64,000 nucleotides of DNA from a virus. The notes beneath the pieces are model-generated. The model did no database searches, was not told the origin of the DNA, and saw only the letters and a list, made by a program, of their open reading frames with translations. A program made the position numbers and the translations under genes. The stretch lies in the UHGV virus genome UHGV-0213541. One strand, given 5' to 3'. Shown in pieces: positions 1 to 64,000 of this stretch (positions within the stretch are counted from its first letter, which is position 1; every line of letters begins with the position of its first letter).

Positions 1-12
1 ATTCCTCCTTAT

Positions 13-486
13 ATGCTAAATAGGATGTGTAAATATATGCCACAGTTTTTAATAGACATATGGAATAATACATTTATAGGATTTAGTTTATTCAGCGTCA
101 TATCGTGTATTGAATTTGTCTTAACCATCATTTCTCTCTATAAAATAGGCCGTGTTGATAAAAATATCGCCATTACAAAAGAAATTATGCGTGCGGAGCC
201 AGAAATACAACAAGCAATCAGCGCTATTAAAAAAACTCTAAAAAATGTAAAACTTAACAGTTCAATGCAGGAAGCAACTGTATATGTCAACAACATTTAT
301 CAGACTTTATGTTCAATTTCTGAAAGACTGGATGTTTTAAAAAAGACTTCAGAACACGAAAGTATTGATGAATTTCTCAAAAACTGGACACTGTTCTATA
401 CAAACCCTACTAATAGCGATTACACGGTTGAAAACTGTATCAGAGATTTAACAAAAATTCAGCATGACTTAGAGAGGTTGCTTTAA
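13..486 (+). CDS. Hypothetical protein with N-terminal TM segment and coiled coil; AT-rich cargo antisense to the tape-measure intron
   Basis: 157-aa ORF, hydrophobic stretch FIGFSLFSVISCIEFVLTIISL, AT-rich relative to the structural genes. Confidence 0.6.
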   Translation: MLNRMCKYMPQFLIDIWNNTFIGFSLFSVISCIEFVLTIISLYKIGRVDKNIAITKEIMRAEPEIQQAISAIKKTLKNVKLNSSMQEATVYVNNIYQTLCSISERLDVLKKTSEHESIDEFLKNWTLFYTNPTNSDYTVENCIRDLTKIQHDLERLL

Positions 487-487
487 T

Positions 488-940
488 ATGTTTTTTGAAC
501 AAGCTGCTCATTTTTTAACAAGCATCACCGTATATACGCATCGCAGTAAATGTCGCTGGTATCGCTACCCTGCCTCATACTTATATGACAATCCCGTTGC
601 AAGAATGTTTATAAAAACAAACGAAGCAGAACTTGGGAAGTTAGACATTACGAATTCTTATTTTGTACAGCAAGACTGTGGTTTTGTATACTTCTTTTCA
701 TTTGGCAAAAAAAACAGGATGCTTTGTATACAGCAAGCAATAAATCTTCCACTCATAGAAGTTGCTCAGGAACAAAATTCTGACATAAAAATACTTGAAA
801 CAGAAATAGTTCGATATATAGACGAAGAAGAAGGTCAGCCATGGGGCACTTATAATTTCTTTAGTCATATATGTCCCAATGAACCAGAACCAACAGATGA
901 AGAAATTGAAGAATTAGGTGTTTCTCCGTTTGAAAAGTAA
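488..940 (+). CDS. Hypothetical protein, coupled to the upstream ORF
   Basis: 150-aa ORF starting 1 nt after the previous stop; acidic C-terminus. Confidence 0.6.
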   Translation: MFFEQAAHFLTSITVYTHRSKCRWYRYPASYLYDNPVARMFIKTNEAELGKLDITNSYFVQQDCGFVYFFSFGKKNRMLCIQQAINLPLIEVAQEQNSDIKILETEIVRYIDEEEGQPWGTYNFFSHICPNEPEPTDEEIEELGVSPFEK

Positions 941-1073
941 GTGCCCATGTGGGTCTACAAATACCAAGAAGATATTCGGCATGGCTAAAGCGGCGTCCGT
1001 GGGGCTGTTTAGTATCTTCTCCAAAAAGGTTAAGCCCCAATTCCACTGCAACTCCTGCGGCTATGAATGGTAA
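939..1073 (+). pseudogene. Remnant 3' end of a zinc-ribbon protein gene (KCPCGSTN...GLFSIFSKKVKPQFHCNSCGYEW*)
   Basis: Manual translation; no start codon; first CxxC has lost a residue (CPC); a second degenerate copy lies at 1369-1404. Confidence 0.6.
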
Positions 1074-1091
1074 GATTTGTGAGGTATCTCT

Positions 1092-1340
1092 ATGTCTCAT
1101 CAAGAACAGCACTACGCTGGTATCCATTACCACAATGTCTTAGATGTCGGTTTCTCGTGGAAAGACCACCCGCCGCGTCCATTTAATTCGTACTTCCCCG
1201 GTGCGATAACGCGAACCGAATTCAAGAACTGCCCCGTGTGCGACACAAAAATGCTGACCTATATGCATTATCCAATCGAGAAGCGTATACGTGCTGTGTG
1301 GCAATGCAAGGTGTGTAACAGACTGTTTGTATTCATCTGA
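1092..1340 (+). CDS. Small zinc-ribbon protein
   Basis: GAGGT SD; CPVC...CKVC motifs. Confidence 0.6.
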   Translation: MSHQEQHYAGIHYHNVLDVGFSWKDHPPRPFNSYFPGAITRTEFKNCPVCDTKMLTYMHYPIEKRIRAVWQCKVCNRLFVFI

Positions 1341-1412
1341 GATGTATTTTTTGCAGAAGGTCAAACATCAATTCCACTGTAACTACTGCGGGCATGAATA
1401 GTAATAAAATAG

Positions 1413-1452
1413 AAAAAGCCGCCATGCGTTAAAACATAGCGACCTTTTGTTT
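1413..1452 (-). terminator. Intrinsic terminator between convergent cargo genes, probably bidirectional
   Basis: - strand AAAAGGTCGCTATG-loop-CATGGCGGCTTTTT; T-runs on both strands. Confidence 0.6.
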
Positions 1453-2013
1453 TTAGTTATCATCATTATCTGACGGTATAAGATAATCTTTTACTTCTGA
1501 ATTCGTAGGATAACCAACAATAATACTTTTAATATCAGATATATGAAAAACTATAATATGTGATGGCTGTTTATCTACTACCTCATTTCTATCATCATAT
1601 TCTGTAAAATTACTTATAGCAAAAAGTCCTTCGTCTTTGTCCTGACTTTTCCTGCAGTAAACTCCAGAATAATAATGCGTGTCTGAATTTAACTGTACAA
1701 TTATGTATGTGCCGCTTTCAGTATCTAATAAGTCATCCCAAATTGAACGTGCAGGTGAATAGGCGAATCCGTCTTTTAACGCAGTTTTTACAGATACATT
1801 TTTCAATATGAAATGTATTACGACTGCTATAAAAATAGCCACAGCGACGTTTATAATTGGATTGCTTCCGAAATAAGCAAGTAAATAACTAAAAGCCAAA
1901 GAAAATACTATATAATGTTCAATCAACTTTATTTCTTGTAAGGAACAGAAACACCAAATACCAATAAAGCCCGGTATAAAATAAAGTAAGACCATTGGTA
2001 TTGCTGCAACCAT
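1453..2013 (-). CDS. Membrane protein (DUF6338-like: three TM helices plus soluble beta domain)
   Basis: IPGFIG...SIWDD...YSGVY pattern; SD GAGGTG lies just upstream of an in-frame ACG at 2037. Confidence 0.6.
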   Translation of the reverse strand: MVAAIPMVLLYFIPGFIGIWCFCSLQEIKLIEHYIVFSLAFSYLLAYFGSNPIINVAVAIFIAVVIHFILKNVSVKTALKDGFAYSPARSIWDDLLDTESGTYIIVQLNSDTHYYSGVYCRKSQDKDEGLFAISNFTEYDDRNEVVDKQPSHIIVFHISDIKSIIVGYPTNSEVKDYLIPSDNDDN

Positions 2014-2046
2014 ATCGTTAATTTTAGTTATATCCGTAAAATCACC

Positions 2047-2205
2047 TCATTTATCATTGCCAACATTTCCTTTTTTCATAGTATCTACTGTTTTAACGTC
2101 TTTGTTTTTAGGCGCAACAGTATAATTACGAAAATTTCCAAAATGTTCTGTTGCTGTATCGATGTGAATTTCTTTATTACTATCGTTTTTATTATTCTGA
2201 GCCAT
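2047..2205 (-). CDS. Small hydrophilic protein (52 aa)
   Basis: AAGGAG SD before ATG 2205; extended -10 TGATATAAT upstream; the longer 2466 ORF overlaps the ribozyme core. Confidence 0.55.
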   Translation of the reverse strand: MAQNNKNDSNKEIHIDTATEHFGNFRNYTVAPKNKDVKTVDTMKKGNVGNDK

Positions 2206-2572
2206 ATTGTTAGCAACTCCTTTATTTATAATAAAAGAAATTATATCATATAGATCAAAATAATGTTGCACAAATTTCAATGACAATATATGTGCATTTT
2301 TTATAACCTTCTCGGGGCTTTCCCACGATGTTCTGACTGTCTTTCCTCCCATCCGGCCTAAACCGTAGAATAGGGCTACCCATACAGTCGATGAACCAGA
2401 ATCCCAGAGGTCACACCCTCCATCTGTGCAGTAAGCTGCACGGGTCTCCGGCTGCTGATTAAGCATTGTTTGTGCGACTTAGCACTGCCGCCGCATAAGC
2501 TGACATAAAATATTAAAGCCCGCCGTCATTATGACAGCGGGTAGTTTTTTCGCCGTAAGTGCCGCCCTACGG

Positions 2573-3001
2573 TTATTCTTTTGTAAAATCGAGGTTGCGC
2601 TTGGATGGATACTCCATAGTCAATACCATGTGACCGCTTGCGCTGGTAATGGCAAAATCACATTTACTTAGGATATCCATACCGATAATAACATCATAGA
2701 AAGCGTCCCCTTTATTGTAGGAACCGGCCTCTATGTCCCCACAAGGAATTGTATTGTCTATCATGATATTAACTTCGTAACAATCAACCTCTTGCTTTAC
2801 TCCACCTACTACACTGTAAGGAACTTTTCCAAGTGACGGTAAAGACATTTTTTCTGCAAGTTCTTCAGAGATGCAAGTGTGGGAACAACCAGTGTCTATT
2901 ATACCCATAACAAGCGCACGAGTGAAATTAGCATACACATTAACCAATACACCAATCGTAAGAGAACCTTCTGGAATATCGTTAAATGTGTACACAGCCA
3001 T
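2573..3001 (-). CDS. Retropepsin-like (clan AA) aspartyl protease
   Basis: GIIDTGCSHTCI catalytic motif and C-terminal IIGMDIL motif. Confidence 0.85.
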   Translation of the reverse strand: MAVYTFNDIPEGSLTIGVLVNVYANFTRALVMGIIDTGCSHTCISEELAEKMSLPSLGKVPYSVVGGVKQEVDCYEVNIMIDNTIPCGDIEAGSYNKGDAFYDVIIGMDILSKCDFAITSASGHMVLTMEYPSKRNLDFTKE

Positions 3002-3003
3002 TT

Positions 3004-3279
3004 TTATTTCTCCTTTATTATAACGCCAAAATCTGCTCTTTTAATACCAAAATACTTACATGGATCAATGATATTTGTTTGGCAGTACAAAGCACCAGGA
3101 GCATCACTATTAGGCATATCGCTAAAGGACGAACCAACTGCAACAACTCTGCAATCAACAATCAAAAGTAATTTTCCATTGTACTTCTGATTTAGTTCAT
3201 CTCCATGCTTTTCAGACCAACGAATATTTTTCCGCACAAGTATTTTGTTGTGGATTTTTTTAATCATTTCCTTAATCAT
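3004..3279 (-). CDS. DUF5678-like protein, the usual upstream partner of retropepsin-like proteases
   Basis: W...H.DEL.QKYNGKLLLIVDCRVVAVG pattern; GGAGGTG SD before ATG 3279. Confidence 0.65.
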   Translation of the reverse strand: MIKEMIKKIHNKILVRKNIRWSEKHGDELNQKYNGKLLLIVDCRVVAVGSSFSDMPNSDAPGALYCQTNIIDPCKYFGIKRADFGVIIKEK

Positions 3280-3552
3280 ACCACACCTCCACCTACAAAT
3301 CAATCACCCGCCCTGTTTTTGGCACCGCACAGGGCAAGCGGCCTTTAATATCTTATGTCAACTTACGCAACTACAGCTTTTCTCTCAGCATATCGCATCC
3401 GTGTTGTTGTTTCCGCCTTTCGGCACCGTCACAATGGGTTACTCCACTGTTTTTGTCACACGGCTCTTAGCCTTTCCCAGCAATTTGGGTATTTTGTACA
3501 CCAAGGTTGCATCCTACGCAGCTATTCCCGTTGCGTAAAAGGGCATATTTTT

Positions 3553-6500
3553 ACCGGCCTTGGTATTTGTCATAGATGCAATCGCAGACAACGCTGTTGC
3601 AATCGTCGGCATTGCATCTCCTGCTTTAACTAATCCGTCCGCGAAATCAAGTGCGGCGGTTCCTAAATCGATAAAACCTTTAACAAGTCCACTATCAAGC
3701 ACATCAGACGAGAAGGACTGGAAGGTGGCTTGGAATCTGGACAGCTTGCCCTGCACCGAATCGAGGAACTTGGAGTTTTCGACCTCGGCAGAGTTGCTGT
3801 CAGTTGCAAGCGCATTCATAACCTCGTCAAGCTCTTTGTAGTTCTCGATCAAAGCAGCAACAGCGTTGGCATTTCTCTTGCCACCCATGAGTTCGAGAGC
3901 TGCGCTGTGTTCCTGATCCGACATTTCTGACCATGCTGCGCCCATTTCTTTAATGATCTCGAACGTAGACTTATAATTTCCCTGTTTATCAAGAATATCG
4001 ACTTTCTGGTGAGACAGCGCATATAGTGAAGCTCTCAGTTTAGAAGTCGTTTCGGCCATGCCTTCAGCACTTTCACCGGTTGCTTCCAACTCGGTTTTCG
4101 TTGCACGAAGATACATAGACACTGTTTTTAGTGTTGTACCCACAGTTTCTGGATTTTGAACAACACGGTTCATGGCCGTAGCCAGCGCAATGCTCTCTTC
4201 CAGTGTATTGTTAGCACTCTTTAATGCGGCTCCACTCCGATTGATAGCCTCCCCGACCCCATCCGTAGAAATGGCAAATTTGTTACCAGCGGTATTATAC
4301 TCATTAACAATTCGCATAACATCGTCAGCTTCTACGCCAAATGCCTGCATAGAAGAAATAACCATGGAGCTTGCGTCGTCTATGCTACTGATACCATCGC
4401 CGACATTTTTCAGAAGCAAAGCGGCATCGGAAACTTTTTCAGCATCATCAATATTAAAGCCAAGACGTGCAAAATCTGCTGTACTATTGATAACGTTTGT
4501 CAAGCTAGTGCCAAGTGTTTTTGCACGAGTTCCAGCATCCTCCATAAATTGAGAATATCTGGCGCTCGTCTCATCCGTAACCTTCTTCAGCTCGGTCATG
4601 GCGCTGTCAATGTCCACAACATTCTGATACACCTGACGCAGTCCCTGCTGGAACGCATTGATCACCTGATTTGCCAGCTGGCTCTTGATGTTGACCTCAA
4701 ACAGTTTCTTGAGCTTAACAGCTAAAGTGTCCGTTTCCAGCCCAGCATCCTGAATCTCTTTTTTCAGAGTAGACCATGCCTTGGACATTTCATTGGCGTT
4801 GTCTTTTGTAAACTCTTTAGACTCAATCTTTGGCTTCCACGAATTAAAGAAGTCCGTAAACTTAGCATAAGCTTCCACATTCTTGGAGATAGCACTATTA
4901 TTATTAAAATAACGCTCTGCAGTATACATTGTATTCTGCATGCTCTTTCCCCAAGAGTTCTCGTTCAGCTTTGCCTGTTGTTCATCGTTGAACTCCTTAG
5001 CACTCTGCTTTGCCTGATTGATCCTGCGGCTTACCAATGCCATAAACTCGGCAAGATTCTTAGCTGCTGTACCGGATTCCGACAATTCATTAGCAAACTG
5101 CTGGAACACGCCAGTCAGCTGTGTATAATCTCCACTGTCAATGACATTTTTCAACGCATCACGGATACCAACATACCCAGTAGAACTATCACCGTTCATC
5201 AGGCGCATAAAGGCCGAATCATCAAAGCCTTTATCGCGTGCGTTACCAAGATTGTTTTTATAAGCATTCATCGCCTTATCAATCTCGGTGATTCTGGAGT
5301 TCACATTATTGTATTGGTTTCGTAAAGAATCATCCGCCTTATTCTTGGCACTGTCCATCTTTGATTCCAATTTGTTCATAGCTGTGGTCAACTGTACTAT
5401 AACTGTATAGTATTCTTTTGCTACATTCACATTATTGGGATCAAACATTGCCTGCCCGCGCAGTTCTCTGGCTTTTCCTAACAGATCTTCAATAGACTTT
5501 GCAATATCTTGCATTTCTGCATTTGGCTGTATGTTTTTAGAAAATTCATCATATCGATTCAACAGGTCGTTTGCTGCTTTTCGCTTTTCTGTCGCATTGT
5601 TAATGTTTTCTTGCGCGTTTTCAAACTTCTCTGCTGCATACGATGCGTCAACAAACTCTTTTCTTACATATGTAATAATATCGGCTAGACTGTTCAAACC
5701 ATATCCAGCAGCTGTTGCCTTTGTACGCATATCCGTGAACAACTTGCCAGACAAAAATTCTTCGACATCACGCTCAGAACTAATATTGCTTATAGCAGCA
5801 ATGACTTCCTGAATATTCGTGACAAAATCCTTGCTGCTTTGCAATCCTGCACCAATACCAGTATTGTTGTTAAATCCAGCAAGCAAGCTCTGTAACGAAC
5901 CAACAACTCGATCTTTATCTCCAAGCTGCGTTGCAAAGTCTTTTTGCAAACTATCACTTACAGAATACCCAGCCTTCTGTATTTTTGTTTCCAAAGCATC
6001 GACCGATTTTCCAAGCCTTTGGATTGCATTGTCGTATTCTTCAACAATAGCAACATTGCTGGAGTCAGCAATTACTTGTCCACGTAATTCGCGTGATTTT
6101 TCCAACAAATCAGATACAGAATTTGCAAGGGCTACAATTTCAGATTTTGCGGTGTTAGACGAAGCGTAACTATTGTATTTATCAAGTACATCGTTGGCCT
6201 TCTTTCTGGTTCCTGTTGCGCTTACCATTTTTTTATCAAAGGCAATAGATTCTTTTTGCGTACCAGTAACAGTCGCCACCCTGCGCGTAGCTGCCTTAGT
6301 AGGCTGACTGATCTTCCCAAGCTGCTCTGTGATTGCATCATTGATAACTTTTGCAAAGTCGGTCATGTTGACCTTGTCAGCAATACCCTGCAGCTTCAGC
6401 AAGCCTGCCATACTTGCCTGGATGCTATCAGCAGCAGCATTCAAAGAGTCAAAGACAGTGACAAGCTCGTTGAACGCATTGACAATCGTATCCTTATTAC

Positions 6501-9138
6501 CCTGTACCGTATCAGATTTAGCCGTAATAGCGTCAACTTTTGCTTGCAACGCGCTCGTGTCCTCAAGCACCGCGACAACCTGCTTCAGCACATATTCAAT
6601 CGAGGCTGCAAACTGCTGCGCTGCTTGGCTGACCTCCTTATTGACATCCTGCTGCGTCGGGATCTTGTTTTCTTCAACAGATTTTGTCTTGGAGGTCGTT
6701 TTCTTTTTGCCCTTATCGGTGCTCTTTTTGCCAGTTTCTATCTTAGCCTTGCTGGCATTCTCGACCTGATCAAGAGCCTTATCAAGAGTCTGTGCGCTTC
6801 CTGCTAACTGTGCGCCGGTAGCAGCCACACCCTGCAGCTTGGCTACGATCTGACCCAGTGTTTCATCAGTGGTATCCAGTGCCGCAATAATCTGCTCAGC
6901 AGCAGCCTGCGCATCTTTTACATAGCTCTTTGCTCTGGTGACAGGGTTCGTTGTTTTTGCCTTGTTCTTTTGCGTGTCCTTGTTAGATTTATCGCCCTGA
7001 ACGATGGTTGTATCATTCAGAGTCTTACCAACAGCGCTAATGACTACAGCTTCCTCAGTGAAAAATTTCGTAAGACTGCTAATCGCATCTTTGTAAATAT
7101 CGACGCCTGTTTTCAGCCCATCAAGTGCGTCCTTATACTGTTGCAGTGTGCCGCCGACATCTTTGAGCTTGGCATTATCCGATGTTAGTTTATTTACAAA
7201 GTTGGTAATCGTAGTCAACAGTGCTTTCAGCTTGGAGACTTCCATCTTGCTCATGGCATTGGCAAGTTCCTCTGCGTCGGATTTTGCGCTGTTTGTATTC
7301 GATTGAACACCCTGTTGCGCGGCCTCAAGCTGCTTGACAGACGACATGGCCTCTTTCACCATATCATCAAGGCGCGTTTTCTCATTTTTCGCGGTTGTAA
7401 TAATCTCTTCTTCGACTTTAAGAGTACCACGTTTAGCCAATGTCAAACTGGTTTGCCGCTCGATGATCTGATTCATTAAAGTGAGCAGTGCATTGCCAGC
7501 TTCAATGTCCTGCGTAGTCAACTGACCAAAACTGATCTTTTCAAAGTTCTGCGAAGTCATATCACTGATGTCGGAAATGACCTGATCGATGCCAATAGAT
7601 ACATTTTTGATGTTGTCGATGAACTTAGAATAAATATCAGCATTCATCTTCTTGCTGACATTACCATCAATATCGTTCATCGTCTCATCAAGTTTCTGCA
7701 TGACGTTCAGAACCGATTCAACGCGCTGACGTGTAGAATCGTCCAGCTTACTCGTGTCTATACCGGAGAACATAGACTTGATGCTTTTAGAAAATTCTTC
7801 GATCTTGCTCTTGTACGTACTCATGTACATCAAGAATCCGGTATCATAATCCGTCTCAGTTTTTGCCGGTGTAGAAATAGCTGTCTTTAAACCAGACTGA
7901 ATCTCAGTGGCGATGCTGATGACACTATCCTTCATCTTTTCAGCGTCGTCTTCCACTTCTTTCTGAGTCTGTTTCAGCGTACCCTTCATAATACCGCTGG
8001 CAACTTCGCCAATTTGTTTGGCACTGCCCTCTACAGTTTCGCGGGCAATCTCACCGCCACGTTCGTACATGGTTGTCTGTATATTAGACAACACCTTGTC
8101 AAACTCAGCGCCGATATCCTTGGATCCACTGGTGAGAACAGTCATGATCAGGTTAAAGTCGTCAGAAATATTCTTAGCGTAGATCTTCAGCGCGTCTTCA
8201 TCGTCGGTCTGGTTTACAAGTTCTACATTGGACCCAATGTCGCTATACAACTTTTGGATCGTATCTTTGATTAGCCTGCCGCCAATTTCATACTCTTTAG
8301 AAATGTCAGAAAAGACGTTCTTGTCTCCAAACTTGCTTGCGTACATTTTACGCAGAAAATCTGCAGCCTGATCGCTCTTTGCACCTTTACCGTTGTAATT
8401 TTCAAAAACATCAGCACCAATATCCCTGTCATACTGCTCGTAAAGGTCTTTCATCATATCTACAATGACCTGAGCATCACTGTCTTTGATCTTTTTAATG
8501 GTATTTTTGATTTCAGCACCGGATTTTGTTGCAGCAGAAGTAATTGCATTCGTAATATTAGAAAATGCTTCTTTTACCTGCGACTCGTCAAACGCCTGTG
8601 TGTAATCTCCTGCGCTTAAAGTGTTTAGAATATCTTTCTGAACCTCGGCAACAACGGCCTTATTATTTGCAGCGGCCTTTTTCAGTGCAGACAGATTTTT
8701 CTCTTGATCTCGTAGCGTGTTGTATATAGGGTCTTCACGTTGGGCAGTCTGCATGTTTTTATTCATCATGCTAAAGGTTCTGCTCAACGCCAGAGTCTGT
8801 GTCATGACACTATTGTACTTATCCAGCGATTTAGTGTAGTTTTCCTGTGTGATATTGCCGGTTTTCAGCATGGTCATCACATCTGCCATAGCACCCTGAT
8901 ACAGATCCATCGTGCCAATGACAGTCTTGATAGACCCCATAATGTCAGCAGCATATTTATTCACGCCGCCTGCAATGGCGTTATAAATCCGCTTGGTCTG
9001 CTTATCAATGTTCGTAATATCAAACTGCGGGTCAACCTTGATTTTCAGTTTTTCACTCTGCTCAAGCGCCCGAATTTTTGTACTGACCTCTGATGTGTCA
9101 GGCATTACCTTCAGTTTGATTCTTAAATCCTCCGCCAT
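3553..9138 (-). CDS. Phage tail tape measure protein, exon 1 (1862 codons; the unspliced ORF runs 12 codons into the intron and stops at 3514)
   Basis: Long helical protein; TP901-type core DSAMTELKKVTDET...STADFARLG...VGTTLKTVSMYLR; last gene of the tail block. Confidence 0.9.
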
Positions 9139-9233
9139 AGTAACTCCTCCTTCAAAGCAGTCGGTTTGGCCCCTTTCACCAACGCCCGATAATTCAGGCG
9201 CTCATGACAAGGGCCAAAGCCCTCGTCCGGTTG

Positions 9234-9698
9234 TCAGTTGTCAGGAAATTCATTCTTTATCGACTGCAGTATTGCTTCGTGTACTTTCGTTCCTTTTTGA
9301 TGTACCTCTTTTTTCGCATGCAGCATATATCTTCGTCCTTCCAAGAACGGGGATCTGCCTTTTTTGCCAAAGAGCGGATACGCCCCCTGCTCAACAAGAG
9401 CTGTTAGCCCTTCAGATTGCGGAGAATACCCAGGAACAACGGGTGTATCAATCTCTGCTACGCTCCTAACTTCCAGCGTACAATCGCCATTTTCTGCTAC
9501 AATTTCCGATTCATCAGTCAAACTGTAGCGTCTGTCATATTCGCGTGGCTGATAAGTTTTGTACACTTCCTTCTGGGCATGATCTGCAACACATTTTTTT
9601 ACTTGCTTTGTGCATTTTCCCTGTAAAGCCTTATTGGTTCGCCGTCTCAGCTCTTTTTCCAAAGCAGCGAGGTTTGATATTTCAGTCGCCACCCGCAA
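9234..9698 (-). CDS. Putative tail completion / neck protein
   Basis: 154-aa basic ORF with VY..Y.P..Y.RR motif, next to the tape measure gene. Confidence 0.5.
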   Translation of the reverse strand: MRVATEISNLAALEKELRRRTNKALQGKCTKQVKKCVADHAQKEVYKTYQPREYDRRYSLTDESEIVAENGDCTLEVRSVAEIDTPVVPGYSPQSEGLTALVEQGAYPLFGKKGRSPFLEGRRYMLHAKKEVHQKGTKVHEAILQSIKNEFPDN

Positions 9699-10199
9699 TC
9701 ACTCCTTCTTCACAACATCCAGAACAACCGGCTCCTTGACCTTCTCCGGTTCTTTCCCCGTCAACCCCGCCTTCTTAGCAATCTCCACCAGCATATCCGG
9801 GTCGCTCAAGCTCTTGATGCCGCTGGCAATCTCCTCAAACGCCTCAGCCACACGGTCCAGCGGGTCAGGGTGGGCCACATTGCGGTAAACAACCATATAC
9901 TCCTCGCGGCGGTTCTTAATCTCCTCCTGGCAAGCCTCATACAGGCCAGCGGTGACCTCGGCAATGTCCGGGTGCTCTACAATTTCAATGCCATCACGGC
10001 TGTACACAAAATCACAAATGTCATCCTGGTCATTGCCAATCTTCTCCCATGCCTCCGGTGCAAAATACTTTACAACGCCAGCACGCCATGCATAATCAAA
10101 CAGTGCCGGAACATGGCGGTTCTCCACCTCGCAGCTGGCCACAACAAAATTCACAAAGTCCACGCGCTCCTGCACGGTGATATTCTTCTTGATTTCCAT
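9699..10199 (-). CDS. Hypothetical protein in the tail block, possible assembly chaperone
   Basis: Acidic ORF with SD; synteny only. Confidence 0.5.
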   Translation of the reverse strand: MEIKKNITVQERVDFVNFVVASCEVENRHVPALFDYAWRAGVVKYFAPEAWEKIGNDQDDICDFVYSRDGIEIVEHPDIAEVTAGLYEACQEEIKNRREEYMVVYRNVAHPDPLDRVAEAFEEIASGIKSLSDPDMLVEIAKKAGLTGKEPEKVKEPVVLDVVKKE

Positions 10200-10217
10200 A
10201 TAACAAACTCCCTTCAA

Positions 10218-10613
10218 TCAGCACTCTTTCCAGTGCTTTCCGCTTTTTTTGACCCAGAGCAAATTCTCCTCCGGGTACTTATACAAAAACATCTTGCGCT
10301 TCAATTTGGCCTCCGGCGTTGCCATACCCTTCACATCAATCACTTCGCTGCGCCCATCCTTATAAATAAGGTAGAAATCGCACACATAAGTAATTGCACG
10401 CACAGCTTTTCCATCGTGCCGGAACCCTGGCTGCAACACAAACGACTTTTGCAGTTCATACTGTACTATCTCCCCCGCCGCAGCCAGCGGCAGCACAACT
10501 TCCCGGTAATACTCCATCTCCGCCTTAGAGTCAAACACGATACCATCGTAAGTTCGGTCCTCCCGGGCAGACACATGATACTTAGACCACACCGAGAATG
10601 ACCTTCCCGTCAA
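10218..10613 (-). CDS. DUF1064-family PD-(D/E)XK nuclease
   Basis: SKY...DGIVFDSKAE..YY...ELQKSF.L...ITYVCDF...IDVKG...KLKRKMF. Confidence 0.85.
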   Translation of the reverse strand: MTGRSFSVWSKYHVSAREDRTYDGIVFDSKAEMEYYREVVLPLAAAGEIVQYELQKSFVLQPGFRHDGKAVRAITYVCDFYLIYKDGRSEVIDVKGMATPEAKLKRKMFLYKYPEENLLWVKKSGKHWKEC

Positions 10614-10914
10614 CGATCATGAAGTCGATAGGATCGCCGACATTGTAGTTCAGCCCCTCATCGGGGATCTGATAGCCTCTGCCTTCATACTCAAAACCAA
10701 GCGCTCCGGTATGCTCGTTGTGGTACACGACTACACCGCACTTCATTTCGGGCAGTCTCACAACCGGGGCGTTGACCGGTTCAGCATCAAAACTATCGAC
10801 GGCAACAGGCTCAATCTTAGCCTTCTTGCTTTTGCGTTTGGGTACTGCCACAGCAGCAGCCTCAGCCGCCGCGGCCTCAACAAACTTTACTTCGTCCATT
10901 CTTCTCATCTCCAA
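10582..10914 (-). CDS. Hypothetical protein
   Basis: 110-aa ORF in the operon. Confidence 0.55.
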   Translation of the reverse strand: MEMRRMDEVKFVEAAAAEAAAVAVPKRKSKKAKIEPVAVDSFDAEPVNAPVVRLPEMKCGVVVYHNEHTGALGFEYEGRGYQIPDEGLNYNVGDPIDFMIVDGKVILGVV

Positions 10915-10920
10915 ATCTAA

Positions 10921-10951
10921 AAATAAACAAGGGAGCCTTTCAGCTCCCCTG
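10921..10951 (-). terminator. Probable intrinsic terminator after the major tail gene
   Basis: GGGAGC-loop-GCTCCC followed by TTGTTTATTT on the - strand. Confidence 0.5.
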
Positions 10952-10983
10952 CTTATATTCGGGTTTCTTAATCGGTCAAGGAA

Positions 10984-11724
10984 TTACTCCTCGCCGGTGC
11001 CGTCCTCAAAGGTCATCTCGTAGATGTCGCCGTCCTGGTTGGCATAGCAGTCAAAGGTGATGGACACAGTGGTCGGATCGCCAGTGTTCTGGAACGCCAG
11101 GTTGAAGGTAGCCTGCGGCTGTGCCTTGTAGTAGGCCAGATCGCACATGACCTCCTCCTCGTCCTCGGTCTTGAAGGGCATCTCACCGCGGATCTCAAAA
11201 GCCTTCGGGAAGGTGTCAGCGTCGAACTTGATGCTCTGCACGCCCTTGGCCTTCTCCAGGTAGTAGTAAACAACATAGTTCTTGCTCTCGGTAATGCCGG
11301 TAGCAGTAACCTTCTTATCGGCAACATTGGTATCGGAGATCGGGGTGCCGCAATCGTCACCGGCAGCAAAGACCTGAACAGTGCCGGTCTTGGGGGTCTC
11401 GGACAGCGTAATGCCATCGGCAGTACCAGTCAGCTCCTCGCGCTTCAGCACGGTAGCAGTCTTGGCAATGTCCTTACCGGACAGCAGAGCAAACAGCTTG
11501 GCGGGCATGATCTGGGTATCGATCTGCAGCGTGCCGGTACGCTCGCCATCAAAGCCAACGCGATTCGGAGCACCCCAGCCACCCTTAGCATACACACGGT
11601 TTGCAGAGAAGTTGGTGGTAGAAACGTTGGCGAAGTCGATCTTCATGTAAGGAACCTTGGTCTTGTAGTCCAGCAGAACGAGGTTCATAACCTCACGGTT
11701 AGCCATATTAGGATTCATAGCCAT
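10984..11724 (-). CDS. Putative major tail (tube) protein
   Basis: Highly biased codon usage, SD AGGAGG, beta-rich sequence ending ...GDPTTVSITFD; position in the morphogenesis operon. Confidence 0.7.
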   Translation of the reverse strand: MAMNPNMANREVMNLVLLDYKTKVPYMKIDFANVSTTNFSANRVYAKGGWGAPNRVGFDGERTGTLQIDTQIMPAKLFALLSGKDIAKTATVLKREELTGTADGITLSETPKTGTVQVFAAGDDCGTPISDTNVADKKVTATGITESKNYVVYYYLEKAKGVQSIKFDADTFPKAFEIRGEMPFKTEDEEEVMCDLAYYKAQPQATFNLAFQNTGDPTTVSITFDCYANQDGDIYEMTFEDGTGEE

Positions 11725-11762
11725 AGTAGTAGCCTCCTGTTTAATTTGTTTGTTTTTACCCA

Positions 11763-12551
11763 TCACGACATCTTCTTAAACCAGCTGTCTACCTGGTGGT
11801 CCTTCCCACCCCACACGCTGTAGTTAAAATCAGAGATGTCGTTGACTTGTTTGATTCGTTGACGGTTAAAAGTGTCATGCACCTGGTACACCGTCAAATC
11901 CCAGATGTTAGCCATATTCAAACTGTCGTGATACGTTGCCAAAGCCGAAATAATATTCGCAAGCTCATAGTCCGGGTCAGCTTTCTTGCCGCCGCGCTGG
12001 TTTTTTTCGTACTCCGCTTTCTTACGGTAGAACTCTTCAAATTTTTTGCGCGTTCTCTCGTCCTTGTACTTGTGTTCTTTCTTTTCTTTCGGCGGGTCTA
12101 TGTAAGCACACTGCAAACAAACATCACATACCAGTGTCCAGTTTTTGGCGTTTATAACACCATCCACTGTAAAAGCCCCGGCTTCATCCTTTGCCGGATT
12201 AACAAGAAAACACTGGTGCGTTGGCTCATACTCCACTGGCTCTGAAATAAAAAAGCCCAGGGCCGAGATCACATCGGCTCTGGTTCCTTCTTCCAATGTC
12301 AGCAGGGTAAAAATGTCCAACTGGTCAATTTCTTCCGGCGTGATATTTGTCATTTCCTGCCCACCGTGTTTCAGCAGCAATTTCAAGCGCTCCACAAAAT
12401 CCTTTGGCGTCATCAACAACAGCGATAATGCGTATTGGTAGGTGTTATACCCCTTTATGCAGATGTCTCTAAGGCGCGGGGAATGGATACGTCCAACTGT
12501 CTCCACTTGGAACCCGATTGGGTTCAAAAGCTCAAAGTAGGGTACTTTCAT
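11763..12551 (-). CDS. Hypothetical virion morphogenesis protein
   Basis: 262-aa ORF; NIWDLTVYQ..D.F.R motif; synteny. Confidence 0.55.
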   Translation of the reverse strand: MKVPYFELLNPIGFQVETVGRIHSPRLRDICIKGYNTYQYALSLLLMTPKDFVERLKLLLKHGGQEMTNITPEEIDQLDIFTLLTLEEGTRADVISALGFFISEPVEYEPTHQCFLVNPAKDEAGAFTVDGVINAKNWTLVCDVCLQCAYIDPPKEKKEHKYKDERTRKKFEEFYRKKAEYEKNQRGGKKADPDYELANIISALATYHDSLNMANIWDLTVYQVHDTFNRQRIKQVNDISDFNYSVWGGKDHQVDSWFKKMS

Positions 12552-13048
12552 TTGCCATTCCTCCGGTTAAAATCCACAGCCTCATAGCAAATGCAGCGTC
12601 CGTAATATTTGTTGTTTGGTTTGTAAACATCATTACTGACAAGGTTCAGCTTACCAATGCCAAAATCTTTACTTCCGTTCAACAGCCTGTCCACGTCGGC
12701 AGCCAGTATATCCACTCTGGTGCCAACTTTCCCCTCTCGTTTATAGCTCTGCATAATTTTTTTGTGGCAATACGCAAATATGTACAGGTACACCCGGTAT
12801 GCAGTTGTTGTAGGTACTTTTGCAACCACTGTTTCCATACACAGGTATGTATCTGTCGTTTCGTTCGTGTCGTCAACATACTCGTACTCAAAAATATGGC
12901 CGCAAGAGTCCGTGTCGTTGCCTAACAGCATTTCATCGGTATCCGCATCCTCATCCACAGGGCCAAGTAACACGTCGATAATATCGGGATCATTTGCAAA
13001 AACCGACGCTACTTTGTGCTTGTACGCACCAAGTTCGTTCAAATTCAT
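12548..13048 (-). CDS. Putative tail terminator / neck protein
   Basis: Size, RVD.LA..VD.LL motif, synteny. Confidence 0.5.
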   Translation of the reverse strand: MNLNELGAYKHKVASVFANDPDIIDVLLGPVDEDADTDEMLLGNDTDSCGHIFEYEYVDDTNETTDTYLCMETVVAKVPTTTAYRVYLYIFAYCHKKIMQSYKREGKVGTRVDILAADVDRLLNGSKDFGIGKLNLVSNDVYKPNNKYYGRCICYEAVDFNRRNGK

Positions 13049-14058
13049 GCATCCACCACCTTTATTACCACGCTGTCCTGGCTGTTTCCGTCAGGTGCTT
13101 GCACCGTAAGTGTAACCGTGTGCCCATTCAAAGTCTTATCATCAACAGCCGAAACGCGGCAGCTGTCTCCATCCACGCGGTCCCATATCGTCGAATTGGC
13201 AAAATATACCTTTTCATTCAACATGCTCTCGTCGGGCTGAATGGTCCAGACACATCCGGCATAAGGCTTTCCGTCGCGTGTCGCGTGGAACACCTTACCG
13301 CGCCCACAAATGCGCACTTTTGCATCCCCTGTGTATTTGATAGCCACATCGCCCGTGTCAGGTACTTTTTTCGGCTTATCATAGTCACAAAGCATCTTGT
13401 CGCCATTATCTGTGTCTGGGTTATACTGGTCTTGTTCAAGGTTCAGTACCAAGAAACCAGTCTGCTGGTTGTCGCGGTCATAGCGCTCTGTCATACCATC
13501 AACACAGGTAATACGGTATGTCTTTGGCTGACCGTTGATTTCTTCCAGCATAAGCCGCTTATCTACGTCCAAAAGTGCAGATTCCTCATCGTAGGGTATC
13601 TTCACCTGGAACTCACGGCTGGAAAGTGTCATCAGCTTATTCTCTGACAAGTTCGAGAAATACGGCTTATCCACAACGGCCCAGCGGGTCACGATCTCGC
13701 CGGTCTCTATGTCCTGCCACTGAATACTGCGGTTACACAGTTCAATTTTGCCGCGCACCGTAATCTCATCATCAGCATCACGCTCCGTAATCAGCCAATG
13801 GCTCTTACTCCACAGCATAATGTGCCCGATCTCAAAATCATCACCCGGCATGGTCCTAATGACCTTCTGGTTCGTTACCGTGCTGGAGATAATCTCCATA
13901 TGGTGCTTGATTCCGTCGATCTCGACCTCTTTGTATGCTGGCGAGTCTGGCCCCATTTTGAGCGTGTCGTGCTTTGATTTTTGAATAATACGATCACGGC
14001 GGCTCGTACCGGGTCTGCCTAACATGGCGGCATACATGTCATATTTCATGTGTACCAC
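13045..14058 (-). CDS. Putative head-closure protein with C-terminal Ig-like domain
   Basis: G.....W....WLIT...GKIELCN..I.W pattern; beta-rich C-terminus; synteny. Confidence 0.5.
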   Translation of the reverse strand: MVHMKYDMYAAMLGRPGTSRRDRIIQKSKHDTLKMGPDSPAYKEVEIDGIKHHMEIISSTVTNQKVIRTMPGDDFEIGHIMLWSKSHWLITERDADDEITVRGKIELCNRSIQWQDIETGEIVTRWAVVDKPYFSNLSENKLMTLSSREFQVKIPYDEESALLDVDKRLMLEEINGQPKTYRITCVDGMTERYDRDNQQTGFLVLNLEQDQYNPDTDNGDKMLCDYDKPKKVPDTGDVAIKYTGDAKVRICGRGKVFHATRDGKPYAGCVWTIQPDESMLNEKVYFANSTIWDRVDGDSCRVSAVDDKTLNGHTVTLTVQAPDGNSQDSVVIKVVDA

Positions 14059-14059
14059 C

Positions 14060-14494
14060 TCACTGTGTCAGTCCGGCAATCTCACCGTTTCTAAAGGAAT
14101 ACAAGTTGATCTCGCCGCGCAGGCGGTGCTCCGTCGTAGTCATCAAATCTGTCATTTTCTCCAGCAGGTTCGCCGGGCTGTATAAGCTGAAATCTTTGGT
14201 GTTTAAAGCATTCTGCAAGGCATCCGTGTTATACACAAACGGTTCCACGAAATGAAGTACCATTCCCAGCGCCAAAATATCTTTCTCACGATTGGTCAGC
14301 GCGATATTAAACGCCAGGATATCGTCTTCCCTATCCGTTAAGTCCTGCTTGCAAATTTCCTCAAAATCGCCAATCGCCAGCGTCAGCAAATCTTTCTGGT
14401 ATTCCAACCGTGTGATTGCGTCAAAGTCCAAGAATTCGTAGTTGCGAACCCGGGCACGATAACGCTCAAAAATTTCCTCGTATTTGGTGCCCAT
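14060..14494 (-). CDS. Putative head-tail adaptor
   Basis: Helical 144-aa protein with KDFSLYSPANLL motif, downstream of the capsid gene. Confidence 0.55.
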   Translation of the reverse strand: MGTKYEEIFERYRARVRNYEFLDFDAITRLEYQKDLLTLAIGDFEEICKQDLTDREDDILAFNIALTNREKDILALGMVLHFVEPFVYNTDALQNALNTKDFSLYSPANLLEKMTDLMTTTEHRLRGEINLYSFRNGEIAGLTQ

Positions 14495-14508
14495 AGGTCA
14501 CACCTCCG

Positions 14509-15039
14509 TTACTTGATCGTTTCGACTACAACAGATGCTTTCTTCACAGGCTTCTTGGTATCCAGCTGCAGCTCTTCCTCCAGGTCGCAATGCAGGACTT
14601 CGTTCAGCGCCTTGATCACGCTGCGGCTGTCCAGCCCGTCCGCCTTCATAAGCTCTTTGGCACGCATACGGATAGAATCATGCATGCCCTCGCTCATCTT
14701 CGGCACGTCGCTGCGAATCTTGTCAGCGCTCCAATGGAACACCTCATCAAAATTCTCCGTTGTCAGCGCATTGCGGTAATACTGGCTCACACCAAGCTGC
14801 TTCAGCACCTCAGCATCTTCGATCAGGATCCAGTTATCCCGGAAAAAACGCGGCTGAGAGCCACGCATGGCAACCAGTTCGCCATATTCGATCTCCTGAA
14901 TGTCACCAAAATCCTCCCACTCCACCGTATAACCGGCAGTGCGGCTGGAGATATAGATCAGCGGACCATGTACACCGTTTTTGCATTCAACAATCGTATT
15001 GCTGGTAATTTTCTTAACTGCCAAAATAGTACCCTCCAA
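14509..15039 (-). CDS. Hypothetical protein between capsid and adaptor
   Basis: 176-aa ORF; synteny. Confidence 0.6.
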   Translation of the reverse strand: MEGTILAVKKITSNTIVECKNGVHGPLIYISSRTAGYTVEWEDFGDIQEIEYGELVAMRGSQPRFFRDNWILIEDAEVLKQLGVSQYYRNALTTENFDEVFHWSADKIRSDVPKMSEGMHDSIRMRAKELMKADGLDSRSVIKALNEVLHCDLEEELQLDTKKPVKKASVVVETIK

Positions 15040-15051
15040 ACATAATCAAAT

Positions 15052-15081
15052 AAAAAAGCCCGGTCAGTCACCCAACCGGGG
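15052..15081 (-). terminator. Intrinsic terminator after the major capsid gene
   Basis: CCCGGTTGG-loop-CTGACCGGGC followed by TTTTTT. Confidence 0.7.
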
Positions 15082-15102
15082 TATTATAGTAAGTTGTCAA
15101 TA

Positions 15103-16104
15103 TCAGACGTTAGAGAATTTGTAAGCGCCATAGTCGCGATCCATGATAACGCCGATGCCGGTACGCTTCAGCATCAGGAATTCCTGGCTCATATCCTGGT
15201 TACCCATCAGGTCGCCCTGCAGCATGGTGACAGAACCCTCGGTGACGCGCTTGATGGGCTTCGTGCCACCAGCAACAACGTACAGCGTGTCGTCAGGCAG
15301 GATAAACTTGGTGCCGCCGATCTCATGGCGCTGCTTCATAGCGATCAGGGGAACACCGGCCAGCTTGCCAGCATAGCCCATAGAATAGATGCTTTCCTTG
15401 CGGGAGTCAGAGCCGTCAATATCAGGGATCTTGCGCAGAGCCTTACGGGTGCCAATGATGGTGGCAGACTCACCGGTAGATGCCTCAACATGCTCGACCA
15501 GATCCAGCAGCTTGTCAGCATCCAGAGTACCGGTCTGCATATAAGGAGCCTGCAGACCGTTGATCATGCCACCAAAAGCAGCATAAGCGGAATCCAGGTC
15601 GTAACGGGTAAAGGCGGTAGAAGCAGCCTTGATCAGGTCGTTGAAATCAACACGGCCAGCCAGCACACGGTTCAGCTCCTCGTAAACCTTGATGGCGCGG
15701 AGCTGGGTGTTGATGGTGATGTCCTGACCGGACTCGAAGCGCTGACGGCGGATGCCCTGCGTACCCTCGGCAACGTCGGCAACAGTCAGCAGAACGTCCT
15801 TCTTGGTGTGGAAAATATTGGTGTCGCCCAGCGCCAGATTGCGATCCTCGATGAACTGGGTGAAGAACTCGTCGCCCTTCAGACCTTCCTCACTGATCTT
15901 CTCAATGGCAACCTCGATGATGCTGAACAGGCCGTTGCACTTACCATCACGGATGGCTTTCAGATCAACAGTGGTCTTGCCGCCATTGGCCTCGATCAGG
16001 GCCTCGCGCAGAACTTTCTGACTGTCAGCGACGCTGTACTCCTTGCCCAGTCGGCCAAAGTAGCTATCGACTGCAAGGTTAATAAGCTTGTTATCAATTT
16101 CCAT
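15103..16104 (-). CDS. Major capsid protein (SPbeta-like)
   Basis: 333 aa from MEIDNK; strong codon bias; follows the scaffold and decoration genes; terminator downstream. Confidence 0.75.
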   Translation of the reverse strand: MEIDNKLINLAVDSYFGRLGKEYSVADSQKVLREALIEANGGKTTVDLKAIRDGKCNGLFSIIEVAIEKISEEGLKGDEFFTQFIEDRNLALGDTNIFHTKKDVLLTVADVAEGTQGIRRQRFESGQDITINTQLRAIKVYEELNRVLAGRVDFNDLIKAASTAFTRYDLDSAYAAFGGMINGLQAPYMQTGTLDADKLLDLVEHVEASTGESATIIGTRKALRKIPDIDGSDSRKESIYSMGYAGKLAGVPLIAMKQRHEIGGTKFILPDDTLYVVAGGTKPIKRVTEGSVTMLQGDLMGNQDMSQEFLMLKRTGIGVIMDRDYGAYKFSNV

Positions 16105-16188
16105 GGTAAACCTCCCAAATAGAAAAACACCACCCGTTCCCAGGCGGTGCAATTATCTCAAATGTAATTAGTTATATCTAACCCTGCA

Positions 16189-16701
16189 TTACAGCGAAAC
16201 GCGGATCTCGAAATACTCGTAAGCGCCATCGCCCCAGCCGGTCTTCTCAACACTCTCGATCTTGCCAAAGGTCTTGTCGTCGGCAGCAGCTTGGACAGCA
16301 ATCTTGGTAGAATCAGCAGCAAAGCCAACATACTTGCCCTTCGCAGGCTCGCCGTCAAAAGCTTCCTTGGTAGCGCTGAAATCGTCGCCGTTATGCAGCA
16401 CATAGCCGCGGCAGGGAGAACCAGCCTCATTGACCCACTCAGTCAGATAGTGGGTACGGGTCTCATCATAGAACAGCTCCTCGCTGGCAATCAGAACCAG
16501 ATCCTTGGGCTTGGACTCAGCGGTAGGCGCAGTGGCCTTATAGATCTCACGACCCTCACGCTCACCAAGAACAACCAGCTGTGCATTATCGATCGCAACG
16601 GCTGCATCGCTCTTATAAACCTTGACACTCTTCAGCAGAGAGCCATCCTTCGTGCCGGACATATTATCCAGACGCACAACAGCATGCTTTTCAATAGCCA
16701 T
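16189..16701 (-). CDS. Putative capsid decoration protein
   Basis: 170 aa, strong codon bias, lies between scaffold and capsid. Confidence 0.55.
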   Translation of the reverse strand: MAIEKHAVVRLDNMSGTKDGSLLKSVKVYKSDAAVAIDNAQLVVLGEREGREIYKATAPTAESKPKDLVLIASEELFYDETRTHYLTEWVNEAGSPCRGYVLHNGDDFSATKEAFDGEPAKGKYVGFAADSTKIAVQAAADDKTFGKIESVEKTGWGDGAYEYFEIRVSL

Positions 16702-16727
16702 AGTAAAAATCCTCCATTTATCGTAAT

Positions 16728-18326
16728 TTATCGAACGGAATAGCGTTCAAACAGGTCACCGTATCTGCCCTCGCCGGACTGCATCTGGACCCCGTCCACG
16801 CCAAAGCGTGCTTTTTCGATCTCGCCCTTCTTCTCTTTGGGCGCGACATAACTGAACTCGGCAGAAGTCTTTTTACCCAGCAGCTTATAGCATTCATCCT
16901 GCAGGACGGTGAACTCCATGTCCTCGTTCTCCTTCAGCGCGGCATAGTCTGCCACACCATTCAGCTGCTTGTCCATGATCGCAAACAGCTTCTCGCGCTT
17001 CTCAGCATCCTCGGCCTTCTTAGCCTCAGCCTCGGCAGCAACATAAGCATCAAATTTCGGCTGCATCTCGTCAAACTGAGCTTTGACCTCGGTGTACTGA
17101 TCCGCGTTCTTCTTTGCCTCTTCCTTAGCGGCATCGACTTTTTCGCACAGTGCCTCATACAGAACAGGCAGATCGGATTCCGCAGAACCTTCCTCCCAGT
17201 CCTCGTACACGACCTTCACGCGCTTCTTGCCCTCAAAGTCAACCTTGACATTGTCTCCTTCCATAGCAAACGGCAGTGCGTAGGTTTTCCAGTCCTGCGT
17301 ATCAATCACGATCGCACGATTCTCCTGCACGTCCTGCAGCCAGTAGCGTCTGCACTCATCGCCCCAGCGGTCAATGTACTTCTCGCCGGAAACAGCGTCG
17401 CTAATTTCCTGCATGCGCTGGTTGTCCGTCAGGGTATACTGTTCCGCAGGCTCATCGGCAGGTTTTGCAGCGGATTCCGCCTCAGACTGAATTGCCATAG
17501 CAGCCATCTCCTTGCACTTGGCTTCCAGCTCCTCTTCGCTCACTTCCTCCAAAGAGAAATCCAGCGTAGAAGCGTCGATGCCGTAGGATGCAAGAATTTC
17601 ATTTTTCTTCTCCAAAACATCTTCTCCTTTCGCAAAATTATCTATCTCAGCCTCCTTGGAGGATTGAGAACTCTGTAATGCTGTGTATTCATCCAACATG
17701 TCTTTGATCTGGCTTGCGGTCGTAGCGGCACTGAAATTTGCCACTACATCACTGCCAACCATGGCCGGTTTGATGCGCGGGTTGGTCGTGGAAAGAATGC
17801 AGCAGCCGTCAAAGGTGAAATCGCTGACCACGTAATATCCTCTGTCATCCACTTCTCCGCGCAGGTTGGTGATCTCCATACTTTGCGCTTTAACTCCATC
17901 GCGCTCAAAAATTTCACAGGAATCGTCGAATTTGGTCCACAGCAGACCATCTACACGCAGGTAATCCCGCATGTTTCCTGTTCCGTCATCCCGGTTCACC
18001 CACCGGGGATTGCAGCTCTCCGGTATCACACCGTAGGCGCTGCCCGCATATACGTATTCGATCCCATCGTCATCAACTTTCAGCTCATGCTCGTGTCCCT
18101 TAAAATCCAGGTCACCGGCTTTGCTTTTTTCAATGTAGCCAAGGATCGGCGTGTTTTTGATACTCTCCAGCTCGCTGTCCACCACCTCTTTTGAGAAAGT
18201 GGAACCGTTCAGGTTGTCGCCGGTATGCAGCACATCTATCGTCACGTTGATAAATCTTGTGTCTTTACCGTCGATTTCCCCTGTTTTCTCAAAGGTGACA
18301 GGCAGGCGATTCAATCGGTTTCCCAT
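16728..18326 (-). CDS. Prohead protease / scaffold fusion
   Basis: N-terminal HTGDNLNGS...PILGYI...QSMEI...FDGCCIL...PAM domain; acidic coiled-coil C-terminus. Confidence 0.75.
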   Translation of the reverse strand: MGNRLNRLPVTFEKTGEIDGKDTRFINVTIDVLHTGDNLNGSTFSKEVVDSELESIKNTPILGYIEKSKAGDLDFKGHEHELKVDDDGIEYVYAGSAYGVIPESCNPRWVNRDDGTGNMRDYLRVDGLLWTKFDDSCEIFERDGVKAQSMEITNLRGEVDDRGYYVVSDFTFDGCCILSTTNPRIKPAMVGSDVVANFSAATTASQIKDMLDEYTALQSSQSSKEAEIDNFAKGEDVLEKKNEILASYGIDASTLDFSLEEVSEEELEAKCKEMAAMAIQSEAESAAKPADEPAEQYTLTDNQRMQEISDAVSGEKYIDRWGDECRRYWLQDVQENRAIVIDTQDWKTYALPFAMEGDNVKVDFEGKKRVKVVYEDWEEGSAESDLPVLYEALCEKVDAAKEEAKKNADQYTEVKAQFDEMQPKFDAYVAAEAEAKKAEDAEKREKLFAIMDKQLNGVADYAALKENEDMEFTVLQDECYKLLGKKTSAEFSYVAPKEKKGEIEKARFGVDGVQMQSGEGRYGDLFERYSVR

Positions 18327-18377
18327 CTCGCTCACCCCGCAAATTAAAAGAGCCACCGGCAGGAACCCCGCCAGTGG

Positions 18378-18560
18378 TCAATAGTAGTTTCGTTTCTGTT
18401 TGTTGCTTACATATTCTTGCAGCTCTTTGATCTGGTCATCGTCCAAGGCATATACATATATAATGTGTCCGCCATGGTCCTTCTCTTTACGCAAAAGAGT
18501 CACGCCCATCATGCTCAGATGAACAGCCAGCTCGCGCCCTCGGATCTTAACCTCTTTCAT
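18378..18560 (-). CDS. Small DUF5659-like protein
   Basis: LA..L...G..L pattern; 60 aa. Confidence 0.45.
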   Translation of the reverse strand: MKEVKIRGRELAVHLSMMGVTLLRKEKDHGGHIIYVYALDDDQIKELQEYVSNKQKRNYY

Positions 18561-18563
18561 GGC

Positions 18564-20108
18564 TTATCGCCCCTCAGAGTTTGCATTGCTGTCATTTTCC
18601 TGTGTAACAGCCCCCGCGTCGCTCAGGTCTTTTCCCTTGCTTGCATTGGTAGGCCGCCCACCATCATCCGTCGCGGCGTCACTGTCCGCGCTCTGGGTGT
18701 TGGAGCTGGTCAGCGGAACTTCCAGTTCTTTCAAACCCAGGACCTCATTTTCCAGATACAACATGTTCTCCATGTCGCTCGGGCTGTAACCAGCTGTCGC
18801 CATAATAGCACTGCGCACAGGCAGACCATACTGACCGTCCTTTACATACTGGTCATGCATCTCCTGCCGGTTAAAATATGTAACATCCAAAATATTCACT
18901 TTGAACTTATATGCCGTCGAAACACTCTTTAATTTGCGGTTGATCCAGCGCTCAATTTGGCGCATCACCGTAAATACAATCATCTGGTCGTTGATAGTTG
19001 ACCATTTGACAGATGTAGCCGAGTCTTTATCACCGCCGCCAAACAAAATACTGTTGACACCGGCCTGTGTCCACATGGACGCCTCAGCCTTTTCTACATC
19101 ATCGCTGCCACTCACAGCGCCGCTCTTTTCAAAATTCCAGCTGGAAACCTTCATGGGTGACATAAACGCACCAATGTTTTCCGGCAGAACATTACACAGC
19201 ATGTCGTAGAAGTCCCTGCACAGGTCATAATCGATCAGGAATGTGCCATCATCGCCGGTTGGTATCTCCAAAGCCAGAGCCTTGTAATTGTTGACCTCGC
19301 TTGCATTTTTGCTGATAGCGCGGTAGTCCTCAATATCTGCCAATGCGCTGAACAGGCTTACAAACGGCGGAATCGGAATATGCGTCTGCTCGTTAATTTT
19401 GATACAAACGGTGTTGTCGCTGCTCAATTCCTGCCATTTCAAGTTGGAATCTTTTGCGTATGCATTGTACATCGTCGTGAATTCCGGCGGGAAATTCGGC
19501 AGCCGTTCACTGTTCGCATCAAAATAACTAAAGTTAAAAGCAAAATTATACACGCCGTCCTCAACGCTGGAAATCTTGCAGTAGTCCGGGTCCAGCTGCT
19601 GGAATGTATAGCTGTCATTCGTTTCCCACGCATAACCGTAGTACACATCATCACGGAATGCCACCGTCAGCGCTCGCGTAAACTCGTGCCGGATATTCAT
19701 TTTTTCCAGCTGATTGATGACTGCATAGTACCCCTTCTTGAACTTGTTCAGGTTCACGCTCTTGGTTCTGTCAATGCCATACGGCACCACAATATAGCTG
19801 AACGTGGACATACTCGCAAAATACTGGATCAGTCTGCGGTAATAGTTCGATATATTATAAAGGTACTGGCTCATCTGGCGCAGCTGTGTCTCGTAGTTCG
19901 CCGGGTTGCCAAGATAGGTCACGATCTGGGATTTTGTGTACTTACGGTACGTAGGTGCGTAGTCCTTATTGTTTTCAAGGTCTCGGACTTTGATTTGTGA
20001 AATATTTGCATAGCGGAGCTTGTCCATAAACTCCGTCATAGATACATAGTCGCGCTTGCCATCCGGGGTCATCACGGCCACTTTTTTCTGCGTTGAATCA
20101 ATAGTCAA
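18564..20108 (-). CDS. Portal protein
   Basis: 514 aa directly after the terminase; LDPDYCKI and C-terminal PLTSSNTQS...GGRP motifs. Confidence 0.8.
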   Translation of the reverse strand: MTIDSTQKKVAVMTPDGKRDYVSMTEFMDKLRYANISQIKVRDLENNKDYAPTYRKYTKSQIVTYLGNPANYETQLRQMSQYLYNISNYYRRLIQYFASMSTFSYIVVPYGIDRTKSVNLNKFKKGYYAVINQLEKMNIRHEFTRALTVAFRDDVYYGYAWETNDSYTFQQLDPDYCKISSVEDGVYNFAFNFSYFDANSERLPNFPPEFTTMYNAYAKDSNLKWQELSSDNTVCIKINEQTHIPIPPFVSLFSALADIEDYRAISKNASEVNNYKALALEIPTGDDGTFLIDYDLCRDFYDMLCNVLPENIGAFMSPMKVSSWNFEKSGAVSGSDDVEKAEASMWTQAGVNSILFGGGDKDSATSVKWSTINDQMIVFTVMRQIERWINRKLKSVSTAYKFKVNILDVTYFNRQEMHDQYVKDGQYGLPVRSAIMATAGYSPSDMENMLYLENEVLGLKELEVPLTSSNTQSADSDAATDDGGRPTNASKGKDLSDAGAVTQENDSNANSEGR

Positions 20109-23002
20109 ATGTACCCCTCCTTCTGGCAGGTGCCCTAAAGTTTATTTCGATTTTCTTTGTCTTAGCGTAATTCTTTGCCATGCTGCGCTCAACCTGCATT
20201 GCTATGTAGTAGTTGTAACTAACCGAGCTGTAACGGTCCTTGCGTGCGCCGGGCTTTTCATGTACACGGATCAAATTGTTTGTCGCCTCATAATCAAGGT
20301 TGACCAACTCATTGACCATCAGCCCTGTATTGATAAACGGCAGCTGTAAAGCAGTGCGCTCTGTCGGCGTCATCTTGTCATAGCCCTTGAACTGCGCACG
20401 CAGCAGCTCCTCGCAATCGTACTCGGAATCAAGGAACCGGATACGTCCCTGCTGAATACCGCTTCGCAGTGCAATCGTCACATCATTGTTGAACTGTGCG
20501 CTGCCCATAATGGCCCAAATTACCTTGGGCGCGGTCTTATCTGGGCATCTGTCCTGGAAATCAGCGTTATTGCAGCAGTTCAGCGGTGGGAATATCTCTC
20601 CGCTCTCCGGGTCATAACACTCGTGCATCAACAGGTCCATGATCGGGGCACCAAGGCCCTTGGCGTCAATACCGATGTAGTCGCAGTCAAACCATTTAAA
20701 ATAACGGCGCAGTTTTAACACAAGGTCCTGCGTGATGATACCTTCGCAGTTTTCCGTATATACCATGTTACTGGTATATCGTCCACTGCTGCTCGGGGTC
20801 ATATTGTTCAAGAAAATGCTCGTTGCGTCGTTATCGCTATGCTTAGAACTCATCAAAGCAATATCGACCGTCAAAATACGCTTCTCCCCTGGCTTTTTCT
20901 TGGGCGGTTCAATAGATCTGCCTGCCAAAATAGTGCCAGGCGCATAAAATGCCTGCTTCAGATTGCGCACCTTGTTTATATCTTCAAAGCTGAACAGCCC
21001 GCCATCGGTCACGCCGATAAACATGGCTTCCATCTCCATACGGAACTTAATGTCGCTGAACGAAGATTCGGACATCTCATCCTCAACCTGCTCCAGTGAC
21101 AACATACCCTCTTTTACAGGCATCTGATACGGGAACCGGAAGCAGAAATATTTTTTGTCTGTGGCGTACATATTATAGAAATAGTCCTGGCACAACTGCC
21201 ACGACCAGTGAGATTGAAACCATGCTGAACTCAAGTACATTTCAATAGGTCGTTCCAGCAAATGTTTGTACTGCTTCTTCCGTAAATAACCAGGCTGGCG
21301 TGCAACCGTCAGGAAACGACGCAGGACCAGATCAATGACATCCTTGTCGATCATACGGAACTCGTCGCAGACCAGAATCGTAGCACGATGTCCGCGGGAG
21401 GTATCGCTCGCTGTAACAACTTCGATAAAGCTGCCATTACGGAATGTAATCTCAGCCTTACTTTGATTGATGACAACATCTTTTATCTCACTGCGCAATA
21501 GCGGCGACATTGGCATAAGTTCCTTGGTTATCTTTTCAAGAACCTGCGCACCCTGACTTCGAACCTTTGCGCAAACTACTATTTCGCTGTGCGGATAAAG
21601 AATCGCCTTATAAACGATGAATACTGCTGTCAGGAAAGTCTTTCCTAGCACATTGTTATCCTACCGGCTTTTTATCCGGCAGTTCTTATGGTTTCCCATA
21701 AGGTCAGCATACATTTTCATCCATGTAGGATGTCGGACACTCGTGGGCAGATTATATTCTATCTATGATAGGGTCACTGCCTATGCGTTACAATACTGCA
21801 CTTTATTAAAGGTACAGTTATCTCGGTATCAGCATTATCAGCCTTTACCGATTTTGCCCGATGCACTCAAGCAGATTTCTCCGCCTGTGGGCCTAAATTA
21901 GAAATATAGATATTGTATTTACGTAATAATTTTGGTGCATTATCATCTGCATACATAAGTTCACATAATCTTCTCATGTCATTTGTTTTAGTAACAACAA
22001 CACGGTTTTTCATATCGTTTACCTTATATACACTACTGCTGACACCATAAAGCTCTAGTAATTTCTTTTGACAAAATAGCGCAAATTCGTGATTTGGCGT
22101 TGTTATATTGATTTGAACTCTATTTTTCCCTTTTGCTGTATAGTTATAAATACATCCATTTCCATCAAAATATCCTCTATAGAAATCAATGAATAAGTCA
22201 TCGCTAACAATAGGGTGCTCATTTTTGTATGTTTTATTTTGAACAACACCATTCGACACTAGGTCCTCTGCCATTGCTCTGCTGTACATACGAAGCACAG
22301 ATGAATGAGTGTTACAATAACTTTGAATTATAAAAACGTGTTCTTTGTCAATATCTTTTATCTGAAAAACGCCGCCGAATACATTATTTAAGCGCTCCAG
22401 CATATATTTATCGTTACGTTGTAATTCTATACTTATCTCGTAATTTGATCTGTTTTTGTCGCAAATTACCCAGCCATCAGCGTAAAGCAATCCAAGCCAA
22501 TATGCTTTTTCTTTGGTATCAATATCTTTAAAATATCTATTATCAAATACTCTTTTTTTACGCATACCGAGTCTCAATGCCCTAGCCTGTATTTGCTTGG
22601 CTCCATAGCCTAATATCTCGCCAATCTCGCCGCTTGTTTTTGTCATATAGTTATCCAGTATGTATAAATCTTCTTCTTTTGTAAACATTGCTGGACGACC
22701 AGTAGGCTTAACTTTACTCATACAATATCTCTCCTTATTTTTAAAATAATAAAGAGAGGGCGGGTGTCTATCCCGCAAAATCTCTAATTTTGTTGACCAC
22801 GACTTCCAATGAAGCAGAAATTCGTCGCCAGATTCATCATAAAAAGCAAGACGACCTGGAACGGATGCAGCTCTAAGTTTAAATAGTCCTTGCAAAATCG
22901 GTGCGGGTTTGCCCTGTAAAAAGAGCACCACTTCGCCACCGCGTTCATGATTTGCGTAGCCTTGTCATTTGCAACTTCTTCTGCAGTTCTTTTCTGAGCC
23001 AT
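20098..23002 (-). CDS. terL: Terminase large subunit, spliced: exon 1 23002-22796 + exon 2 21648-20098 (585 aa)
   Basis: Joining restores Walker A GSRG|LGKT; Walker B ILVCDEF; nuclease domain LTVDIA...KDRYSS. Confidence 0.9.
21649..22795 (-). ncRNA. Group I intron in the terL Walker A motif (1147 nt)
   Basis: Exon ends in U (GGU), intron ends in G; P3 UCGGGCA 21855-21861 / UGUCCGA 21733-21739; P4 UCGGU/ACCGA; P7 GCAUA/UAUGC in GUAACGCAUAG 21781-21791 and AAAAUGUAUGC 21707-21717. Confidence 0.88.
21867..22721 (-). CDS. Intron-encoded LAGLIDADG homing endonuclease with N-terminal HTH/Myb-like domain (284 aa)
   Basis: AYWLGLLYADG and FYRGYFDGNGCI motifs; own SD AAGGAG before ATG 22721; AT-rich. 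Confidence 0.88.
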   Translation of the reverse strand: MSKVKPTGRPAMFTKEEDLYILDNYMTKTSGEIGEILGYGAKQIQARALRLGMRKKRVFDNRYFKDIDTKEKAYWLGLLYADGWVICDKNRSNYEISIELQRNDKYMLERLNNVFGGVFQIKDIDKEHVFIIQSYCNTHSSVLRMYSRAMAEDLVSNGVVQNKTYKNEHPIVSDDLFIDFYRGYFDGNGCIYNYTAKGKNRVQINITTPNHEFALFCQKKLLELYGVSSSVYKVNDMKNRVVVTKTNDMRRLCELMYADDNAPKLLRKYNIYISNLGPQAEKSA

Positions 23003-23013
23003 GACCTACCACC

Positions 23014-24048
23014 TCACTTTGCAGCTTCGGCGGCCTCATCAGGCTCATCGTCATTCATGTAATATTCCGGCTTGTGCGCGGTATAACGTTCCATTTCAGC
23101 GTCATATTCCTCTTTATAAGGGTTCTTCAGCTTAAACAGTTCGCACAAGGCGCTAAGCACCCATACACGGAAATAGTGGCCAATACCATCTACATCCTTC
23201 CACGCCGGGTCAGGCTCAGGGATCGGGTCGCTCCGCTCCCATTTTTCAATCAGCGTGCCAAAGGTGTTTGCCTCGGCAAGCGCATTGTCGTTTGTCTGGT
23301 TAGGCTTAATGTTAGCAGACCCAAGCAAGCTCTGCAGGTTGTCATTGGCCGTTTTAATGTCCTTGACATCGCCACTCTTGGCCGCACGCTCACAGGCAAG
23401 CTCACCAATGCAGATATTCTTGAACAATACCTCCTGCGCTTTTGTCTTGCACTCGTACCGCGTTGTCCAGTCTTTGTACTCTCTATCCAGGAACAGATAC
23501 TCCTGATCCTTCATGGATGTTCCCCAAAAATCAAGCATACGCTGGCTGACACGCCCCTTGGCATCTACGGCTTGGGAGTTATCATCAACCTCATTGATGA
23601 TGCGGCCATTAACTTCTTCCAGGTAATCGTCAAAGGTTTTGTTGCGGTACTGTACAATGTTCAGCTGCTTGACCCATGCAGCCATGCGGGTAAGATTCGC
23701 TGCACGATTTGCCGTAGATCTGAAAATTTTGTCGTTGTAATACATATCAAACCGCATACAAACGCGCTTTGCAGCATCCTCTTCGTTGCCAAGCGTCTTG
23801 CAATAATGGTCGTACAACTTGTCAACACAACTCTTGCAACTCGGCATAAAGTGGTTGTTTCCTGCCCACAGCTGACTTTGGCTCGGATAAAAGTTATCCT
23901 TTTGGCGTGTAAATTTCTTATGACATGTCACACAGAAAAACACTTCCGGCTGGTCCTCCTCCGCCATAATGCGCTGGATTCGCGCCTGTGCCTCTGCGTG
24001 CTCTCGTAAAATCGTCGCTTTGTTTTTAGCGCCTTTGGGTCGTCCCAT
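23014..24048 (-). CDS. Zn-binding protein upstream of terL, candidate terminase small subunit
   Basis: CVTC...FY...CKSC motifs; position directly before terL. Confidence 0.55.
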   Translation of the reverse strand: MGRPKGAKNKATILREHAEAQARIQRIMAEEDQPEVFFCVTCHKKFTRQKDNFYPSQSQLWAGNNHFMPSCKSCVDKLYDHYCKTLGNEEDAAKRVCMRFDMYYNDKIFRSTANRAANLTRMAAWVKQLNIVQYRNKTFDDYLEEVNGRIINEVDDNSQAVDAKGRVSQRMLDFWGTSMKDQEYLFLDREYKDWTTRYECKTKAQEVLFKNICIGELACERAAKSGDVKDIKTANDNLQSLLGSANIKPNQTNDNALAEANTFGTLIEKWERSDPIPEPDPAWKDVDGIGHYFRVWVLSALCELFKLKNPYKEEYDAEMERYTAHKPEYYMNDDEPDEAAEAAK

Positions 24049-24302
24049 TACGGATCACCCACCTTGTTTTTTGTTGGGTTACCGTCCTCGTCAAAATCAG
24101 CAAACTGATTACGACCGCCGTTACTCCAATAGTTCACAATCGCCAGCAGCTTTGGTGTTCGCTTAAACACACAAAACGGTGCGCCGGTAATATCGTTCAC
24201 CTCGCGCTTCTCGTAGCTAAGTCCATACGCCTTCAAAAAGTTTGTCAGGCGGCTGGAATAGCTGCAAAAAAACTCGGGCTGCTTCTTAACGTTCTCCTCC
24301 AA
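24048..24302 (-). CDS. Small DUF5659-like protein
   Basis: FFCSYSSRLTNFLKAYG...VFKRTPKL pattern. Confidence 0.5.
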   Translation of the reverse strand: MEENVKKQPEFFCSYSSRLTNFLKAYGLSYEKREVNDITGAPFCVFKRTPKLLAIVNYWSNGGRNQFADFDEDGNPTKNKVGDP

Positions 24303-24338
24303 AAACTCACTTCCCTTCCCTTAAAAAATGCCGCTGTG

Positions 24339-25523
24339 TTAGTCCAGCTTTACATCATAGGCGCAATCCAGCCCTAGGTCATTGACGACCAAAACTGTCT
24401 GCTCTGGTTTATTCTTCAATCGCTTATCCATACAATAATTGTCGGGGCCATCCACGCAGCCGCTCTCGTAGACCTTCGTGTCATACACGGTGGTCAGGCC
24501 ATTGGTATGTCGGTGCCCCATCAAAACAATATCGGGCTTTACACCCGTCATCATCGTGATATTGTTGACTACTCCCGTGGGAGTATCCTTGTCACCATGC
24601 ACAGCAAATACATCCAGCGTGCGCACTGCAAATCTAACCATTGAGCCGTCATAATCTACATCACATACGTGTACGTTGTTAATCTGCGCACATTTTGCCT
24701 GTACGTAGTAGCTCACAAGCCTGTCCAGATACTCTCCGTGCTGATTGTCTTCTTTATTAGGGAATACGCGGCTGTGGTTGCCAGGTACGCTGTATACCTC
24801 AACGTCGAGGAACAGCTTCGCCATCTCTGCCACAAACCAGCTTACAGCCTCGCTGGCAGAAATCACCTGGTCAATCACATTCTCATTGTTTTCCAGGCGG
24901 CTGTTTACGTGGATCGCTCCATTGACCATATCGCCTCCCAGCACCACATAGCACTTCTTGGCGTTGTGCCGCCGCCAGATCTCTGTAACTTTGCCAGCAT
25001 ATTTGCGCAGACGGTACATCATAATCTGCTGATTATACTGGTTGCAGTAGTTGGAAATCTTGATCCCGGCGTGCAGATCAGTCAAATGAACGATCAGGTC
25101 ACAATCGCCCTGTCCTACACACTGCAGCACATCCAGACGCTCATACTCAGCTGGGTCATAGGCATCAACGCGACGCTCGATCAGCTCACGCATACTCTCA
25201 CCACGCGCTTTTGCACGAAGCAGCCGACTAACCTCGTTACGCTCATCACGCATCTTGACCCGCGCCTTCTCCAGCTCACGCCGCTCCTCGCGGATGCTTT
25301 CCAGCAGCTCTTCCGTTCTGGCTGTATCGACCTCGCTCACCTGCTGCAGATCCTGGTATGCTTTCCATGTCTTTCGGTAAGCGCACTCGCCCTTATCCCA
25401 GCCAAGCGTTGTATTGATGACATTTGCAACGTCAGTCCATGTACCAATTTCATCCTTGTTGCGGCAGACGCGATACACATACTGCGCGTCCGTCTCACCG
25501 CTCAATTTCGGCCAATCATTCAT
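24339..25523 (-). CDS. Calcineurin-like metallophosphoesterase / nuclease
   Basis: TDLH, GGDMVNG, PGNH, VHGD and MGHRH motifs. Confidence 0.88.
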   Translation of the reverse strand: MNDWPKLSGETDAQYVYRVCRNKDEIGTWTDVANVINTTLGWDKGECAYRKTWKAYQDLQQVSEVDTARTEELLESIREERRELEKARVKMRDERNEVSRLLRAKARGESMRELIERRVDAYDPAEYERLDVLQCVGQGDCDLIVHLTDLHAGIKISNYCNQYNQQIMMYRLRKYAGKVTEIWRRHNAKKCYVVLGGDMVNGAIHVNSRLENNENVIDQVISASEAVSWFVAEMAKLFLDVEVYSVPGNHSRVFPNKEDNQHGEYLDRLVSYYVQAKCAQINNVHVCDVDYDGSMVRFAVRTLDVFAVHGDKDTPTGVVNNITMMTGVKPDIVLMGHRHTNGLTTVYDTKVYESGCVDGPDNYCMDKRLKNKPEQTVLVVNDLGLDCAYDVKLD

Positions 25524-25735
25524 GCAACCACCTCGTCACCCAAAGTACGGGCGGTACGGCGGCGTTCATCCCGCTCCATCTCCTCCAGTGCCTGCTGTGC
25601 ATCAACATTATTAACAAGCGCATTCAGCACATCTCTGGTCTCGTCAACCATGGTCTTATGCACAGTCGTAACCATGTGCGCACGGGGGAACTTCTCACGG
25701 ATCATCTTGGCCTCTGCCTTAGAAATAGTAATCAT
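25520..25735 (-). CDS. Hypothetical protein
   Basis: SD AAGGAG before ATG 25735; overlaps the next start. Confidence 0.6.
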   Translation of the reverse strand: MITISKAEAKMIREKFPRAHMVTTVHKTMVDETRDVLNALVNNVDAQQALEEMERDERRRTARTLGDEVVA

Positions 25736-25860
25736 ACAAACATCGCTCCTTATAAAACCTTTTAAAATCGGACAAAACAAAAGCCCGCCCAAAGCCGAAG
25801 CCCTGGACGGGATAAAGTCATCAGTCCTTAATCGTTGTAAACCGCCTTATTTTAAAAGCG

Positions 25861-26682
25861 TTACATCGTAGAATGCCGCTGTCTGTATTTGCGTACTCTT
25901 TCTCTTGTCTGTTCTCTTTTTATGATCTTGGCACAATCATCACAATATTTTGTCATGTTCCCTCTTGCCGTAAACGCACAGCCGCAGCTCACGCAGAACC
26001 GTATGTTTTTCAACCCCACCGTTTGATACAAAGCATACAGGTTCAGCCGATTTGTGTCAGGCGTAACAACCATCTCGTATACAACTTCATTATTCTTCAA
26101 ATCATAATTCTCGTAGGTATAATAACAGCCAACCTTCTTTGCGGTATGTTCGCTGTCCGTCCGCAGCAGGATGCCGTACTCATCGCTCACCGTCTCCATC
26201 CCTATCGGCGCGTGATAAGTCTCGTACCACTTTCCCTTTCTGATGGTAACATCATGCAGGTGCGATTCAAAACAGCCGCAAAACCGCTTGATCTTAAACT
26301 CTGTCGTCAAATCTATCGTGTCCATATGTAAAATCCTACACATCATCACAACGCCAAACAGGCAAAGTTGCTCTTTCTGCTTCAGATTGTGTGTCTCAAT
26401 TTGTGTCATGATCCATTCAAGGTCTTGTTTATATACTTTTATACTGTCAATCTGTAATAACTCACATGTCTTCGTTCCGCAGGTCTCAAAATGTCTTACA
26501 AGGTCATATCTGTCGTAGTTCAAATTCAAACTGTTGTCAAACATCGTAAGGTACATATCAGCACATTTGTCAGGCGTCATTCCGCTGCGTCCAATCACGC
26601 GCTTCAACGCACGGTTTCCCAAATCGTTCTTCTTGTAATGATCAAGCAGCATCTTCTCGTTGCAGTAAAAATCATAAAACAT
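25861..26682 (-). CDS. Hypothetical protein with C-terminal Zn finger and basic helix, coupled to the RNA polymerase gene
   Basis: CVSCG...YCDDC...REQTRERVRKYR; SD GGAGGTG. Confidence 0.7.
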   Translation of the reverse strand: MFYDFYCNEKMLLDHYKKNDLGNRALKRVIGRSGMTPDKCADMYLTMFDNSLNLNYDRYDLVRHFETCGTKTCELLQIDSIKVYKQDLEWIMTQIETHNLKQKEQLCLFGVVMMCRILHMDTIDLTTEFKIKRFCGCFESHLHDVTIRKGKWYETYHAPIGMETVSDEYGILLRTDSEHTAKKVGCYYTYENYDLKNNEVVYEMVVTPDTNRLNLYALYQTVGLKNIRFCVSCGCAFTARGNMTKYCDDCAKIIKREQTRERVRKYRQRHSTM

Positions 26683-29600
26683 CGCAGTCACCTCCCGGTA
26701 CAAGCTCTGCATCGATATACTCTACCGGGATGTCGCTTTCCACAGGGGCCAGCGTATAACGCTTTCCAAGGTACTCGTACTCGCCGTCATCGCACTCCTG
26801 CGGTAGGCAGATGTTTACCTGTTTGATGTTCTCTACTACACCCTTACCGGCCATCTGCCACATGAACTTTTTGTTGCGGCTCTTATACTTGTCATAGCAC
26901 AATACCACACAAATGTTTGCAAGCTCACGCACATCCGGCACGATCTGCTGGCACCGGCTGCGGTAAATGTTGTAGTAATACTGCCAGTTTACCTCAAAAT
27001 TCGTAGCGATCTCTTTCGTAATGTTCTGTTCTCTTAAAATATCTTTGTACGTTTCGTAGTGTCTGCACTGGTGATTCAGCTCCGCCAAATCCCTGCACAG
27101 CTTGTAAAATTCGCAAAATATCAACTCAATAGCGTCAAAGTGTTCCTGGGCATACCCAATCTCTTCATCAAACATGATCCTCCAGTCGAACTTTTTCATG
27201 CGCCGTTTTCGGATCGTGTTTTCCCAGCGCTCAAGCTCAAAGCACAGCATGTTCATGTTGGAGTGGGCACAACTCAGCTTTTTCATCCGCTTGTAGTACG
27301 GGCTTGCGTACTTCATAAAATACGGCAGCGGACGACCGTATTTCGCAATGTTGCGGGGCACTGGGTAAAGCACTCCCGTCTTGGCAAAATCGCATTTCTG
27401 CTTTTGGACTATATCATCATCTCACATCTGTTGGACTATGAGAGGCTGGCACTTCCACGCCGGATTTTCACCAGAACGTGTACTCCCTTGCGGGATAGTC
27501 TCTTAACCTTCCCCTGTTATGGGGCTTGGCACAGGATTATTCATTTGACCTTCCCTGTCAGCCTGTTATCTTACCACCATTTCCTGCGGCTCCTAAGCGT
27601 ATAACAGACACCCTGCTCTTGCAGGTTCACCAGCTTTTACACTGAACGTCACCGTACAGCGCCACCGATTTTGATGGCTTTCGTTACTACTCTATGTTAC
27701 CATAGGGACTAGACTATCTCTTCCGCATTTCTGCGGCCGTGCGCTTCGACCGGGCTACCAACTCCGGCCTACATAGCTACATTCATCACTATTAGTCGTT
27801 ACGCCTTCCTCTTGCGAGGCTTGGCACGGTATTGTCTCCTACCCAAGAGAGTTTCACCGTTAGCCGCCATAAAGACGACACCGCTGGTAAGGCGTTCACA
27901 CAGTTTTACAACGGCAAGGCTGTTTACCGTTGACCACAGACAGCAGATCAACATATCCCTCATATCGCTTTTTCTGCTCCTGTGTTTTTGGCGCTTTATT
28001 GTGATATGCACTCGCATAGTTGCTTATCTCTCCAATGGAGCTGCGCAAGCTGCGAATAATACAGTTTGTTCTGTTCTGGATGCTGTATTCTTCCTTCAAT
28101 GCAGTGACCTTATCCTCAACATCAATGACCACAGAAGCGTTGCGATCAACACCGCTCATAATTATAGGGTCATTAACAATCAACGTGAGATCACCGTCAT
28201 ACGTACCTACGATATATTTTGCGTAGGTGCTGACTATATCTTCTGCCGTTTTCGGCAGCGGTGCGCTCCCAGTCGCGTATCAATAGCGGCCGTACTCCGG
28301 TACACTCATCCCGGATAGTCGATGCACTCCTTGCGAAGCACAGGATTCTCCCCTGCGGGCATTCCCTGTTAGCAGCCGTTAGGCCACACCCCTGATGAAG
28401 GGTTCACACCGTTCCAAATGCTGTGTTACCACAGCCCCGAACCATGACTGATCCGCGCCATTTAATCGCTGCGGCGTGATACTTTTGCAGTTTACAATCG
28501 CCGTGTTGACCAAATGTCCACAATACTTCTCCAGAAGTTCGTTCGTTGTTCCTTTTAAAATAACATGTTCACTCTTGCAAATATGTGGGTTCCGCTCTAA
28601 CAATCGCTCACCAAGCATGGTTCCTGTTCTGTCAAAGCAAAAGAATTCATCCGCCTCCAGCGATCCCTTTAAGGGCAACCCGCCGATGTGTTCCATCAGC
28701 ATAATCAAATCAGGAGTTAATGTTTTGAAAGTTGATTTAGTCCAGAGCTTTCCACACTTCATATCATCGCGGTACTTCCCAAGCAAGTTCACAATGTAAT
28801 TCCGCACGCCGTCCTCGTTCATCATCTCCGGGTTTTTGAGAATGGCTGCGCAGTAGTCGTTCAACGCCTTATGCTTATCAGCGTACATGCCAAGAAAGCA
28901 GTATGTATAAATCGGGTCGCCGTCTGTGATCTTTTCAAACCAGTTGATGCTGTCATCTGCGATAGAGCGGAACTTGTCATACGGCAAGTCCAAATCCTGC
29001 AAAATCTGGTAGTTTGCCCGCGTCATAAGCGGCTCCGTATCGGCATCGAAGTTCCACTTGGCAATACCAAAACAATGGTTGTACTTCTTGAACTGATACC
29101 AATACTCCTCCCAGTCCGCAATCGTGCCGGTTTTGTTGAAGTAGGAGTATCCCTTGTACTGTCCCTCCGTCAAAATCATCAGCGGTTCTGCGCCCGGGCT
29201 TACATCGTGCTGCACACCCCAGATATCTGTAATGAACCGCACGCCGCGCTCTGCAAAAAAAGTCTCATAGTCAACACTATGAACCACGCCCTTCATCAGA
29301 GGGAGCCTGATCACCGCGCTCGTAATCGGCGTATCACTGCCAATCCTACGGCGAACTTCCTCCATGATCTTCGGATGTGCAATGCCGCAGCCGTCAAATG
29401 CGTTGATGGTAATGTCGCGGACGCCTTCCGTGATGTCCTTCTGTGTCCAATCACGCTCTGCACCGGTGTTCTTATCCTTGAACTTGATCTTTCTATCATA
29501 CACATACTTGATGTGCTGGTCCTTAATGGTCAAAAAACAGTCCGGAACAACGACAATATTCGGCACCCAGCCCTCAATGCAGTGGCAACTGGAGAAGCAC

Positions 29601-30022
29601 AACCCCCGATAACCAGAATACTTCGATATAACACACTTTTCAAAAGTTATTCCCATCGTGATACGCTTATCCAGCTCCTTGGCGATTCGTCTGTCAACAA
29701 AACTCAGGATGCCCTGCCGTACCATGCTGGCACTGCGCTCGCTCACCACAAATTCCTGCTTGCCAACCTTGAACCCGTGGTGGATCAGCCGCGTCATCTC
29801 TTTCTTTTTGTTCTGCCCGCCCACGCAGTTCACAAACACCACAAAGCGGTTGAATTTATCGGTCTCATATGTAATCAGCCGTACCTGCCGGAAAAGCATG
29901 TTGTCTCCCTGTTTTACCTGAAAGCGCTTTTCTTCATCCGGGTCAAGCTGGATGTTAAAGTTGTTGCTTATAATAAAGGAAAGCGGGAACTTCCTTACGA
30001 TATACAGCGGCGGTGAAAACAT
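26672..30022 (-). CDS. yonO: YonO-like single-subunit RNA polymerase, spliced from 4 exons: 30022-28451, 28201-27926, 27681-27674, 27392-26672 (858 aa)
   Basis: RSASMVRQG, FDGCG, IRLP..KG, RNPH; splicing restores GAD|YDGD and NG|KAI|DFAKTG; exon lengths 1572+276+8+721=2577 nt, in frame. Confidence 0.9.
27393..27673 (-). ncRNA. Group I intron 3 of the RNA polymerase gene (281 nt, ORF-less)
   Basis: P1 GCCAU/GUGGC; perfect P10 AAAAUCG/CGAUUUU; P3 GCUGGU/GCCAGC; AAGAGACUAU (27495-27504) and GAUGAUAUAGUC (27407-27418). Confidence 0.9.
27682..27925 (-). ncRNA. Group I intron 2 of the RNA polymerase gene (244 nt, ORF-less)
   Basis: P1 CAACGGU/GCCGUUG; P3 CUGUGUG/CGCACGG; GUAACGACUA (27793-27802) and AAGAGAUAGUC (27712-27722); ends in G. 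Confidence 0.9.
28202..28450 (-). ncRNA. Group I intron 1 of the RNA polymerase gene (249 nt, ORF-less)
   Basis: Exon ends GAU, intron ends G; P1 CGGAU/GUUCG; P10 GUCAUG/UAUGAC; P3 CGGUGUG/CGCACCG; CAUCGACUAU and AAGAUAUAGUC (28232-28242). Confidence 0.92.
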
Positions 30023-30303
30023 TATTCGTCCCCCTTTCCGTCTGCGTCTTCGTCTGGGTCTACCTGCTCCAGCTTCATAGCCCCCGTGTCAAAGCACCAG
30101 CGGTATATAACAGCCCAGACCAGGCCAACGACCACCGGCACACCGACAAATAGCGCCAGCGCGAACAGCCAATTCACCCCCAATCCAACCGCAACGACCA
30201 CTGCAATCGCACATATAACCCACACGATCGTCTTGAACATACCCCACGCATCAAGCGCGGCCTGCATCAAAATCAGTTTCGTCTCTGCACGCTTAATATC
30301 CAA
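30022..30303 (-). CDS. Small two-TM membrane protein
   Basis: SD AAGGAGG before TTG 30303; two hydrophobic helices. Confidence 0.6.
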   Translation of the reverse strand: MDIKRAETKLILMQAALDAWGMFKTIVWVICAIAVVVAVGLGVNWLFALALFVGVPVVVGLVWAVIYRWCFDTGAMKLEQVDPDEDADGKGDE

Positions 30304-30343
30304 ACAGCGTACCTCCTTTGTTTTATACATTTTGTAATAGTGC

Positions 30344-30643
30344 TCATACGGTGCGCACCATCTCATGCCAGCACGGCAGCTGCCTTACCCAAGGCCGTCC
30401 GATTGCACATAGCCGTCCAAAATATTCTTCGTCGCTAAAACTGTCCCTCTCTGGATACTGATGCGTAAAAAGATACACTTTCGCTTCCAGAACGTTGTAA
30501 AAAGCGTGTCTGGCAAAAATATATCCATTATACATTCTGTATTTATGGCGAAGGACTTCACTATTACTGGCATTGCATTTATCTGGAGTGCCCCACTTTA
30601 AGACCGTCTTCCCTGTCTTTGTGTCAACAAGCTCAATTTCCAT
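30344..30643 (-). CDS. Hypothetical protein
   Basis: 99-aa ORF with SD. Confidence 0.55.
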   Translation of the reverse strand: MEIELVDTKTGKTVLKWGTPDKCNASNSEVLRHKYRMYNGYIFARHAFYNVLEAKVYLFTHQYPERDSFSDEEYFGRLCAIGRPWVRQLPCWHEMVRTV

Positions 30644-30715
30644 ACAACATCACCTGCCTTTCCTGCCCACCGCAGCGGTTCTGTTTATATCATCGCCCCG
30701 TTGGGCGTTAGTTCG

Positions 30716-31627
30716 TTAGAAAATGTCGTTACTTGCGAAAACTATCTGGTCATCGGGGACTATATCAAGAACCTGATCCATATTACGTTCATGGTTTGTC
30801 CTTATTGCTTTTGCCACAGTCGGCGTCCATCCGGGCTTGTACCACGATTTTCCAGGGTCTTCATCCTCAAGAATTAACTCAACTTGCTCTGTCAACTCTT
30901 CTGCTTTTATATTTGTACAAAGTATAGGAAAAACAATTATTGCAGTGACGAAATTTTTCCTTTTATCGTCGTTTTCCATGCGTTTGCAATATGTGGTAAC
31001 AACCAAACCTAAAGATCTAAGTTCTTTTATACTTTCTTTCATGGTTGTTCTCGACACGTTCAACAAATTCATAACAGTCCCGTAATATCCAACAAACACT
31101 GGTGCTTTGACATCTTTGTGAACATTACCCCAAAAGCCAGCATACATTTTTAATGCGATATAAATACGCAATATCGTCGATCTCGAATATCCTTTGCCAC
31201 CAGATGAACATAACAAGTCCCATAGGATTTTAAATTCATTAAGCTCAATGCATGCTAACATATTTTTGCCGTTTACCGCATGTTCTTTTGCTTTCGCAAC
31301 AATATCATTAGTAAAATCAAATCCAAAAATCATTTTTGGGTCGTCTGATCTTCCATAAAATTTTACATATCCGTATTCCTCTAAGCTGTCAAGCGCCCTG
31401 TTGACAGCCGTATAATGTCTTGCTCTTAAATCGTTGTTGTTAAAAAATGCAGCATTCTTACACAAATCAATTACAGATGTCTTTCTCCGCATCCACTCCA
31501 ACCCGTTCATATCGGCCATCATATATAGGGCAAGATACACAGAGACAAGACATGGCGATGATTCCTGTAATAAATGAGCTGGAATAAAAATCTTAATTTT
31601 GTCTGAGTAATTTTTTTGTAGATACAT
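30716..31627 (-). CDS. Tandem winged-HTH DNA-binding protein, possible replication initiator
   Basis: VNRALDSLEEYGYV and LNVSRTTMKESIKELRSLGLV wHTH signatures; SD GGAGGT; repeats upstream. Confidence 0.6.
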   Translation of the reverse strand: MYLQKNYSDKIKIFIPAHLLQESSPCLVSVYLALYMMADMNGLEWMRRKTSVIDLCKNAAFFNNNDLRARHYTAVNRALDSLEEYGYVKFYGRSDDPKMIFGFDFTNDIVAKAKEHAVNGKNMLACIELNEFKILWDLLCSSGGKGYSRSTILRIYIALKMYAGFWGNVHKDVKAPVFVGYYGTVMNLLNVSRTTMKESIKELRSLGLVVTTYCKRMENDDKRKNFVTAIIVFPILCTNIKAEELTEQVELILEDEDPGKSWYKPGWTPTVAKAIRTNHERNMDQVLDIVPDDQIVFASNDIF

Positions 31628-31703
31628 CAATACCTCCGTTTTTTTTACGGCATCACACTTCTGTTGACCTGACGCCAATGTTCAATACAAAATGCGCCTA
31701 AAA

Positions 31704-31798
31704 AATCATCGTCGGTTTTTTGCTGAATACGGCACATAATCTGCCATAATCATCGTCGGGTTTTGGTAGAATATACCCCTGTTTTCAGCAAAAACCCG
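31704..31798. repeat. Two direct and one inverted copy of an (AATCATCGT)CGGKTTTTKGYWGAA-like motif upstream of the HTH gene
   Basis: 31704-31729, 31748-31773, inverted partial 31784-31798. Confidence 0.6.
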
Positions 31799-32248
31799 CT
31801 CACTTATATTTCATAGTGCCATCTTTATCGGACTCGGTTTTTGTCCAGTCCCCTCCGCGTTCTGGGCCCGTGTCAGTATAGGTCCCAGAAGCTCCGGGTC
31901 CTGTCCAAAAACCTCGTCCTCAGCGGCGTTCTCACGCCTTGTTGCGCTGGGCTTGTGTTGCGTGTAACCCTTGACTTTGTTGTTGGCATTTACTCCTCAA
32001 GGTCTTTCTGTACAGTGCGTATCGTGCGTAAGGGCTTTTGTGTGCGCATTGACCTTATTGACTTCTTACGCCATTACCCCCCTGCCCCTTGTTCGGTCCT
32101 GCGCATCGTTCTCTTTGGTCACGATGCTTGTCCCGGCGTCGTCCTTGTGCTTTATAAATTGTGGCACAAGTACTCCGCACACAGGTGATCTTGTCAGGGC
32201 TGGAATGTTGGACTTGTTCCCGCCTTTGCATGGATTGTTGCCGTGCCC

Positions 32249-32425
32249 TTAATACACAATGACTACATCGGTCATGCCTCTTCTAAAGCGCCCTATCTGT
32301 GCCCCTGGAACCTGTGTTGTCCAAATATCTGCGGCTTCTACGGTGTCATGGTTCTTGTCATACACGCACATAATGTCGTCCTTGTGCTCGTCTGGCACAA
32401 TCTCATAGAATTCTCGAATCGTCAT
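32249..32425 (-). CDS. Hypothetical protein (58 aa, not in the ORF track)
   Basis: AAGGAGGTG SD; MTIREFYEIVPDEHKDD... Confidence 0.6.
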   Translation of the reverse strand: MTIREFYEIVPDEHKDDIMCVYDKNHDTVEAADIWTTQVPGAQIGRFRRGMTDVVIVY

Positions 32426-32484
32426 GTTGTCACCTCCTTGCCACGCATATTCTCAGCCATTGATACAGCCCATCTGCTGCGTTC

Positions 32485-32865
32485 TTATAGAACCATCCAC
32501 AAAGTTATCGTACCGTCCACAAACAGGCTCTGGCTGTACTCCTCGCCGTCTAAGACGATGTACTTCTTCCCGTCAATATCCTTGTGCGACCCAAGGCATG
32601 GAACAACACGCCTGTCCAACTCCTCAATACTCGGCGCTGACACGATCACATTGTCCCCGTGTAACCCACAAAGCTCGGTCTCTGTAAGCTCGTGCAGCTG
32701 GAATGACATGCATGGAATAGCGTTGATCGCATCAATCATGTGTTTCCAATCGTTGTGCTCCTGTACCTGTGCTGGGTCGTTTTCGCACCACACCATAGGC
32801 TCCTCTCCAAGCGCCTCCAGAGCGTCTTTGCGGCGAATAATTTCATCACTCGACATCGTTATCAC
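32485..32865 (-). CDS. Hypothetical phage protein
   Basis: IIRRKDALEAL...IDAINAIP motif. Confidence 0.55.
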   Translation of the reverse strand: MITMSSDEIIRRKDALEALGEEPMVWCENDPAQVQEHNDWKHMIDAINAIPCMSFQLHELTETELCGLHGDNVIVSAPSIEELDRRVVPCLGSHKDIDGKKYIVLDGEEYSQSLFVDGTITLWMVL

Positions 32866-33122
32866 ATCTCCTTAAAAAGATTTACAGGCGGCTCTACGGG
32901 TGTGCTGTGGCGTATAAGCATATTGATATTAAGACAAAAATCCAACAGTTCATCATATGTATCACAAGGCCAGCACCCACGGTGGGCAAGTCTGTCTTTC
33001 TTCATGCGGTCGCTCATGGGCTGAGCATATTTACTCTCACCAAACCCTGCTATGGTTTCCGCCTCGTTCCGGCTCCACCCAGCTGCCATCATCAACTTGA
33101 TATATCTCTTGCGTGTCATCAT
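32862..33122 (-). CDS. MTRKR-family small protein (paralogue 1)
   Basis: MTRKRYIKLMMAAGWSRNEAE...HRGCWP. Confidence 0.6.
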   Translation of the reverse strand: MMTRKRYIKLMMAAGWSRNEAETIAGFGESKYAQPMSDRMKKDRLAHRGCWPCDTYDELLDFCLNINMLIRHSTPVEPPVNLFKEM

Positions 33123-33132
33123 TATCCTCTCT

Positions 33133-33396
33133 TTAAAAATCGTCTCTAACGCCCTCTCCGGGCTTGTCACTTGGGTACAACTCTCGGAGACGCATCATGT
33201 TATCATACGCTTCTACATATGTACTATATGGCCAGCAACCACGATGCGACACAATATTCTTCCAGCGCCGCTTATCAAACGTCTTACTCGACCTGTTTGG
33301 TTTGCATTCATCAATCCCAAGCCCGGCGGTATTTTCAGCGTTGTTCCGGCTCCAACTGTTTGCCATCAACAGTTTAATATATCTCTTCCGCGTCAT
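33133..33396 (-). CDS. MTRKR-family small protein (paralogue 2)
   Basis: MTRKRYIKLLMANSWSRNNAE...HRGCWP. Confidence 0.6.
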   Translation of the reverse strand: MTRKRYIKLLMANSWSRNNAENTAGLGIDECKPNRSSKTFDKRRWKNIVSHRGCWPYSTYVEAYDNMMRLRELYPSDKPGEGVRDDF

Positions 33397-33411
33397 CGTT
33401 ATCTCTCCTTA

Positions 33412-33627
33412 TTACAGTTTGTATTTTTCCTGCTGCTCTTTTTGCCACGCCTTGATCTCGGAAATTTCTTTGTCAAGAATAGCTTCGGTCTCAGCTTCTT
33501 CAAAAAAGAACGGGTCACGGTCCAGTGGGATGCTCTGCAGTAGCTGCCAGAAGCGGTAGTCCGGTTTCAACTCCCACAGCTCCGCCAGCTTGCTCAAAAA
33601 TGGCCAAATTCTCTTAGGATCACGCAT
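33412..33627 (-). CDS. DUF1040/YihD-like small protein
   Basis: MRDPKRI..FL..L.ELW...PD.RF.QL. Confidence 0.6.
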   Translation of the reverse strand: MRDPKRIWPFLSKLAELWELKPDYRFWQLLQSIPLDRDPFFFEEAETEAILDKEISEIKAWQKEQQEKYKL

Positions 33628-34006
33628 TGTTGTCAACTTCCTCTCCTTTTGCAATTTTGTTCAGTGAATAATATCCAGGTCTAAAAATGTCTGGAAAAAA
33701 GATACCTGGAATAGCATGAAAATTTTCATACGTATTTTTAGAAGTCTTCTTACATATCAACATTTTTCCAACCTCGTAATAGACCGTATCAACGTCGTAT
33801 TTCATTAGCATCTTAGCCATTTCGGTTTCATTTTTTGTCCAGACAACCTCGCCGATTTCCCAATCATCTGGTGTTGAAAATGACGTAATACAATCTCCGC
33901 CAATATAGAGATCGCACTCCTCACATCCATGTTCCCGTTCTTCACAATACCGTTTGATTGTTCTGATCGCATCGATAGCATCGACTTTCTTGATTCTTTC
34001 AGTCAT
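33620..34006 (-). CDS. Cys-rich phage protein
   Basis: AIRTIKRYC...C..C.L...C...P.DW. Confidence 0.6.
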   Translation of the reverse strand: MTERIKKVDAIDAIRTIKRYCEEREHGCEECDLYIGGDCITSFSTPDDWEIGEVVWTKNETEMAKMLMKYDVDTVYYEVGKMLICKKTSKNTYENFHAIPGIFFPDIFRPGYYSLNKIAKGEEVDNNA

Positions 34007-34009
34007 AAC

Positions 34010-34261
34010 TCACACTCCATAGTTCAAAATGTATCGTCCGTATGTCATCCCATGGCTTCTCGCCGCACGGTTTAGGTCAGTAATACTTGGACCAACCGCT
34101 TGCTTTGTAATCGCTCGTGCCGGTCCATACATCGGATGTCTCTCACGATACCAACGCGCCTGCGCTTCCTTATGAGCTGGAATCTTGCAATCTTCGCAGT
34201 AACGTTGGCTTGTGTTTCCGCGCTCAAAAAGAACACCGCAGCGCTTACATTCAATCATCAT
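34010..34261 (-). CDS. Zn-finger protein
   Basis: CKRCG...QRYCEDC...AARSHGMTYGRY. Confidence 0.65.
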   Translation of the reverse strand: MMIECKRCGVLFERGNTSQRYCEDCKIPAHKEAQARWYRERHPMYGPARAITKQAVGPSITDLNRAARSHGMTYGRYILNYGV

Positions 34262-34833
34262 GTGCTATATTCTCCAGCGCATTAGCATATGTCTCAACCG
34301 CGCAGTTTATAGGATTGTAAATATGACGCAGATACTTTTTTATTTTAAGTACGGCATAATCGCAATTCCCGTCTTTGTCTGCATCAACGCAGCACTCAGA
34401 GATGACCTTTATAAGCCCGTCCTCTTCTTTGATGATATCTATGAGCTTATCTTTCGGGAAGTCCTTCAGCTTCTCATATTCAGCTCTTGTCATCTTCACA
34501 CGCCTCCAGCCATCCATCGATCTCGCTGCGCAGGTTCTTCATGCAGGCAACGACCGCCTCATGTACGCGGGCACAGCTGGCGTATTGCAGCCCTGCATCA
34601 ATGGCATCCTCACCGGTCAGCTCAAGTGATCCGATTATGGCCGTTGCAAGGTAGTCGTAAAAATCAACACATGCAAGACAATTCTTGTCATAAGCTTCAT
34701 CGGCGATTGGTTTGCTCCCCGGCAGAAACGCCGACGCCATGTCCATGAAGGAATTTGCAAATTCATATGCGCGGAGCCGCCGCTCTGTAGGAATCAGCAT
34801 AAAGTATGGCCGCGTATCGATTCTATCGTTCAT
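34251..34833 (-). CDS. Two overlapping hypothetical genes (34833-34480 and 34493-34251)
   Basis: SD-preceded ORFs with coupled starts and stops. Confidence 0.5.
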
Positions 34834-34911
34834 GATAATCTCCTTACTGTTTACTTATTAGTGACAAAGTGCCACAGTTTGTTTATGATAGTGGACATTA
34901 GGCGTTGCTGG

Positions 34912-35721
34912 TTATTCGCCAACAAAAATGTACTGATTAACATAATCCCGATTTTCACCTTTCAAGATTGGCATTTCAGTATCAAGTACCCACTGCCCAT
35001 CCTTATTGATACAGGCTGTACCACGTTTGCATGTGGTAGGATAATTATTCCAGTTGACGTCAAATTGCCACATAAGCATGTCCTGAATGTCGTTGCATTT
35101 CTTCCCCTCCAGCTGTTTGTATGAGAAATATGCTTGCCCCACCATCTGGATGGAATTGCGTGTCGCATCGAGCTGACGCCAATAGATAAGGTTACAAACT
35201 TCTTCCTTTGGGATATTGAAGCAGCGGGCGTCGAACATAGCGCCTTTATTGGCGGCAGTCGTCATCTTTGCAACATACTCGTTATGAGCAATTTGTACAT
35301 CTATAGATTGTGGCGTAAGACTACTTTTCCATGCAGAATCTTCGTTCCAGATAGACATTCTGAAGAATTTATTGAACGCCATCGTTGCCATACTGGCGGA
35401 CACACTACATAGCTTCTGAACTTCGTAATCGAACCAAGCATCCGTGGTAAGTGTCTGGTAGTCAATCAGGATCAGTGTGATTTCATCGGACTGTGTATAA
35501 CCAAACACGCAGCCTTGGATATTCTTGCACAGGTACATCATGGTTTCCTGCATAGATTTCATCAGGATCATGTCAAAAGGCTTCTGAAAGCCACGAGTAA
35601 AGGTGTGGAAGCTTTTGCCGTCAATTCTCAGTGCAACCGGCGTTCGGCGCATTAACTTTGTTTTAGGAACTGCCTCGTAATACTCTTTCATACGGGTGCC
35701 CATGGAATCATTAAAGCTCAT
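34912..35721 (-). CDS. thg1: tRNA(His) guanylyltransferase Thg1-like 3'-5' polymerase
   Basis: RIDGKSFHTFT, YTQSDEITL, FDARCF and WRQLDATRNSI motifs. Confidence 0.92.
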   Translation of the reverse strand: MSFNDSMGTRMKEYYEAVPKTKLMRRTPVALRIDGKSFHTFTRGFQKPFDMILMKSMQETMMYLCKNIQGCVFGYTQSDEITLILIDYQTLTTDAWFDYEVQKLCSVSASMATMAFNKFFRMSIWNEDSAWKSSLTPQSIDVQIAHNEYVAKMTTAANKGAMFDARCFNIPKEEVCNLIYWRQLDATRNSIQMVGQAYFSYKQLEGKKCNDIQDMLMWQFDVNWNNYPTTCKRGTACINKDGQWVLDTEMPILKGENRDYVNQYIFVGE

Positions 35722-35739
35722 AATATTCTCCTTGTCTGT

Positions 35740-35895
35740 TTACTTATTAGAGATATATTGCGTTGCTTGTGCCAACATTAGAATTGCGCACTTGCAGCTG
35801 CTCTTATCGTACCAAGCGCACCTTTTATCACATTCGTAGTCTGTTGATGCTTTAACAGCTGCTTTTAATGGGCATCTTTTCTCTTCATAATACAT
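35740..35895 (-). CDS. Small Cys-rich protein (51 aa, not in the ORF track)
   Basis: MYYEEKRCPL...CDKRCAWY....KCAI. Confidence 0.55.
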   Translation of the reverse strand: MYYEEKRCPLKAAVKASTDYECDKRCAWYDKSSCKCAILMLAQATQYISNK

Positions 35896-36274
35896 TTGGT
35901 TTCTCTGGCTCCTTCCCTACTCTGGCGCAGAAATCGAGATAATCATCGATTGCATCCCGCGCCACTTTGTCAATATTTATAAACTTCTTCGTATGAAAGT
36001 TTACAAGGTCGCTGATGTCGTCAATTTTTCCGTACCAAATGCGGTCCTTCGGATCATACTTGACAGTGCAACCGTATCCCTTATAGATGTAAAAATATTG
36101 GCTATGCCAATCCCATAGGTCTTTGTAGCTTGTAAAGAGTGCTCCGTCAATCATGTATCTGCGCCTGGAGAACATTTCGCCACAAATTTCGTATGTAACA
36201 ATTTTGTTGAAGGCATTGCGTTTATAACCAATGCTCATCATAAGCTTCTTGTATCGTTTACGGGTCATATACAT
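35885..36274 (-). CDS. MTRKR-module / HicB-like antitoxin domain fusion
   Basis: YKGYGCTVKYD..DRIWYGKI..I.DLVNF...AIDDYLDFC...GKEPEKP. Confidence 0.75.
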   Translation of the reverse strand: MYMTRKRYKKLMMSIGYKRNAFNKIVTYEICGEMFSRRRYMIDGALFTSYKDLWDWHSQYFYIYKGYGCTVKYDPKDRIWYGKIDDISDLVNFHTKKFINIDKVARDAIDDYLDFCARVGKEPEKPNVL

Positions 36275-36666
36275 CACTCCTTAGTTGGTGGCGCTGGCAG
36301 TTCTGTCCATGCGAGGACTTTTGCGCTAGTTCCATGTGTAGGTTCACCGCTCCATTGGCCATTGAAAAAATATCCACGATCCACTGTGCGGTACATGCAG
36401 TTGTAGTTACCATAGCGGAAGTATTCGTAGTAGCACAGATATTCTCCGTTTTCTGTTGGCGGGTCATTCTGTGCATCGTGCCAGATGGTTCCTTTGGCCT
36501 CCTCGATGGCATCCAGCTTTTCTAACGCATCCCGGATCACCTTGACGGTGTTCTGGTAGCAGTCGCATTCATGGCAGTGTCTCTTATCCCACACCAATCT
36601 GCAATCACTGCAAAATCCGTATTTTATGGCGATGTTAAAGGCTCGTTCGTATGCTTTGTTAGTCAT
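36274..36666 (-). CDS. DUF551-like protein
   Basis: WH....PP..NGEYL...VLAWTELPAPP. Confidence 0.7.
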   Translation of the reverse strand: MTNKAYERAFNIAIKYGFCSDCRLVWDKRHCHECDCYQNTVKVIRDALEKLDAIEEAKGTIWHDAQNDPPTENGEYLCYYEYFRYGNYNCMYRTVDRGYFFNGQWSGEPTHGTSAKVLAWTELPAPPTKE

Positions 36667-36997
36667 TGTGTGCCTCCTTTGGCGGTTTTGGCAGCGGCAT
36701 CCAGTGGGTGACAAAATCATCAACTTGGAGATTTCTTGTATCATCGTCGTTATAGTGTCTTTCCTCCCACCAGCCTTCGGGGATGATGTAATCGTCGGTT
36801 TCTTCGTCGTAAGTACCCCAATAATTTATATCGTCCCAATTCCAGATACTTTCTTCTGTATGGATAGTTCCATCCTCGTATATAGCGGTAGTGGTAACAT
36901 GGCCTATAACCTTGTCATCTCTGCGCACCTCTGCATAAATAAAAACTTCTGTTTCCGGCTCCGGCGGTCTGTCTTTAACGCTTATCCATTCAGTCAT
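36659..36997 (-). CDS. DUF551 protein
   Basis: MTEWISVKDRPPE...VTHWMPLPKPP. Confidence 0.85.
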   Translation of the reverse strand: MTEWISVKDRPPEPETEVFIYAEVRRDDKVIGHVTTTAIYEDGTIHTEESIWNWDDINYWGTYDEETDDYIIPEGWWEERHYNDDDTRNLQVDDFVTHWMPLPKPPKEAHND

Positions 36998-37277
36998 CTG
37001 CGCTCACCTCCGTGGGTTCTTTCTTTTCCTTTCTTCGCTCGTAGTTCCGGCAATACTCAGGCGAGTTGTAAAAACTCACGGGTTCAAATGCGCATTTGTA
37101 TTTTCTCAGTTCTATGTCTCCACCCTTGTGTATAAGGTGCTCGCAGGTGTCGCATAGCGTTTCTTTCTTTGGCTCTTGCGGTATCTTCTGCGTTATGGCC
37201 TTTATTACGCGAAAAACTAAATATACTGCACAGGTCAGCAAAATAAAAATTTCAAAAAATGCAACGATTTTAGTCAT
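36990..37277 (-). CDS. Membrane-anchored Cys-rich protein
   Basis: N-terminal TM helix; CDTCEH...C...C..YE. Confidence 0.6.
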   Translation of the reverse strand: MTKIVAFFEIFILLTCAVYLVFRVIKAITQKIPQEPKKETLCDTCEHLIHKGGDIELRKYKCAFEPVSFYNSPEYCRNYERRKEKKEPTEVSADD

Positions 37278-37572
37278 CTGCGTTCACCATCCTTTTGCCA
37301 CAGTGGGGGCAATATTTGTACTGTGATGCTGCCCATCTGGATTCCCATGCACAGCAAGAGCAAGCTTCCCAACTTCCGTCTGCACCTTCATCCGGTGCTT
37401 CAATCCATTCTGCCGTAGGTCGTAGGCTTTCCTCGTCAACAGTTGGTGCAGTGTTGACTAGATCGCGTACATACCTCATACAACTATTGTATGCTTGAAA
37501 TTCGCCGCCGTCGTATGCGCAGTCGTCTGAGTTTAAATATTTCAAAAGCTCATCTGCATCAATCAGTCGCAT
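37270..37572 (-). CDS. Zn-ribbon phage protein
   Basis: MRLIDADEL...APTVD...AEWI...CSCC...YCPHCGKRM. Confidence 0.75.
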   Translation of the reverse strand: MRLIDADELLKYLNSDDCAYDGGEFQAYNSCMRYVRDLVNTAPTVDEESLRPTAEWIEAPDEGADGSWEACSCCAWESRWAASQYKYCPHCGKRMVNADD

Positions 37573-37924
37573 CGTTATGCCTCTCTTTCTCAAAATAGAA
37601 TTTGATCGCTTTCGGATTTTCCAGCACATTTTCGTACACCACGCCGATCTTGTAGATGTAGTTCTCTTGCAGTTTTCGCGGAATCTCCGCAATGTACCGT
37701 CTGAATGTTTCAAGGTCGTGGGCGCGTTTGTAATGGTTGCACATACGGCAGGACGGCATAAGGTTTTCAATGTCGTCCGTGCCGGAATCCTCGGGGTTCC
37801 ACGCCTTCTGCGGCTTGAAATGGTCTACCTGCATATCATTGTAAGCAATGTGGCGGTCACAGTAAGCGCAATGACCATCGTATTTTTTATACACCGCAAT
37901 GCGGGTCTTTTTGCTGATTGCCAT
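37559..37924 (-). CDS. HNH endonuclease
   Basis: CAYC...MQVDH..P...NLMPSCRMCNHYK. Confidence 0.88.
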   Translation of the reverse strand: MAISKKTRIAVYKKYDGHCAYCDRHIAYNDMQVDHFKPQKAWNPEDSGTDDIENLMPSCRMCNHYKRAHDLETFRRYIAEIPRKLQENYIYKIGVVYENVLENPKAIKFYFEKERHNDATD

Positions 37925-38749
37925 TTATTCATCCTCGCTGTACTTATAATCGTAAAAAGTTCCGTCAGGTTCAACGAAAAATTCTTCTTCCTCCCATCGC
38001 GCATCACAGGTTTTATAATTTTCGCAAGAAGCAAGGCTCACGTCCATGAAACCATCATCGCCGCGCTTATACCGTTTGCCAATTTTGCCATCATTGCGCA
38101 TTGTATAATCCAGCGAATATTGATACAGATTGCTTACAACAATGCGTCCACCGCAGAGCGGGCAGCATTTTATAACTGTTCCAATGTTCATTCTATGCCC
38201 TCCGTATCCGCCGGGGATTGTGTAGCAGGCTCTTTCTGCTGCCAGTAACAGCAGCCGTCATCGCCGTCCGTGGAGTCTGCACAATAGGGGTTTGCGCCGC
38301 AAAAGCATACGCCGCTATCGCTTATCCAATGCGCCGCAGGCCGTACCGCGTCCGGGTTATTTGCCAATTTTTGCAGTTCGTTCAGGTCTTCAAGTACACA
38401 TGTAATGCCGCATGTGCCGCACTCTCTTGTTGTATCAGTACACATGCCACAGGCGTCACTGTATTTTGTGATTTTATCACGGATTGCTTCTTGAATTGTG
38501 TTCATTGGTATACTCTCTTTCCATTTTTAACGCTTCTTCGCGCAATTCACCAAACCCATATTCATCACCCCATCTCATGCGGGAAACAATCGTGTCGCAA
38601 GTCTCGCACAAATAATAAGACTCGGCAGTTCCGCCGTCTGCGTAGGCCATCGATGCCATTCTTGCAGGTGATAAAATGTTTCTACCACAGCCAAAACGGA
38701 TGTGCGGTTTTCTGGTCGTTACATATTTATGTCTTAAAATGGTGCCCAT
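37925..38749 (-). CDS. Three small Cys-rich genes (38749-38477, 38505-38188, 38191-37925)
   Basis: Overlapping start/stop codons; CxxC motifs. Confidence 0.55.
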
Positions 38750-38763
38750 TCTGATACCTCCCT

Positions 38764-39168
38764 CTAGTTGCTTGTCCTCAGATTTTTCAGCATAGTATCG
38801 GTCAAGTACAAGGCCGCTCCGGCATATCTGTCATAGTATGTTCCGTCATCGTAGATTCTTCGCTCATAATAGTATTCTATATAACTATGGTCTTTTTCTG
38901 ATTTTCGCATCGTTACACAATCCATACGGTCTTCTTTATCGAGGATGTTGTCTCCGTCTTGAACTCCGTAGCATATATAATCTCGGTGGCCATGTACACC
39001 ACCATAGCCGTTTGTAAGCATTTCAGTAGTAACATAGGCATACACGATTTCTTGCTGGATAGAGACTGTCTTTGTTTCTATGACAGGGTTTTCTTTGAAT
39101 GGGAACATCAGGATAATTAGAACGAACAGAGCGGTTATACAAAATGTTGCCAATAGTGCTTTCTTCAT
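38764..39168 (-). CDS. Membrane-anchored or secreted protein
   Basis: MKKALLATFCITALFVLIILMF signal/TM segment. Confidence 0.6.
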   Translation of the reverse strand: MKKALLATFCITALFVLIILMFPFKENPVIETKTVSIQQEIVYAYVTTEMLTNGYGGVHGHRDYICYGVQDGDNILDKEDRMDCVTMRKSEKDHSYIEYYYERRIYDDGTYYDRYAGAALYLTDTMLKNLRTSN

Positions 39169-39752
39169 TCTGATACCTTCTCTACAAATGCCATTCTCTG
39201 GCGCAGATTTAGAAATTCTGGATTGAGAATACAAGCCGGAGTAACATCATTGACGTAGCGTGCATCGTCGTCGCCCAACTGACCATTCGCGTTCACAGTG
39301 CGGACGACGTTCGCACGGTCCGCGTCAGAATCCTTATCACCGCAGTACCACGGTGTAGCAGTCCACACCCAACTGTCGTAGTGTGGAATGAACTCACGGT
39401 ACTCGCGGTATTCATCACACGTGAGAATGAAAACAAAGTCATGTACAGTTCCATAGGCGCGGTCACCGTTGTCGGCAACAAGGTCAACGGTATGCGGCAG
39501 TAGACTCTTTTTCCCAAAAACAGCATTTGCCATATCAGATAAAATCCCCCGCACATTACTGGTGCGGTAGTTATTCCAGTTGCCATTCTCATCGGCGAAT
39601 TTATCACTTGGGCAGAACTTTATATCTTTTAACCACGGTTCAGCCATAATAGCCAGTACGCCGCCGTCAGGGTGGTTAGGGTCAAGGCATACCCATTCAA
39701 AACCTTTAAACATGAAGTGTTCGCCGGGACGCAAAGTTGTTATGTTAGTCAT
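39165..39752 (-). CDS. DUF6273-like phage protein
   Basis: F.GFEWVCLD...NNYRTS..R...LTCDEYR.YR...W.W.ATP...V.PACIL. Confidence 0.7.
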   Translation of the reverse strand: MTNITTLRPGEHFMFKGFEWVCLDPNHPDGGVLAIMAEPWLKDIKFCPSDKFADENGNWNNYRTSNVRGILSDMANAVFGKKSLLPHTVDLVADNGDRAYGTVHDFVFILTCDEYREYREFIPHYDSWVWTATPWYCGDKDSDADRANVVRTVNANGQLGDDDARYVNDVTPACILNPEFLNLRQRMAFVEKVSE

Positions 39753-40863
39753 TGTCGTTTACCTCCGCAAGCCAGTAAGTCCTTTTGCATTCGCCACAAT
39801 TCCTATCACCGCAGCATTTTTTCATTTCTTTTTCGATGCTGCATGGCGATATATCTATAACATCTTGACAAAGGTCGGCATTAGGGAACATCCTCAAAAA
39901 CTTATTTTGGCGGGTATTGACGGGATGCTCTTTTTCCCATTTCTCTACTTTTGAAATCGTTTTTTCAATGTTCCTAATTGAAGTATCATCGAACCCAATC
40001 ATGCAACGCCCTTTTTCATTAACAGGACATCCATTGCAGTGTCGATTTTTGCATAACCTGTTTACCGTCTTACAAAATTCAACAGCGTCCATCACTCATC
40101 AACCTCCTCTAGCCAATATTCCTTGCGGCAAGCACAGCAATCGTTGTTGTGTTTCTTACATCGTGCGCTTGAAAATCCATAAGTCGGATAGTCAGGGCAT
40201 TGCTCAATAACGCCGTTTTTATCAAGCGGGGCGTATGGAAACTGTTCAAGCATTCTGTCCTGACGAACAACCTTGCGCGGAAGCGGGTTATCTTTACCCC
40301 ACCGTTCGACTTTATCAATCAGTCGATCAATATCCGTAATTGCACCAGGATAACACCCGTCTTCAATCATCACACAGTCATCACACGATGTATTATTACA
40401 ATATCGTATAAAACACTTCAAAAATTCTTTAGCGTCCATGGTCTTCCTCCCAATACTTGTCCCAGTATGCTGGCCCATGTGGCTCTTCTGACCAGTATTC
40501 GTGCTTACAGATTGCGCAATCGTCCCCATATTTATCGCAGATCCGCGTTTCGGTGTCGCAATAACTATCTTCCAGGTAATACTCCGGGCAGAGGTCAACG
40601 TCTCCGTTTTCGTTGATTTTTCCGTTTGTCAATAGATTGGGAAAGCACCGTAGTAGGCGATCTTTGCGGGTCTCTTTGGCTGGATGATCCTTATTGTATT
40701 GTTCAACTGTGGAAATAATCTTAGATAAGGTTGTGTCTGGACAGTAACATAAAAAATCATTACACAAATCATGCAGGCAACAATTCGTGCAGGTTAAGTT
40801 TTTATCACATCCTGCATTGCATATTTGCTTTGCTGTTTTTAAGAACTTCAGGGCGTCCATCAA
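39745..40863 (-). CDS. Three tandem paralogous Cys-rich genes (40863-40429, 40439-40092, 40095-39745)
   Basis: Shared MDA..F...C....C..C...VE.W.K..P..TR....L..FP...C...C..C...YW.EE pattern. Confidence 0.7.
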
Positions 40864-41038
40864 TCGTGTGTCTCCTCTGTATAATACTTTCTTTCTTCTT
40901 CAAGTTCATCCGGTGTGGTAATATACTCGCAGTATCCCGGAAAGATCTGGTCATCTCTGTAATACCTGCAATCGAATAAGGCATAAAACGGGCAATCCCA
41001 GCAGCCAATAGGACGCTCGTCTAATACAATTCGTGCCA

Positions 41039-41782
41039 TCAGTGTGCCTCCTTTAGCAACCTGTTGGCTATCTCGTTGATGTTATCTGTAGATGTCTTGA
41101 TTTTGTCATAGGCATCGGTCTTTTGCTTTTCTATGGCGGTAAGGTCGCGGGCTAGGTCATCGCGCATCATGGCGTACAGCTTTGACTGTTCTTCATATTT
41201 TTTGACCCGCTTGGCCCTTTCGCGTGCCAAGTCCTTTTCTGTTATATGCTCATCGACCAAGCTTAGTGCTCGTACAAAGTCCAGAAAGTTTAGAGAAAAC
41301 CTCTTACCGCGATATTCAAAACTGTAAAAAGTAATGTCATTCTGTGGATTGATGAACTGAAAATTCTCAGGGTGCAGCTTGTACATCTTTTTAAAGGTAC
41401 TGTATGGAATGCGTGGGGTGTTGTCGAAAACGCCGTCTACTTGTTTGTAACAGGCAAGTAGCTCTACGAGCGGGAAATTGTTGTAGTAAGATACGAAGTT
41501 GCAAATAGTTAAGAAACAAATAACAAAGCATACGATAAGTCCAAAAGAAAACACCGCATAGTTTGCTTTGCCCTCGCTCGCAAAGAGTTCCGCAGCCATG
41601 CGATACTCGGTATATGTACAAGCAATAGAGCTTATATCAGTAAAAATGAACAAAGCCACAGACAGTATTGATGGCATTAGAAGTCCGGGCAGCTTATAAA
41701 TCTCATGTATCCGGTCTGATGTCCGCACAAACACTATGGTTGCGATAAAAAATATCAGGATATTGGTCAGTATGGTTGTCAC
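41039..41782 (-). CDS. Multi-TM membrane protein with C-terminal coiled coil
   Basis: Three hydrophobic segments, then a charged helix. Confidence 0.6.
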   Translation of the reverse strand: MTTILTNILIFFIATIVFVRTSDRIHEIYKLPGLLMPSILSVALFIFTDISSIACTYTEYRMAAELFASEGKANYAVFSFGLIVCFVICFLTICNFVSYYNNFPLVELLACYKQVDGVFDNTPRIPYSTFKKMYKLHPENFQFINPQNDITFYSFEYRGKRFSLNFLDFVRALSLVDEHITEKDLARERAKRVKKYEEQSKLYAMMRDDLARDLTAIEKQKTDAYDKIKTSTDNINEIANRLLKEAH

Positions 41783-43653
41783 TTCTTTAGCCTCGCTTTC
41801 CAGTCTGCGCATGTGCAGTCACCATCTACAAAATCCGCGGCGTATGGGCTGTCGGCACCGCAGCACGCTCCGGTGAACGGCTCCCAGTGTTTGCAGGTGG
41901 AACAGATGCGACGCTCTGTGTGTCTGTCAAGAAAATTAAGGTAATCATGGACAATACCGTAGAACAGGCTCGGTTCGTTTACCTTAGCCCACTCTATAGC
42001 ATCATCAACGACTGATTTGTATTCTGCAGCTTCTTCAGGCCGCATAGTATTGACAAAGTTATGGGCAAATTGGCGTGTGATTTTTCTTGCGCGTGTGATG
42101 GTCATGTCAGTCACCCCAGTCGATAGGCCAGCCGCAGTTGCCACAGAACTTGTTGTTGCCACCTTCCATATTTAACACTCCGTTAATAGAACCACAGTGT
42201 CTGCAGCAGTTATAACTTCCGTTTGTGCTGATTGTAGCCGGGGCTGGTCCCGGCATTCTATCGGCCACATAGTCTATTACTTCACATGCGACGAAATATG
42301 TATCGTTGTCTTTGGGGCTGCTGCGTCTTAGGTCTTCAGCAATGTGGTGCAGATCGCTTCGTGAGATAAAATCAGTCATTGGTTGAGGCCTCCTTTGGCT
42401 TAGTGGCAAGAATTTCATCAATGTCAAACATTCCAATACTCGGCAACCCTTTAAATAGATAGTCTGGAAGTTCAAACTTTGAATTTTGAGTAACAGCACT
42501 AACCTTGTGGAATGTGTCGATCTTGATCATCTCGTACCCAAGTGCCTTACAGAACTCTGCTGCCTGATAGTCAAGTGCTGTATAGTGAAAGTTGAGGTTA
42601 TACCAATCAGTCGGCGGGTAGGCTAAGATACCGCATCCGCCACAATCATCACAATCATAAAAGATACATTTATCACAACTCTGTTGTCTGTCGCAGTGGT
42701 CGCGTAATATTTTGATGGCTCTGTTTAGTTTTTTTATATCAAGCATCATTGCCACGCTCCTCTCCTGCGATGTCCTCCAGCCTGATGGCCTCGCCATATT
42801 TAAGCGCCTGGAAAGAATCTCGCGTGATTTCGTCAACGTATGGTGTACTTCCGTCATCATTGATCTTTATCACTGTGATTGCTGTGTGTCCGTCAGGCCG
42901 TATCGTTTTTGTCGCGGTAACGTATCCCATCATGATAAGAGCCTTAGCGAGTGTGATGTCAGCGGCGGTCCAGCGTTGTGTAGAAAAGTGCGGCCACACC
43001 GCCGGATGTGAATAAGTTATTAAAAAACACGTACCATTACTTTTATCACGAAAAAAGCACTGTTTGCATTCTGTCTCGTGGCAATAGTCTCTGATTTTAT
43101 TCGCGGCATCGCAGATTTCCTGCTGGCTATATGTATTACTCACAGCGGCATGTCCCCCTTGTCAAAGTCTCGCTGGATTGCGTGTCCAGTTTCAGGCGGA
43201 ACAGGCCGGTACTTATTCATGTCAGCATAGCCAGTGATCATGCGTAGGCTCTGGCTGACCTCCAGCATCGTCTGTTCGCGGTCTACGAAATGCCGGTCTG
43301 AGAAGTTTACGATGTCCTCGATGAAGTCTGCGATCATGTGTCGCATCTCCTCGCGGTAGTATGCAGTGTTGCGGTTGATAAAATCAGTGTAGCGGTCAGA
43401 ATCGTTCATAGCGGTATTCTCCTTGTATGTAAATTATTTAATTTTTTGCCCCTACATGCGCCACTGGGCCATCGGGGTCATACTTCTCTAAGCTGTAGTC
43501 GGCGGCAATCTTGCTAAACACATCAGCAAAGCTTTCTAGAGCAGAGTCGCGGTCTTTGTCGTGGGCGTCTGCAATCAGAACGATCTGCCGTATCGTGTCT
43601 GCGGTAAGCTGTGCCATTGTCAGGGTGTACGGGCTGTATTCTTCGTAGTTCAT
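41779..43653 (-). CDS. Six small hypothetical genes (43653-43438, 43409-43140, 43143-42739, 42749-42372, 42379-42107, 42105-41779), four of them Cys-rich
   Basis: Coupled ORFs with SDs; 43143-42739 and 42749-42372 resemble 34006-33620. Confidence 0.55.
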
Positions 43654-43674
43654 GCGGCGGTCTCTCCTACTTCA

Positions 43675-43902
43675 TCAAATAGTAAACTTGCGGTCTATGT
43701 AATCGCTCATAGCGGCCTTGAGGACTGGCGTATCAAAAAACGCGAAGCAGTTCTTGTCAGGTCGCTTTTTGTTTTGCTCAATCCGGATCAAGTAGAAGCC
43801 CCGCATCATCAGGTAGCCCGCCATGCGCGGTGAGTAGATCATAATCACATCGCGCTTGGCGCTGTCAGCTGCGTGGGCGGTCATAGTGGGTGTCTTGTCC
43901 AT
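43675..43902 (-). CDS. DUF5659-like protein
   Basis: IYSPRMAGYLMMRGFYL...FAFFDTPVLKAAMSDY. Confidence 0.7.
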   Translation of the reverse strand: MDKTPTMTAHAADSAKRDVIMIYSPRMAGYLMMRGFYLIRIEQNKKRPDKNCFAFFDTPVLKAAMSDYIDRKFTI

Positions 43903-43963
43903 GGGTAAACTCCTTAATGCTTAATGCTATATATATAAAGGTATGTGGGTTGGCGGGCGGCGC

Positions 43964-44389
43964 TCAACAGAACTCGCCACGCTGGAAACGATAACCATCT
44001 GGGTCGGCGTATTCCCCTTCCCAATGTCGGCAATGGGTATTGTCGTTATCGGCCTCGCATCGCCAGTTGCCAGTGTAGTGCCCTGTGGCGGGGTCAAAGA
44101 CTTTGGGCGTCTCAAAGTTGATAACGCGGCGCTTGAACTCAGGCCAAGTATATTCGTTCCCATATTCATCAAAAATGGCGATGTCAGACATGTGCTCGTA
44201 GTAGAACTTGTCAAGGTCACGAACGCTGTGGATTTGTGGGTGCTCCTCAAAGATAGGTTTCCACCCACAGCTGGTCTTGGCGATGTGCAGCTCCCAGGCG
44301 TCTTTGTGCCGGTCTATCGGTTCCGCACGTGGCCCCATCATCCTGGCCACGGCCTTGTTGCGTGTATAGAAGTAAAAATTAGTTCCCAT
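43964..44389 (-). CDS. Conserved phage hypothetical protein
   Basis: MGTNFY...LHIAKTSCGW...IFDEYG...EF; SD AAGGAG. Confidence 0.7.
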   Translation of the reverse strand: MGTNFYFYTRNKAVARMMGPRAEPIDRHKDAWELHIAKTSCGWKPIFEEHPQIHSVRDLDKFYYEHMSDIAIFDEYGNEYTWPEFKRRVINFETPKVFDPATGHYTGNWRCEADNDNTHCRHWEGEYADPDGYRFQRGEFC

Positions 44390-44472
44390 TGGTGTTCTCC
44401 TTATAGCTTGAAATATGTGTTTTGAAACTGTAAAAAAGTTTTCCCGGGCGGTGTCCGTTTGGATTGCCGGAC

Positions 44473-45363
44473 TTAGCTAATAGCGGCGTCAACGCACAGT
44501 GCGGCTGCATCAATCTGATCTTGCTGTAGGCCAAGGTAATGCATGGTGGTTGTCTGGCTATCATGGTGGTACTTAGCCTGCATAATCTCCATGACTTGGT
44601 TCGTTGGCAGACCGGATTCAATCAATGCCTTGTTCGCCATGTAACCGTAGGTCTTACGCATGGTATGTGTACTGATGTTGCCCTGAACTCCGCAGGCTTT
44701 TGCTGCCTCTGTGAGCATACGATATACCTGAGTTTTGGTCAGGTGATTTGTCATACCGCCAGCTCTTACCCACTTCTGTGTCTGGAACAACGGCCACTCT
44801 GGGTCAAGTACGCCAGACTGCTGGGCACGGATCACGTTGACAAGGTCATCGATCGCCTGCGCTGCATGCGGCGTGATAAGGTCAGTGGTGTTTTTCAGTG
44901 TTTTCTCGTTGACAACATTGGCGTGCTTGCGGACAGCGCCGGTGGTCACATCATATACATCGCCAATTTTTAGCTTGACGATATCGCCCACACGAAGGCC
45001 CAGTGTAATGCCACATATATATAAGGTATAGTTACGCTGGCGGTTGCGGATGTTGCCATGTGTCAAGAGATAGTCTCCGATAGCGTGGATGTCATCGACA
45101 CTGCGGAGTGGATCAGCGGCTGTTGGCTTGGGGCGACCATCACTGGTAAGTTTGGATGTGTCAGCATAGCAGTTATGTTTCTTGTGGGGCTTTGGGGTTG
45201 CAGGAACTGCTGGGACTACCTGATAGCCTGTTGCCTGGGCGAGGGCCTCCATGATGGGGTTAGTGCCGTCCGCGGCTTTGGCATTGACGATTGCCTTGGC
45301 GAGGGCTGTTACGAGGGCATCCTGCGGGTTGGTGGTCGTGAGGGTAGTGTTTTGGCGTTTCAT
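44473..45363 (-). CDS. Tyrosine recombinase/integrase (short, catalytic-domain type)
   Basis: GLRVGDI (R), NEKT (K), HTMRKTYG (HxxR), YHHDS (H), TMHYLG (Y). Confidence 0.9.
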   Translation of the reverse strand: MKRQNTTLTTTNPQDALVTALAKAIVNAKAADGTNPIMEALAQATGYQVVPAVPATPKPHKKHNCYADTSKLTSDGRPKPTAADPLRSVDDIHAIGDYLLTHGNIRNRQRNYTLYICGITLGLRVGDIVKLKIGDVYDVTTGAVRKHANVVNEKTLKNTTDLITPHAAQAIDDLVNVIRAQQSGVLDPEWPLFQTQKWVRAGGMTNHLTKTQVYRMLTEAAKACGVQGNISTHTMRKTYGYMANKALIESGLPTNQVMEIMQAKYHHDSQTTTMHYLGLQQDQIDAAALCVDAAIS

Positions 45364-45420
45364 GGTGGTGTCTCCTTTGGATGATGGGTGATTTTGGTGT
45401 CTGAGTGGTTCTTTACTAGT

Positions 45421-45449
45421 ATTATAACACTTCACACCACATAATTCAA
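45421..45449 (-). promoter_or_regulatory. Sigma-A-type promoter of the recombinase gene
   Basis: TTGAAT-17 nt-TATAAT with TG extended -10. Confidence 0.75.
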
Positions 45450-46972
45450 GCGGTTAATGACAAAAAAATGCCCGATCGCCTATAAAAATGACGGTCAGTA
45501 GCTAAAATGCGGATGTTTCGGCGTGTGTGTGGTGAAATTGCTTGAAATTAAACGATAATTCGATGTTTTTGAACGGAATTGAGCGAAAATAAGACGTTTT
45601 GCGGTGCTAAAGTGACAATATTGGCATAAAATAGCACGATATTGATGTGCTGCGAGAGTGCGGAAAACGGCGCAGGTATGCGGTTTGCTCGAAGTGGTAG
45701 TCCGATGGCTGGATAGGGGTTAGGAGACGGAGGGGAATGGAGAATTGTTGCGAATGTGATGGTGGAAGGTAGGTTGTGGATTGGTGGGGTATGGGCCGAG
45801 AGTGTGAATGGATGACTGTGGGAAAAAGCGGCGTAGAATCGCCATATTCTTTTTTTATCCAGCCCCCACTATGTAACCTTTTCCGGGAAGGTTGCATGAT
45901 CAAAAAATACACGTTGTCACGTGCAAAACAGTCATGCCGGACGTCGTTTGGACGCCAAAAAATGTGTGTACGTAGCAACGTCATTTTTTTATTGCAAAAA
46001 ATTTCTCAAAAATCCTGTTTTTCAACGTTACAGCGTTATAAACACAATATATGGTAAAATTTCCCTTCCTTATATAGCACGCAAGGCAAGTTTATAAATT
46101 TGTGCTTTTTCGTTCTATGTGGTTTTATAGGTTTGCAATCAGTTAGTGATTGCCGCGGCGACGAACGCAAAAAATCCCTTGCAAAATGTAGATAGAAAAA
46201 CAACATACGCAAAACGGTTATTGCAATACGCTGATAGTTAGTTGTTATTTTATCGAATGTTACAACGTGTTAGAAACGTGCACTAACTGAAAAAGCACGG
46301 GGCGCAAGTCTTGCAAACTTGCCCGATACTTTGACAATAGCATATTGAACTACACAATTTTCTGTAGAATACGCGGGGCGCGGTAACACGTGCAACGCAG
46401 TGGCAAACTACAAAAGCAACATGGGGCGGATAAAACCACAACATATTGTAACAAAAAAATGTGCAAGCATTATGCAATTATAACGCGCACGGGGCTGTAT
46501 ATCCCGCCCCGATTGTATCGCAATAGCGGTTTAAAGCGTAAAGTCTATAAAACATTATCCCAAAAATGACAGATTATAGACTAGAAAAGTAAAGCCCTAA
46601 CACTGTAAAGGGCAGATTACACGTTTATAGCGTGTTTCTCTTGCTGGTTAGACAGTTGGCAACAGAAGGGATAAAAACTATAACTAGAATTGCAAGCTCG
46701 TTTACATTTGACGAGTGGCGTAAACTGTGTAAAAACGTTTACTAAGACACACACAAAAGACTTTCATTAGGTTGCGCGTGGCAGCAGAAACGGTACTACA
46801 TAGGCTCGCACTAGCGCAACGTATACGGCGAACGTATACGGCGGTACAAGTCACTTTTACATAGAAAATCAGCCCCTGACCGTCAAAAGTCGGGGGTTGT
46901 TTTGTGTGCAAAAGTTGTACACACAAAAACCACAACATAGGGCAAAAAGCCCGCAAAAGAAAGGAAACTACT

Positions 46973-47818
46973 ATGACTACCATTATTCTGACCGCTATTG
47001 CCACTGCCGCCGTCAATGCCAGCAAGGAAGGCAAAAATTCCGCCAAAACTATCTGCCGTTTTGTCCGTAAAGACACCGGCCTGACTGCCAAGCCCAAAGC
47101 CCCTGAAGGTGTCGATATTCCAAACACTGACTATGTCAACTTCTGCAATGCCGTCAAGTTCACCTATAACGCGGCTTGCAACCTGAACGCCAACACCAAC
47201 CCGAAGGCCGCCCAAGCCCTGACTTCCGCCCTGTATACCTGCGTGGGCGACTTGCTGAAACTGATCGACCCGTCTATTAAGCTCAATGAGCTTCCGGTCT
47301 CTGTCCGTGCCGACGGTTCTACCGCTGTCCAGTTGGTAGAGGACATCCGTGCAAACGCCAAACGTGTAAAGTTCTATAAGATCGGCGAAGAACGTTACCG
47401 CGAAGAGAACAAGACCCTCAGCCAGTTTGCCCACTACATCGAAGGCCAGCTGTACACTATCGCCCTGCATACTACCTTTGCCGCTGATTATGAGCGCGAG
47501 TACAACCGTGCCAAGGCCAGTCTGCCCGCTCGTATTGCCAAGGCCGAAGAGACTGGCAAGACCCTTGCCAAGACCCTTGCTGACGCCGAGACCAAACTGA
47601 ACGCCGCCAAGTCCAAGGGCTTCAAGTCTGCCATTGCCAAGGCCGAGAAGGCGTATGCTGCCGCCAAAACCGACGCCGACGCCAACGCTGACCGCGTACA
47701 GTCTCTGAAGGATAAGCTGTCCAAGGCAGAGAAGGCATACGCCGATGCCAAGGCTGCCGCCGAGTCCGTCCCCGCTGTCAAGGCCGACGAGAGCAAGGCC
47801 GAGAACGCCGCCGCCTAA
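46973..47818 (+). CDS. First gene of the rightward arm; Ala/Lys-rich coiled-coil C-terminus
   Basis: SD AGAAAGGA; strong codon bias; AKAEKAYA repeats. Confidence 0.75.
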   Translation: MTTIILTAIATAAVNASKEGKNSAKTICRFVRKDTGLTAKPKAPEGVDIPNTDYVNFCNAVKFTYNAACNLNANTNPKAAQALTSALYTCVGDLLKLIDPSIKLNELPVSVRADGSTAVQLVEDIRANAKRVKFYKIGEERYREENKTLSQFAHYIEGQLYTIALHTTFAADYEREYNRAKASLPARIAKAEETGKTLAKTLADAETKLNAAKSKGFKSAIAKAEKAYAAAKTDADANADRVQSLKDKLSKAEKAYADAKAAAESVPAVKADESKAENAAA

Positions 47819-47911
47819 TAGCAGACTATGCCCGGAGTTGGTAGGCCGGGGGAAGGAAGTATCCTACCACCATAACCGAAAAATCACCAAACCAAGAAAG
47901 GAAGTACAACC

Positions 47912-50304
47912 ATGACTAACAACACCCTCCGCCTTTTCCCCGTCCGTTTCCAGCTCTCCGACGGCACCATCTACCGCACGACTGTCCCCGCCTACTCCAA
48001 CGGCGGTGCCGAAAACAAGATCCTGGACCTTCTGCCCGGCAAGTGTGTCCGCTGCCTGGCTTTTGATTCTACCGGCAAGGATGAATCCGTTGCCGACTCC
48101 CTCTATCCGAACCCCTTCAGCATCGACTGCATGGAGGTCTACCGCCTTGCCCAGTGACCGCCAAGTCTGACATAGAAAACGAGCCGTTGACCTGATTCGT
48201 TGACGGCTTTTTTGTGTGCCAAACCGGCATGATTTCAATCGGCATAGTCACCGCTGTGCCCATCCAAGAAAGGAAGTTCACCATGTTTCAAATCACCATT
48301 GGCTACAACCGTGCCCACATCATGCACCTCGAACCCATCCGCACCGTTGCCCTCCAGGACGAAGCGAACGAATTTGCCCGCCACTTGGCAAGCAATATGA
48401 TCTACGCCCTGACCACTGATCGTTTCTGTGACGGCTTTTCCGACGCCGACCCCTTTACCGCATCCCTGACCGACTACGAAAAGAGTGTCCTCTACTCGGT
48501 GTTCCTTGCCAAGCCGGATGATTTCTGGTTCCATGTCATCGACGACCAGACCGGCGAGCTTGTCAATATCGACGACGACGAGTACCCCAACGAACCCATC
48601 GAGCCGTGTCCGATTGAAACCGACGACCCGGATGACCAGCCCCGGAACGAAATCACCGAGTTTATCTGCGAGTTTCCGAACCGGCATGACCTCGTTTCCA
48701 AGCTGGCCGTATGGTGCTTTGAGCAGAATATCACCTGCACCCAGGAATACTACCGCGTCCATGTCTGGACCGAAAACGAAACCGAGCGGCAGGCCGTCAT
48801 GGACTGGATGAACGAGCATCGCGACGACCCATTGCCGCGTGAATTCTCTATCCACTTTGGAGAAGGTGAAGCCGAGTACAACCGGATGCTGACCTTCTCC
48901 GACTGCTTCGACAGCCGCGGCCTGAAGTGCCGCATCCGCCGTCACAACATGTATGTCACCGTGACTAACGACGAAGATATCCAGTTCATCATCCGTTTCC
49001 TGAACAAAGTAAATTGATTTTGATTTCAAAAAAGGAAGCACCACCATGAAAAAGACCATCATCCGCACCATCGCCACCATCACCATCGACACTGCCACCG
49101 TTCTCGCCACCACCTACCGCACCACGATGCAGAACATTCAGGTGGAAGTTGCCCGCGATACCGTTTACCTCACCGTGTTCGGCCAGACCGACGAATATGT
49201 GATTGGAGAGTGAACTGCCATGAATGAGTTTGAGGACGTCCTCATCACCATCCAGGTGAAAAACGATTTCGAAACCGCCGAGACCTGCTTCACCACCACG
49301 ATGACCGACACAAAAGCCTACGCCCTGCTCAATGAACTCCGCGGCTGGCATACGGACACCGGGGGAGATATCCTGACAACGATCCGGCACATCGCAGAGG
49401 GGCAAGCCTACCTCATGGGCTACCACCTGACCAATGTCGCCAGCGCTGAAATCCTGCATTGATTCCGAATCAGCTTGAAAACGAAAGGCACAGTGATTGT
49501 AATGACATACGACGAATACCTCAATGCCTGTCTCAAGTTTGCCAAGGATACCGAAAACTGGTCATGGCTCGATAGAAGCCGCTGGTTCACCACGAATGGC
49601 GACAGTGACTATGAGGAGTCCTGCGACAATGCAAACGGCGGAATCGACGTTGCCTGGGCTTATAAAATGGATCCTGATAAAGTCCGTAAGTACGCCCCGC
49701 AGGAATTCATGGACCGCTGTGTTGAGTTCCTCGACATGGCACTGAACGATCCCAGCGCCGCAAATGATTTCGTCAAGATGGCCTACGACCTGTTCAGCTA
49801 ACATCAACTCAATATGACCCACTCCGCATCCAGCGCCTCATCGCGTCGGGTGCTTTTTTGTTTGCCAATACAATCAAAATATTATTAACGAGGTGCTTTA
49901 AAATGAAATTCGTTTCCCATGTGCTGTCCGTTTTCCTGTACACAATCCCGATCCTCTTATTCCTTGCCGCAGTGGCCGGTGTACTCTACGCTTCCGAACA
50001 TCTGCCCGGTTGGTGCATCCTTCCCCTGTTCGCCCTCGACGCTTATATCATGTGGAAGGAGCTGAAATAAATGCCAACCGCACCGTTTAGCAAGCAGATC
50101 GTCCTCTGGGGCGATTCCCGCATCACCGCAAATATCACCGAGGCCGAAGCCTTCCACACCTGGGCCGAGAACGAAGGCATTTCCCATCGCTTTGATGTGG
50201 ATATGGATAAACTCTGGCTCACCGTTTACGCCACCAGCACCGCGCAAATCGACACCTGCAATGACTGGCTGTCCGCCCACCGCACCGGCTGCTACACCGC
50301 TTAG
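47912..50304 (+). CDS. Seven putative early hypothetical genes (47912-48157, 48283-49017, 49046-49213, 49220-49462, 49502-49801, 49903-50070, 50071-50304)
   Basis: SDs; C-ending codon bias on the + strand. Confidence 0.6.
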
Positions 50305-50312
50305 AAAGGAAC

Positions 50313-51287
50313 ATGAGTATGAAATTCAATACCGTTACCAAGACCCTGCTGCATGAGAATCCCAAGGCCCTGCAATTCCTGCACTATGCCTCCGGGTTTG
50401 ATTTTAATTCCCCATTCCATGTCTCCAGTGGAACGGGACGATTCACTTTCAATAGGGTCATGGCCCAGGTGTCCTCCGTCATCAAAGGCCCTGTCAATGT
50501 AGCGCTGTTCGTCAAAGTGAACAACCGCTATCTGCCGCAGTTGTATTATGTTCCTGTTGGAAACTCCGGCTTCAAACCTACAAAGTCCGGTCTGCGGAAC
50601 ACCTACTACTACAACGTAAATGAATTCAATACGCAGCGCAGCTTTGAGGAAGTCCGTAAGAACGAAACTGACCACTATTACATCGTGACCCAGTCAAAAT
50701 CCTACAGCAAACCGTGGCATGAAAAGCAGTTTGATTACAATGCCCGCTATGAAGTTCTTAAAACTTATCCGGGCAGTATCAACGGCACGTATTATATCTA
50801 CGATCTCGATATCATTGACAAAGGCACTATGCCCCGCTATGTCAGTATCACACCGAATAAATTTCTTTACCCTCGTGAGCTGGAAGCCGCCGGAACCGAT
50901 GTTCACAACTACATTGACAAATCCGGTTACTATATCAGCTACTTCCGCCATGAGCTACATGAGCGTCTGCGTGACTATAAAAAGAACAATGCTCGCCAGC
51001 TTGTCTTGCAATTCGACTTCACGGCCATACTGCACGACCTTGATTCCAAAACGAAAGAAATCAAGCAAGCACTTGTCGCCGCAGCCGATGCCATGCAGAC
51101 CTATGAGGATTGCCGCAAAGTGGAACGAACCGCCTACAACCTTGGCTGTATGTTCCACGGTGCTAATTCCATTCGCCGCAAGATCGACGAAAAAGCGTAC
51201 TGGTCTTTGGACAGCGTTCAGTATGACCTTGAATATTTCACCACGCACTATAAGGATGCCTTGAAAGAACTTGAGAAGGGAGCATGA
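50313..51287 (+). CDS. Hypothetical protein (324 aa)
   Basis: SD AGAAAGGA; long ORF. Confidence 0.7.
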   Translation: MSMKFNTVTKTLLHENPKALQFLHYASGFDFNSPFHVSSGTGRFTFNRVMAQVSSVIKGPVNVALFVKVNNRYLPQLYYVPVGNSGFKPTKSGLRNTYYYNVNEFNTQRSFEEVRKNETDHYYIVTQSKSYSKPWHEKQFDYNARYEVLKTYPGSINGTYYIYDLDIIDKGTMPRYVSITPNKFLYPRELEAAGTDVHNYIDKSGYYISYFRHELHERLRDYKKNNARQLVLQFDFTAILHDLDSKTKEIKQALVAAADAMQTYEDCRKVERTAYNLGCMFHGANSIRRKIDEKAYWSLDSVQYDLEYFTTHYKDALKELEKGA

Positions 51288-51290
51288 CCC

Positions 51291-52198
51291 ATGACAACCA
51301 CACAACCCCGCAAAATGACCATCACTGACTACGAAACCCTCAAGGCCAAGAAAAACAAGACCGACCAGGATTATATGCGCCTCAACTTTTTCGAGGAAAA
51401 ATTTTACAACAAATCCGGCGAGCTTGCGAATGAATTCCGTTCCTTTCAGCTCCCAAAACTCCTGGATAAATACGCTGATTATATCGAATCCCCTGACGCC
51501 GTCCGCGCCATTTATGCGAGGATAAACAAACTCGACTATCACAAAGGTGAACTCGTCATGACTGATAAATGGCCGCATCGCAACCATACCGTCACGGTAA
51601 ACGGAATCGATTTTGAATTCCATACCGGAATTGCTCTTGATTACAGCCGCGCCGAGTGCATCTTCAATACGATCGACAGCGTCCTGCATGACTGCATGGA
51701 TGCCGAAAACTACACGCTCGAAGAATTTCTTGAGGAGTTCGGCTATGTCGGCTATGTCGGCACCGGCGAAACCGCGCTTAAAGGCATCGGCGCTTACCAT
51801 GCCATAAAAGAAGAGCGCAAGAAAGCACTGCAAATCTGGAAGCAGGACGAAATCGCAGACTATTGTGCAAATGTCAATTTGTAAAGGGGAACCATACCAT
51901 GACTTATACCGTAAACAAATCTCTGTCCGAATTTCACTTTTGGTCCGGTGCGTGCTACCGTGCCGACAAGCTCACTGTCGAACAGCTTGAGCGTCTTGAC
52001 GACATCATCCCGGAATGGATGGAGTGGGGTGAATACAGTCCGGATGGCCACATTCCCAGCGATGACGAAATCAATAACCTGTTCTGGTTTGATGAAGAAC
52101 TGATTGCCCGGTTGCTCGGCTTCAAAAACTGGAAAGCCCTTGAGCGCCACAACGCCGGTGAAGATGAGGAGGATGAAACCGATGAAGATGAAGCTTGA
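51291..52198 (+). CDS. Two hypothetical genes (51291-51884, 51899-52198)
   Basis: SDs; acidic proteins. Confidence 0.6.
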
Positions 52199-52384
52199 CC
52201 CAATCTACCATCAACCTCGTAGAGGCAACCGCCCTGCACTGCCGAAATGACTTCTATTTCATCAAGGCCCAGCACGAATTCATCCGGCAAGACGCCAAAG
52301 ACTACATCAGCCAGCTCTCCGACACCCTGCAAAGCATCGAAATTTGAGCGCAATATATGTGCTGTTACGAATCGAGGTCTTACC

Positions 52385-52534
52385 ATGAACTACTATGAAC
52401 CTTCCTACGAGGACGCTATTCTCAGCGCACACGAAAGCGAAGCTGATTGCTGCCGCGACTGTATGTATAAAGGCACTGCCTGCTGCAACCAGTGTATGCA
52501 GGTACATACTATCCACAATCCCAACCTGAAATGA
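52385..52534 (+). CDS. Small four-Cys peptide (paralogue A)
   Basis: SYEDAIL...C..C..KG.AC.NQCM....NPNL; SD GAGGT. Confidence 0.65.
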   Translation: MNYYEPSYEDAILSAHESEADCCRDCMYKGTACCNQCMQVHTIHNPNLK

Positions 52535-52546
52535 AAGGAGCGACCA

Positions 52547-52759
52547 ATGGCACTTCGCAAGCCTATCGTATTTGTCACATACAATCGTGATAAAGACTGG
52601 TATGAAATTCAGAACCGCGACCGCGAACTCATCGTTGCCTATCCGTTCAAACGCTGTGAAGCCGACATCTCCCCTGCCAAACAGTACATCCACTACGCAA
52701 TCATCACAAAGCTGGCCGAACTGCAACGTCAGGGCTACGACATCAAGTTTGACCTGTAA
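52547..52759 (+). CDS. Hypothetical protein
   Basis: SD AAAGGAG. Confidence 0.65.
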   Translation: MALRKPIVFVTYNRDKDWYEIQNRDRELIVAYPFKRCEADISPAKQYIHYAIITKLAELQRQGYDIKFDL

Positions 52760-52833
52760 ACAATAAGGAGTCAATATGAATTATAATGACAGCAGCTAGA
52801 CAGTACATATATTGTCATAACGATTTCACCCTA

Positions 52834-52862
52834 TTGACAGAACCATGGTGACGCAGTACAAT
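52834..52862 (+). promoter_or_regulatory. Sigma-A-type promoter
   Basis: TTGACA-17 nt-TACAAT. Confidence 0.75.
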
Positions 52863-52958
52863 CATAACAACGTTCACAACACACATTTCAAGGCGTGAAC
52901 GGCGCTTTAAACCTTTTCCACAACACATAATTCAAGTTAATACAAAGGAGTGGTTCCT

Positions 52959-53093
52959 ATCTTCCACTTAAAACACATCGGCGGCGAAAGCGGCCACTAC
53001 GAAATCTACTACGGCAATACTTTCCTCTGCTCTGCCGACACCCTCGGCGAAGCGTGGAATGAGCTGCTCTCCATCCGTGACGAATTGGTTTAG
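52959..53093 (+). CDS. Small protein (44 aa) with probable non-AUG start
   Basis: AAAGGAG then ATC TTC CAC...GHYEIYYGNTFLCSADTLGEA. Confidence 0.5.
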   Translation: MFHLKHIGGESGHYEIYYGNTFLCSADTLGEAWNELLSIRDELV

Positions 53094-53107
53094 TCAGTCA
53101 TAACCGC

Positions 53108-53262
53108 TCCGGGATATTGCCGGGCGTTCTGGTTTCTTCCTTTCTTGCCGGTTCGTCCGACCACCGGGCATGGTTTGTGGTGATTCCATGTCCATCTGGT
53201 CATTATCTTCCTTTCTCCGGCGCTCTGGGTCATCCGCTCAGAGCGTCCGGCAATGTCCCGGA
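53108..53262 (+). ncRNA. Candidate structured RNA with two anti-SD tracts
   Basis: 24-bp closing stem whose three non-Watson-Crick pairs are all G-U; internal hairpins; TCTTCCTTTCT twice. Confidence 0.5.
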
Positions 53263-53287
53263 ACCCATTTGAAATGAGGTACATACC

Positions 53288-53951
53288 ATGAAAACCTATT
53301 CCGAATCCGATATCAAAGCAGCCATCACCGATCTTCTCTCCGAAAATGAAACACAGTACGGTTCCCGCACAGACACCTACGGTATTGGCTTTTACAACGG
53401 CTCGACCGAATCTCTCTATGATGTCCTTGACCGCCTCAATATCAAGGAAGACCATGAATACTTCAACGATTGATTGAAAGGAGACCCTAAGGAGGACTGA
53501 CAATGAAAACGATGACTTACACCCTCGCCTTTATTGACGGCAAGGTTTGCTATGAGTGTTTGCCCGATACGAAGGGCGCTTTCCTTTTCCATGGCGGCTG
53601 GTTCTACCCCTTCTGTTCTGAGGACGAATTCTTTCAGAACAACACGAAAGGAGTCTCCGCATGAAGCAGTTTGAACTCGGCACGCTCGTAACCACACGGG
53701 GTGTGCATGACGAAATGACACGGGACAGCCAGTTTGCAGAGTTCGTTCTCACCTGCATTGCCCGCCACAAAACCTGTGATTGGGGCGACCTTTGCGACAG
53801 TGATAAGCGTCAGAATGATGAAGCTGTCCGCACCGGTGATGACCGTATCTTTTCCGCTTACGAACCGGCCGACCACCCCGGCTGGCACATCTGGATCATC
53901 ACAGAATGGGATCGCTCCGCGACGACTGTTCTCTTCCCCGACGAATACTGA
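53288..53951 (+). CDS. Three small genes (53288-53473, 53503-53664, 53661-53951); the last belongs to a widespread mobile-element family (RH...DWGDL...WIITEWDRSATTVLFPDEY)
   Basis: SDs and ATGA overlap; recognisable motif. Confidence 0.65.
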
Positions 53952-53980
53952 CATTCAATCAAGAAAGGAAATGATTTAAA

Positions 53981-55273
53981 ATGACTACTGCTCTTACACT
54001 CGCCACTCAGAAACCCTTCGGCAGCCTGACCTGCGACTTTTACAAGAACGATTCTAATGAGTTCTATATGACCCGTGAACAGGTTGGCCAGGCATTGGAA
54101 TACAAAGAACCCGCAAAGTCAATCGCAAAGATTCATGAAAGAAATCCTGATCGCTTGAATCCTTTGTCAGGGGTCGTCAGTTTGACGACCCCCGGGGGAC
54201 AACAGAACATCTTTGTCTACAATTTGCGCGGTACAATGGAAATCTGCCGTCTCAGCCGCCAGCCAAAGGCCGACAAGTTCATGGACTTCGTCTGGGATGT
54301 CATGGAGTCTCTGTACGCCGGACGCAATGTCCTTGCCACGCCTGATCAGCAGACCGCCATCGCCCCACAGACCATGCAGTTCATGATGGATTCCTTTTTG
54401 AAATCGCAGACCACCATGGCCCAGTATATCAACAGCACATCCTCCAACATGACAAAGCTGACCGAGACGATCTCTGCTCTTGCCAACCACGTTCTCACAA
54501 TGCAGACCCAGCCCGTCGCCGTCTCCGCCCCGGTGGAACTCAAAACGAATCCCACTGCACAGGCTGATATGATTCCTGAAACCACCCGTAAGCCCGCCTC
54601 TACTCCCCAGCCCAAACCCGTTAAGCACCACGGCGTCACCAGTACATGGCGGCGCAATGTCTATGACACGGTCGATAAGATCAGAACGAATCAGCCCGAC
54701 AAATACCAGAAGAACACCACCGTCCTCAACGCTATCTATGAAAAGATGCGCACGGACTACGGCTTTGTCATCGATCAGGAAAAGCGCGAATACATCCGCC
54801 GCCATCCCCGCCAGACCAGCCCGGCTGTCATCACCATCATTGAGGACAACACCACCTGGCGTGAAATCTTCGACAGTATCCTCAACGATATCTACAACAG
54901 CTCCATCGTGAACTGTGTCCGCAAGAACGATACCGCAAATGAGCCGGGCGTTGTTGTCAAGAATGGCCTTGTCGAGTTCAAAGCTCCGCATCCTCAGCAG
55001 GATTCCATCACCGACAACAGCGCTGCCATCCTGGATGCTGTCAACCGTCTGGCTGAGGCCAAGGGCGATAAGTCTCCCAAACACGCCGTCGTCTACCGCA
55101 TGATTTTCTCCCGCATGTCCTTTGACTGGAATAATGCCAAGGAAAAATACCGCGCAAAGTTTGGTGTCTACCCAATCAACAAGACCGAAATGGTTCGCCG
55201 GTCTGATATGATCTGCGCCAAGTTCGTAGACACCGCAGATACCCTTATTCAGAGAATGGAGAATGAGAAATGA
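53981..55273 (+). CDS. Bro-N domain antirepressor-like DNA-binding protein
   Basis: MTREQVGQALEY...IHERN.DRL...YNLRGTMEICRLSRQPKADKFMDFVW. Confidence 0.8.
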   Translation: MTTALTLATQKPFGSLTCDFYKNDSNEFYMTREQVGQALEYKEPAKSIAKIHERNPDRLNPLSGVVSLTTPGGQQNIFVYNLRGTMEICRLSRQPKADKFMDFVWDVMESLYAGRNVLATPDQQTAIAPQTMQFMMDSFLKSQTTMAQYINSTSSNMTKLTETISALANHVLTMQTQPVAVSAPVELKTNPTAQADMIPETTRKPASTPQPKPVKHHGVTSTWRRNVYDTVDKIRTNQPDKYQKNTTVLNAIYEKMRTDYGFVIDQEKREYIRRHPRQTSPAVITIIEDNTTWREIFDSILNDIYNSSIVNCVRKNDTANEPGVVVKNGLVEFKAPHPQQDSITDNSAAILDAVNRLAEAKGDKSPKHAVVYRMIFSRMSFDWNNAKEKYRAKFGVYPINKTEMVRRSDMICAKFVDTADTLIQRMENEK

Positions 55274-58157
55274 AAACCAAAACGGAAACGATTTTAAAAT
55301 ATCTGCCGCAGTATGACGAAATCATGCAGGAGACAAACGCTCCGTCGAATCAGGCCACCACCTACACAACCTACTGCGTCGGCTGGCTTTCCGGTGCCAA
55401 GGCCGCGATTGATGCCATCCTGGATGATTCGAGTATCGGTCTTATGGTCTATAACGCCATTCAGGAACAGCTCCGAGCCGAGGATGTCAAAGAACATCTT
55501 GTTAGCTTCTATTCCTATGAACTCTGTCTGAAAGAGGAAGAGGTTGAGAAAAAGCTGGAAACAGCTGCTCAGGATGGAACCATCGATGCCATTACATGCG
55601 ATTTCCTCGATCACTATAACGCTGATATTCCTGAGTATGACCAGATCGATACCGCTATCGAAAACTACTACGCTGGCAAAGAGGTGTGACCTATGTCTAC
55701 ATTAACATTGAGAGAAACCCGCATTGTTGAAACCGACTTCGATGGAATTTATGTCACAGACGGCAAAGAGCTTTATTTCATGACCGCAGAACAGGACGAT
55801 ATGCCTCTCAATCCCCGCGAGGATTGCAACTACTGCACCATCTGCTATGTCCACAACCGCTACCTCGGCAGCTCCAAGTATGATAACGATATGGATTTTG
55901 CCGATAGCGACGACCTCGATGATTACCTTGCCGGACTTAAAGACCGCGGAACTGAATTTGTTTCCGTTCCGCTTTACGCCTATGTTCACAGCGGCATTAC
56001 GATTAGCACCGGTTCTTTTGGTGATCCATGGGACAGCGGCTGCTTCGGCGTCGCCATCTGCACTAAAGAACAGGTCGTTGAGGCATTTGGCAATGACACT
56101 GATTGGCAGCAGCACGCCGAGGATATCATCGAAGGCGAAATTGAAACCTACGACAAGTTCCTCACCGGCGAGACTTATATCTACTCTAGCTACTTATACG
56201 ATAAAGCCACCAAAGAGTGGACGCTGGATGATACCTGCGGCGGCTTCTACTCCAATGACGAGGATGAAATGTTCTCGTCTTATTTCGGCAATAACTATCG
56301 CATCATCGACGAAAGCGAGGCTGAACAATATTTATGAGCGACGATTACAAAGTGAACGGCAAAGAATACAGCCTGATGTCCCCTGCCAACAACCGTATCC
56401 TGAACAAACTTGTCGATAACGAGGTTTACTGCAATATGACGCAGGAAATCGAATTCATTATCGCCGCTCTGATCGATGGCGCAGACAACAGCCTTGCTCC
56501 CTTTGATGTGGATGACTACGATGCTGCCATCGAGAACGGTATGGAACATGTCTGTGAGGACTGCGGTGCCTGCGATGATTTTGAGGACTATGACCCCCTG
56601 ACCGCCGATGAAACCGATTTCCATGGCGTTGACTGGGATCCAGAGGAGCCTGTGTATACCTGCCCTGTCTGCGGTCTCGATCACAAAACCCTGCAGGAAG
56701 CCCGTGAATGCTGCAGCTACGAGGATTGCAAACGCTGTAACAACTGCGGCCGTATCTACGGCGAATATGATTTCGGGGAGGCGGACAAAGCACAGCCGGA
56801 AATCTATGAATGGTATGCCGTCTCCGACTGGCTTGGTAAAAAACTCGGCCAGTACGGCGAGGTCGTGATCGATGCCTACGGCAAGCGCTATTGGGGTCGC
56901 CAAGGCACAGGCCAGAGCATCATCCTAGACAGCGTCATCGAACAGATCGCCTATGATCTCGAAATCCTCGAAGGTCAGCCGAACAGCTGGGAAGGACGAA
57001 TCGCATGAAATTCCTTGTCGTACACACCTATCTTGAAGAGGGTTATAATCCCAAAGTCGTAGAAACTCGTTGCCTTGGGAGTTACAAACAGGCAGAACTT
57101 GCTGTAAGGAAAATGGTAAACGATGAAAAAGAAACGCAGCTTTATGATCAACACAGGGAAACTTTCGCAAGTGAGGATGAAAGCGACTTTTATCTTACGC
57201 CGATTGGTAACGAATATTGTTACTACGATTGGTGGCACATCCACTTTATCGAGGAGTAAATGGCTATGAATAATGACATCTGGTATGTCCTTGTCCAGCA
57301 TTGGGACGAAGATTGCTGCGATTACAGTGAAGTTGATTTTTTTACATCCGCAAAAGTTGCCGTTGATTATGCTACGAAGCTTTCTAATGAATTCCGTTCC
57401 AGCTATGAAGCAGACCGCTATGAAATTAAAGAAACATCTGGTGGTGGTTGTGGCTGGCGTTTGGAAACCTATACAGAGATCAAGGCCACTTATCCTAACA
57501 GTGAGGATTGTGTCGCTTGTGAGTTATACAAAATTGGGAAAGTAGAATTGACCCGGGAAGGAGAATGAACTATGACAAGACAAGATTTGGAAAATCTGCG
57601 CAACAAGCACAAATTGGAGGCTTATGATGACTGTTCGTTCAGTGACTACAACTATGAAATGGGTTATGTCGGCGTTCTCAACCATATACTGGAGCATTTC
57701 GATGAGCTTTATCTTGGCCAACGCCGTCAAAGTCTCGTCGAGGATGCAGAAGACCACATCTATTCTTACTTTGAAAGCCGTTATGACGGTGATGACAGCG
57801 ATGAACTCCCGGAAACGCTTGAAGAACGCTATCAACGTGCCCTGGATGCAGGCGACGCGGAAAGGCTGGCTGAAATTTTCCAGAACAAGTACGATTGCAA
57901 TATTTCCGAAGATTTCCAATGGGATACGATTGTGGAGGATTTCTATGACTTCTATGATGAATGAAATCAAAATCGTATCAGCGTCGGAACTGTCAAACAT
58001 CATTGATAAACAGCACGACAGCATCGGCCTTTACCTGTCGCTGGAATCTAATGGAACCGATATCGTCCTCGTTGCCTGCGACAACAGCACCGGCAACGCC
58101 TGGGTGGAAGAGTTCTACAGCACAAAAGACGCCGTGAGATGGCTGGAAAGAGCGTAA
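55270..58157 (+). CDS. Seven acidic hypothetical genes (55270-55689, 55693-56337, 56334-57008 with Zn fingers, 57005-57259, 57260-57568, 57572-57964, 57954-58157)
   Basis: Translationally coupled ORFs with SDs. Confidence 0.6.
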
Positions 58158-58186
58158 AAGAATCATTTTAAGAAAGGACAACAACG

Positions 58187-59254
58187 ATGGAATTACAAGC
58201 ACCTGTTTATGGATATAAAATTTTCAACCCTGACTGGACCTGCTGCGATAAGCAGTACACTTGCCCCGGCGAGTTCAAAGAAGATGTCGAGCCTATGCTT
58301 TGCAGCGCCGGTATGGACTTCTGTCCTGACCTGAAGGATTGCTTTGAATATTATCCGAACGATTCGAACAACCACTGTGCTGAAGTCGTCGCCCTTGATG
58401 AAATTGTGCAGGATGGCGACAAATGTGTAACCAATCACCTTCAGATTATCCGTGAAATTCCTTGGAATGAAGTTCTGAAACGTGTCAATCAGGGAAATGG
58501 TTGTACGGGTATCTGTAACACCGGTAACCGTAACACAGGTGACTGGAACACTGGTAACCGCAACACCGGCAACTTCAACACTGGCGACCGCAACACCGGC
58601 GACCGCAACACTGGTATCTACAACACAGGTGACTGGAACACTGGCGACCGCAACACCGGAGACTGTAACACTGGTATCTACAATACCGGTAACCATAACA
58701 CCGGTAACCGTAACACAGGTGACTGGAACACTGGCAACCGCAACACCGGCAACTTCAACACTGGCGACTGCAACATCGGTAACCGCAACATTGGTATCTA
58801 CAACATAGGTGACTGGAACACTGGTAATAGCAACACTGGAGACTTCAACACCGGCAACCGCAACACAGGCGACTGTAACACTGGCGACTGGAACATGGTT
58901 TCTTTTTCCAGCGGTGTGTTCTGCACGGAAGAACCAGATGCCTTAATTTTCAATAAACCTTCCGGCATGACCCTCAGACAATGGCGCGATAGTGAAGCTT
59001 GCCATTTGCTGAATCAGATTCAATTCATACCGCATGTTTGGGTATGGGATGATGACATGACCGATGAAGAGAAGAAAGCTCATCCTGAATATAAGACCAC
59101 GGGTGGTTTCTTAAAAGTTCTGGATATTTCTGACTGCTGTATCCGTTGGTGGGAAAACCTTGATGAATCTGACCGGGATGTCATCCGTTCTATTCCAAAT
59201 TTTGATGCAGCCATTTTCAAACAGATTACAGGTATCGATGCAGCAAAAGAGTGA
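58187..59254 (+). CDS. Phage pentapeptide (NTGxx) repeat protein
   Basis: About 25 NTGxx units between conserved N-terminal (GYKIFNPDWTC) and C-terminal (IPNFDA.IFKQITGID) domains. Confidence 0.85.
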   Translation: MELQAPVYGYKIFNPDWTCCDKQYTCPGEFKEDVEPMLCSAGMDFCPDLKDCFEYYPNDSNNHCAEVVALDEIVQDGDKCVTNHLQIIREIPWNEVLKRVNQGNGCTGICNTGNRNTGDWNTGNRNTGNFNTGDRNTGDRNTGIYNTGDWNTGDRNTGDCNTGIYNTGNHNTGNRNTGDWNTGNRNTGNFNTGDCNIGNRNIGIYNIGDWNTGNSNTGDFNTGNRNTGDCNTGDWNMVSFSSGVFCTEEPDALIFNKPSGMTLRQWRDSEACHLLNQIQFIPHVWVWDDDMTDEEKKAHPEYKTTGGFLKVLDISDCCIRWWENLDESDRDVIRSIPNFDAAIFKQITGIDAAKE

Positions 59255-59274
59255 TTTTATGAAGGGTTCGGCTT

Positions 59275-61046
59275 ATGAATTGGTATAACGTATCTGGCGT
59301 AATGAAGGATGGATCACGAAATTACTCCGAGAAAGTAATTGTTGCAGCTGACACTCCTTCTGAAGCAATCGAAAAAGCCAATAAGATTCTCTGCCACTGT
59401 ATCGATAATGTGTACCGGATTAGAGAAGTTTCACTACTTGACACAAACTATGGTTATGTCATTTACCGTAACAGAATTATTCCCATTAGATAAAAAGAGT
59501 AATTCGACGAAATAGGAGCGATAACAATGACAAAAGATGATTTGGAGTTTGTACGCGACAATCACGAATTGAACAAGAAGTCTTATGACAATCATGCAAC
59601 CTGCGGCTACAATTACGAAGATGGCTATGTGGATGCACTAAACTTTGTGCTGGAACATCTTGATGATCTCTGTGAGGAAATCCATGAAGACAAACTCATG
59701 CAGCGTGCTACTGAAGAAGCAAAGTATTACATCCGTGAATACTTCCAAGATAAATACGGTTACGATGATAAATGGTCCAAAGATGAAATCGAAGATCGTA
59801 TCCAGCGTGCCATTGATGAGGGCGACGTAGAGACGCTTGCAAACTCTTTCATCGACAGCGCCGATGACGGCATCCCGAATGATGAATGGTGCGAAACTAT
59901 CGTGAGAGATTTTTATGACTAAGAGGTGATTGCTGATGTACAAAATCGAACTTGATGGATTCCAACTTCAAAGAGTAACAATAGCGCTCAACATGGCAAG
60001 GCAATACTTTGTCGATGCCGCTAATGACGAACTCAATCCCGTTCAGTCTGATAAATACATGTTTGTTGCTGGCGAGTATTACGATGTGTTTGATGACATC
60101 GTAAAACAAAAAGCAGTTCAAGACAATAACGATACTACGACGATTACAAATCCATAAAATTTATGTTTTTTCATTGACTGGTGAAATATTGTAAAAGTTT
60201 GACAGGAGCACAAATCATGGAATGGCTTGTTTATATTGACGTCCTTGGCACTGCCAGATGCGGTTACTGTTGTTGTCCACTTTACTGCGATAAAAACGGT
60301 TACAGACCTATAAGGTGCCCACGTTGCGGCGCTGAACTTGATTATAGGCATTTACCAACATTGTACAAAATGGATGAAAATGATACCGGGATGTATCAGA
60401 TTTACTGATTAATGGAAAGGAATCAACTATGGGAATGAGTTATAGATATGCAGGCAGCGCCAGCTATCCGCGCTTTGATGAGGAAGTTTGCGCCGTCGCA
60501 GCTGTCTTTGGCGGTGTCAAAACCGAGGAATTAAAAAAGCGCGAAAAGTCTATGCGTAAAGACACCTTTGACTACTGGTTTGGCTCTTACATTTCCGGTA
60601 ACGAACACGAACAATGCTTTGCATTTCCAGAAGATGCGAACGAAGTCGTTGCCAAGTGGCTCAATAACATTTATGAGCCGCGCACCGCTGCGGAGACAAA
60701 AGAAATCTGGTGCCAGGTTCGTGAGCATCATGAAATCAAGGACATTTCCAGCCAGATTTGGAATGAGCTTAGAGAGTGTTATCTGCGTGATGAAAGCTGG
60801 GAGATTTGCCAGTGATGGAGGTATAATGTGACTTTTCAAACCTTGCAACGAATCCACAAGGCTCTTTCTGATGAGCAGGAACGCGCAAATGAAACATTGC
60901 GATATACAGAAGAAGCAATCGCAAGATGCAATAGGACGGGCATGGTTATCACGTCTGCTTTATTGGACAACCAAAAACGTTCTTCAAACGATTGTGATGA
61001 ACTTTCCCGTGCAATCGAAGATTTTGAATCTTACGACTGGCATTGA
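59275..61046 (+). CDS. Small hypothetical genes (59275-59493, 59527-59922, 59930-60157, Zn-ribbon ORF ending 60408, 60429-60815, 60828-61046)
   Basis: ORFs with SDs; 59527-59922 is paralogous to 57572-57964. Confidence 0.55.
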
Positions 61047-61058
61047 CGGAGGTGCAAC

Positions 61059-61202
61059 ATGACAGACCATTCCTATGAGGACGCAATTCTCGAAGCCCAA
61101 GACGGCATATTTGATAAATGCCACTATTGCGAATTTAAAGGCAGCGCCTGCCACAATCAGTGCATGGAGCTGGAACCTATCTACAATCCGAACTTGAGGT
61201 GA
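61059..61202 (+). CDS. Small four-Cys peptide (paralogue B, not in the ORF track)
   Basis: MTDHSYEDAILEAQ...CHYCEFKGSACHNQCMELEPIYNPNLR; SD GGAGGT. Confidence 0.65.
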   Translation: MTDHSYEDAILEAQDGIFDKCHYCEFKGSACHNQCMELEPIYNPNLR

Positions 61203-61209
61203 AAACAGT

Positions 61210-61640
61210 ATGAGACACCTGTATAATTGCTGTGTTTATAATACCAAACGCAAATTCGCTGATACCTACCTTGTTACGGCGGAAGATAAAAACGATGCGA
61301 TGAAGGAGCTGATTTGCCGACTTGATGATGAAACCGACGACGGCTCCGCTGCGTATGATCTGCTTGAAATGGCAGAAGTCGAATAAAACGGAGGTTTTGC
61401 AAAATGGTCACTCTTAAAAAAACATCTATTGAAGAAACCAAACAGCGTGTGCGGTATCTTGTCGATGGCAGTTTTTTCAAATTTCAAGGCAACATTTACC
61501 AACGCTTATTCTTTGAAGTTGACGCCTCTTACAAGTGTTTTAAAATCCCGGATATGAAAATCGTTGAATTTAATAGAGACGAATTTGTTTGTCCGGTCGA
61601 TGTGCAGATTGTCGTCAAAGGCTACACAAATCAAGGCTGA
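61210..61640 (+). CDS. Two small hypothetical genes (61210-61386, 61404-61640)
   Basis: SDs GAGGTG and GGAGGT. Confidence 0.55.
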
Positions 61641-61705
61641 CAATGAAATACTTTATAGGTTCATCACCGAAATCAGCGTAGAAAAGTAACGGAGGTTCTT
61701 ACTAA

Positions 61706-62335
61706 ATGAAATCAAAATCTATTTTATGCATCCTGCTTACCATCATCCTCGCGCTTTCCCTATGCTCCTGCGCCGAATTTGAAAGCGATTTTAACGACCT
61801 TAACGGAAGTATCACAGGCAACACCTACAATTGCGAGTTTTACTCCAATGACGGTGAAAAGTTCATGACCGTCACTGGTTCCAAAATCGACATGAATTCC
61901 AATGTGGTTAGAGAATATACGTACAACGAAACATCCGGATGGGGTTACACGAAAACGCTGTCCTCTGTTGTCACAATCACAGTTGACGGTTATCAAATCA
62001 GCAATTGCGGCTCCACCGTCATCTTCTCAGAAGAAGGTCTCGCCCCTGATGTTGATTTCCAGATGCAGGATATTCACAGCGAAACCGATGGCAGTCTCGG
62101 CGATAACACCATCATCGCGAACGTTGTGAACCAGTATAAAAATTCCTTTGGCAAGCCTGTTGTCGTTGTCATTCAGTCTCAGCTCGGTGATCCCATCTGC
62201 GCTTACAGCGGCGATGAAGTCTACTGGACGGTCTGTGAAGACCTTCCCAAAACAACCAAACTCATGATTGACGGTCGTGCGCTCTATATCCACCGTGCCA
62301 ACTTTCAAATCATCGATAAGGACTTACTTAACTAA
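61706..62335 (+). CDS. Lipoprotein, DUF5052-like
   Basis: Signal peptide with lipobox LCSC; VVVIQSQLG.PI.AYSG..VYW...LPKTTKLMIDGRALYIHRANFQIID. Confidence 0.75.
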   Translation: MKSKSILCILLTIILALSLCSCAEFESDFNDLNGSITGNTYNCEFYSNDGEKFMTVTGSKIDMNSNVVREYTYNETSGWGYTKTLSSVVTITVDGYQISNCGSTVIFSEEGLAPDVDFQMQDIHSETDGSLGDNTIIANVVNQYKNSFGKPVVVVIQSQLGDPICAYSGDEVYWTVCEDLPKTTKLMIDGRALYIHRANFQIIDKDLLN

Positions 62336-62350
62336 TCAGGAGATTAGTAT

Positions 62351-63222
62351 ATGACAAACAGTGACAAGCTCGAATTTATCGGCCAGATCATTGACATCTT
62401 TGAGGATTTTCTCGACGAAAAGGGTGTCAAGATCGACAATCCCGACAGCGACAGGGATGCCATCGGGGGTGCATCCTGCGACAATGTGAATATCTACGGC
62501 TGCGATTACGGCTACCTTTCCGACCGCATCGAATCGACCATGACCAACTGGGGCTTTTTCAAGGAGGAATCGTAATGGATGATATGTTTTTATTAAAATC
62601 ATCGCGTCACCCGGAAGGCTTTATGAATGAAGCCGACCCCGCACTGGACGGCTTTACGATCCGGCAGGTAATCGACGCCTTACATAATGAACCCGGCACG
62701 CTGACTACTCAAAAACTCCATAGTGTTGTGCAGGATGTTCTTAATTCCCAACTGCAGGATCTTTGGGCCATCATCGATGAAAACGATGAAGAAATCATCG
62801 CCGCTGCATACAAAGGTAGGTCGGATGACCCGTATAAAGCACCGAGTTTTGATATGGATTGGGCAAACCGCGCCGAAGCACTCGCCCATGACATTTATAC
62901 ATGGTGCATCGAGAATGATTGCTGGCAGGATGTCTGTATCTATTATAACGGCAAGCGGATGAGTACGAGGAGTATGGATAAAACCGGCAAAATCGTGTAT
63001 CGCTACGGCGGCACTCCCCTCATCGAAGGCGATATGGATCCGCGTGACTACTTTGAATATGTCCGTGAGCCAAATATCTTGAGCATGAGTTTCGAGGGCA
63101 CTCTGTATGACATCCTTAACAATCATGACATGTTTGCCTTTCAAGATTTGTTCAGCAAATATGGCCTCTATTACGAGCTTGGTAATGCGTGGAATCTGAG
63201 CGCATATCCAATCAATGAATAA
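62351..63222 (+). CDS. Two hypothetical genes (62351-62575, 62575-63222)
   Basis: SDs; TAATG overlap. Confidence 0.6.
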
Positions 63223-63313
63223 CCTATCTGCTGTAATACCAGCCGCCAAGGGTGAGATATAAAAACTGAATATTGTATCCGCTCTTGTGCTCTGCCAAGA
63301 AAGGATACATAAC

Positions 63314-63946
63314 ATGAAAAACGATTGTGTCATAGAACAAATTTTTATCTCTCACCCGCAAGGCAAAATGAACGGCATTCCGACCATCACAACCAGTATG
63401 CTCTGCAACCCCATTTGTGAACAGCGTGCCAAGGATGAAACCAGCGTATGCGCACACTGTTATGCCAAGCGTGGTCTGGCCATCTATCCCGCCGCACGAA
63501 ATCGCTATGCAGAAAACACCAAGATCCTTTCCAGTCATGACCTTGAAGTTTACGAACTTCCTGTTTTAAATAGCCGCATTGCCCGGTTTGAAAGCCACGG
63601 CGACCTTGTCAATGTGACCCACGCTAAGAACTATATCCGCATCGCCAGAGCGAATCCGTGGTGTACGATTGCTCTCTGGACAAAGAACGCTGCATTCATG
63701 GATAAGGCCATTCAGGAGCTTGGCAAGCCGGACAATCTGATTTGCGTATACAGTTCCGACCACCTCAATCAGGTCTCGCAGGATTTCTCCAACTACAGTT
63801 GGATCGATAAGGTGTTCACCGTTTACGATAAGGCGTACAGCAAGCAGCACAATGTCGAAATCAACTGCGGTGCCCGCAACTGCTTGACATGTCATAAATG
63901 CTACGAACACAACGATATCTTTTTCGTAAACGAAACACTTAAATAA
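63314..63946 (+). CDS. Gp88-like Cys-cluster phage protein (possible radical-SAM-like fold)
   Basis: GKM..IP...C...C...C..CYA..G...RFESHGD...WTK...C...C..C..CY. Confidence 0.6.
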   Translation: MKNDCVIEQIFISHPQGKMNGIPTITTSMLCNPICEQRAKDETSVCAHCYAKRGLAIYPAARNRYAENTKILSSHDLEVYELPVLNSRIARFESHGDLVNVTHAKNYIRIARANPWCTIALWTKNAAFMDKAIQELGKPDNLICVYSSDHLNQVSQDFSNYSWIDKVFTVYDKAYSKQHNVEINCGARNCLTCHKCYEHNDIFFVNETLK

Positions 63947-64000
63947 GGAGGCTCTACACCATGTCAAAGAATTACGACCAATATGAAGTCAAGATCACCC

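Follow-up and report, generated by a model that had tools for sequence, protein, structure and literature searches.

A putative cargo-bearing group I intron in the tape-measure gene of a gut phage and its close relatives

Introduction

The tape-measure gene of the virus genome UHGV-0213541 breaks off before a run of small genes on both strands, which raises the question of whether an essential virion gene is interrupted here, by what, and where the rest of it lies. A reading made from the sequence alone had proposed a giant group I intron that harbours exchangeable accessory genes. Here, we follow up that proposal in the window (the whole stretch of 64,000 nucleotides that was analysed) and in related phage loci.

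Results

The tape-measure ORF occupies 9138-3514 on the minus strand and has a PF10145 domain at amino acids 1539-1752 (Pfam). Its stop codon comes 12 codons past AAG GCC GGT, as the sequence-only reading claimed, and the elements of the group I core that it described directly after exon 1 (2302-3552, minus strand) are found at the places it gave:

3553..9138, minus: tape measure exon 1, 1862 codons, C-terminal Lys-Ala-Gly
after U3553, minus: predicted 5' splice site, phase 0
3558..3566, minus: second exon-binding helix, exon strand, upstream of P1; pairs with 3506-3498
3541..3552, minus: internal guide with the short P1, only 3 bp, G3544 opposite U3553
3549-3545, minus: P10 guide within the internal guide; cognate P10 pairing
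3514..3538, minus: P2 hairpin, holding the stop codon at which the unspliced frame ends; compensatory changes
3498..3506, minus: second exon-binding helix, intron strand; covariation and fold
3473..3491, minus: P3 5' strand (3491-3486) and P element, the P4 5' strand (3486-3473)
2333..2460, minus: Q, P6, P7, P3 3' strand, P8 and S; fold, covariation and Rfam alignment of the relative L024
2460-2451, minus: Q
2416-2411, minus: P6 loop GUGUGA
2389-2385 / 2339-2335, minus: P7
2382-2377, minus: P3 3' strand
from 2376, minus: P8
2302..2328, minus: P9 hairpin (2328-2312) and the strand after it
2309-2302, minus: that strand, predicted to pair with a distant 3' module

The elements follow the canonical P3-P4-P6-P7-P8 order with the P, Q, R and S motifs. 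Rfam gave zero group I matches on the whole window and on the compact relative L184, and a weak Intron_gpI match (RF00028; E 0.0033, 21 bits, under the gathering score of 50) on the compact relative L024, in which the alignment locates all four motifs; because these scores are nil or below the gathering score, the group I assignment rests on motif order and covariation.

Helix covariation was read across 91 loci by motif anchors, because MAFFT alignments were wrong for P1 between clades and, between families, for the 3' half, and the counts overstate independence because the loci are akin (15 junction types, about five guide families). P2, P3, P7 and P9 vary together with their pairing partners, the end pair of P7 being G-C in 69 loci and A-U in the other 22. 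Of the core helices for which covariation had been anticipated, P3 and P7 bear it out by paired changes and P4 does not, being invariant and hence uninformative. Both strands of the second exon-binding helix co-vary in four sequence families, and for P10 the cognate guide scores best in 13 of the 15 junction types and ties in two. At the 5' splice site, P1 has its U-G pair in 66/66 loci and in the window, and the phase of this site is identical in 63 of 66 relatives (the other three are untestable). A group I core is found in the tape-measure genes of all 18 closest relatives, and the gene is uninterrupted in 25 of 80 more distant ones; along such uninterrupted tape measures exons 1 and 2 align in order (in L177, for example, at amino acids 160-636 and 688-893).

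No tape-measure-like exon precedes the window end, as had been noted, and exon 2 lies outside the window. The terminal G and in-frame C-terminal exon expected of an intron were found in relatives. A 3' module of 50 nt with G as its last base occurs in 60 of the 66 phage loci having the core, 1.9-7.9 kb distant, and in the remaining six the sequence ends 0.46-2.7 kb past the core. After the module, a start-less tape-measure frame continues in phase in 55/55 testable loci, one of which needs the second of two adjacent Gs. L184, a compact allele of 2.1 kb, has a 5' junction identical to that of the window and an exon 2 that is in phase and open for at least 1960 codons; in a prospective test this exon opened with the predicted 5-nt complement of the guide, giving a P10 of only 5 bp. 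The 3' hairpin of the module is 90% paired, with 36 cells altered on both sides (0/500 shuffles). For the present genome, the prediction is a 3' module and an in-phase exon 2 opening with ATATT some 0.8 kb to the left of base 1, the corresponding distance in three relatives being 768-827 nt. The window's exact junction was not found in the viral contigs searched, the annotated phage collection gave no DNA match to the window, and the element was not found in those searched of 400 genomes from the family of G002, except in G002 itself. A host assignment from L099 (a Lachnospiraceae MAG) was weak and was rejected, the L099 contig being phage-sized.

These data bear on the possibility that the ribozyme is defunct, the tape measure being made as two separate proteins with an ordinary moron hotspot between them. 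The weak Rfam score of L024, one mismatch in the P9 helix of the window and an early in-frame Met in some exon 2 frames (in L184, for example) would fit such decay. On the other side, none of 59 loci has a Shine-Dalgarno-led start near exon 2. The preserved phase, and a P10 and second exon helix that follow changes in the exons, are hard to explain if the RNA stays unspliced. A defunct ribozyme appears highly improbable.

The interval between exon 1 and the 3' module holds cargo in two places. As claimed, two genes sit in P5, in the 1026 nt that separate P from Q, and these genes are bounded by a 31-nt inverted repeat (3368-3338 / 2523-2493, 87% complementary):

3338..3368, minus: long helix looping out the P5 cargo, 5' arm; inverted repeat and fold
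3004..3282, minus: P5 cargo gene 1, family F2, 92 aa; DUF5678-like as a lead only (score 0.85, without Pfam match)
2573..3001, minus: P5 cargo gene 2, 142 aa, a retropepsin-like aspartyl protease (PF13975, E 7e-07)
2493..2523, minus: 3' arm of the same helix; overlaps a weak terminator-like hairpin at 2541-2519

The protease is also a weak PADLOC match (PDC-M08B, E 8e-06). An obligatory role for it in processing of the tape measure was rejected because many arrays are without it. After P9, where at least five genes on both strands had been counted, lie five ORFs and a gene remnant:

2047..2205, minus: 52-aa ORF, family F27
1453..2013, minus: 186-aa membrane protein, family F6; weak DUF6338 (E 0.0022, under cut-off)
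1413..1448, minus: intrinsic-terminator-like hairpin facing the tape-measure transcript
1357..1404, plus: degenerate copy of the zinc-ribbon gene 3' end (repeat copy 2)
1092..1340, plus: antisense zinc-ribbon protein, 82 aa, family F5, between both repeats
918..1073, plus: remnant of the C-terminus of zinc-ribbon gene F0, holding repeat copy 1 (1026-1073)
488..940, plus: antisense 150-aa ORF, family F14, no family match
13..486, plus: antisense 157-aa ORF, family F15, no family match above cut-off

Comparison across related phages bore out that the cargo is exchangeable: the 59 loci carry 50 different arrays, and the cargo of these arrays falls into 41 protein families. The zinc-ribbon gene F0 comes last in 46 of the 50 arrays, and in 48 of them the final cargo gene called runs antisense. 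The gene usually carried in group I introns is a mobility gene. Here, as stated by the sequence-only reading, no window cargo protein matches a homing endonuclease family (Pfam, PHROGs), and no endonuclease family was found among the 41 cargo family representatives of relatives. No IS200/605 tnpA/tnpB cargo was seen among the loci examined, nor were insertion sites dispersed. One locus (L036) has an IS3-like insertion in the element. PADLOC gave weak matches in 3 of 22 proteins, one weak family being from the window, and the cargo of relatives includes a Panacea antitoxin and DUF3800; these are weak hints that some cargo may serve in defence.

Terminator-like hairpins in the sense direction were detected by a strict scan in 41 of 51 cargo arrays, compared with 1 of 50 exon 2 and 8 of 51 exon 1 stretches, a contrast inflated because the control stretches are coding DNA; a permissive scan found them in 51/51 arrays and 31/50 controls. 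In 24 of 67 loci such a hairpin is found no more than 60 nt from the P9 strand. On its opposite strand, the 3' module carries an extended -10 promoter motif in 50/50 alleles listed, and this antisense promoter partly explains the conservation of the module.

The hairpins, the antisense last gene and the strong promoter motif in the module would suit trans-splicing, in which an RNA with exon 1 and the ribozyme ends at a terminator after P9, exon 2 and the 3' module are transcribed apart, and the two RNAs come together through P10 and the P9-closing helix, perhaps aided by a loop-loop contact. The tape-measure mRNA would then be built from two RNAs, and the DNA between would be free to serve as an open-ended gene hotspot with promoters and terminators of its own. 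Against this, no conserved sense promoter was found at up to 160 nt from the 3' module (weak matches in 6/32, at differing positions), the first terminator is followed by small genes in the sense direction that leave no promoter space, and other terminator-like hairpins of the operon likewise sit directly before structural genes, just upstream of the ribosome-binding sites at 16150, 15080 and 10956. We regard trans-splicing as unlikely. No antiterminator was recognised among the 87 window proteins.

As to the loop-loop contact, the P6 loop is GUGUGA in 67/67 loci and the loop of the 3' hairpin CACAC in 59/59. A pairing between them is only a lead, because the 3' loop doubles as the antisense extended -10 and the excess of G-U over A-C cells in the 3' hairpin stem is only 25 versus 14; no compensatory change was seen in the loop pair. 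In family 2, both the 3' hairpin and the candidate contact are absent, and an antisense ribosome-binding site is overlapped instead.

The same antisense promoter may suggest that splicing is real and its main role regulatory, the promoter and terminators silencing the tail mRNA in the lysogen and the cargo being incidental. The integrase encoded in the window and the zinc-ribbon gene F0 that closes most arrays are in line with this, while the arrangement of family 2 and the uninterrupted gene of the 25 more distant relatives speak against it. Such a main role seems rather improbable to us, and it is compatible with a cargo-bearing, cis-spliced intron.

Discussion

We consider it likely that the tape-measure gene is split by a cargo-bearing group I intron, which would be excised from one long late transcript so that the exons are joined in frame. 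The earlier interpretation is partly supported: the exon found in relatives and the covariation argue for a group I intron in this gene, and the cargo turnover agrees with exchangeable genes. The intron would split the gene in every close relative examined and store accessory genes in its P5 and P9 loops. The ribozyme would grip exon 1 by the 3-bp P1 and a second helix of 6-9 bp farther upstream. Capture of the 3' splice site, at a distance of about 4.3 kb, would involve a 7-8-bp helix closing the P9 cargo, the conserved 3' hairpin, P10 and the terminal G. The terminator-like hairpins would have to be read through in late transcription, apparently as elsewhere in the operon. The intron is likely inherited along with the gene because a homing endonuclease is lacking, and its conserved ends and the duplicated gene tails are likely recombination anchors for the exchange of cassettes. 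In evolutionary terms, the site may have become a safe harbour for accessory genes, and this cargo may benefit the phage.

If splicing is confirmed, the tape measure annotated as two proteins is one of about 3,900-4,000 amino acids, and a selfish intron has turned into a fixed container of accessory genes in an essential virion gene of a widespread gut phage group. Each such intron would then flag a hotspot for mining defence and exclusion genes, and the system would offer a natural solution for capturing a 3' splice site over about 2-8 kb of variable sequence.

Introns in tape-measure genes are already known, and so are giant multigene introns. Their combination in phages was not found in the literature searched, nor was a description of the second exon-binding helix. 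In the T4 sunY intron, a remote 3' splice junction is served by the P12 loop-loop contact; there too a distant 3' terminal hairpin reaches the core by long-range pairing, whereas the candidate contact here would involve the P6 loop, lacks compensatory changes and is missing in family 2. IStrons are bacterial group I introns with kilobases of cargo outside the endonuclease families between the core and the 3' splice site, but they are transposons that occupy many sites and have tnpA/tnpB as their fixed cargo, and the present element sits at one site without a transposase of its own.

The closest match by gene is that of the Bacillus cereus-group prophages, whose TMP-IVS1/2/3 group I introns also lie in frame in the tape-measure gene, with an early stop codon and mostly without a homing endonuclease; the part of that report available to us describes neither multi-gene cargo nor a remote 3' module (PMC2504315). 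ORFs in peripheral loops are shared with the phage introns of Bastillevirinae (PMC11878797) and T4 td (PMC3073962). The Bastillevirinae introns have a mean length of 802 +/- 342 nt and endonuclease ORFs, in contrast to the 1.9-7.9 kb, variable genes on two strands, two cargo loops and lack of an endonuclease seen here (PMC11878797). The giant ND5-717 group I intron of coral mitochondria likewise contains many functional non-endonuclease genes, with 18-19 kb in P8 and back-splicing; it is an organellar intron holding core genes in P8, whereas the element described here belongs to phages and carries rapidly exchanged accessory genes in P5 and P9 (PMC6545197).

Results

The tape-measure gene of UHGV-0213541 is really interrupted by a group I intron. 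Its minus-strand frame of 1874 codons matched PF10145 and the PHROG tape measure families and, as had been claimed from the sequence alone, stops 12 codons past AAG GCC GGT. The group I core expected after this exon 1 was recovered with P2, P3, P4, an enlarged P5, P6, P7, P8 and P9 in canonical order, and the two genes assigned to P5 do lie inside it, both looped out by a 31-nt inverted repeat. Past P9, where at least five genes had been proposed, we found five ORFs and one gene remnant, and no endonuclease family in Pfam or PHROGs was matched by the window cargo, in agreement with the earlier remark that homing endonucleases are missing. An Rfam search gave no group I match in the window or in its compact relative L184, and only one of E 0.0033 in another compact relative, L024.

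Intron core and P5 cargo in the window
3552-2302, minus strand: group I ribozyme core
P5 cargo gene 1: 92 aa, DUF5678-like (lead only)
P5 cargo gene 2: retropepsin-like protease

The sequence-only reading also proposed a search for a terminal G followed by an in-frame C-terminal tape-measure exon, and this was found in relatives; in UHGV-0213541 exon 2 would fall beyond the window. Each of the 18 loci retrieved with exon 1 had the same core, and an S-motif scan together with one genome match gave 81 loci, 66 of them with the full core. A 3' module of 50 nt was detected in 59 of these 66, at 1.9-7.9 kb from the 5' splice site (median 3.8 kb), and a variant of it in a 60th; the remaining six loci break off no more than 2.7 kb from the core. 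The module consists of a strand complementary to 7-8 nt past P9, then a hairpin and then the final G. Past this G a long phase-0 frame follows in every one of the 55 testable loci, in one case depending on the second of two adjacent Gs, while four other loci end too soon, and a Shine-Dalgarno-led start near exon 2 was found in none of the 59 loci. The two exons align in order on uninterrupted tape-measure homologues, which identifies exon 2 as the C-terminal portion of the protein. Judged by three relatives with the same left end as the window, the terminal G should lie 768-827 nt past base 1, and the window intron is therefore predicted to be about 4.3 kb.

Of the covariation anticipated for P3, P4 and P7, that of P3 and P7 was seen among 91 loci, with P2 and P9 also changing with their partners, whereas P4 was invariant. 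Pairing in the 3' hairpin reached 90% and there were 36 double changes; none of 500 shuffles was as good, although relatedness can inflate this result. P1 has only 3 bp, but in a second exon-binding helix the stretch of intron directly 5' of P3 pairs with exon positions around -6 to -14, and the two strands of this helix change in concert in four sequence families. In 13 of 15 junction types the P10 guide at the intron start finds its best partner in its own exon 2, the other two being ties. Because the loci are related, the independent evidence amounts to about five guide families and not 66 cases. For a prediction set beforehand, the exact 5' junction of the window was searched for and returned one metagenome contig, L184, 98.8% identical over 764 nt, with an intron of 2130 nt and without the P5 cargo. 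Its exon 2 begins in phase with the predicted 5-nt complement of the P10 guide, and the pairing stops there.

The proposal that the cargo is exchangeable held well, as 50 distinct P9 arrays occurred among 59 loci (375 proteins in 41 families by a simple gene caller). Some alleles have the P5 cargo, in others it is partly deleted and most are without it. The recognised cargo in relatives consisted of a Panacea antitoxin, DUF2513, a helix-turn-helix protein, an IS3-like element and DUF3800, and PADLOC gave weak matches for 3 of 22 proteins, including the protease of the window (PDC-M08B). The last gene in 46 of 50 arrays is an antisense zinc-ribbon gene. Its 3' end is present twice in the window (1026-1073 and 1357-1404), flanking one cassette that is missing from the related genome G001, which suggests that the cassette was gained or lost by recombination. 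A 7.9-kb allele (L036) encloses an IS3-like element and a Panacea antitoxin with its neighbouring gene, and two different copies of the element (L061 and L065) lie on one 233-kb contig, perhaps a joined assembly.

Among 80 more distant relatives the tape-measure gene was uninterrupted in 25 and interrupted near the same site in 55.

Interruptions in the 55 distant loci
Present intron: 12
Family 2, homologous to the present intron: 23
Family 3, with a different group I-like core: 18
Others: 2

The 3' junction was located in 20 of 23 family-2 and 16 of 18 family-3 loci, and every listed junction type tied to a long frame was in phase (11 in family 2, 8 in family 3). In family 2 the P9 cargo is closed by a different complementary pair and the P10 guide is 11 nt. 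The L151 type (loci L151-L182) and locus L126 carry different group I-like cores at nearly the same site, and their multi-kb cargo is laid out as in the present intron. Further insertions in exon 1 were seen in L001 (10664-11977), L002, L003, L012, L015-L018 and L184; the one in L001, at window site 4137, has an HNH-like ORF.

Other features were noted elsewhere in the window.

20101-23002, minus strand: gene immediately upstream of that for the portal and probably encoding the terminase; its two parts, both matching phrog_15503, flank a LAGLIDADG ORF (21870-22721); likely an ordinary homing intron
26675-30022, minus strand: phrog_8308 gene in two pieces; the gap (27361-27802) has two S-like motifs of the group I type, perhaps from a pair of introns with a short exon between them
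34915-35721, minus strand: tRNA-His guanylyltransferase (Thg1) gene

Discussion

It is probable that the intron is spliced in cis from a long late transcript, which is the most likely reading and a predicted one. The remote 3' module would dock via the P9-closing helix and P10; in T4 sunY, a remote 3' junction is captured through long-range pairing. The main difficulty is termination inside the intron, as a terminator-like hairpin stands right past P9 in 24 of 67 loci and, by a strict scan, somewhere in 41 of 51 arrays (at 1448-1413 in the window). In addition, the 3' module contains a strong promoter motif directed at the antisense gene. Trans-splicing, a rather unlikely alternative, would remove the termination problem, but no conserved sense promoter lies ahead of the 3' module. 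Similar hairpins directly precede structural genes elsewhere in the operon and point to general read-through. Strong hairpins of this kind stand directly before late-gene ribosome-binding sites at 25811, 18377, 16150, 15080 and 10956 (minus strand), which implies that transcription reads through them or that the phage has promoters of its own kind there. Among the 87 window proteins, none was recognised as an antiterminator.

Trans-spliced group I introns are known from plant mitochondria and IStrons from bacteria. Group I introns in tape-measure genes have been described in Bacillus cereus-group prophages (PMC2504315), Bastillevirinae introns average 802 nt and carry endonuclease ORFs (PMC11878797), and giant multigene group I introns occur in coral mitochondria (PMC6545197). 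The accessible parts of a review on intron-host relations (PMC3073962) do not describe the element of UHGV-0213541, and neither do those of a phage hotspot survey (10.1101/2024.10.15.618418), which contain neither 'intron' nor 'tape measure'. Our literature search, mostly of open journals and main texts, found no multi-gene cargo intron in phage tape-measure genes. To these systems UHGV-0213541 adds two cargo loops, a second exon-binding helix, a prospective P10 test that was passed, and the terminator problem.

Follow-up and report, generated by a model that had tools for sequence, protein, structure and literature searches.

A stem-closed slot for exchangeable gene cassettes in the P5 extension of a group I-type intron in a phage tape measure gene

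How can a predicted ribozyme that interrupts the tape measure gene of a phage hold two further genes inside one of its peripheral helices and still fold? The question was raised by a 64,000-nucleotide stretch of viral DNA (here called the window), in which a long RNA stem had been predicted to loop a DUF5678-like/aspartyl protease gene pair out of a ribozyme, so that an independently expressed operon could sit in P5. The window is a large phage or prophage with terminase, portal, and integrase genes, and BLAST against annotated phages returned no match. The phage also encodes a tRNA-His guanylyltransferase-like protein (34912-35721, minus strand; phrog_4717, E 2e-82) and, directly upstream of the terminase large subunit gene, a free-standing endonuclease (21867-22931, minus strand; phrog_4645). 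In two earlier papers, group I introns are described as tolerating large inserts in terminal loops, including that of P5, and as carrying homing endonuclease genes (HEGs) in P1, P2, P5, P6, P8, or P9, with I-TevI in L6 of the T4 td intron as an example (PMC3073962, PMC4227781).

The intron and its relatives

On the minus strand, the open reading frame of a tape measure protein (exon 1, 3553..9138; PF10145, E 8e-23; 3' end ...GCC GGT) is interrupted at 3553 by sequence with the P, Q, R, and S elements of group I introns and a canonical P7. The 5' splice site is predicted between 3553 and 3552 from the U-G geometry of P1 and the in-frame exon 2 of relatives. It is followed by the P1 loop with the internal guide sequence (3544..3552), the predicted P10 partner of exon 2, which pairs with the start of exon 2 in relatives. 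The core continues on the same strand with the P element, comprising the 5' strand of P3, J3/4, and the 5' strand of P4 (3473..3491, kept in 65/65 introns), and then with the 3' strand of P5 and the Q element (2460-2450), the R element (2397-2385), the 3' strand of P3 (2382-2377), the S element with the canonical G-site pairing of P7 (2344-2333), and the P9 hairpin (2327-2313). Read from the sequence, the intron thus has P, Q, R, and S together with P3, P4, P6, and the G-binding site of P7, as expected for group I. The 5' strand of P7 ends at 2385 and the 3' strand of P3 starts at 2382; this gap of only 2 nt leaves no P7.1/P7.2 hairpins, an IA2-class feature, and the window intron therefore lacks what marks subgroup IA between P7 and P3. 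Rfam gave no group I match in the window, nor on an intron with an empty P5 slot (L057, perhaps without its 3' end), and only sub-threshold chance matches on a relative with other cargo (L167, see below); long insertions can defeat the Rfam group I model.

After P9, the window intron holds a second, multi-gene cargo region (1..2300), which runs off the window and matches the corresponding region of a relative (L001) at 86%; the 3' terminus of the intron and exon 2 lie beyond position 1. This region encodes a DUF6338-like membrane protein (1453-2013, minus strand), a 52-aa ORF, and plus-strand genes, including two small zinc-ribbon-like ORFs with a common 48-nt repeat (1026-1073 and 1357-1404). 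The segment AGGUUAUAA 3' of P9 (2309-2301, minus strand) has its complement, TATAACCT, near the intron 3' end in 42/43 relatives. TATAACCT lies about 45-55 nt before the 3' splice site (e.g., in L007) and is separated from AGGUUAUAA by 1.4-5.4 kb of cargo; the two are a candidate pairing. A further pairing on the minus strand connects the end of exon 1 (3564-3558) with the intron segment after P2 (3506-3500; ACCAAGG/CCUUGGU); other complementary versions of it occur in the L002 and L006 types, and it reads as an extended 5' exon guide beyond the short P1.

Relatives were collected with an exact 19-nt core pattern, which gave 64 viral loci and, with the window, a set of 65 introns that fall into two ribozyme lineages. 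P, Q, R, and S occur in this order in 65/65 loci, R being the search pattern. With ATTATATCACAC as the anchor, the 3' splice site was located in 43/65 loci; 11 had no candidate and a further 11 lacked an exon-2 ORF within reach. At 43/43 located sites, six of which belong to introns with P5 cargo, exon 2 is in phase 0, both exons are in frame in 41/43, and intron lengths are 1.9-5.8 kb. P10 pairs average 5.2 for the intron's own partner and 2.9 for swapped partners, a figure that is inflated because the 3' site was selected on best P10 pairing, whereas the phase is independent of that selection. The relatives are accordingly predicted to have the U-G pair in P1, the terminal G, P10, and the in-frame ligation of a group I intron. 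The anchor itself is conserved about 20-35 nt before the 3' splice site; on the opposite strand it can be read as an extended -10 box, which may drive the antisense cargo genes. At L253, L202, L179, and L236 there are group I-type introns that are more distant and whose P5 extension is related; L449 and L455 were rejected as introns, being chance matches to the pattern.

The long-range stem and the slot it closes

As originally predicted, two arms (3368-3338 and 2523-2493) bracket the DUF5678-like gene (ORF1, 3279-3004) and the protease gene (3001-2573), and their letters are exactly those first given. They form the top inverted repeat of 275 in positions 1-8000 of the window (31 nt, 87%). As an RNA duplex they score 31 on the minus strand vs. 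19 on the plus strand, and after dinucleotide shuffling of the 2-kb region (n = 200) the score averaged 13.6 (sd 1.3) and never exceeded 20; the duplex energy is -36.4 kcal/mol on the intron strand vs. -20.0 on the other. The length of 31 bp holds for the repeat in the window, but only about 26 bp are conserved. At the inner end, 6 positions are not kept in other allele types; these share sequence with a pseudoknot (5' side) and with a terminator-like hairpin (3' side). The 5' arm of the conserved stem (3344..3368, minus strand), with 8-9 variable outer nucleotides that show compensation and 17 nearly invariant inner ones, pairs with a 3' arm at 2493..2517. The minimum-energy fold contains the stem; it misses P4 and the GUCGCA helix both with and without the stem, and a 5-bp base helix alone depended on it (0.6 vs. 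0).

The stem indeed sits in P5, namely on a peripheral helix of the P5 extension of the intron. The first subdomain of this extension (3399..3463, minus strand) is closed by CCGUGU/ACACGG, with 6-7 of 7 pairs in 19/19 distinct variants, and adjoins the helix UGCGAU/GUCGCA (3397-3392 with 2478-2473); both are maintained in the two intron lineages with compensatory changes. Further inward lie a conserved junction, GCUGAGANAAAAGC (3389-3376), which is also present in the distant introns L253 and L202, and a native base helix (3377-3373 with 2488-2484), so that the long stem continues the base of a native hairpin. In 44/65 introns a short tetraloop hairpin occupies the position of the slot. Distant introns keep the junction with hairpins of other lengths, and in the four named above the hairpins at the slot position differ greatly in length. 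The pair GUGUGAC/GUCGCAC, which had been taken as a P5a-like helix outside the stem, is probably not native: all 7 pairs form in 10/19 distinct variants, all in the window's lineage, whereas in the other lineage no more than 4/7 remain; the competing helices are kept in both.

The arms were compared across 37 cargo-bearing loci, which correspond to 34 places (three loci are duplicated) and 22 distinct arm pairs. Metagenome cargo loci (23) had been chosen on the 3' arm sequence; of the 53 metagenome matches to the arm pattern, 11 outside introns and 2 without a P element were set aside. Over the 26 arm columns, seven G-U pair types and no A-C were found (p=0.008), with a single T-T mismatch. 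Among the 22 distinct arm pairs, 6/9 outer columns have changed on both sides, compared with 1/17 compensated inner columns (p=0.002), and these compensatory changes derive from just about three or four arm lineages. The pairing at the RNA level on the minus strand that had been read from the window is supported across relatives both by G-U pairs without A-C mismatches and by the compensatory changes. The near-invariance of the inner 17 bp is not explained by pairing alone. At 25 loci with deleted alleles, of which 10 are distinct, about 15 bp remain after loss of the cargo together with the larger part of the inner 5' arm, and these alleles add two further G-U types vs. one A-C.

Four states of the slot are found: empty, filled with DUF5678-like/protease alleles, filled with a TenpIN locus, or deleted with a residual stem. 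Counted over the 65 introns, 44 have it empty, 13 have the DUF5678-like/retropepsin pair in it, and 8 have lost the pair but kept about 15 bp; the record nearest to the window (G001) has a deleted allele. In run X1, a contig of what is probably DNA has 13 other letters between 3374 and 2488 and therefore represents an empty allele of the window's lineage; excision at the RNA level was considered for this joint and is ruled out by these foreign letters. In four relatives (L151, L165, L043, and L051), flanks that are 93-98% identical to those of the window surround cargo that is only 50-58% identical, which argues for exchange by recombination in the flanks. The cassette is present in both ribozyme lineages (100/100 split, L018), and its orientation is identical at all 34 cargo places.

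It had been suggested that homologous introns be checked for the same stem around different cargo, and such introns were found. In L167, the arms of L002 enclose a promoter, a pair of 40-nt repeats that lie 54 nt apart and are 88% alike, then a terminator-like hairpin and the gene of a TenpIN-family toxin (NF047358, 158.7 bits vs. a cut-off of 90). Judged by its sequence, this cargo has the arrangement of a TenpIN system, in which the toxin is preceded by a promoter, RNA repeats, and a terminator. TenpIN is seen in the slot with DNA context at 1/34 cargo places; proteins 98-99% identical to the L167 toxin occur in other assemblies as protein matches, the slot context coming from L167 alone.

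The DUF5678-like/protease pair also lies directly after P9 in 30/65 introns, distributed by slot state as 26/44 empty, 2/8 deleted, and 2/13 full, and at least one copy of the pair is present in 41/65. L018 and L038 each have the pair twice within one intron, in the P5 slot as well as after P9, and L018, L021, and L039 have a further lone DUF5678-like ORF downstream. Frameshifted protease alleles in the P5 slot (L158) and after P9 (L028 and L047) indicate that the cargo can decay.

Genes and signals inside the cassette

ORF1 (3004..3279, minus strand) encodes a 91-aa protein that is delimited by alignments to homologs and modeled with a pLDDT of 92. The ORF1 of the window has no Pfam match and is labeled DUF5678-like because homologs match PF18929 (4/12 aligned alleles at E <= 0.1; best score 26.1 bits vs. 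a cut-off of 23.2); its model gave no fold match, and no solved relative was found by sequence. ORF2 (2573..3001, minus strand) encodes a 142-aa retropepsin-like aspartic protease (PF13975, 30.2 vs. a cut-off of 28.2; PF13650, 27.7 vs. 24.3). Its alleles are 24-74% identical to the protease of the window, and the motifs D36 T37 G38 and G107 M108 D109 are invariant in 70/70; the D-T-G motif, the downstream G-x-D, and profile scores above cut-off place it among the retropepsin-like proteases of clan AA. The protease weakly matches the PADLOC candidate PDC-M08B (E 8e-6), and the PADLOC M08 models matched 0/12 ORF1 alleles. No description of PDC-M08 was found in the literature, and M08 is not named in the main text of 10.1101/2024.01.29.577857. 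A role of the protease in defence is supported only indirectly. Complex prediction for the protease with ORF1 scored 0.23, against a mark of 0.32, and speaks neither for nor against an interaction.

The head of the cassette, just inward of the 5' arm, can be folded into an H-type pseudoknot (3310..3342, minus strand; S1 3342-3338/3328-3324, S2 3335-3329/3316-3310) with an invariant GCCA in a loop. It is present in 19/20 distinct leaders and scores at least 10 in 18/20, compared with 1% of shuffles. In a MAFFT alignment of 21 leaders, 7/12 pairs change on both sides, with a covariation score of 0.371 that is reached by 0/500 shuffles and a pair count that is reached by 45/500. A scan of 2.8 Mb of collected loci with the motif gave four unrelated-looking matches away from the arm. 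At the other end of the cassette, a terminator-like hairpin (2519..2541, minus strand) has the inner 3' arm as its U-rich tail and adjoins the arm in most, though not all, allele types.

The sigma-A-type promoter TTGATT-17-TATGAT that had been predicted ahead of the pair is present (3275..3303, minus strand), and its boxes and 17-nt spacing are found in 24/24 distinct leaders. It overlaps the start of ORF1, whose Shine-Dalgarno sequence lies within the promoter spacer and whose ATG lies within the -10 box. A transcript from this internal promoter would lack the ribosome-binding site and start codon of ORF1, and the view of the pair as an independently expressed operon is corrected accordingly: judged by its position, the promoter would yield a message for the protease alone, and translation of ORF1 would depend on read-through RNA, either the late tape-measure transcript or the excised intron. 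In the pairs after P9 the promoter likewise lies on the ORF1 start, in some cases as TTGAAA-17-TATAAT inside the first codons, and such a promoter was seen at 0/15 non-intron loci inspected. In higBA the toxin comes first and the antitoxin has an internal promoter; by analogy, the promoter arrangement here recalls such toxin-first modules.

Readings of the stem and their significance

The stem, its strand bias, its compensation, its position on a native hairpin, and the four slot states are direct observations, and we consider it likely that the stem lengthens a peripheral helix, holds the cargo clear of the ribozyme, and is selected because the tail gene must splice. On this explanation, an RNA stem of about 26 bp would lengthen a peripheral hairpin of the predicted group I intron in the tape measure gene and close a swappable gene slot, likely looping out about 0.8 kb of cargo so that the ribozyme folds and splices. 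Cassettes would be exchanged by recombination between the conserved flanks, and the arms would be kept paired by selection on splicing of the essential tail gene. The cargo would be accessory, with a probable role in conflict or defence, and the phage thereby likely carries extra, possibly defensive genes inside an essential gene.

Other readings remain, mainly because of the invariant inner 17 bp. The arms might form a processing stalk for RNase III, a tentative idea that is compatible with the lengthened helix: the cargo RNA would be released, with the pseudoknot shielding its new 5' end, and a two-piece ribozyme would be held together by the outer pairs, like the intervening sequence (IVS) in 23S rRNA. 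A near-perfect 26-bp duplex would suit this idea, the invariant inner 17 bp suggests sequence-specific recognition, and the covarying pseudoknot adjoins the 5' arm on its inner side and is, across 2.8 Mb of loci, essentially absent elsewhere; ORF-bearing IVSs are described as excised by RNase III (PMC4990558). However, the TenpIN cassette has the same arms without such a pseudoknot, and deleted alleles persist despite the loss of most of the inner duplex. An unlikely alternative would make the stem a transcriptional device, with the 3' arm as the terminator U-tail of the cassette and the 5' arm, which is present only in read-through RNA, as a long-range antiterminator whose pairing lets the tape-measure transcript pass. 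This would account for the conserved U-rich inner arm, which is the tail of the hairpin at 2541-2519, and in the allele type of the window the 5' arm reaches into the 3' strand of that hairpin. Yet the tail, with 5 T in 8 positions, is weak; the types L025, L035, L152, L163, and L167 have the same arms but lack the hairpin or have it set back; and in the window the hairpin survives in the minimum-energy fold with the stem formed.

That the inner 17-mer is instead a DNA site, such as a transposon end, a recombinase or invertase site, or an operator, with RNA pairing as a by-product, we regard as improbable. The 17-mer is nearly invariant and starts with TG, as many IS ends do, and the cargo is exchanged. 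Against this, the abutting direct repeat is 0 nt for three candidate ends, and the 17-mer (<=2 mismatches) occurs solely at the intron in 5/5 phage records. Among 55 matches to the 17-mer, 0/23 outside introns carry cargo, and four non-intron matches with an opposite-strand near-match did not extend. No inverted cassette was seen, the orientation being the same at 34/34 cargo places, and no transposase lies between the arms; mismatches are of the G-U and not the A-C type, and the pairing continues into the native helix. The original prediction had named a DNA transposon end with target duplication as a finding that would overturn it; a transposon or MITE was rejected, as there is no target duplication, no other copy in the five phage records, and no transposase between the arms, and an invertible element was rejected on the single orientation at 34/34 places.

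The lengthened-helix reading can be set beside systems described in earlier papers. Introns with HEGs likewise have an ORF inserted at a peripheral helix tip, P5 included, and looped out from the catalytic core, but the cargo described here is a two-gene accessory cassette or a type III toxin-antitoxin locus and not a nuclease or mobility gene. It is, moreover, swapped between conserved flanks, closed by a stem of about 26 bp, and accompanied by a second, multi-kilobase cargo after P9 (PMC3073962, PMC4227781). The group I introns TMP-IVS1/2/3 in tape measure genes of Bacillus cereus-group prophages share the type of host gene, in-frame insertion, site-adapted P1/P10, and structure-keeping deletions; they are IA1/IA2 introns with HEGs or their remnants, whereas the present introns have no room for P7.1/P7.2, a large P5 extension, lengths of 1.9-5.8 kb, and non-HEG cargo (PMC2504315). 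In the mobile IStrons CdISt1 and BcISt1, IA2 introns whose 3' end carries an IS transposase, a group I ribozyme also renders foreign genes harmless to the host gene, but here the slot has no transposase and the host site is fixed (PMC4227781). ORF-bearing IVSs of rRNA similarly hold an ORF in a long stem at a helix tip of a structured RNA, whereas here the ORF is hosted by a ribozyme within an mRNA, and cutting by RNase III is a candidate process (PMC4990558). The L167 locus has the promoter, A-rich repeats, terminator-like hairpin, and toxin of TenpIN type III systems in the standard order (PMC12283969; NF047358) but lies inside a self-splicing-type intron; the word "intron" does not appear in the main text of PMC12283969. 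Stand-alone pairs of DUF5678 and retropepsin genes (PF18929; clan AA) have the same genes in the same order, and a DUF5678-like ORF is present in the locus at 103/160 protease loci; the intron-borne pairs differ in having the promoter on the ORF1 start, and the arms and the pseudoknot are confined to the P5 slot. A literature search that left most subscription journals uncovered found no paper on accessory or toxin-antitoxin cassettes in such an intron slot, and for DUF5678 it yielded one unrelated paper. The feature is real and conserved: within the P5 extension of this phage's group I-type intron, a stem closes a slot for swappable cassettes, and at least one of the cargoes is of a recognised defence type.

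Homing endonucleases are the inserts usually associated with group I loops; here, within an essential structural gene, a peripheral helix hosts swappable accessory systems, among them TenpIN, a toxin-antitoxin type recognised as anti-phage. Empty, full, and deleted alleles occur in nature and offer a ready comparison of how a ribozyme folds around kilobase inserts, and the slot might also take engineered cargo in spliced RNAs. The slot is common to TenpIN and the widespread DUF5678/retropepsin pair, which makes the pair a concrete candidate for defence. A more far-reaching combination is speculative and, taken as a whole, rather doubtful: the intron would be a carrier ribozyme for defence cassettes with a stem-closed P5 exchange slot, a timing switch, and an undescribed toxin-first DUF5678/retropepsin conflict system. 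The constitutive promoter would then make only the protease, and the DUF5678 partner would be made when the late tail gene is transcribed or the intron excised, with RNase III possibly freeing the cassette behind its protective pseudoknot. If this is true, the DUF5678/retropepsin pair would be interchangeable with TenpIN, and even a toxin that cuts RNA would be carried within a transcript whose splicing the phage needs for its tail.

Follow-up and report, generated by a model that had tools for sequence, protein, structure and literature searches.

Relation to described systems

Group I introns are known to interrupt single phage genes more than once, and to leave very short exons between them. 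In phage Twort, orf142 is reported to contain three group I introns, with a 23-nt exon between introns 2 and 3 (PMC10136302, PMC11878797, PMC3073962). The account of placozoan mitochondrial cox1 describes a 1-nt exon between two group IB introns, with both splicing intermediates found (PMC5436844); introns of Synechococcus C9 are placed at L1917 and L1931, 14 nt apart by numbering (PMC1995217); and Coxiella is credited with a 34-nt exon between group I introns (as cited in PMC10136302). Group I introns are also described in RNA polymerase genes of PhiPA3/phiKZ-type phages (PMC11878797), and one occurs in such a gene of phage 201phi2-1 (gp273/274; PMC2919709).

The locus described here occupies nt 26672–30022 on the minus strand of the window, i.e. 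the whole 64,000-nt stretch of virus genome UHGV-0213541 that was analysed. It is very probably a YonO-like phage gene with three group I introns that have come and gone independently and are likely to be spliced out to give an 858-aa enzyme, with an 8-nt exon retained. As in Twort orf142, a single phage gene holds three introns of the group I type, with a short exon lying between two of them. At 8 nt, this exon falls below the 23 nt of the phage exon known from print (a comparison that does not extend to the small phiNIT1 exon), and is short enough for P1 and P10 to overlap. The flanking introns are about 50% alike (146 of 293 columns), whereas those of Twort are reported to be highly similar and to skip the exon; skipping in the present case would shift the frame, and the host gene, unlike orf142, encodes an RNA polymerase. 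With the placozoan, Synechococcus C9 and Coxiella examples the locus shares a micro-exon that arose when group I introns inserted independently on either side, and that stays in the mature RNA (a prediction here). Those examples, as reported, lie in organelle or rRNA genes rather than a phage mRNA, and they differ from the present locus in that here all four states of intron presence and absence segregate among close relatives. Since multi-intron phage genes and inter-intron micro-exons are both known, the arrangement is a tight instance rather than a new kind. The PhiPA3/phiKZ-type genes provide a parallel, in that mobile group I introns interrupt an RNA polymerase gene essential to the phage, although the enzymes described there are multi-subunit and belong to jumbo phages, and the three window introns carry no endonuclease gene.

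The polymerase gene and its predicted product

Removal of three inserts of 249, 244 and 281 nt from the window sequence leaves a single 858-aa frame, and the coordinates, lengths and 8-nt exon given in the first-pass annotation were reproduced exactly. Exon 1 (nt 28451–30022; aa 1–524; phrog_8308 positions 120–550) ends on the first Asp of the DxDGD motif, and intron 1 (nt 28202–28450) splits D524 from Y-D526-G-D528. Exon 2 (nt 27926–28201; aa 525–616; phrog_8308 positions 551–628) is followed by intron 2 (nt 27682–27925), the micro-exon (nt 27674–27681), intron 3 (nt 27393–27673) and exon 4 (nt 26672–27392), which runs from the last base of codon 619 through aa 620–858 to the stop (phrog_8308 positions 644–835). 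All seven features are on the minus strand, and none of the three introns contains an ORF.

The spliced product aligns contiguously, as had been anticipated, with a natural intron-less protein, P0001 (848 of 858 residues identical, no gaps). DNA of intron-less alleles places the insert sites at CDS nt 1572, 1848 and 1856, and the two junction regions align with the DxDGD and G-K-x-I-D-x-x-K-T-G motifs in all 61 full-length homologues compared. If introns are kept in, singly or in any combination, the protein ends early, at 547, 625 or 626 aa; skipping of the micro-exon causes a frameshift with a stop at 667 aa. From the window alone, intron 2 could be slid by +3 and intron 3 by +1 with no change in product. 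This ambiguity is resolved by the rule that a U precedes each intron and a G ends it, as is true of all three inserts; the intron 2 boundary is also fixed by a second clade, which allows no slide at 1848.

By homology and fold the protein is a YonO-like single-chain RNA polymerase, as first annotated. It matches SPbeta YonO at 23% identity over 634 aa (E 6e-30), gives a Pfam RdRP match of 50.8 bits, and carries a catalytic triad (D524, D526, D528) that is invariant in 43 of 43 aligned proteins. The structure model of P0001 (pLDDT 89.8) retrieved RDR2 and QDE-1 by Foldseek (E 6e-21 to 4e-16, TM 0.45–0.55), and points to a single chain of ~100 kDa with a two-barrel fold like that of eukaryotic RdRPs. 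Searching the sequences of solved structures with a profile yielded a single, irrelevant match, and structural relatives emerged only through the fold search. The likeness to SPbeta includes the single chain (858 vs 839 aa) and the DxDGD triad, as reported for YonO (PMC5467207), and extends to gene order: the polymerase gene lies upstream of terminase, portal and tail genes, including tape measure, on the same strand. DNA-dependent transcription of late genes is described as demonstrated for SPbeta YonO itself (PMC5467207). A promoter and terminator scan gave counts at chance level. The named records carrying relatives are gut Bacillota.

SPbeta yonO has no intron and the window gene has three. 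Of 24 SPbeta-like records, 16 show yonO in two pieces; in Goe11 and phi3T, the two that were examined, it is split by an unannotated relative of intron 3, which lies 4 nt further on and has a normal P9. No paper on introns in yonO was found in the literature searched, which covered few subscription papers.

Group I character of the introns

All three inserts are group I introns by their conserved cores, in agreement with the first-pass annotation, and self-splicing is predicted. A U lies 5' of the intron in all 160 mapped cases and a terminal G in 159; among copies of introns 1, 2 and 3 the U is present in 52/52, 39/39 and 36/36, and the G in 52/52, 38/39 and 36/36, respectively. The U is paired to a G in P1, which has 5, 7 and 5 pairs in introns 1, 2 and 3. 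In each intron P3 and P7 form the pseudoknot, in which a bulge precedes the G-C pair of the guanosine site, and P4, P6 and P8 are present as well. In all three alignments P7 and P4 are 100% paired and P3 is 92–100% paired; P7 is invariant except for one compensated pair in intron 1.

Intron 1 has its P1 guide at 28442–28438, a 6-pair P10 (28448–28443), P7 (28320–28316 with 28236–28231) and a normal P9 (28228–28205). Intron 2 has a 7-pair P1 (guide 27915–27909), no P2 stem in the model, a weak P10, P7 at 27797–27793 with 27716–27711, and both P9.0 and P9 (27705–27692). The P9 helices of introns 1 and 2 comprise 7 and 5 pairs and are 95–100% paired. The subgroup typical of phages, IA2, has P7.1 and P7.2 between P7 and P3, and a short P5. 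P7.1 and P7.2, named as classifying features (PMC3984707), are present in all three introns; IA2 is reported to be heterogeneous (PMC11878797).

Covariation is seen in all three introns. In the intron 3 family, 95.3% of cells are paired and two-sided change occurs at 25 pairs, against 12.0±2.0 in shuffled alignments. For intron 2 the corresponding values are 93.9% and 11 pairs (6.7 shuffled), and for intron 1 97.8% and 9 pairs (6.5 shuffled), a count reached by 18 of 500 shuffles; slid controls were 29–53% paired. These counts use structures drawn on the window copy and, since introns 1 and 2 come from two or three clades, rest on few independent changes for those two. Between clades, MAFFT did not align the 5' ends of intron 2 correctly, nor the 3' ends of two distant intron 3 loci (L087, L092), so that P1 and P10 of intron 2 and the distant P10 of intron 3 were read in register by script rather than from the pair counts.

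Rfam gave nothing in the window at gathering score; below the RF00028 threshold of 50, intron 2 scored 39.8 bits and intron 3 31.5 bits, while intron 1 had no Rfam match at all (model R1 gives it 38.2 bits). The Goe11 yonO intron is likewise missed by Rfam. Free-energy z-scores gave no separation between introns (-0.8 to -2.2) and exon controls (-1.0 to -1.5), the two ranges overlapping.

Distribution and mobility

Intron-less (empty) alleles of intron 1 are found at four loci (L001, L004, L005, L016). At sites 1848 and 1856, among 77 haplotypes (from 125 loci, with 115 of 240 loci left out under the score cut), 38 carry both introns, 9 only intron 2, 6 only intron 3 and 24 neither. The presence of all four states indicates that introns 2 and 3 are independent mobile introns on a shared hot spot. 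Long versions of each intron also occur, with an HNH gene inside intron 1 (788–797 nt) and a GIY-YIG gene inside intron 2 (1153–1157 nt) and intron 3 (956–965 nt). Each intron probably arrived by homing, at codons that encode a conserved active-site motif (DxDGD or K-x-I-D-x-x-K), with later loss of the homing endonuclease from each window copy; the micro-exon would then have arisen incidentally, when two introns inserted 8 nt from each other.

Intron 3 and the loss of P9

Intron 3 has a 5-pair P1 (guide 27665–27661) and P7 at 27500–27496 with 27411–27406. No canonical P9 helix was found, as only 12 nt (27405–27394) separate P7 from the terminal G. The earlier description of P9 as almost absent suits this copy; the helix is in fact absent throughout the lineage, the spacer being 12 nt in 36/36 near copies and 3, 4, 6, 11 and 12 nt in five further loci, compared to 23–37 nt in intron 2 (39 copies) and 25–28 nt in intron 1 (52 copies). 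In 7 of 9 copies a 3-pair hairpin is predicted that takes in the terminal G and the first base of the exon; the shortest copies are unable to form it. P10 is perfectly paired, as had been noted, but comprises 8 consecutive pairs (27673–27666 with 27392–27385) rather than 7. A potential for 6–8 pairs is kept in 11 of 11 junction variants across three 3' exon sequences, and P10 tracks the 3' exon in loci with 44–59% protein identity. Lacking P9, intron 3 probably relies on the long P10 and the terminal G alone to locate its 3' splice site.

For intron 3, RNAalifold alone recovers P1, P2, P3, P3.1, P3.2, P4, P7.1, P7.2 and P8, and the core is invariant in 9 of 9 aligned copies. Intron 3 is classed as a variant that is predicted to work like a group I intron, within a lineage without P9. 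One might instead regard introns 2 and 3 as a single composite unit, or intron 3 as defective and aided by intron 2 or by a host or phage protein, since it lacks P9, its P5 is vestigial in the window's clade, and P9 is termed an essential paired region in one account (PMC3873408). This is unlikely, as 6 near haplotypes and several distant loci (L087, L092, L162, L186) carry intron 3 by itself, its core is invariant, and excision of both introns as one block would lose the micro-exon and shift the frame.

Among named phage introns, the closest ones (in Remus DNA polymerase and in yonO of phi3T and Goe11) were checked for loss of P9, and each retains the helix. In the literature searched, with few subscription papers covered, the only natural P9-less group I intron was that of Prasinoderma mitochondrial rnl, which is modelled without P9 (PMC3873408). 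Both appear to be natural group I introns lacking this helix, but the Prasinoderma intron is described as a single, trans-spliced case, whose authors leave open that a third piece is missing. Intron 3, in contrast, is in one piece, empty alleles or the restored frame define its 3' end, and the absence of P9 is repeated across a lineage. For ribozyme specialists, it is the loss of a helix treated as core that is notable; since intron 3 interrupts an essential gene, the P9-less form probably must work.

The micro-exon and a possible order of splicing

The micro-exon supplies K617, A618 and two bases of I619. As first proposed, it serves both as the 3' exon of intron 2 and as the P1 strand of intron 3. 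Nucleotides 4–8 form the latter, with pair probabilities of 0.94–0.997 in a local fold, while the intron 2 guide can pair with nt 1–2 and 4–5 here, and with nt 2–6 in the second clade, so that intron 3 P1 and intron 2 P10 overlap. One exact copy is present in 38/38 double-intron haplotypes (for the two rows of the 88% clade, offset by a 3-nt register, the micro-exon comparison does not count). Pairings that would promote skipping are weak (3 of 10 in register between the guide of intron 2 and exon 4; 3 of 7, and interrupted, between the guide of intron 3 and the end of exon 2), and inclusion should therefore dominate.

The dual use had also been taken to suggest ordered splicing, a reading that the alleles do not establish: in the second clade, intron 2 has the same P1 and P10 pattern whether intron 3 is present or absent, so no sign of adaptation to the tandem state is seen. 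Ordered splicing with intron 3 first is plausible from the modelled pairing, but is not implied by the arrangement. P1 of intron 3, a short hairpin that forms locally, would capture nt 4–8 as soon as they are made, and on the strength of this early capture intron 3 is somewhat favoured as the first to leave. Its exit would free the micro-exon for P10 of intron 2; the reverse order could still proceed via the terminal G, P9.0 and two free A-U pairs. A fuller claim, that intron 3 represents an undescribed, still mobile P9-less ribozyme lineage with a covarying P10 to select the 3' splice site and that, by capturing the micro-exon first, it sets a 3-then-2 order, is put forward tentatively, with the balance slightly against it.

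A stricter proposal would make the order obligatory and the tandem a selected checkpoint on late transcription. Intron 3 P1 and intron 2 P10 do compete for nt 4–5 (4–6 in the second clade), the double state is commonest in the second clade (36 of 52 haplotypes), and, within the window's clade, the last base of intron 2 is G in the two double haplotypes and A in 3/3 single ones (a terminal A is seen in a few of the copies of intron 2 that stand alone). Alleles with one intron or none are nevertheless common in both clades, the constancy of the intron 2 pairings in the second clade speaks against it, co-conversion across 8 nt during homing would also predict an excess of doubles, and both intermediates are reported for the placozoan 1-nt exon (PMC5436844). 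This stricter reading is accordingly improbable. The natural alleles (intron 2 only, 3 only, both or neither; with P9, as in the phi3T relative, or without; terminal G or A) form a series suited to separating the contributions of P9 and P10, and to studying how a single 8-nt substrate is shared between two ribozymes.

Probable excision of the introns

That the inserts stay in, the gene being a decaying pseudogene or translated as separate pieces, is very improbable: gene callers do list pieces of 547, 625 and 626 aa as proteins, and splicing is predicted here from DNA sequence, but exon 1 ends inside DxDGD with one catalytic Asp cut from the other two, exons of intron-bearing loci in the window's clade are 94–97% DNA-identical to the intact allele with no indels, and the intron helices show compensatory change. 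In practice, such polymerases will be fragmented by gene callers. Some phage introns are reported to be spliced in infected cells and not in vitro (PMC11878797), and by analogy protein helpers may take part here.

Ten sequencing runs matched, four of which contain part of the stretch, none with more than 0.21 of its words. The run data are contigs; four runs were mapped, three of them again on the intron 1 region. No contig of these four runs contained spliced junction 2 or 3, or joined across the micro-exon. One contig of run X1 (possibly a DNA run) joins exon 1 to exon 2 exactly, but was rejected as evidence for splicing of intron 1, as intron-less alleles exist in the same clade and the mismatch pattern does not separate the two. 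In one X4 contig, intron 2 is present and intron 3 absent.

The polymerase gene and its reading frame

Excision of three inserts from the YonO-like RNA polymerase gene of UHGV-0213541 (nt 26672–30022, minus strand), namely nt 28450–28202 (intron 1), 27925–27682 (intron 2) and 27673–27393 (intron 3), leaves a single frame of 858 aa. Each insert is preceded by U and ends in G. If any subset stays in place, translation is cut at 547, 625 or 626 aa, and omission of the 8-nt micro-exon between introns 2 and 3 (nt 27674–27681) gives a frameshift with a stop at 667 aa. With exon 1 as query, a natural homologue of 858 aa (P0001) was retrieved, to which the joined product aligns contiguously and gap-free (848/858 identical), and both junction regions are read through in all 61 full-length homologues compared. 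Intron-less DNA alleles at related loci (L001 and L016, ~99%; L012, L025 and L042, other clades) place the inserts at nt 1572, 1848 and 1856 of the CDS. The intron coordinates of the first-pass annotation are upheld, and the triple-intron gene with its micro-exon is real and well defined. A 283-aa gene of unassigned function (nt 25861–26712, minus strand) has a 41-nt overlap with the polymerase stop, and the two may be co-translated.

The assignment as YonO-like also holds. Successive exons match consecutive segments of phrog_8308, P0001 scores 50.8 bits against Pfam RdRP and shares 23% identity with SPbeta YonO across 634 aligned aa, and its predicted model (pLDDT 89.8) resembles RDR2 and QDE-1 (best E 6e-21). 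The role of YonO as a DNA-dependent late-gene polymerase is shown for SPbeta only (PMC5467207). Residues D524, D526 and D528 are invariant in 43/43 aligned proteins, as are G616, K617, I619, D620 and K623, so that the catalytic DxDGD is interrupted by intron 1 and a second invariant motif by introns 2 and 3. Downstream on the same strand come terminase, portal and tape-measure genes. Other parts of the window encode an integrase and an anti-repressor, which suggest that the phage is temperate. Relatives turn up in Bacillota genome records and in viral and gut metagenome sets, there on contigs as long as ~150 kb. The phage also carries a tRNA-His guanylyltransferase (Thg1-like) gene (nt 34912–35721, minus strand).

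Predicted group I structure and sequencing contigs

By predicted structure, the inserts are group I introns. In Rfam, introns 2 and 3 score under the gathering threshold and intron 1 has no match; a model made from intron 3 (R1) detects introns 1 and 2 as well, at 38.2 and 55.3 bits. RNAalifold, applied to nine copies of intron 3, recovers P1, P2, P3, P3.1, P3.2, P4, P7.1, P7.2 and P8. The presence of P7.1 and P7.2 in the introns may point to the phage-type subgroup IA2. In hand-drawn structures that include the P7 pseudoknot, 95.3% (intron 3), 93.9% (intron 2) and 97.8% (intron 1) of cells are paired, against 29–53% for slid partners, while two-sided changes affect 25, 11 and 9 pairs, respectively, against 12.0, 6.7 and 6.5 in shuffles; because the window copy was the template for the drawings and few clades are represented in the alignments, these counts are supportive rather than proof, and the intron 1 count was attained by 18 of 500 shuffles. 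Folding z-scores were uninformative for the introns.

Four public sequencing runs were mapped on the gene, all as contigs. In one contig, from a run of uncertain type, exons 1 and 2 are joined at exactly the bases predicted; it was rejected as evidence of splicing because intron-less alleles exist in the clade and its mismatches do not distinguish them; the micro-exon junctions are spanned by no contig of these runs. Splicing of the three introns is accordingly an inference.

An intron lineage without P9

The P9 helix of intron 3 had been described as almost absent, and only 12 nt indeed separate the 3' strand of P7 from the terminal G in 36/36 near copies; the spacer is 23–37 nt in intron 2 and 25–28 nt in intron 1. 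At site 1856 of other loci it measures 12 nt (L184), 11 (L186), 6 (L092), 4 (L087) and 3 (L162). The last three are only 44–59% identical in protein, and excision at the short-spacer ends brings back both motif and frame in each. L092 holds a second intron of this lineage (133.9 bits) inside DxDGD, with a 5-nt spacer. A P10 of 6–8 guide/3' exon pairs can form in 11/11 junction variants at site 1856, across three different exon sequences; of the perfect 7-bp P10 claimed for intron 3, the consecutive pairing stands, but its length is 8 pairs. A small hairpin at the end of the window's intron 3 is not a conserved P9, since it takes in one exon base along with the terminal G, and the shortest copies lack it. 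Related introns of the named phages Goe11, phi3T and Remus keep P9, and the loss therefore looks derived.

A literature search of incomplete coverage, which leaves 'unreported' uncertain, found one natural group I intron lacking P9, a trans-spliced algal intron whose lack of P9 is 'very unusual' according to its authors (PMC3873408). Engineered circularising ribozymes are described as functioning without P9.2 (PMC11417360). The P9-less, long-P10 lineage is the part that exceeds known forms; the triple-intron gene with its micro-exon exemplifies, in tight form, a habit already known from phages.

The micro-exon and a proposed order of splicing

The micro-exon is predicted to serve both neighbouring introns, as the first-pass annotation had proposed. 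P1 of intron 3 takes its nt 4–8 in a short hairpin (pair probabilities 0.94–0.997, local fold), and P10 of intron 2 would take nt 1–2 and 4–5 in the window's clade, or nt 2–6 in the second clade; with nucleotides shared, the two helices cannot be completed together. The simplest route, which we hold to be somewhat the likelier, would have intron 3 leave before intron 2. Several observations speak against a strictly fixed order: intron 2 has its terminal G, a P9.0 and two free pairs, it pairs in the same way in second-clade alleles that have or lack intron 3, and both intermediates were detected around a placozoan 1-nt exon (PMC5436844). Similar introns of Twort orf142 are reported to skip a 23-nt exon (PMC10136302), whereas pairings that could promote skipping are weak here.

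Mobility and allele distribution

Among 240 loci (duplicates between searches included), 125 exceeded the score cut, giving 77 distinct haplotypes: 38 with introns 2 and 3, nine with intron 2 only, six with intron 3 only and 24 with neither. Endonuclease genes are present in longer copies, of the HNH type at site 1572 and of the GIY-YIG type at 1848 and 1856. The three window introns are pairwise 49–60% alike in global alignments, hence not recent duplicates. The double state of introns 2 and 3 occurs in two clades whose proteins are ~75% identical, and each clade has its own versions of the introns. The micro-exon 8-mer is one exact copy in 38/38 doubles, and differs by one base in 9/9 intron-2-only and 7/13 empty haplotypes of these clades; this pattern fits a constraint from P1 of intron 3, but also simple linkage.

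Additional introns lie at CDS nt 399 (L011, L047, L059), 729 (L062–L065) and 1578 of the gene, near aa 590 in L087 and near aa 243 in L175. The long introns at nt 399 and 729 hold DUF7487 plus DUF559 ORFs, likely of endonuclease type. A second DxDGD site, 6 nt past that of intron 1, is occupied in L029 (5579–6535), eight other loci and L092 (5579–5862) by two intron types, of which one has P9 as well as a NUMOD4-HNH gene and the other lacks P9. None of the 73 mapped loci has both this site and that of intron 1 occupied; joint presence would leave a 6-nt exon. The introns are independent and mobile, and the allele counts back a reading in which mobile introns have crowded into one hot spot, rather than one in which the arrangement is a designed switch.

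Where intron 2 stands alone in the window's clade (L065 5369–5612, L179, L183 and one contig from run X4), it ends in A, not G, with P9.0 compensated in L065 and a perfect P10 of 5–6 pairs in L065, L179 and L183. Both double-intron haplotypes of this clade have intron 2 ending in G. A terminal A is reportedly known from a Coxiella intron.

Related introns in cultured phages

The yonO gene is in two pieces in 16 of 24 SPbeta-like phage records. In Goe11 (1290 nt with a GIY-YIG gene; L240 3992–5281) and phi3T (400 nt, no ORF; L242 2276–2675) it is split by a relative of intron 3 with P9 present, inserted behind the Asp of the motif that intron 3 interrupts in the window, 4 nt past site 1856, and its removal restores 839 and 835 aa, respectively. 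This intron is absent from the record annotation, and no mention of it was found in the papers checked; it offers a laboratory handle.

In the window, the terminase large subunit gene is also split, with a 72-aa start at nt 23002–22784 and the rest at nt 21651–20098 (minus strand). The insert (nt 21652–22790, minus strand) contains a LAGLIDADG endonuclease gene (ORF 21867–22931) and is probably another group I intron, unmatched by Rfam and R1. Enterocloster phage CB473P1, a cultured gut phage that also encodes a YonO-like protein, has a group I-like RNA (L244 1294–1625; 68.1 bits with R1) directly before an annotated intron-associated endonuclease gene.
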